From positions 1 through 11,813 of IMG/VR virus record IMGVR_UViG_2869947659_000003: a stretch of DNA of 11,813 nucleotides; one strand, written 5' to 3'. A program made the translations under genes and the position numbers. How positions within the stretch are numbered: position 1 is the first letter of the stretch; each line of letters begins with the position of its first letter. The stretch is from a virus. Taxonomy: Duplodnaviria; Heunggongvirae; Uroviricota; Caudoviricetes. Shown here piece after piece: positions 1-11,813 of this stretch. The notes under the pieces are model-generated. The model ran no database searches and was not told where the DNA came from. It saw nothing but the letters and a program-made list of their open reading frames with translations.

Positions 1-819
1 TTAAGCAGCCATCTGATGATATTTTTCCCTGAAGGCTGCCGGGGAGATATTCCCCAGACGAGAGTGACGACGCTGACGATTGTAGAAAATCTCAATGTAT
101 TCCCGTATTACTGAGATGGCTTCATCCCGGTTATTAAAACGATAGTGGCTCAGGCTCTCATTTTTCAGCGTTCCCCAGAAGCTTTCCATCGGAGCGTTGT
201 CGTAACAGTGACCTTTACGCGACATTGATGTTTTCAGACCAGACTGCTCCTGTATGACCCGGTAATCGTATGCGCAGTACTGTGAACCTCGATCAGAGTG
301 GTGGATTAGCCCGGCAGGTGGGCGCTGGCTCCTGAGCGCCATAAACAGGGCTTTACCTGTCAGCTCTTTTGTCATGCGCTCTCCCATGGCGTAGCCGACA
401 ATTTCGCACGTATAAACATCTTTGATGCCAGCGAGGTACAACCATCCCTCCTGTGTGGCAACATACGTCAGGTCCGCCACCCAGACCTGATTTGGTGCTG
501 TAGGAGCGAACGTCTGGTTCAGCAGATTTGGCGCAACTGGCAGATTGTGGTTCGGGTTCGTAGTCGCTCTGAACTTGCGTTTCTGCTTACAGCGTAGCCT
601 TAGCTCCTTACGAAGACGTGCCAGTCGGTCACGACCAACGATGATGCCATTCTCTGCCAGCTCCGTCTGGAGCCGCCGGGTTCCATATGTTTCGCGAGTG
701 CGGATATGTGCCACCTTAATCTCCAGTTTTAGCCGCTCATCACTTTGTTTTCTGTCTGAGGGTTCATGCTGTACCCAGTTGTAATAACCGCTCCTGGATA
801 CACCAAATACCTGACACAT
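1..819 (-). CDS. IS3-family transposase OrfB (DDE/integrase catalytic core), probably made as an OrfAB fusion by -1 frameshift
   Basis: 272-aa ORF with rve-like motifs (HSDRGSQYCAYDY, KGHCYDNAPMESFWGTLK, FYNRQRRHSRLGNISP). Stop codon sits at window positions 1-3. The ATG at 819 is probably not the biological start. Confidence 0.9.
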   Translation of the reverse strand: MCQVFGVSRSGYYNWVQHEPSDRKQSDERLKLEIKVAHIRTRETYGTRRLQTELAENGIIVGRDRLARLRKELRLRCKQKRKFRATTNPNHNLPVAPNLLNQTFAPTAPNQVWVADLTYVATQEGWLYLAGIKDVYTCEIVGYAMGERMTKELTGKALFMALRSQRPPAGLIHHSDRGSQYCAYDYRVIQEQSGLKTSMSRKGHCYDNAPMESFWGTLKNESLSHYRFNNRDEAISVIREYIEIFYNRQRRHSRLGNISPAAFREKYHQMAA

Positions 820-854
820 CGCTTCAATGGGAAATTGTTGTCGCCATTGTTCGA

Positions 855-1157
855 TTAACGCGTATTTTTCAGCGACTCCTGTGCAAAATACGCTGTTGCT
901 TTTTTTAATATATCTCGCTCAAGGCGAGCTTCATTTAACGCCTTACGCAGTTGCAGAATTTCAGATTCCAGTTCAGCCACCGTGCGGGAACCAGGAGTAC
1001 CGAGCCCTTTTCTGGCGGCGGTAACCCATTGTCCTAAAGTGCCTTCAGGAAGGGATAATCGGGAAGCGCCTTCACTGATCGAAAGTTGATTTTCAAGAAC
1101 CGTTCTGACAGCTTCGGCTTTGAACTCTTTAGAGTAACGTTGGTTTTTTCTGCTCAT
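855..1157 (-). CDS. IS3-family transposase OrfA (helix-turn-helix DNA-binding subunit)
   Basis: 100-aa ORF directly upstream of OrfB; N-terminal HTH-like region and C-terminal leucine-zipper-like segment (LESEILQLRKALNEARLERDILKKATAYFA) typical of IS3 OrfA. Confidence 0.85.
   Translation of the reverse strand: MSRKNQRYSKEFKAEAVRTVLENQLSISEGASRLSLPEGTLGQWVTAARKGLGTPGSRTVAELESEILQLRKALNEARLERDILKKATAYFAQESLKNTR
897..908 (-). other. Putative programmed -1 ribosomal frameshift site (A-rich slippery run) near the 3' end of orfA
   Basis: Minus-strand mRNA reads GAT ATA TTA AAA AAA GCA at the codons for ILKKA; the IS3 family typically uses an A AAA AAG-type heptamer here. Not experimentally supported. 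Confidence 0.5.
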
Positions 1158-1256
1158 TATTAGCTCCTTCTGATGCCATTCTATTTCAGGAAGGAGTGTC
1201 CGTTAAACTCAGGCTACCTCAGTTCGCCGCTGGCGAATTTCGAAAATATCAACCAG

Positions 1257-1538
1257 TTACCGCCGTAACCGCTCCGGCTTCTTCCAGTGGTACGTAATTT
1301 TTGCTTTTTCCCTGTACGTCTGCACGCGGCGACGGTAGGCCAGCATTTCAAGAACGCGGATCCGTATGTCGCGCATATCAACATCATTAAGCTGGATACC
1401 ATCACGGCGCATCACCTCAGCAACAACACGCACATAATTTTCAGCGGTCACGCTGTCCGGCTGTGTGGCCTGTTCGTCATGCTGCTGGCTGATTCCGGTA
1501 ACGCGGCGGATTAATCCCAGTAGTTCGGCTTCTGTCAT
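1257..1538 (-). CDS. Hypothetical protein, 93 aa
   Basis: ORF with a G-rich Shine-Dalgarno (GGGGG, 4 nt before the ATG). No recognisable family. Stop codon lies 36 bp from the IS end, so the gene appears intact. Confidence 0.55.
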   Translation of the reverse strand: MTEAELLGLIRRVTGISQQHDEQATQPDSVTAENYVRVVAEVMRRDGIQLNDVDMRDIRIRVLEMLAYRRRVQTYREKAKITYHWKKPERLRR

Positions 1539-1564
1539 TGTGCCCCCATCGCTCTGATAGTCTG

Positions 1565-1640
1565 GTGTCGTCGGGTCCTTCCTGGAATTATGGCCCGTTA
1601 CGGGGCGGCGACCTCGCGGTTTTTCGCTATTTATGAGCTT
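1565..1640 (+). other. Lambda-type cos site, copy 1 (cosQ-like ACGGGTCC-type segment plus cosN; 12-nt cohesive-end sequence GGGCGGCGACCT at 1603..1614)
   Basis: Sequence CGGGTCCTTCCTGG...GTTACGGGGCGGCGACCTCGCGGTTTTTCGCTATTTATGAGC closely matches the lambda genome termini as I recall them (right end ...ACGGGTCCTTTCCGG...GTTACG, left end GGGCGGCGACCTCGCGGGTTTTCGCTATTTATGAAAA). Confidence 0.8.
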
Positions 1641-1649
1641 TTTTAGAGG

Positions 1650-1800
1650 GAGGTTGTTGTTTAATTGTTTGTCATATCCATTTGATAACTAAGTAAAAAT
1701 AAAGAGCAATACAACAACCTGATAGTGTTTTTTTGATGCTAAAAATAAAAAAATGCTAATTGAATCAAATAGTTTTAAAAAAATACGTGGTTGTTGTATT
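1650..1800. repeat. AT-rich region with three GTTGTTGT / ACAACAAC repeats on the cosB side of cos copy 1
   Basis: GGTTGTTGTTT at about 1652, ACAACAACC at about 1710 and GGTTGTTGTAT at about 1790, seen directly. Possible terminase-small-subunit or IHF-type binding elements. Confidence 0.35.
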
Positions 1801-1831
1801 GCGTATTTGATGGCGTAACAGAAAGTGATTT

Positions 1832-2272
1832 TTAACTTTGCTGTTCTGTAACGACTGATTGTTCCATGCTGGCACGGCAAACGCTTACGGCATGACGCCA
1901 CCCAGCCAGAAAGCCGGCCATTTTATTTCGCGCTTTGCTCACTTCTTCCGGTGAGTAGCCGTAAATCTGTAAACCTTCATCAAATCTATGTTCTGTTTCT
2001 TCACTGGAGTACTCGTCACGCTCAGATGAAAGCAGCCTGGCAACCATAATTTTTTCCAGCGCACTGGTTTCTACGTGATATCCAATGGCCTCAAGATGGC
2101 TTTTACCTGAAGACCAAAGCAATGTATGCCCGATGTGATAACCGCCGGACTTTCCGCGATCCGCATTAAGATACGGCATCCCTTGTTTGGTCCATGCGCG
2201 AATAGTGGTTCTGTTTACCTTGAAATGTTCAGCTATTTCCTGCTGACTTACAAAACAAGCCTTATTAATCAT
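1832..2272 (-). CDS. Nu1-like terminase small subunit homologue (N-terminal winged-helix cos-binding domain); candidate packaging-redirection protein
   Basis: N-terminus VSQQEIAEHFKVNRTTIRAWTKQGMPYLNADRGKSGG aligns with lambda Nu1 VNKKQLADIFGASIRTIQNWQEQGMPVLRGGGKG. Only 146 aa versus 181 aa for Nu1, with a divergent C-terminus. RBS GAGGT precedes the ATG; the gene sits about 90 bp downstream of cos copy 2, as in lambda. Confidence 0.8.
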   Translation of the reverse strand: MINKACFVSQQEIAEHFKVNRTTIRAWTKQGMPYLNADRGKSGGYHIGHTLLWSSGKSHLEAIGYHVETSALEKIMVARLLSSERDEYSSEETEHRFDEGLQIYGYSPEEVSKARNKMAGFLAGWRHAVSVCRASMEQSVVTEQQS

Positions 2273-2339
2273 AATGTTACCTCAATTGACTGATTAAATG
2301 TTAATCAAGTGGTGGTGGTGTCACCTTCACGGAAAAACG

Positions 2340-2400
2340 TCATAAATAGCGAAAACCCGCGAGGTCGCCGCCCCGTAACGGCTCCATATGCCGGAAAGGA
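2340..2400 (-). other. Lambda-type cos site, copy 2 (cosQ-cosN; cohesive-end sequence reverse-complemented at 2362..2373), correctly oriented for the Nu1-like gene
   Basis: Minus strand reads ACGGGTCCTTTCCGGCATATGGAGCCGTTACG GGGCGGCGACCT CGCGGGTTTTCGCTATTTATGACG, near-identical to lambda cosQ/cosN. Confidence 0.85.
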
Positions 2401-2405
2401 CCCGT

Positions 2406-2430
2406 AAAAAAAAGCCGGATTTCTCCGGCC
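2406..2430 (-). terminator. Rho-independent terminator downstream of the capsid-like operon
   Basis: Stem GCCGGA / TCCGGC with 4-nt loop, followed on the minus strand by eight U residues. Confidence 0.7.
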
Positions 2431-2435
2431 TTGTC

Positions 2436-2849
2436 TCAGATGGTTTTCAGTATGCGATCGATGTCGCCGTCATCGCCCTGGTTTCTGCCATCGTATGCCA
2501 TGCCAGCTGATACGGCTTGCGGGCTGTGCATGTCCATAAAGTTTTCAAAGGCTGCGGTAAGCTCTGGTGCAACCTTTGGGCGCTCCTGCTCTATGGTCAT
2601 GTTCAGGATTTCACGAGCATTATCGACGCTAATACATGGCACGTTTGCCATTGCACGTAACAGCGGCTGATAGTCTTTATGCTCATGAAGCGCCATAATC
2701 GCATCAGCGCGCGGCTTGTCCTGCTCTTCCAGTTTGTTTAGTTGATATACGGCCTCATAGGTTGATAAACCTCTGTCAGCCATTGCCCGCGCTTCGGCTT
2801 TAAATTTACTCGCCAGCGGTAGCGTCATGATGCTTTCATTCGTTGCCAT
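2436..2849 (-). CDS. Hypothetical protein, 137 aa (last gene of the capsid-like operon)
   Basis: ORF with AGGGGGA Shine-Dalgarno, 12 nt downstream of the gpD-like gene. No recognisable family. Confidence 0.6.
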   Translation of the reverse strand: MATNESIMTLPLASKFKAEARAMADRGLSTYEAVYQLNKLEEQDKPRADAIMALHEHKDYQPLLRAMANVPCISVDNAREILNMTIEQERPKVAPELTAAFENFMDMHSPQAVSAGMAYDGRNQGDDGDIDRILKTI

Positions 2850-2861
2850 CGTTCCCCCTGC

Positions 2862-3197
2862 TTATCGGGCCAGCGGCTGAACGGATACGCCGGAACCCGC
2901 AAAGGCGGCGCATTTTTTCGCATCGGTGTCGACGCTCTCAGGCCAGTTAACGGCGGCAATATTGAATATCCCCGTCTTGTAACACTGTGCTGATTTCTGC
3001 TTTGACGTGTCCACAGGGTACGAGGTCAGATAAACAGCCTTGCCAGATTCCTTACCATCCCACGGCTTAAACTCGCCATTGTCCGCCAGCATCAGCGGGG
3101 TAAATTCCTGAATAACGCCAGCATCAGCGGCAAAATGTACCAGCGTCGTGGCGACCTGCTGACTGCCTGCAAATAACTCAATGTATGGAGTGTCCAT
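2862..3197 (-). CDS. Lambda gpD-like head decoration protein homologue
   Basis: TPLMLADNGEFKPWDG...YKTGIFNIAAVNWPESVDTDAKKCAAFAGSGVSV aligns with lambda gpD TPLMLDTSSRKLVAWDG...[35 protein letters not shown] (from memory). GGGGGA Shine-Dalgarno. Confidence 0.75.
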   Translation of the reverse strand: MDTPYIELFAGSQQVATTLVHFAADAGVIQEFTPLMLADNGEFKPWDGKESGKAVYLTSYPVDTSKQKSAQCYKTGIFNIAAVNWPESVDTDAKKCAAFAGSGVSVQPLAR

Positions 3198-3208
3198 AGA
3201 ATCCCCCG

Positions 3209-4264
3209 TTAACCAATTTTGACGGTAACAAATTTGCGAATATCTGCCGGAACCGGCTGCGGTGCGCTGTGCGTCTGCACGTACTCAATCGCCGGATCGC
3301 CGTCCTCAATCCAGTTTTTCGGGTAAAACATGTTTTGCGTTGCGCCTGTTCTTACTGCGTCCTGATCCATAATCGCACCATAGGCCACCAGCCCTTTATT
3401 GTTGGTGTTGCCCAGAACCAGCAAATCAGGCTCAAGGAAATATTTTTCTGTGCCGTCGCTGTCAGTGTATTTGCCGGAATAGACGATAAGGGCAATATCG
3501 CCCAGATAGCCTTTAAAGCTCACCACTTCGCCCAGGTTTTTACAGGCCAGCTCTGCGGCGGACTCTGAACCACGGGAAAGATCGTACAGCTCACGGAATT
3601 TTTTAAAGCTGCGTAACGTTCGCCATACCTCAGCGCCCATAATCATGACGTTTGCGGGGCAACCAGCCTGATCGGCGTATAGTTCGATATCATAGATTGG
3701 ATCGTGGGTTTCTTTGTCCTGCTCTGACCATTTTTTCCCGTCGGCCTGCTCTATGATGTTTTTTTCCGGTATCTTCCAGTCGATTTCATAGCGCTCTATG
3801 CCTTCGCCCTCAATGATGTTTTTTCCGGTCGTTACCGCATTTACCGCCAGCCATTCCACGCGCGCTTTAATGGCGTTTATCTGGCGGCGCATGTTGCCAG
3901 TAATCAGGCGCATACGGCGATAGGTAGGGTCGTTAAGCTGTGCCGGATCTTCTCCAGCCATGCGCATGATGGTTTTCGTTGGATCGATTTCGTGCTTTGG
4001 CTTCATGTAGCCAGGTTTAATCGTGCTGGTTTCGTACCCTTTATCGCGCTGAACCTGGCTACCCACCATAGGCGAACAAAACGCCGACATGGTGACTTCT
4101 TCAATGTCCAGGGTATCCAGCATGATGTTTTGCGTGCTGAATGTCGCCACGTTCGGGAAAAACAGCGTGGTAAACAGCGGACTGAATTTAAATTCCGCAA
4201 TATCCCCGCGATTCAGGTACGCAAAAAGCTGGTTAGTGTTAAGTACCATTGCTTTTACTGTCAT
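3209..4264 (-). CDS. Lambda gpE-like major capsid protein homologue
   Basis: Conserved blocks along the whole 351 aa shared with lambda gpE: EFKFSPLF, KPGYMKPKHE, DPTYRRMRLI, WSEQDKETHDP, WRTLRSFK, RGSESAAE, SFKGYLGDIALIVYSGKY, LVLGNT, FYPKNWIEDGDPA, QSAP. Start codon overlaps the stop of the upstream 68-aa ORF (TAATG). Confidence 0.9.
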   Translation of the reverse strand: MTVKAMVLNTNQLFAYLNRGDIAEFKFSPLFTTLFFPNVATFSTQNIMLDTLDIEEVTMSAFCSPMVGSQVQRDKGYETSTIKPGYMKPKHEIDPTKTIMRMAGEDPAQLNDPTYRRMRLITGNMRRQINAIKARVEWLAVNAVTTGKNIIEGEGIERYEIDWKIPEKNIIEQADGKKWSEQDKETHDPIYDIELYADQAGCPANVMIMGAEVWRTLRSFKKFRELYDLSRGSESAAELACKNLGEVVSFKGYLGDIALIVYSGKYTDSDGTEKYFLEPDLLVLGNTNNKGLVAYGAIMDQDAVRTGATQNMFYPKNWIEDGDPAIEYVQTHSAPQPVPADIRKFVTVKIG

Positions 4265-4470
4265 TATTCCCCCCCGTGAACCTGATTCATACCCAGCGCC
4301 GCGCGTAAATAGGCGCGTACCTGCCAGCCTGTTGACGGCTCAACCATCGCCAGCGGATCAAGTCCTGCCGCAATGCCTGCTTTTACGTTCTGCTGGTGGC
4401 GTTCCTTGAGCGCCTTCACGATGTCGGGGCTTATGTACACCGAAACACCGCCTTTTTTCTCTTCAGCCAT
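4264..4470 (-). CDS. Hypothetical protein, 68 aa (first gene of the capsid-like operon)
   Basis: AGAGGA Shine-Dalgarno upstream; translationally coupled to the gpE-like gene. No recognisable family. Confidence 0.5.
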   Translation of the reverse strand: MAEEKKGGVSVYISPDIVKALKERHQQNVKAGIAAGLDPLAMVEPSTGWQVRAYLRAALGMNQVHGGE

Positions 4471-4498
4471 AGTAAGAAATTCCTCTTTGACTTAAAAA

Positions 4499-4555
4499 AT
4501 CATAACTGGATGTTCATCCAGTTATGATTATAATCATGATCGCATTTTGTGCAAT
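4499..4555 (-). promoter_or_regulatory. Sigma70-like promoter for the capsid-like operon overlapped by a 30-bp perfect palindrome (candidate operator)
   Basis: Minus strand -35 TTGCAC (4549..4554), 16-bp spacer, -10 TATAAT (4527..4532). Palindrome ATCATAACTGGATG tt CATCCAGTTATGAT at 4499..4528 covers the predicted transcription start. Confidence 0.5.
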
Positions 4556-4633
4556 GATATTGAGTTGCGTTGCAAATTATGAAATGATTATCCCGATCAT
4601 GTGTGTCAGTGCACCAAAAAACCTCATATGCAA

Positions 4634-4672
4634 AAGCCCGATAACCCACCTCTGACCTTATCGGGCTTTTTT
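4634..4672 (+). terminator. Hairpin terminator (10-bp stem AGCCCGATAA / TTATCGGGCT, 13-nt loop, T-run)
   Basis: Seen directly; followed by TTTTTTAT on the plus strand. A weaker U-run follows on the minus strand, so it may act in both directions. Confidence 0.5.
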
Positions 4673-4770
4673 ATCTGCCTGCAAAGATGTTGAACAAAAA
4701 TTAACCACAACCATCATCTTTTTTGCATCAAAACAATTAAAAACAATAAATTACGCTCATGATGATGATG

Positions 4771-4847
4771 ACGATAAAATCACAAAAATGCGCTTTTTTC
4801 CGCGCCTCCCGCCCCGTGTTCAGGCCCACCCCGCCAGGAGGACCCGT
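4771..4847 (-). other. Degenerate third cos-like element (diverged duplicate of cos copy 2)
   Basis: Plus-strand 4771..4869 aligns with 2341..2430 over about 100 bp (…CCGCCCCGT…GGACCCGTAAAAAAGCCGGATTGCTCCGGC). The cohesive-end core is not intact (GGGCGGGAGG instead of GGGCGGCGACCT). Confidence 0.55.
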
Positions 4848-4869
4848 AAAAAAGCCGGATTGCTCCGGC
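4848..4869 (-). terminator. Rho-independent terminator downstream of ssb
   Basis: Stem GCCGGA / TCCGGC with loop, followed on the minus strand by six U residues; near-identical to the terminator at 2406..2430. Confidence 0.7.
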
Positions 4870-4885
4870 TTCTGTCACTCGTCGC

Positions 4886-5308
4886 TTAAAACGGTATGTT
4901 ATCCCCGTACGGATCATCATTCCCCGCCTGTTGTTTTGCCCTGTTCAGCGCGTCAGTAGCCTGGCCCTGTTGACCTTTTTTGCCGCCCAGTCGCGCCGTT
5001 CGCGCACTGATTACACTGTCTGCGATAACCTGCCAGCCCTGCCGCGTTTCCCCGTTCTGTCCGGTCCACTGGCTGACCTGCATCGTGCCGGATACGCTGG
5101 CAACGTCGCCTTTTTGATGTTTAGCCAGGAAGTCGGCCTGCTTACCAAATGCGATGACCGATAGCCATAACGTCGCCTGCCCATCCTGCGCCTGACTACA
5201 TGGCAACGATACCGCCATACGCGCCAGCGTCATCGGTGTGCCCTTGCTGGTCTGTTTTACCTGCGGGTCGTCCACCAGCCGCCCGTAAGCGGCTATCTGT
5301 GCTGTCAT
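4886..5308 (-). CDS. ssb: Single-stranded DNA-binding protein (SSB-like OB-fold protein with acidic C-terminal tail)
   Basis: OB-fold-like core (TLWLSVIAFGKQADFLAKHQKGDVASVSGTMQVSQWTGQNGETRQGWQVIADSV) resembling the E. coli SSB core, and a C-terminal tail ending DDPYGDNIPF (compare the SSB DDDIPF tip). Start overlaps the stop of the upstream ORF (ATGA). Confidence 0.7.
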   Translation of the reverse strand: MTAQIAAYGRLVDDPQVKQTSKGTPMTLARMAVSLPCSQAQDGQATLWLSVIAFGKQADFLAKHQKGDVASVSGTMQVSQWTGQNGETRQGWQVIADSVISARTARLGGKKGQQGQATDALNRAKQQAGNDDPYGDNIPF

Positions 5309-5562
5309 AATTCCACCTCTCCGGTTTTAACGTTGATGGTTGTTACCTGTTCCGCTTCGGCAATCTCCCGCTCTGTCAGCGTGGCAAAGTTTGCCGCTGC
5401 TGTGGTCATGAATGCGCTTATCAGGTCGGGATGTGCTTTCGCGTATCCTTCCCCCGTGTTGCGGTCGATGATTTTTATCGCCACTCTCAGCCAGTGCTCT
5501 GTAAGGTCAATGGCGCGGTTATGCTGCTTCTTCTGATTATTAAGTTTTCCTGATGTGCGCAT
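5305..5562 (-). CDS. Hypothetical protein, 85 aa, translationally coupled to ssb
   Basis: ORF with ATGA overlap to ssb. No recognisable family. Confidence 0.5.
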   Translation of the reverse strand: MRTSGKLNNQKKQHNRAIDLTEHWLRVAIKIIDRNTGEGYAKAHPDLISAFMTTAAANFATLTEREIAEAEQVTTINVKTGEVEL

Positions 5563-5610
5563 TTTTATTTTTACCCCCTCGTTTAAAAAGTTTTGAGTTG
5601 TGCCTCCCCT

Positions 5611-5837
5611 TGTCTACCTTATCTACCTTACTGGCTCTCATGCCAGTAATGGCGCGGCTTTCAGCGGGGTAGAGTGCTTTTATCCACTATCTACCCCGTA
5701 TCTACCTCCCTGTCTGATTCAGGTAAAATCAGGTAGAGAGGGTAGATAGTAGGTAGACAGTGAAAAAAGGCTGTCTACCTAAGTTAATATACTGAATTAA
5801 ATGTATTTTTCTTTACTCAGGTAGACAGGGTAGACAG
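5611..5837. repeat. Iteron array (candidate replication origin) with a DnaA-box-like site
   Basis: At least 11 copies of TCTACC / GGTAGA-containing 8-9-mers in both orientations (for example TGTCTACC 5611, TATCTACC 5620 and 5688, GGTAGAGAG 5732, GGTAGATAG 5741, GGTAGACAG 5752, 5820 and 5829, CTGTCTACC 5771). TTATCCACT at 5680..5688 is an 8/9 match to the DnaA box. Lies immediately 3' of the primase gene. Confidence 0.7.
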
Positions 5838-5850
5838 CCATTGCAAAAAA

Positions 5851-7599
5851 TTATAAAAACGCGTCGCAATCGTCTGTTGTTATTGCGTTAGTCTGCGTTA
5901 CTCCCTTAACTTTCCGCGTAATATATTCATGTCCGTAAACTTTCGCGGCTGGCTTCATAGCCTTGCCAAAGTCATTTACGTTTAGCGGTTTGCTCCTGCC
6001 TGCGTATGCCATAAACGCCAGATAGACGCGGTAAAGGCTGTTTCTGGTCGTGTACTTCACTGAATCGCCACCGCCACCCATCATCAGGCCGCGCGCTTCC
6101 TCCAGAAAATTCAGGAACTGGCAAAACTCAATAACCGGATCCGTCTGTTGCTTTATTGCCAGAGCTTCATCACCGTCACGCTGTTCCAGTAGTAAAGCCC
6201 GTGCCTTCTCAGGGTCGGTAAAGTTCGCCAGCAAGCGGCGGATAATGACAGGGATTTCAGCCGCGATCTTTTCCGGTAGCTCCCTGTCTTTTTCTGCCTC
6301 GCTTACGATATTGTCGAAGCGGAAAATAACCCGACGACGTGACACGCCTCCGGCCCGTTCGGTGAATATCATCGGGTTGTTATTGGTCGCCAGCACCACC
6401 GCCCTGATTACCGTAGTGAAACGCTTTTCATATTTCGGGTTGATTTCCACGGGGTCGCCGCCCGTGATTTTCTTGATGCCCGTGCCTTCGCCTGTATATT
6501 TCGGCTGGTCTGCCAGGACGATAAGACGACTCCCGACAACCTGCGCACGCCCACCAGCATCATCAAGCGATGTCATTTCCGCGCTTACCGTGTTTTGTTT
6601 CCCCGCTAAAAGGCTGGCGATGTGGGTGAATGTACTTTTGCCGCTCCCGCCGTCTCCGGTGGCCTCAATAAACATCTGCCAGTCGTACCGGTTCGCCATA
6701 ATCATGTACAGCGCGGCACATATACGCATCATCTTGCGCTGGTCTTTTCCAGCTGCGTGATCAAGCCATTTATGAAAGTTTGGCGCGTTATCGCGGATGT
6801 TCTCCCCAGGTGCTGGTGGCGTGTACTCAATGCCGTTGTGCGTGGTGATCCAGTTCTCCGGCGTGTGCGGGGAAAATTCCCCCGTTTTCAGGTCAAGCGC
6901 ACCATTGGCGAACGGCAGCAAATCGCCGGACGGCTCCCCCATTGGTTCGGCAATAACTTTTAACGCTTCAACGGCGTTATTGATCACGCGTTTGCTGAAA
7001 GTGGCCCTGTGCTCTGAATAGATCGCCACCATTTCGCGGCTCAGCTCCATTGTGCTGATCGGACACCATACCCCGCCGCGCCATACGTGAACGATTTCAC
7101 TTTCCGGATGCACACAAACGCCATCAAAGCGCTCGGCAAGCAGCTGCGCGCGCTCACTGTCTGCCATTTGTGCCAGTTGCGTATTTTTCTGCTCCGGCAT
7201 GGTAAGCCCTGCGGCAATATTTTCACGCTCAGCATTCAGATAGCGCCGCCAGTTTTCACACTTCTGGACGTGCATTCCTTCGGGGTAAAAATTTGCGTCC
7301 TGAATATCTGCCGCCGCCAGCTTCTGACCAATCTTTTTGGTCTCCACTAAATCCAGTTCTCCGGCCTGGTACAGCCTTACGCGCTTTTTCCCATCCGGAA
7401 CAATTTTCAGCGCATCAAGTTCGGCAAGCTGATTTGGCCCAAGCCACACAGGCGGCACATTATCGCCGGATGCGGGGCCATCCTGCTCCTGCCATTGTTT
7501 CGCGTGCGACCAGGCATCACTACCCGCGAAAATAATTACCTCTGTGTCTTTGTGTTTTATTCCGCGTGGCTGTTTTTTTACGTTCGGTGCCAGTTTCAT
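5851..7599 (-). CDS. P4-family primase/helicase (alpha-like replication protein; D5-type SF3 helicase with Walker A)
   Basis: 582-aa ORF with Walker A EATGDGGSGKST and a downstream Walker B-like LIVLAD segment; overall resemblance to the P4 alpha / phage-plasmid primase C-terminal region. Coupled by ATGA overlap to the upstream small ORF. Confidence 0.88.
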   Translation of the reverse strand: MKLAPNVKKQPRGIKHKDTEVIIFAGSDAWSHAKQWQEQDGPASGDNVPPVWLGPNQLAELDALKIVPDGKKRVRLYQAGELDLVETKKIGQKLAAADIQDANFYPEGMHVQKCENWRRYLNAERENIAAGLTMPEQKNTQLAQMADSERAQLLAERFDGVCVHPESEIVHVWRGGVWCPISTMELSREMVAIYSEHRATFSKRVINNAVEALKVIAEPMGEPSGDLLPFANGALDLKTGEFSPHTPENWITTHNGIEYTPPAPGENIRDNAPNFHKWLDHAAGKDQRKMMRICAALYMIMANRYDWQMFIEATGDGGSGKSTFTHIASLLAGKQNTVSAEMTSLDDAGGRAQVVGSRLIVLADQPKYTGEGTGIKKITGGDPVEINPKYEKRFTTVIRAVVLATNNNPMIFTERAGGVSRRRVIFRFDNIVSEAEKDRELPEKIAAEIPVIIRRLLANFTDPEKARALLLEQRDGDEALAIKQQTDPVIEFCQFLNFLEEARGLMMGGGGDSVKYTTRNSLYRVYLAFMAYAGRSKPLNVNDFGKAMKPAAKVYGHEYITRKVKGVTQTNAITTDDCDAFL

Positions 7600-7895
7600 T
7601 TTTTACCCCTGAATACGTTAAGCATCTTTTTTATTTCCTGAATATTGGCGCGTGCTTTCTCCCTGCTGGTTGGTTTACTGCGGGGCGCTGCCTGTACCAG
7701 AGAAAAATCACGCCGAAACTGATAAACAGGCATCACGCAATCATATTCGTAGCCTTCACGACGGTAGGTGATGCGCCGTTCTGCCACGCCTTTAATCGTT
7801 ACCATGCCGCCATATTTATCGCGGTAAATATCGCCGTTCATAAATTCAGGACGAGCGGGGCCGCTGGCAGTAACGCCAGAATTTTTATTTTTCAT
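7596..7895 (-). CDS. Hypothetical protein, 99 aa, translationally coupled to the primase
   Basis: ORF; stop overlaps the primase ATG. No recognisable family. Confidence 0.6.
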   Translation of the reverse strand: MKNKNSGVTASGPARPEFMNGDIYRDKYGGMVTIKGVAERRITYRREGYEYDCVMPVYQFRRDFSLVQAAPRSKPTSREKARANIQEIKKMLNVFRGKK

Positions 7896-7900
7896 GTTTT

Positions 7901-8131
7901 TTATTCTCCGGTGTGCTGCGCTTTATTATTCTCGTGAATTGCCATCACTGTATTTAATTCATTAATAACAGGCGTTAATAGCGTACGCACGGCAGAAAAC
8001 ATCATTGAATCAGATTCATCGCCACTTTCCGGCACATCAATTAACTTAAGTAGTAATGCGTCCATTTCCTTTGCGCGGATTAATGCGTTTTCAGAGTGGA
8101 TTAATACTTCAAAAGGGATTTTATGCATCAC
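7901..8131 (-). CDS. Hypothetical protein, 76 aa
   Basis: ORF in the same operon orientation. No recognisable family. Confidence 0.5.
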   Translation of the reverse strand: MMHKIPFEVLIHSENALIRAKEMDALLLKLIDVPESGDESDSMMFSAVRTLLTPVINELNTVMAIHENNKAQHTGE

Positions 8132-8405
8132 AAATTTTCTCCCTTATTCTTTTAATGTCCTCATTAAGGATGTCTGTAACTTTTATCAGCGAGTTTTTGG
8201 CAATTATTTTTATTGTTTTAAGTTTTCTTTTGTCGTGCTCCGACTGTGATTTTCTCTCCATAATCTCCACCATGTGGGTAACATCAACGAGCGCACGTAT
8301 CAGTATTTGCATTGCTTCTTCTGCTGCGTCCGGTGTGGTTTTATTGCACATGTACCCCTCCGCATTTTTTTTCGTTAGAAATAAGCGTTCTTCTTTCCTG
8401 TTCAT
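8121..8405 (-). CDS. Hypothetical protein, up to 94 aa (start uncertain; internal ATGs at 8351 and 8309)
   Basis: ORF overlaps the upstream ORF (8341..8571) by 65 nt in a different frame, so the true start may be an internal Met. Confidence 0.4.
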   Translation of the reverse strand: MNRKEERLFLTKKNAEGYMCNKTTPDAAEEAMQILIRALVDVTHMVEIMERKSQSEHDKRKLKTIKIIAKNSLIKVTDILNEDIKRIREKICDA

Positions 8406-8571
8406 CGCTCAGGAATACGCAGACCTCACCGCTAAGGCGTTTAAGTAAGCCGATGATTGCCCCTGATTCGCTGTCGGTCATCATGCCAGGGTAATCCTCT
8501 GCCAGTGCGCAAATAACTTCGATTTGGTGGGCGCGTTCTGCTGCCTGTTGTAGTGTGATTTCCTGACTCAT
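8341..8571 (-). CDS. Hypothetical protein, 76 aa
   Basis: ORF whose ATG overlaps the stop of the upstream 66-aa ORF (ATGA at 8568..8571). Confidence 0.5.
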   Translation of the reverse strand: MSQEITLQQAAERAHQIEVICALAEDYPGMMTDSESGAIIGLLKRLSGEVCVFLSDEQERRTLISNEKKCGGVHVQ

Positions 8572-8768
8572 AAGCCTACCCCCTGACGAATACGGGCGGC
8601 GAATACCATCACGCAGCCATCAGGAGATTGCTGGCGTGCTTCCTGTTCGCTGGTGGCCACGATGTGAATCACGCGCGGTTGTGCGGTGCTCAGGGCGATA
8701 AAACGCCAGATGTATTTATTCAGGTTGTACGAGTCCCGCCCTTGCGGGTGTATGGTATAATTTCTCAT
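8568..8768 (-). CDS. Hypothetical small protein, 66 aa (possibly Icd-like); first gene of the replication operon
   Basis: Sub-ORF MRNYTIHPQGRDSYNLNKYIWRFIALSTAQPRVIHIVATSEQEARQQSPDGCVMVFAARIRQGVGL, taken from the C-terminal end of the 469-aa track ORF, with a GAGG RBS. Its WRF...PRV..I.A.SE.EAR...FAAR pattern resembles what I recall of Icd-like proteins in P4-like prophages; tentative. Confidence 0.45.
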   Translation of the reverse strand: MRNYTIHPQGRDSYNLNKYIWRFIALSTAQPRVIHIVATSEQEARQQSPDGCVMVFAARIRQGVGL

Positions 8769-8859
8769 AGCTGCCTCGATAATCTTGCTATCGTTGGTGG
8801 TTAGAAGCCCCGTTACTGCTCCTACAGTGCGGGGTTTCGTCGTTTCTGCACCTTGCATT

Positions 8860-8945
8860 AACAAGGTGTAAGTAACTTTATTTATAGGTGGCTTACATGT
8901 CAATGCTTTTATGTAAGACTTTTTATGTGTATATTGTCTTACACT
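8860..8945. promoter_or_regulatory. Divergent promoter/operator region with four TGTAAG / CTTACA half-sites
   Basis: TGTAAG at 8867 and 8912, CTTACA at 8892 and 8938; CTTACAT-N12-ATGTAAG forms an inverted repeat. Sits between the plus-strand RHH-like gene and the minus-strand replication operon. Confidence 0.45.
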
Positions 8946-8964
8946 TTCATTGAGAGGATTACAG

Positions 8965-9270
8965 ATGGCTACAGGTTCAAAAAACGCAAAATCACAATCA
9001 CTGACAGCTCGGATCCCGCATGATGTTATTGAAGGCATGGAATCCGTAAAACTGGACGGTGAAAGCAACGCCGGATTCATAGTAACCGCCATGCGCGGTG
9101 AAATCGCCCGCCGCCAGGCAGAAGGAAGCAGAGAAAACCCCCTGATTTCTTCGCTCGATGCACTGGCGCAGGTGGAAAAACTCGGAATCAAAGCCGCCGA
9201 GGAGATCGGGCAGCTCGTCACTGTCGCACGTGAAGAACTCCAGCGCCGCAAGACCAAAGAACCAGAGTAA
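8965..9270 (+). CDS. Probable ribbon-helix-helix (CopG/Arc-like) DNA-binding protein, about 101 aa
   Basis: Strong RBS AGAGGA 6 nt before the ATG at 8965 (the track ORF begins at TTG 8950). N-terminus LTARIPHDVIEGMESVKLDGESNAGFIVTAMRGEIARR fits a beta-strand/helix/helix RHH pattern. Fold assignment is by pattern, not by search. Confidence 0.55.
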   Translation: MATGSKNAKSQSLTARIPHDVIEGMESVKLDGESNAGFIVTAMRGEIARRQAEGSRENPLISSLDALAQVEKLGIKAAEEIGQLVTVAREELQRRKTKEPE

Positions 9271-9327
9271 TCACCATCAGCGCCGTGGTGTAAGGTATTA
9301 CGGCGCATTGCTATGCAGGACAACACA

Positions 9328-9501
9328 ATGACCGATAAAGAATTGACCAAAACATTATCACCGGCACGGAAAAGACGGCGCAGAAAGATAGAGCATGAAT
9401 CAGAAAGATTCGCGCCATGTGCTTTTGCCCTTGAGCAATTCCTTAAAGAGTACAGGGAAAAGCGCTCATTGCAGGTATGGCAACGAACTGAACCAGACTG
9501 A
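9328..9501 (+). CDS. Small basic protein, about 57 aa (the track ORF begins at the upstream ATG 9313)
   Basis: AGGA 7 nt upstream of ATG 9328; N-terminal KRRRRK cluster; followed by a plus-strand terminator. Confidence 0.45.
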   Translation: MTDKELTKTLSPARKRRRRKIEHESERFAPCAFALEQFLKEYREKRSLQVWQRTEPD

Positions 9502-9577
9502 TTGCATTGCCCACCAGCCGCAAATGTGGCATTGTTGGCAATGCTCATGCGTTGGGGATAACGTGTAGCTTGTGTCG

Positions 9578-9609
9578 AGGGGCCACCGTAGCGGGTGGCC
9601 TTTGTTTTG
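9578..9609 (+). terminator. Rho-independent terminator ending the plus-strand cassette
   Basis: Stem GGCCACC / GGTGGCC with loop GTAGCG, followed by TTTGTTTTG. Confidence 0.6.
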
Positions 9610-9612
9610 CCC

Positions 9613-9977
9613 GTTATTCGGCAATTGTGGCGCTTCTCCACATGGTTGATATAATCCCACTGCTCAGATTCATTTTTTGCGCAGTAGGTTAATTGTTCAC
9701 AAAGGCGCTCCGGCAACGGGGCGCTTTTTGTTTTTATTAGTTTGTAGAAACCTGACTCAGAGATAATGCTCATATTCTGATTGCCGTCAGGGGTGTAAGT
9801 TAAATTTACTCCCTTTTTATCATCAAACATCTGCAACACTCTGGCGTTAACAATATTGGTTTCACTCCCGCCAGTAAGGCCGGAAATAACCGGAATACTT
9901 TCGGCAAAATTTTGCAGATTCTGTTTTTCAGGACGAACGAAGCCCCGCCCTTGTTCGGGAGAATATCCAGTATTCAT
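9613..9977 (-). pseudogene. Possible 5' remnant of a gene downstream of alpA (N-terminal ~120 codons of the 469-aa track ORF); extent uncertain
   Basis: The N-terminal part (MNTGYSPEQGRGFVRPEKQ...EQWDYINHVEKRHNC) has protein-like composition. The rest of the 469-aa frame runs antisense through the plus-strand genes and is Ser/Cys/Arg-rich, so it is probably not a real protein. No in-frame stop exists until 8568. Confidence 0.3.
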
Positions 9978-10029
9978 GGTTAGATCTCTGTATTAGTGGA
10001 TGGGTGGCGGCTGTGTGCCGCCAGCCTGA

Positions 10030-10218
10030 TTAGTGAACTGCCTCGCAGCTGTCCTTCCATGCCAGAACTTCGGATAAAGACCAGCCAACGGAACGACCGC
10101 CCAGCTTACGCCGTGATGGGAATTGTCCGGCTTTTTCCAGGCGGTACCGACATGAGCGGCTCAGGCCTGTAAGTTGCTGACATTCTTTTTCACGTATAAA
10201 GCGATCTGTGCTTAACAC
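10030..10218 (-). CDS. alpA: AlpA/Vis-like winged-helix regulator (prophage excisionase / transcriptional activator family)
   Basis: 62-aa protein resembling CP4-57 AlpA and P4 Vis-type proteins in size, composition and position next to a P4-type integrase. Start is GTG at 10218 with AAGGGGGA upstream. Confidence 0.8.
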   Translation of the reverse strand: MLSTDRFIREKECQQLTGLSRSCRYRLEKAGQFPSRRKLGGRSVGWSLSEVLAWKDSCEAVH

Positions 10219-10254
10219 AATTCCCCCTTTGTTGTTTCTTAAAGAGTCATTGGG

Positions 10255-10300
10255 TGGATTATTGGGTTGGGTTGTGTCGGATTGTGTCAGGGTGTTTGTG
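10255..10300. repeat. Tandem roughly 10-bp direct repeats (GGTTGTGTC GGATTGTGTC AGGGTGTTTG) upstream of alpA
   Basis: Seen directly, in the alpA 5' region. Confidence 0.4.
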
Positions 10301-10498
10301 GAATGGCAAACACTGGCGGCGGTCGTTTTACAGAAGCATGGGGAATGAGAATAAAAACTCTTTTAATTCATTATGATGCAAAGGCATAAAATTTTACTTT
10401 TACGCCTTTTTTACATATTTTTAAGAGTGATTCGCCAGTGTATAAAAAAACAGTACACCTATAAAAATCAAATGGTTATTACGATGGCTGATTTTTAA

Positions 10499-10560
10499 CC
10501 CGTTGTTCCATTTTGTTCCTTGTTGTTCGTCGTTGTGTCTCGTTGTTTCACGTTGTCCGC
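10499..10560. repeat. Six tandem roughly 10-bp direct repeats (consensus tCGTTGTTyC) just 3' of the integrase gene
   Basis: CCGTTGTTCC, ATTTTGTTCC, TTGTTGTTCG, TCGTTGTGTC, TCGTTGTTTC, ACGTTGTCCG in helical phase. Candidate binding array for Int arm-binding domain, AlpA/Vis or IHF-type proteins. Confidence 0.4.
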
Positions 10561-10583
10561 ATCCTGAAAAATCGCAAAAAAAA

Positions 10584-11813
10584 TTATATTTCTCTGGCTA
10601 TTGGCAATGTGGTTACGTTTTCATGTGTTCCCGCCAGTATCCCTAACCGCTCCGTCCACATATCCAGCGCGTCACGTTTCGCATCCAGATAACGGGAATG
10701 GTTATAGACTCGTTGCATCCCTGGCATCTGATGACCTGTAAGCTGCTCCACGACGTGAGGATCCACGCCTAAATCGTTCAGCATCGTTGTAAAGGTGCGC
10801 CGGATGTCATGCAGTGACCAGTGAGGGTGTTTTAGCCTCCTGTGCGCTAATCTACCGTACTGCGACACGCTTGTTTCCTGTTTCACTTCCCCCAGCAATA
10901 AGCCCGTGTGCCTGTTCTGCTCCACCAGCTGCGTGACGAACGGTAGTATTGCTTCCGGTATGGGCCGGAATATTGCCACCTTCGTTTTGCTGTGTTCTTT
11001 CGGCACGGTCCAGAGCATTTCGGTAAAATCCCACTCGCTGATCTCCGATAACCTCAGTTCTACCGTCCGGCATCCGAAAACAATCAGGAGGCGGATTAGT
11101 GCGACGTAGTAAGGGGAAAATATTTTTTTGTCCAGTGCCTGCAATAATTCGCCAAGTTCTTTGGTGCTTAAGACACGCTCGCTTATATCCGGTTTTTTCC
11201 TAACGTCCGCCACACTCATATCATCAAGAACGTTGCTGATTGCATAGCGCCGCCTCCGGCAGAACTTAAGCGCCTGTTTGCACGTCTGTAGCAAGAATCC
11301 GGCAGTAACAGGCGTTCGCTTTGCCACCTGGTCAAAACAGGCCAGCCAGTGCCGTAGCTCGCATTTATCCAGCGGCATAGCACCAATGTGCTGTATTACG
11401 TGATTATTAAGGCGCTTTTTCAGGGCGGCATAATCCACGCGGTTTTCCTTTGCGTACGACTCAAGCCAGTAGGTGAGCGCATCGCCAACCGTTACCGGCT
11501 TTAACGCTTCCTGTACGGTGTAATTAAGCTCATGACGTGGATTTTTCCCCTCTGCCAGCCATGCGCGACACTGGGCGGCTTTTTCCCTGGCTGATTTCAG
11601 GCTCAGATCAGGATAATTTCCCAGCTTAATGCGTTCCGGTGGTGCCCCCCTTCCCGTTCCGGCCCTGTAAGTGAAATACCAGGTTAAAAGGCCACTGGTT
11701 GAATGCCTGACGCTCAGGTTTCCACCGTCATTAAGAAAGGCTGTTTTTTGGGCGGGTGTGCCGTTGATTTTCCTCAGCTGTGTATCGCTCAGTTTGTTAA
11801 GTGCTCTGCTCAT
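10584..11813 (-). CDS. int: P4-type tyrosine integrase (site-specific recombinase)
   Basis: 409-aa ORF with N-terminal arm-binding-like region and C-terminal catalytic motifs (HDIRRT, GHQ, RVYNHSRYL with the catalytic Tyr). The ATG is at the window edge; alignment with the P4 Int N-terminus suggests this is close to the true start. Confidence 0.93.
   Translation of the reverse strand: MSRALNKLSDTQLRKINGTPAQKTAFLNDGGNLSVRHSTSGLLTWYFTYRAGTGRGAPPERIKLGNYPDLSLKSAREKAAQCRAWLAEGKNPRHELNYTVQEALKPVTVGDALTYWLESYAKENRVDYAALKKRLNNHVIQHIGAMPLDKCELRHWLACFDQVAKRTPVTAGFLLQTCKQALKFCRRRRYAISNVLDDMSVADVRKKPDISERVLSTKELGELLQALDKKIFSPYYVALIRLLIVFGCRTVELRLSEISEWDFTEMLWTVPKEHSKTKVAIFRPIPEAILPFVTQLVEQNRHTGLLLGEVKQETSVSQYGRLAHRRLKHPHWSLHDIRRTFTTMLNDLGVDPHVVEQLTGHQMPGMQRVYNHSRYLDAKRDALDMWTERLGILAGTHENVTTLPIAREI

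Follow-up and report, generated by a model that had tools for sequence, protein, structure and literature searches.

A candidate repressor gene of Gram-negative phage satellites, with covarying candidate operators, nested antisense in a conserved open frame

The window that we analyzed, an 11,813-nucleotide stretch of the viral record IMGVR_UViG_2869947659_000003, carries a plus-strand cassette that a first-pass annotation had described as a gene for a ribbon-helix-helix (RHH)-like DNA-binding protein (ORF1) and one for a small basic protein (ORF2), with a strong ribosome-binding site, a dedicated terminator, and four TGTAAG/CTTACA half-sites across which the cassette diverges from the replication operon. 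Each of these elements was found in the sequence, and the half-sites fell on both of the predicted divergent promoters. The cassette had also been called the only plus-strand coding unit of the island, which holds for genes but overlooked a 469-amino-acid minus-strand open frame running through all of it. The features, in window coordinates, are:

8768–8568, minus strand: Icd-like (Kil-like) gene, in frame with and forming the last 66 codons of the 469-aa frame
9977–8568, minus strand: 469-aa open frame that runs antisense through the entire cassette, the proposed counterpart of P4 eta
8804–8838, minus strand: conserved hairpin of the leader that connects the predicted promoter with the Icd-like start; a conserved GGTTAGA (8799–8805) flanks it
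8867–8872, plus strand: half-site 1, TGTAAG (extended GGTGTAAG), located at the start predicted for the minus-strand promoter; –98 from the ORF1 ATG, conserved across alleles
8875–8903, minus strand: predicted sigma-70 promoter of the Icd-like/replication operon (TTGACA 8903–8898, 17-nt spacer, TAAAGT 8880–8875)
8892–8897, minus strand: half-site 2, CTTACA on the plus strand, directly adjoining the minus-strand promoter's –35; –73, conserved
8912–8917, plus strand: half-site 3, TGTAAG, where the –35 region of the ORF1 promoter would lie; –53
8930–8935, plus strand: predicted –10 (TATATT) of the ORF1–ORF2 promoter, read from the sequence
8938–8943, minus strand: half-site 4, CTTACA on the plus strand, just 3′ of the ORF1 promoter –10; –27, conserved
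8952–8958, plus strand: ORF1 Shine-Dalgarno element GAGAGGA, read from the sequence, 6 nt 5′ of the ATG
8965–9270, plus strand: ORF1, 101 aa from ATG 8965, YlcI/YnfO family, predicted repressor
9280–9306, plus strand: intercistronic hairpin (ORF1–ORF2) with an 11-bp stem but lacking a U-run (–16.9 kcal/mol, z = –2.7)
9328–9501, plus strand: ORF2, 57 aa, with a start conserved across loci (ATG 9328)
9578–9609, plus strand: intrinsic terminator of the ORF1–ORF2 transcript, a 10-bp stem (9578–9603) followed by GUUUUG (–18.5 kcal/mol)
9699–9738, plus strand: second terminator, predicted to shield alpA from convergent transcription (–20.5 kcal/mol, z = –5.6)
10030–10218, minus strand: alpA (Pfam Phage_AlpA, 3e-18), convergent with the cassette

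ORF1 comprises an RHH domain (approximately residues 9–54) and a long amphipathic C-terminal helix (residues 59–98). The NCBIfam YlcI/YnfO model NF041551 matched residues 9–50 with 72.5 bits (cut-off 30) over model positions 1–42 of 42, and the PHROG model that ORF1 matched was phrog_949 (61 positions). RefSeq labels ORF1 merely a 'YlcI/YnfO family protein', and we found no paper describing a function for this family, whose namesakes YlcI and YnfO we take to be E. coli K-12 prophage genes (DLP12, Qin) away from a satellite context. In profile searches ORF1 reached no curated RHH family threshold: its top Pfam match, to PSK_trans_fac (presumably a member of the RHH clan), scored 17.8 bits, below the cut-off of 28.3, weak matches to this family appeared in 20 of 27 ORF1 family members, and a profile search of PDB sequences returned no RHH proteins. 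Structure prediction nonetheless bore out the proposed RHH N-terminus: this domain models as a ribbon-helix-helix fold, with a β-strand followed by two helices (pLDDT 84.5), and its best structural matches were the RHH domains of Arc, NikR, CopG-type proteins and antitoxins. A helix-hairpin-helix suggested in the C-terminal half by the PDB profile search (Hef, E = 0.0095, with G74 invariant) was dropped because AF2 predicted one unbroken helix there, with a pLDDT of ~95.

ORF2 encodes a hydrophilic protein with a pI of 9.9 and an RKRRRRK run. It had been characterized as very basic, which is accurate for its first 21 residues (pI 11.8) and only for those; beyond this arginine-rich N-terminus the protein has a conserved core, ERFAPCAFALExFLKEY. 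The ratio pN/pS was 0.34 in its own frame, rose to 0.52 in the antisense frame paired with it and lay at 0.9–1.5 in the other four, and the length of every indel was a multiple of three, a pattern that marks ORF2 as a genuine gene kept by purifying selection. The sole family that it matched was phrog_21027, a PHROG family of unknown function, and searches of Pfam, NCBIfam and PADLOC gave no match of any kind, toxin and defense families included. Two very large libraries yielded 36 and 9 homologues, the nine coming from a search of 1.84 billion representative proteins with an ORF2-alignment profile, none of them informative. Half of the ORF1-bearing loci (11 of 22), including every locus outside E. 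coli, had no ORF2, and where ORF2 was present its partners included forms of ORF1 without the C-terminal region and, in locus L016, an unrelated protein. ORF2 is an E. coli-restricted orphan. ORF2-like DNA was present in 1505 of 5426 complete E. coli genomes (28%), and the biology is therefore common. The cassette region had up to six matches per genome, a number that does not imply as many separate islands.

ORF1 occupied the same slot in all 22 related loci, which span at least eight genera, always transcribed toward alpA and divergently from the Icd-like/replication operon, whose genes include a primase/helicase. It is a conserved core gene of the satellite family, EcCICFT073 included, and the island in the window is an E. 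coli phage satellite of the EcCICFT073 type. The model satellite EcCICFT073 carries the cassette, with C_RS30120 as a short form of ORF1 and C_RS30800 as ORF2; we found no paper that describes it there. Searching 50,697 phage records with ORF1 by tblastn gave zero matches at E 1e-5. ORF1, a core gene, and ORF2, an E. coli accessory, are not one evolutionary unit, a point that the first-pass annotation had missed. Given the arrangement of the locus, an alpA transcript would have to traverse the cassette antisense to get to the replication genes.

All four half-sites fall in a 77-bp stretch that spans two back-to-back promoters, overlapping the –35/+1 regions of both the minus- and the plus-strand predicted promoters, with half-sites 3 and 4 on either side of the plus-strand –10. 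By our own estimate, the expectation for four half-sites in such a 77-bp stretch is ~0.03, and the window as a whole holds 12 copies of TGTAAG/CTTACA, compared with 4.5 expected from shuffles (12 or more in 0 of 200 shuffles). A search of positions 8300–10300 found nothing promoter-like besides the minus-strand TTGACA-17-TAAAGT, of which the TTGAC and a TAAnnT –10 kept their positions in a majority of the 22 loci. The ORF1 promoter had no recognizable –35; its –10 was in register in relatives (TATATT, TATACT or TATAAT), as was a GGAG/GAGG at the place of the Shine-Dalgarno element. Two further candidate sites were set aside: the TGTAAG at 9289, which occupies the intercistronic hairpin's loop, fails to track operator type in other alleles and is probably coincidental, and the palindrome at 4499–4528, which had been named as a further target for a binding test, does not contain the half-site.

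When we compared the ORF1 β-strand residues 12–17 with the repeated sites upstream across the 22 related loci, the positions of the sites (–98, –73, –53 and –27) were stable in most loci, and the sequence of the sites switched with the residues. In E. coli, Enterobacter and Klebsiella, SLTARIP was paired with GTGTAAG, and in E. coli, Xenorhabdus and Photorhabdus the pair was LTTVRVP and GTGTGTTTCA; further pairs were QLNARFP with GGTATTCA, QISIRIP with TGTGATTCA, ALAARVP with GTGTwwAC, and ALKARVP, the EcCICFT073 allele, with GTGGGCCAC; half-site 3 was degenerate or missing in some alleles (L017, L018). Because the β-strand and the operator covary, ORF1 and its four sites are marked as a predicted cognate repressor–operator pair that exists in several specificities. 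In L016 the slot holds an unrelated 59-amino-acid protein, Arc-like by eye, with inverted repeats of its own; its sole database match was weak (E 0.99), to the RHH protein ArtA.

The hairpins of the locus also recurred among its relatives. The terminator of the cassette has a second stem allele, GGCGACC..GGTCGCC, with the same T-run (L013, L016, L017); the stem of the intercistronic hairpin, which sits in the 57-nt gap between ORF1 and ORF2, was preserved with altered bases in L016–L018; and the stem at 9699–9738 was swapped for a different sequence in L017 and L020. On the other strand, the 99-nt leader of the Icd-like gene folded with –32.3 kcal/mol (z = –4.1), and its stem was retained with different bases in other genera.

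The long minus-strand frame was stop-free through ORF1 in 21 of 22 loci (chance 0.04–0.36 within ORF1) and had no stops in the 150-nt operator spacer in 20 of 22 loci (chance 0.012–0.094 per locus). Because stops are scarce in any gene's wobble-matched antisense frame, the strong openness signal comes from the non-coding spacer only. This signal indicates that selection maintains the frame open, and we infer that the frame is translated. In our test of its non-Icd-like part, stretches without a plus-strand gene on the other side showed no amino-acid constraint. At least 13 of 22 loci had the frame fused to the Icd-like domain, whereas six closed it just 5′ of the Icd-like start, so the in-frame fusion is not universal; in compact loci the frame begins 6–10 nt past the alpA stop. 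NCBIfam phage_ICD_like matched the C-terminus of both the island frame (8.4e-19) and the P4 eta frame (1.4e-20). The N-terminus of the 469-aa frame gave a weak Bro-N match, and a Klebsiella island carries in the same slot a full-length Bro-N protein that shares just a 17-residue stretch with the frame in the window; the Bro-like part, in which we saw no amino-acid constraint, may be a remnant. RefSeq sometimes annotates the 469-aa frame as an extended Icd-like protein. Such a nested frame would explain a recurrent annotation error, over-long 'Icd-like' proteins that overlap the repressor gene.

The reading that we prefer, with a probability of roughly 0.65 as a whole, is that ORF1 encodes a repressor whose gene is nested in a read-through frame. 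ORF1 dimers would bind the four (G)TGTAAG sites over the two promoters, with binding at sites 1 and 2 turning off the constitutive-looking Icd-like/replication promoter and binding at sites 3 and 4 limiting ORF1's own promoter. The long C-terminal helix, which is missing from short natural ORF1 alleles, probably lets dimers assemble further, as Mnt of P22 does, into higher oligomers. Different strand/operator pairs would allow co-resident islands to be controlled independently, like heteroimmune phages. By analogy with P4, in which PLL-vis-eta is set against PLE-kil, helper-induced AlpA-dependent transcription would enter upstream, be translated through the open frame, and pass the repressor gene and operators into the replication genes irrespective of the repressor, colliding on the way with transcription of ORF1; ORF2 would be a co-transcribed, E. 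coli-specific accessory protein. We propose more tentatively, at somewhat below even odds, that the locus is a two-strand switch replacing the P4 CI RNA, with an RHH 'immunity' repressor on one strand and, on the other, a translated frame selected only for openness.

Induction of EcCICFT073 requires AlpA activation, which is also sufficient for it, and AlpA overexpression alone induces replication (PMC6092414). The RHH protein is therefore one control layer at most; the fold, the operators, the covariation and the core status of ORF1 agree with the master-repressor switch that had been suggested, whereas a role as sole master does not fit. The AlpA of P. aeruginosa is an antiterminator (PMC7969949), which may offer a lead for the island AlpA. 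The 'putative repressor' of the EcCIMP1 paper is a PerC-like protein unrelated to ORF1.

Much the same biochemistry would serve copy-number control, with ORF1 acting like the plasmid RHH protein CopG to throttle the replication-operon promoter during active replication and not to silence the integrated island. We regard this as unlikely, though it draws on the presence of a primase/helicase in the target operon, and induction of EcCICFT073 by AlpA alone (PMC6092414) fits a repressor that only tunes. CopG, however, shares an operon with rep, whereas ORF1 is divergent, predicted to be autoregulated and equipped with terminators of its own, and its many operator specificities resemble immunity types; by sequence alone, roles in copy number and in quiescence are inseparable. 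Somewhat less probable still is that the cassette, or at least ORF2, is cargo of a 'Bro zone', acting as an anti-phage or helper-interference factor. The region from alpA to the replication genes has been described as dynamic (PMC10111431), ORF2 and the Bro-like piece come and go among loci, and the frequency of ORF2-like DNA in E. coli genomes is in keeping with such a role; the invariant presence and position of ORF1 and the placement of its candidate operators on the island's own promoters are not, and PADLOC returned 0 matches among nine proteins of the region. ORF2 by itself may nevertheless be such a factor.

The first-pass annotation had offered a toxin–antitoxin or abortive-infection module as its alternative. 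Our results support neither, and we consider an addiction module in which ORF1 would be the RHH antitoxin and ORF2 a small basic toxin very improbable. Beyond the absence of toxin and defense matches, ORF2 is hydrophilic and just 57 aa long, ORF1 does without it in half of the loci and everywhere outside E. coli, and the gap with its hairpin speaks against tight coupling of the two genes. Nor is there a common toxin-binding tail, because ORF2 accompanies both ORF1 lacking its C-terminal region and the unrelated L016 protein. We can scarcely credit the converse reading of the locus, that the long Bro/Eta-like minus-strand ORF is the real gene and ORF1 and ORF2 are its shadow frames. Its conserved openness, the extended Icd-like annotations in RefSeq and the weak Bro-N match would suit it, but pN/pS is lowest in the plus frame for ORF1 (0.22, compared with 0.32 antisense) as for ORF2, and the minus frame, tested outside its Icd-like part, showed no amino-acid constraint where it faces no plus-strand gene. 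Furthermore, ORF1 models with high confidence as an RHH protein, has its own ribosome-binding site, predicted promoter, operators and terminators, and belongs to a family with members that we take to lie outside satellites (the prophage genes YlcI and YnfO).

When Gram-negative phage-inducible islands were first described, it was unclear whether they have a global repressor (PMC6092414), and the literature that we searched identified none for EcCICFT073. ORF1 is a testable candidate for the repressor so far missing in Gram-negative satellites: for islands said to be AlpA-controlled it supplies a concrete candidate with mapped candidate operators, and its natural specificity variants make clean swap experiments possible in EcCICFT073. 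Specificity classes would also explain the coexistence of several related islands in one genome. Newly recognized here is that the cassette is nested, in antisense orientation, within a P4 eta/kil-related frame whose openness is conserved; openness across the promoter region would tie the islands mechanistically to P4, and it offers a rare example of apparent selection for translatability and nothing else. The two-strand switch, if true, would be a protein-based replacement for the CI RNA with many exchangeable specificities, present in EcCICFT073.

Among known systems, the YlcI/YnfO family is covered by ORF1 over its full model (residues 9–50), and ORF1 differs from its ~60-aa PHROG model by an extra 45-residue helix and a satellite regulatory slot. 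Stl-type repressors are helix-turn-helix proteins and are co-oriented with int. Like Stl (Rpr) of SaPIs and other Gram-positive islands, ORF1 would be a satellite repressor divergent from an excision/replication operon across a shared control region (PMC6092414); ORF1, however, is an RHH protein convergent with alpA and int, and we saw no sign of a helper protein that removes ORF1, the published induction proceeding via AlpA (PMC6092414). The P22 immI repressors Arc and Mnt showed no detectable sequence homology to ORF1, act at one compact operator instead of four spaced half-sites, and control an antirepressor where the island has replication genes. CopG of plasmid pMV158 is encoded by the first gene of the operon that it represses and has one pseudo-symmetric site, unlike the divergent, four-site arrangement of ORF1.

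The closest likeness in layout is to the P4 left operon (PLL-vis-eta, with nested kil). In both, a long frame that ends in an Icd/Kil-like domain comes after an alpA/vis homologue, a predicted constitutive-type promoter (the island counterpart of PLE) lies inside the long frame 5′ of the Kil-like start, and the frame starts in close linkage to the upstream gene, in the islands at compact loci. Translation of the long frame in P4 has been reported to prevent termination (PMC10111431). The Rfam families C4 and isrK, which stand for the CI RNA and its seqA target, were both detected in P4 as a positive control and in neither the window (E up to 1), EcCICFT073 nor four other islands; the single Rfam match in the window was a spurious microRNA on an inverted repeat (5675–5772). 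The two systems differ in that P4 immunity is exerted by the CI RNA, whereas the island has a predicted repressor gene and operators antisense in the frame; in that the frame is ~200 aa in P4 and 469 aa in the island, with no amino-acid constraint seen there outside the Icd-like part; and in that the P4 record, judged by annotation only, has no RHH gene in its left-operon region. By this analogy, the island looks like a P4-type two-promoter design with a protein repressor in place of the CI RNA.

The window is an EcCICFT073-type phage-inducible chromosomal island of Gram-negative bacteria, whose recognised island genes are all on the minus strand:

11813..10584, minus strand, integrase
10218..10030, minus strand, alpA
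8768..8568, minus strand, Icd-like gene
7599..5851, minus strand, primase/helicase
minus strand, small ORFs and the DUF4222, SSB, lambda E-like capsid, head-decoration and terS-like genes

The model island EcCICFT073 (NC_004431.1, 1377930-1388654) has the same layout and carries, between alpA and the Icd-like gene, an opposite-strand 59-aa 'YlcI/YnfO family protein' and a 57-aa hypothetical protein. At the island's late-gene end, immediately beyond the terS-like gene, the window holds an IS3-family element (1-1157; orfA, 1157..855; orfB, 819..1, truncated by the window edge). A long inverted repeat of CTACC-type short repeats (5675-5772) lies directly 3′ of the primase/helicase gene, a placement consistent with the replication origin described for such islands; this repeat also produced a match to mir-3927 in Rfam, which we rejected as spurious. 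Downstream of the integrase stop and ahead of alpA are five or six (G)AACAACG repeats with ~10-bp spacing (10491-10560), which may serve as arm sites for integrase or as sites for AlpA.

The comparison covers 22 loci (the window, E. coli relatives, EcCICFT073, and loci from Klebsiella, Enterobacter, Xenorhabdus, Photorhabdus, Scandinavium, Phytobacter and others), and every one has a gene that converges with alpA and diverges from the replication operon. In the window this gene is ORF1 (8965-9270, plus strand), preceded, as the first-pass annotation had it, by a ribosome-binding site (GAGAGGA). The ribbon-helix-helix (RHH) N terminus suspected there agrees with both a match to NCBIfam YlcI_YnfO_N (72.5 bits, cut-off 30) and the AF2 model, and on these predictions ORF1 is an RHH protein. 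Pfam PSK_trans_fac matched below threshold, as it did in 20 of 27 family members, and a search of 5.8 billion proteins returned 253 homologues spread over Enterobacterales, some carrying the source names Arc-like or CopG-family. The full-length model (pLDDT 80.8) has helices at residues 19-28 and 35-54 and a single long helix at 59-98, and a Foldseek search with it returned nothing informative; modelled separately, the N-terminal 56 residues (pLDDT 84.5) give two helices preceded by an extended segment. A heptad-like pattern marks the amphipathic C-terminal helix, which by analogy with Mnt probably mediates oligomerisation. Three loci (L017, L018 and L020) and EcCICFT073 (L022, 30474-30653) encode 59-aa forms in which an exact in-frame deletion between two RRQ/RRK motifs removes this helix entirely, providing a ready-made natural test of its function.

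The four TGTAAG/CTTACA half-sites reported upstream of ORF1 (8867, 8892, 8912 and 8938) are present within 77 bp, and the window holds 12 copies of TGTAAG or its complement against 4.5 expected, a number never reached in shuffles. Within 8300-10300 a single sigma-70-like site was found, on the minus strand (TTGACA, 8903..8898; 17 nt; TAAAGT, 8880..8875), with site 2 touching its −35 and site 1 covering the predicted start, while sites 3 and 4 lie on either side of a plus-strand −10 (TATATT, 8930-8935). In most of the 22 loci repeats recur at −98, −73, −53 and −27 from the ATG, and minus-strand TTGAC and TAAnnT and plus-strand TATAnT stand in register in most loci. The sequence of the repeat varies together with ORF1 residues 12-17, the predicted DNA-reading strand.

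Covariation of ORF1 residues 12-18 with the operator repeat (residues; repeat; loci)
SLTARIP; GTGTAAG; E. coli, Enterobacter soli, Klebsiella
LTTVRVP; GTGTGTTTCA; E. coli, Xenorhabdus, Photorhabdus
QLNARFP; GGTATTCA; L012
QISIRIP; TGTGATTCA; L019
ALAARVP; GTGTwwAC; L014
MTTVRIP; GTGTATTTCAC; L018, L020
ALKARVP; GTGGGCCAC; EcCICFT073

A repressor and its operators, in several immunity-like types, would be expected to show this pattern. One E. coli locus (L002) combines the strand and operators of Xenorhabdus with a remaining protein and flanks like those of the window, and specificity therefore appears to move as a module. Another locus (L016) fills the slot with an unrelated 59-aa protein that has its own inverted repeats and looks Arc-like by eye, its sole database support being a weak match to the RHH protein ArtA. 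As judged from these comparisons, ORF1 belongs to the conserved core and has operators to match, and the proposed repressor switch gains from both the slot kept in 22 of 22 loci and the covarying operators. A near-perfect palindrome between the SSB gene and the capsid module (4499-4528, ATCATAACTGGATG..CATCCAGTTATGAT), suggested earlier as a further ORF1 target, is not an obvious one because it lacks the TGTAAG half-site.

The alternative proposal, a toxin-antitoxin or abortive-infection module, turns on ORF2, which is indeed small and basic (57 aa, conserved start ATG 9328, pI 9.9, with its charge concentrated in RKRRRRK). Across ten alleles, pN/pS is lowest in ORF2's own frame (0.34), against 0.52 for the antisense frame paired with it and 0.9-1.5 for the remaining four; its indels are all multiples of three. 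By these measures ORF2 is a real gene. It is separate from ORF1, occurs in 11 of 22 loci, each from E. coli, and is found alike with long ORF1, short ORF1 and the L016 replacement protein. No Pfam, NCBIfam or PADLOC model matched it, and its one match is to a PHROG family of unknown function. With neither a match in those libraries nor a constant presence in the slot, ORF2 is unlikely to be a toxin. Its relatives are very few in two very large libraries, the named ones coming from E. coli or Shigella. ORF2-like DNA is common even so, occurring in 1505 of 5426 complete E. coli genomes. The probiotic E. coli strain Nissle 1917 carries a 99.3% identical ORF1 (H33, NZ_CP022686.1 940103-940408) and an O157:H7 strain (H21) an identical ORF2 (100%), so the cassette is common to commensal and pathogenic lineages.

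The dedicated terminator described for the plus-strand unit is a 10-bp hairpin with a U-run (9578-9609), kept in relatives with a different stem sequence and the same T-run, and a second plus-strand terminator follows at 9699-9738. On the other side, a conserved hairpin (8804-8838) occupies the leader that runs from the predicted minus-strand promoter to the Icd-like start. The bases of its stem vary from genus to genus, an almost invariant GGTTAGA adjoins it (flank, 8794-8805), and no Rfam family matched it. On the plus strand a T-rich run comes after it, and it may therefore double as a stop for rightward transcription. Directly after the ORF2 stop is CCCACCAGC (9510-9518), which 13 of 22 loci (two of them lacking ORF2) carry after the stop of ORF1 or ORF2 and which is complementary to TTGGTGG (8794-8800) in the leader ~700 nt away; the two could pair at long range within a read-through RNA or be a shared protein site.

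Antisense to the plus-strand cassette runs a 469-aa minus-strand ORF (9977..8568), which begins 53 nt after alpA in the ORF listing, crosses in turn the terminator, ORF2, ORF1 and the operator/promoter spacer, and terminates in frame as the Icd-like gene. Some openness is expected, because it shares its third codon positions with ORF1 and ORF2; inside ORF1, no stop interrupts it in 21 of 22 loci (codon permutation gives a chance of 0.04-0.36). More telling is the 150-nt AT-rich spacer, where it is stop-free in 20 of 22 loci (chance 0.012-0.094 per locus by dinucleotide shuffles; ~14 sequence classes, 12 open) and the remaining two minus frames have 1-9 stops. No amino-acid constraint was detected in any frame of the spacer or the Bro-like N-terminal part, and in the ORF1 region the plus frame is better conserved than the minus (0.22 vs 0.32). 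What selection maintains therefore seems to be the translatability of the minus frame and not its product. Its first ATG lies 6-10 nt past the alpA stop in compact loci and 3 nt past a Bro-N gene in a Klebsiella locus; in the window, a GC-rich hairpin without a U-run (TGGCGGC-ACACA-GCCGCCA, 10005-10023) stands between the alpA stop and ATG 9977. The N-terminal 122 codons (9610-9977, minus) have weak Bro-N/antirepressor matches at residues ~50-90 only, and other loci hold a full 192-197-aa Bro-N gene (L014, L019) or only the last 40 codons (L012, L018) at this position; this part may be a decaying Bro-N gene kept open within a read-through frame. The conserved openness also explains why RefSeq sometimes calls an over-long 'host cell division inhibitor Icd-like protein' overlapping the YlcI/YnfO gene or ORF2 (L001, 8989-9507, 172 aa rather than ~66; genome matches H22, H26, H27, H33 and H34).

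From these features and their conservation we infer binding, repression, read-through and a need for translation. While the island is quiescent, ORF1 expressed from its weak promoter would be bound at all four sites, blocking the replication-operon promoter and limiting its own synthesis, and the two plus-strand terminators would keep its transcription from entering alpA. AlpA-dependent transcription has been demonstrated for EcCICFT073 (PMC6092414). Upon helper induction such transcription would come in from upstream, with translation following it along the open frame, and would pass the operators from outside, so that the Icd-like and replication genes would be expressed with or without bound repressor. 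It would work against ORF1 expression as well, through convergent transcription and pairing with the ORF1-ORF2 mRNA.

The closest parallel is phage P4, where vis, the alpA homologue, is reportedly followed by the eta frame, with kil as its C-terminal 65 codons. PLE, the constitutive promoter, and the immunity RNA CI are said to lie inside eta, which is reportedly translated only from the late PLL transcript. NCBIfam phage_ICD_like matches the C terminus of both the P4 eta-frame ORF (8812..8168, 1.4e-20) and the window's long ORF (8.4e-19). Rfam detects C4 (CI RNA) and isrK (seqA region) in P4, whereas neither was found in the window, EcCICFT073 or four other islands; the leader hairpin at 8804-8838 sits where P4 has its CI RNA. 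In its annotation, the P4 record has no plus-strand gene opposite eta. Given the common Icd-domain frame and the lack of C4 and isrK, the island appears to have the P4 architecture with a protein repressor and operators in place of RNA. Translation of P4 eta is reported to prevent termination (PMC10111431). The combination of an RHH repressor, a divergent satellite slot and a nested eta/kil-type frame is not described in the papers searched, including those on EcCICFT073 and the 'Bro zone' survey, and satellite biologists should find it of real interest, since that model island allows a direct test. The novelty is this combination, its individual parts being of known kinds: RHH repressors with operators in Arc/Mnt and CopG, a satellite repressor divergent from replication genes in Stl, and nested eta/kil in P4.

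Follow-up and report, generated by a model that had tools for sequence, protein, structure and literature searches.

Helically phased repeat arrays in the int-alpA region of an Escherichia coli phage-inducible chromosomal island are candidate AlpA operators

Introduction

Recombination directionality factors (RDFs) bind direct repeats spaced one helical turn apart, and several of them, such as Apl and RdfS, do so both at att sites and at promoters (PMC7498355, PMC11963761). The sites mapped for TorI in attL of the KplE1 prophage present GTTCG-type cores at an exact spacing of 10 bp, arranged in blocks of two and three (PMC2951348), and a sequence check confirmed the KplE1 site sequence.

AlpA is the master switch of Gram-negative phage-inducible chromosomal islands (PICIs), widespread satellites that move virulence and defence genes. 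In EcCICFT073, AlpA activates a fragment carrying its own promoter and not Pint, and it is needed for induction of the island (PMC6092414). [quoted passage not shown] In the literature searched, we found neither a later report naming the alpA inducer nor a description of AlpA binding sites. Elsewhere, H-NS has been shown to repress an alpA promoter in Shewanella (PMC5148205), and a doubled motif has been described at positions -81 and +132 from the attP centre of helper-embedded PICIs (PMC10111431).

Results

The int-alpA region of an EcCICFT073-type island

The sequence analyzed here (the window) comprises positions 1 to 11,813 of viral record IMGVR_UViG_2869947659_000003. It is an EcCICFT073-type PICI of E. 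coli, and its layout matches that of the Gram-negative PICI EcCICFT073 as described (PMC6092414). All long genes of the window lie on the minus strand (Table 1). The integrase presents matches to the Pfam models Arm-DNA-bind_3 (E=2.6e-18) and Phage_integrase (E=5.9e-17). Beyond alpA, in gene order, the island encodes a 469-aa BRO-N/Ant-like ORF and several small ORFs ahead of the D5-type primase, which is followed by an SSB-like ORF, a lambda E-type capsid gene, a decoration gene and a TerS-like ORF. The int-alpA intergenic region shows 99.5% identity to E. coli CFT073, in whose genome it occurs in one place only, and a related intergenic copy is found in about 880 of 5,426 complete E. coli genomes. 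The same island is located between phoQ and roxA in E. coli NCTC86 (locus L001).

Table 1. Features of the window discussed in the text, with positions counted from its first nucleotide.
Feature	Position	Strand	Description
int	10584..11813	-	P4-type tyrosine integrase, 409 aa, N-terminal arm-type DNA-binding domain
Array A	10500..10559	-	Six 10-bp units, G-r-A-ACAA-n-n-n; proposed distal AlpA operator
AT-rich spacer between arrays	10320..10499		GC down to 23-28% over about 10350-10500
Conserved hairpin in spacer	10380..10409		Inverted repeat, AAAGGCrT...ATGCCTTT
Candidate -35 of PalpA	10304..10309	-	TTGCCA
Candidate -10 of PalpA	10281..10286	-	CACAAT after TG; coincides with unit 1 of array B
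Array B	10250..10289	-	TGACACAATC CGACACAACC CAACCCAATA ATCCACCCAA; proposed proximal AlpA operator
alpA	10030..10218	-	Vis/AlpA-type winged-helix protein, 62 aa; GTG start preceded by Shine-Dalgarno AAGGGGG
Primase, D5-type	5851..7599		
IS3-family transposase	1..819		

The product of alpA belongs to the Pfam Phage_AlpA family (E=3e-18) and is 47% identical to P4 Vis. Its AlphaFold model, a single-sequence model with a pLDDT of 88.5, finds its best solved match in the GIsul2 excisionase (8c3t; TM 0.79/0.85), and matches also RdfS (8dgl; TM 0.66) and TorI (1z4h; TM 0.64). Since the EcCICFT073 protein activates a PalpA reporter, AlpA must bind somewhere in the int-alpA region.

We compared this region with 15 further E. 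coli copies and with 67 viral-contig copies harboring the same AlpA type; the E. coli comparison thus encompasses 16 loci at four att sites. A wider, protein-based sampling comprised a contig scan (3 loci) and a homologue search (19 proteins). In several of the lineages sampled in this way (L019, L025, L100-L112) a gene lies between int and alpA and the long intergenic region is missing, and these lineages were used for the analysis of arm layout and left out of that of array A.

Array A presents conserved cores at a constant 10-bp period

Six repeats of roughly 10 bp had been noted in the initial annotation immediately 3' of int, and their periodicity was fully borne out. On the plus strand, positions 10499-10560 read CCGTTGTTCC ATTTTGTTCC TTGTTGTTCG TCGTTGTGTC TCGTTGTTTC ACGTTGTCCG, which on the gene (minus) strand, from 10559 to 10500, corresponds to the units CGGACAACGT GAAACAACGA GACACAACGA CGAACAACAA GGAACAAAAT GGAACAACGG. 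Tandem Repeats Finder assigns a period of 10 to positions 10502-10556, as does a separate repeat finder. The array, which begins 24 nt past the int stop codon, contains five occurrences of GTTGT at an exact 10-bp period with a single slot missed, whereas the longest GTTGT chain obtained in 200 dinucleotide-preserving shuffles of the whole window had three members.

All copies in the comparison retain five or six ACAA cores at 10-bp spacing, despite intergenic identities down to about 68%. Among 27 distinct array segments, the information content is 1.8-1.9 bits at positions 4 to 7 of the unit (A-C-A-A), compared to about 1 bit at positions 1 and 3 and 0.2-0.35 bits at positions 8 to 10. Across 22 haplotypes, polymorphism affects only 1 of 20 core columns of array A and as many as 25 of the 30 columns outside the cores (Fisher p=3e-8). 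Because both classes of column derive from the same sequences and the same tree, this difference is indicative of selection on the ACAA cores and not of recent common descent. The repeats are thus functional-looking, and their pattern of conservation suggests that they constitute conserved protein-binding arrays.

The same evidence bears on the possibility that the repeats have no sequence-specific partner, being either products of slippage or elements acting only through DNA shape, by bending or by the binding of nucleoid proteins. The gain and loss of whole units among haplotypes would be expected of slippage, and the AT-rich spacer, together with the repression of an alpA promoter by H-NS in Shewanella (PMC5148205), would fit a role of shape. 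Against both stand the conservation of cores and the divergence of the spacers between them within the same sequences, and the recurrence of the motif at three other places of the island (see below), and we regard this explanation as very improbable. We also considered that array A might function in RNA, as a CA-rich or Hfq-type element of the int 3'UTR. This candidate was dropped because the motif is also found, inverted, in the att arms and because its period fits the DNA helix.

Array B overlaps a candidate alpA promoter

Three GTGTC-containing repeats had likewise been proposed just upstream of alpA. The third of them (10291-10300) is not conserved in relatives. As redefined here on the gene strand, from 10289 to 10250, array B consists of two good and two degenerate units, to which Tandem Repeats Finder assigns a period of 10 with 2.8 copies over positions 10261-10288. 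Arrays A and B share the core RACAAY in one orientation. Among haplotypes, array B shows both unit-sized and 5-bp indels.

The arrangement TTGCCA-17-CACAAT (10309..10281) is the sole promoter-like site in positions 9900-10700, and a single match of this kind is no better than chance. [quoted passage not shown] We infer from this pattern the position of PalpA, which remains a candidate promoter. Array B spans about -12 to +30 of this promoter. The arrays coincide, then, with the candidate promoter region of alpA, in agreement with the link to alpA expression that had been put forward as a possibility. A position over the -10 and start region is repressor-like, whereas AlpA is reported to be an activator, and this counts against AlpA as the bound protein.

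In every haplotype, 220, 221, 223 or 232 bp separate the last unit of array A from the -10 unit, which corresponds to 21 or 22 turns of a helix with 10.5 bp per turn. This spacing suggests that arrays A and B act together on one face of the helix. At such a distance upstream, a protein bound to array A could not touch RNA polymerase in the ordinary way, a further observation that does not favor AlpA.

As had been described, the segment separating both arrays is AT-rich (Table 1). It holds a conserved block, ACTGnTTTTTTATACAyTrGCGAATcAC (about 10427-10454), and a hairpin that is kept in all aligned haplotypes. Folded as RNA, the hairpin reaches a predicted -16.6 kcal/mol for the gene strand (z -5.7) and -10.1 for the plus strand (z -3.8), with a T-run on the plus strand only; it is likely to separate int from the alpA promoter as a terminator or insulator. 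No Rfam match at E<=1 was obtained in 9950-10650.

Two repeat sets flanking an AT-rich stretch bear a superficial resemblance to a replication origin with its iterons, and in P4 the annotated ori lies upstream of vis. The published PICI origin, in contrast, is located directly 3' of pri-rep (PMC6092414), and the window presents an origin-like site at 5563-5850 with iterons of a different sequence (TCTACC/GGTAGA), none of which occurs in the int-alpA region. Arrays A and B are unchanged in islands encoding a primase, a RepA-type helicase or a DUF927 protein. The arrays remain the same across four att sites and these three types of replication protein, and hence do not behave as origin iterons. 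Given that the primase has its own, different iterons and that the arrays ignore the type of initiator, we rejected an origin-of-replication role, which appears barely credible for this region.

The array motif recurs in both att arms of the island

Comparison with the empty phoQ-roxA site set the att core and the ends of the island in locus L001. The att core, AAATATGCCC, lies about 185 bp upstream of the int start, past the end of the window; both att arms fall outside the window, whose last position belongs to the int start codon. A matrix derived from array A alone was used to scan the 28.5-kb locus for phased triples of units at 10-bp spacing. Array A ranks first, with a score of 37.9; the far att arm (31.6) and the int-side att arm (30.8) come second and third, and array B (19.3) is fourth, ahead of a weaker, core-proximal array (13.6). 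In 100 shuffles of the locus, the maximum score averaged 9.2 (sd 3.4) and reached 19.6 at its highest, so that the significance of array B by the matrix test alone is borderline. The array A motif is therefore found at three other places of the island and nowhere else in the 28.5 kb.

In the att arms, the motif lies on the strand opposite to that of arrays A and B. Each arm module is composed of three or four 10-bp units, followed by GTGCAACGATC and then by two copies of GGTGTAGTTAAT, which form a tandem 12-bp doublet. Measured from the att core, the doublet centres lie at about 92 and 141 bp, and the doublet motif is absent from the window. The presence of the same motif in both att arms ties the arrays to the excision machinery, although RDF sites on both arms are unusual, a point that weighs against AlpA. 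One arm array lies 65-105 bp upstream of the int start, where a promoter scan found nothing. Despite the proximity of this array, Pint is reported to be unaffected by AlpA, which again is not what would be expected of an AlpA site.

The initial annotation had suggested that the arrays, being of a kind typical of recombination-directionality or excision-control sites, may control excision. In support of this suggestion, the repeats are arranged head to tail at one-turn spacing beside a gene of the Vis/AlpA type and their motif recurs in the att arms. The copies in the window, on the other hand, lie 1.3-1.6 kb from the att core, a distance at which they cannot be part of the recombination complex. 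The job of the window arrays is therefore likely to be the control of alpA expression, leaving the control of excision to their sister arrays in the arms. The resemblance to RDF arrays extends to three features, namely at least three direct repeats about one turn apart, copies in the att arms and an element-encoded winged-helix protein of RDF type.

Assignment of the doublets and the 10-bp arrays

The arm modules also allow the 10-bp arrays to be read as arm-type sites for the N-terminal domain of Int, which would either keep PalpA shut while the island is quiescent or be titrated by the arrays, with AlpA or another protein occupying the doublets. Int does possess an arm-binding domain, and in both att arms the arrays point the same way, which is also how arm-type sites are arranged. 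The layout formed by the 10-bp array, the doublet and the int start is kept with the integrase module even in distant relatives, and whether Int or AlpA occupies the doublets was left open in the study of helper-embedded PICIs (PMC10111431). The repressor-like position of array B would also suit Int, Gram-negative PICIs being without a known repressor (PMC6092414).

The form and position of the doublets point instead to them as the Int sites. P4 harbors 12-bp doublets in both arms, annotated as 'attP arm sequence repeats', and this tandem form, like the doubled motif of helper-embedded PICIs (PMC10111431), fits the two copies of GGTGTAGTTAAT and not the 10-bp arrays. Moreover, the sequence of the doublets shifts with the integrase lineage, and the 10-bp arrays resemble the mapped RDF sites of TorI. 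As the doublets are the better candidates for Int sites, the 10-bp arrays are left for a second DNA-binding protein. Distance points in the same direction: arm-type sites fall within a few hundred bp of the core, a range that includes the sister arm arrays and excludes arrays A and B, and runs of six sites at 1.3 kb from the core have no precedent among arm-type sites, whereas arrays of RDF sites at promoters do have one. Finally, AlpA must bind within the PalpA fragment, from which the doublet motif is missing. Binding of the Int N-terminal domain to arrays A and B is accordingly the less likely assignment, and we consider the reading built on it unlikely overall.

Other PICI lineages and P4 share this arm layout with arrays of the GTTCG or TCCG type (TTGTTCG-type in PICI arms), CP4-57 carries two copies of TAGGCCCA at the position of the doublet, and the other PICI lineages present CGAAC-N5-CGAAC pairs just upstream of alpA. 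Within E. coli, AlpA is 90-100% and Int 84-98% identical across the 16 loci, and both are so highly conserved that covariation cannot assign the arrays to either protein. Across lineages, GTTYC motifs occur with the recognition helix RSCRY (the type of the window) and GTTCG motifs with RTTRY. This covariation of helix and motif, the only one found at the level of lineages, is weak, since the motif differs little and the change counts as one evolutionary event.

A possible contribution of helper or host proteins

The arrays, and array A above all, could alternatively dock a Xis/Cox-type protein of the helper phage, or a host protein, that switches on alpA, with AlpA perhaps sharing the sites. 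P4 provides the closest parallel, with three 10-bp repeats (CTTTAAGTGG) located 146-175 bp upstream of vis that are unlike P4's own arm array. The P4 late promoter, from which vis is expressed, is preceded by repeats at which P2 Cox acts, and Saha et al. reportedly located sites of P2 Cox action on P4 in 1989; we take the array upstream of vis to be the target of the helper's Cox and not of Vis. The SOS-independent induction of alpA by lambda and phi80, with its inducer unidentified in 2018 (PMC6092414), the relaxed sequence specificity of RDFs (PMC7498355) and a reported case of excisionase cross-talk with a PICI (PMC11773190) all speak for such a role.

The occurrence of the motif in the att arms of the island itself argues for an island-encoded protein, and a helper protein would require that both lambda and phi80 recognise the motif. 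The X1 site of lambda contains ACACAAC, but its X1-X1.5-X2 region, scored for phased triples with the matrix of array A, reaches no more than -1.6, and beyond this shared ACACAAC we found no support for cross-recognition by lambda Xis. Taken together, these observations make the docking of a helper or host protein distinctly improbable.

Discussion

The reading that best accounts for these data is that arrays A and B are operators for AlpA, which would act as an RDF at the att arms and control its own promoter in the int-alpA region. We hold this to be probably correct, by a modest margin. Each helical turn would accommodate one AlpA monomer, with successive monomers arranged head to tail on the G-r-A-ACAA units. 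At the att arms, AlpA would then direct excision together with Int bound to the adjoining doublets, and in the int-alpA region it would govern its own promoter, in what would correspond to the published positive autoregulation. This promoter would be served by six units some 220 bp upstream and by another two to four that cover its -10 element and start region, and the two arrays may cooperate across the AT-rich spacer, for instance by forming a DNA loop or by reshaping silenced AT-rich DNA. Both the identity of AlpA as the bound protein and the looping are inferred.

Net activation could be achieved in several ways. A loop might displace a silencer such as H-NS; AlpA might contact RNA polymerase directly, as P. 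aeruginosa AlpA does; or activation through array A might be combined with negative feedback through array B. A more elaborate and rather speculative sequence of events, which we deem improbable, would have an excisionase-type protein of the helper, or another helper factor, occupy array A first, much as P2 Cox acts in P4, and open an AT-rich, silenced PalpA. AlpA would next replace it on those sites, locking in expression, and would drive excision from the matching arrays of the att arms. If this were the case, a single motif would couple helper sensing, an autoregulatory loop and recombination directionality, and the split array would be the long-sought induction switch of Gram-negative PICIs.

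For the master switch of these satellites, the present analysis defines a motif, G-r-A-ACAA repeated at 10-bp phase, and locates four arrays of it, one pair at the promoter and the other in the att arms, with conserved helical phasing between the promoter pair. In the form of the 12-bp doublets, ordinary PICIs, P4 and CP4-57 also share the doubled motif that had been reported as exclusive to helper-embedded PICIs. Should AlpA not bind to them, the arrays would still mark another regulator of a well-studied island.

Comparison with known systems places the proposed operators near several characterized proteins. P. aeruginosa AlpA shares the Pfam family name and is likewise a small protein of winged-helix fold, which binds inside a promoter and increases expression downstream of it (PMC7969949). 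[quoted passage not shown] The sequence between the candidate -35 and -10 elements of PalpA is not conserved among the aligned haplotypes, and no terminator was found between the candidate promoter and alpA in the scan of 9900-10700. The defining features of that antiterminator model were thus not found at PalpA, where a mechanism of this type may still operate.

TorI of KplE1 (CPS-53) in E. coli K-12 is similar both in its winged-helix fold, matched by the AlpA model, and in its sites, with GTTCG, GTCCG and GATCG cores that lie beside Int arm-type sites and overlap a promoter. In contrast with the arrays described here, the TorI sites are confined to att and repress the int promoter, whereas in this island a second set lies 1.3 kb away, at the promoter of the regulator itself, and the reported effect is activation; TorI, furthermore, falls below the Pfam Phage_AlpA threshold. 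Apl of phage 186 and Cox of P2 provide the precedent of one protein binding one-turn direct repeats at both att and a promoter. For Apl, five repeats are found at att and seven at pR-pL (PMC7498355), compared to three or four in each arm of this island and, in its intergenic region, six in array A and two to four in array B. Apl and Cox belong to another sequence family and repress their promoters, and their promoter arrays are contiguous, without an intervening AT-rich segment of about 220 bp.

P4 Vis, annotated as excisionase and regulator, is the closest characterised homologue of AlpA. In addition to the arm doublets and the array upstream of vis, P4 presents a four-unit 10-bp TCCG array beside its int-proximal doublet; the motifs differ from those of the island, and int and vis are not adjacent in P4. 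RdfS of ICEMlSymR7A is likewise a winged-helix RDF, which binds attP and its own promoter and coordinates expression with excision (PMC11963761). It forms head-to-tail filaments and works with a P4-type integrase whose arm-type motifs measure 10 bp (PMC11963761). RdfS has an extra N-terminal helix and lacks a definable consensus, in contrast to the sharp core observed here, and the lack of a clear consensus site in a related protein is one more observation that speaks against AlpA. With these likenesses and differences, the arrays of the island are best read as adding one more probable member to the class of dual-site RDFs and regulators.

Elements of the int-alpA spacer and of the alpA leader

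The AT-rich spacer between the two ACAA-based repeat arrays of the int-alpA intergenic region carries a conserved hairpin whose RNA form is stable from either strand, and a T-run follows it 3' only on the plus strand, which is antisense to both int and alpA. This hairpin may terminate an antisense transcript, besides insulating int from alpA. A direct repeat bearing no relation to the ACAA motif places one copy in the spacer and another in the alpA leader, with 181 bp between them, and both copies are kept in all haplotypes. In the diverged haplotypes, the place of the extra repeat unit of the window lineage is occupied by a palindrome of the kind that a dimeric protein might bind.

In other PICI lineages (L100-L112, L019 and L025), the AlpA proteins are 65-72% identical and a gene separates int from alpA. 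Here a hairpin with compensatory changes in its stem precedes alpA. The ribosome-binding site falls in the 3' arm of the hairpin and CGAAC-N5-CGAAC in the loop, an arrangement that suggests translational control of alpA joined with an AlpA-type site.

Features of the island and of its relatives, with coordinates in the indicated record
Feature	Record	Position	Strand	Setting
TCTACC/GGTAGA iterons	window	5563-5850	both orientations	intergenic, 3' of primase gene
469-aa ORF, N-terminus BRO-N/Ant-like	window	8568-9977	minus
YlcI/YnfO reading (NCTC86 annotation)	window	8950-9270	plus	opposite strand to 469-aa ORF
Direct repeat AAT(C/G)ACTCTT(T)AA(A/G), 13-15 bp	window	10419-10433; 10238-10252		spacer; alpA leader
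Conserved hairpin AAAGGCrT...ATGCCTTT	window	10380-10409		mid AT-rich spacer
Perfect 16-bp palindrome CAGTATGCGCATACTG	L005-L016 (diverged haplotypes)	equivalent of window 10545-10565		directly past int stop
Hairpin before alpA	L100-L112, L019, L025 (other PICI lineages)	10-45 nt upstream of alpA start
att-arm modules	L001 (NCTC86 copy of island)	15688-15766; 4734-4802		beyond both window ends
Ori type 2 repeats, 10 bp, CTTTAAGTGG x3	L113 (phage P4)	9176-9205		146-175 bp upstream of vis
Four-unit 10-bp TCCG array	L113 (phage P4)	3966-4010		adjoins int-proximal arm doublet

Coding and putative replication regions

The C-terminus of the 469-aa ORF matches a phage "transcriptional repressor" family. 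The NCTC86 annotation calls this stretch a pseudogene and places a YlcI/YnfO gene on the other strand; the ORF and the YlcI/YnfO gene are both candidate readings of the region. Eleven of the 13 TCTACC/GGTAGA occurrences in the window fall within 5613-5829, and this iteron-dense region has the same position as the published PICI replication origin.

Attachment arms and comparison with phage P4

The two att arms of the NCTC86 island share a common module, in which three or four 10-bp RACAAY units are followed by GTGCAACGATC and then by a tandem 12-bp doublet (GGTGTAGTTAAT x2). Measured from the core AAATATGCCC, the doublet centres lie at about 141 and 92 bp. The far arm known from NCTC86 is absent from the window. 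At its left end, the window holds an IS3-family transposase gene (rve domains; 1-819) that continues past that end.

P4, CP4-57 and other PICI lineages have doublets analogous to those of the island arms; a "doubled motif" resembling them has been called unique to helper-embedded PICIs (PMC10111431). With its ori type 2 repeats upstream of vis, the homologue of alpA, and its TCCG array at the arm doublet, P4 matches the PICI in having both kinds of array, except that it builds them on two different motifs.
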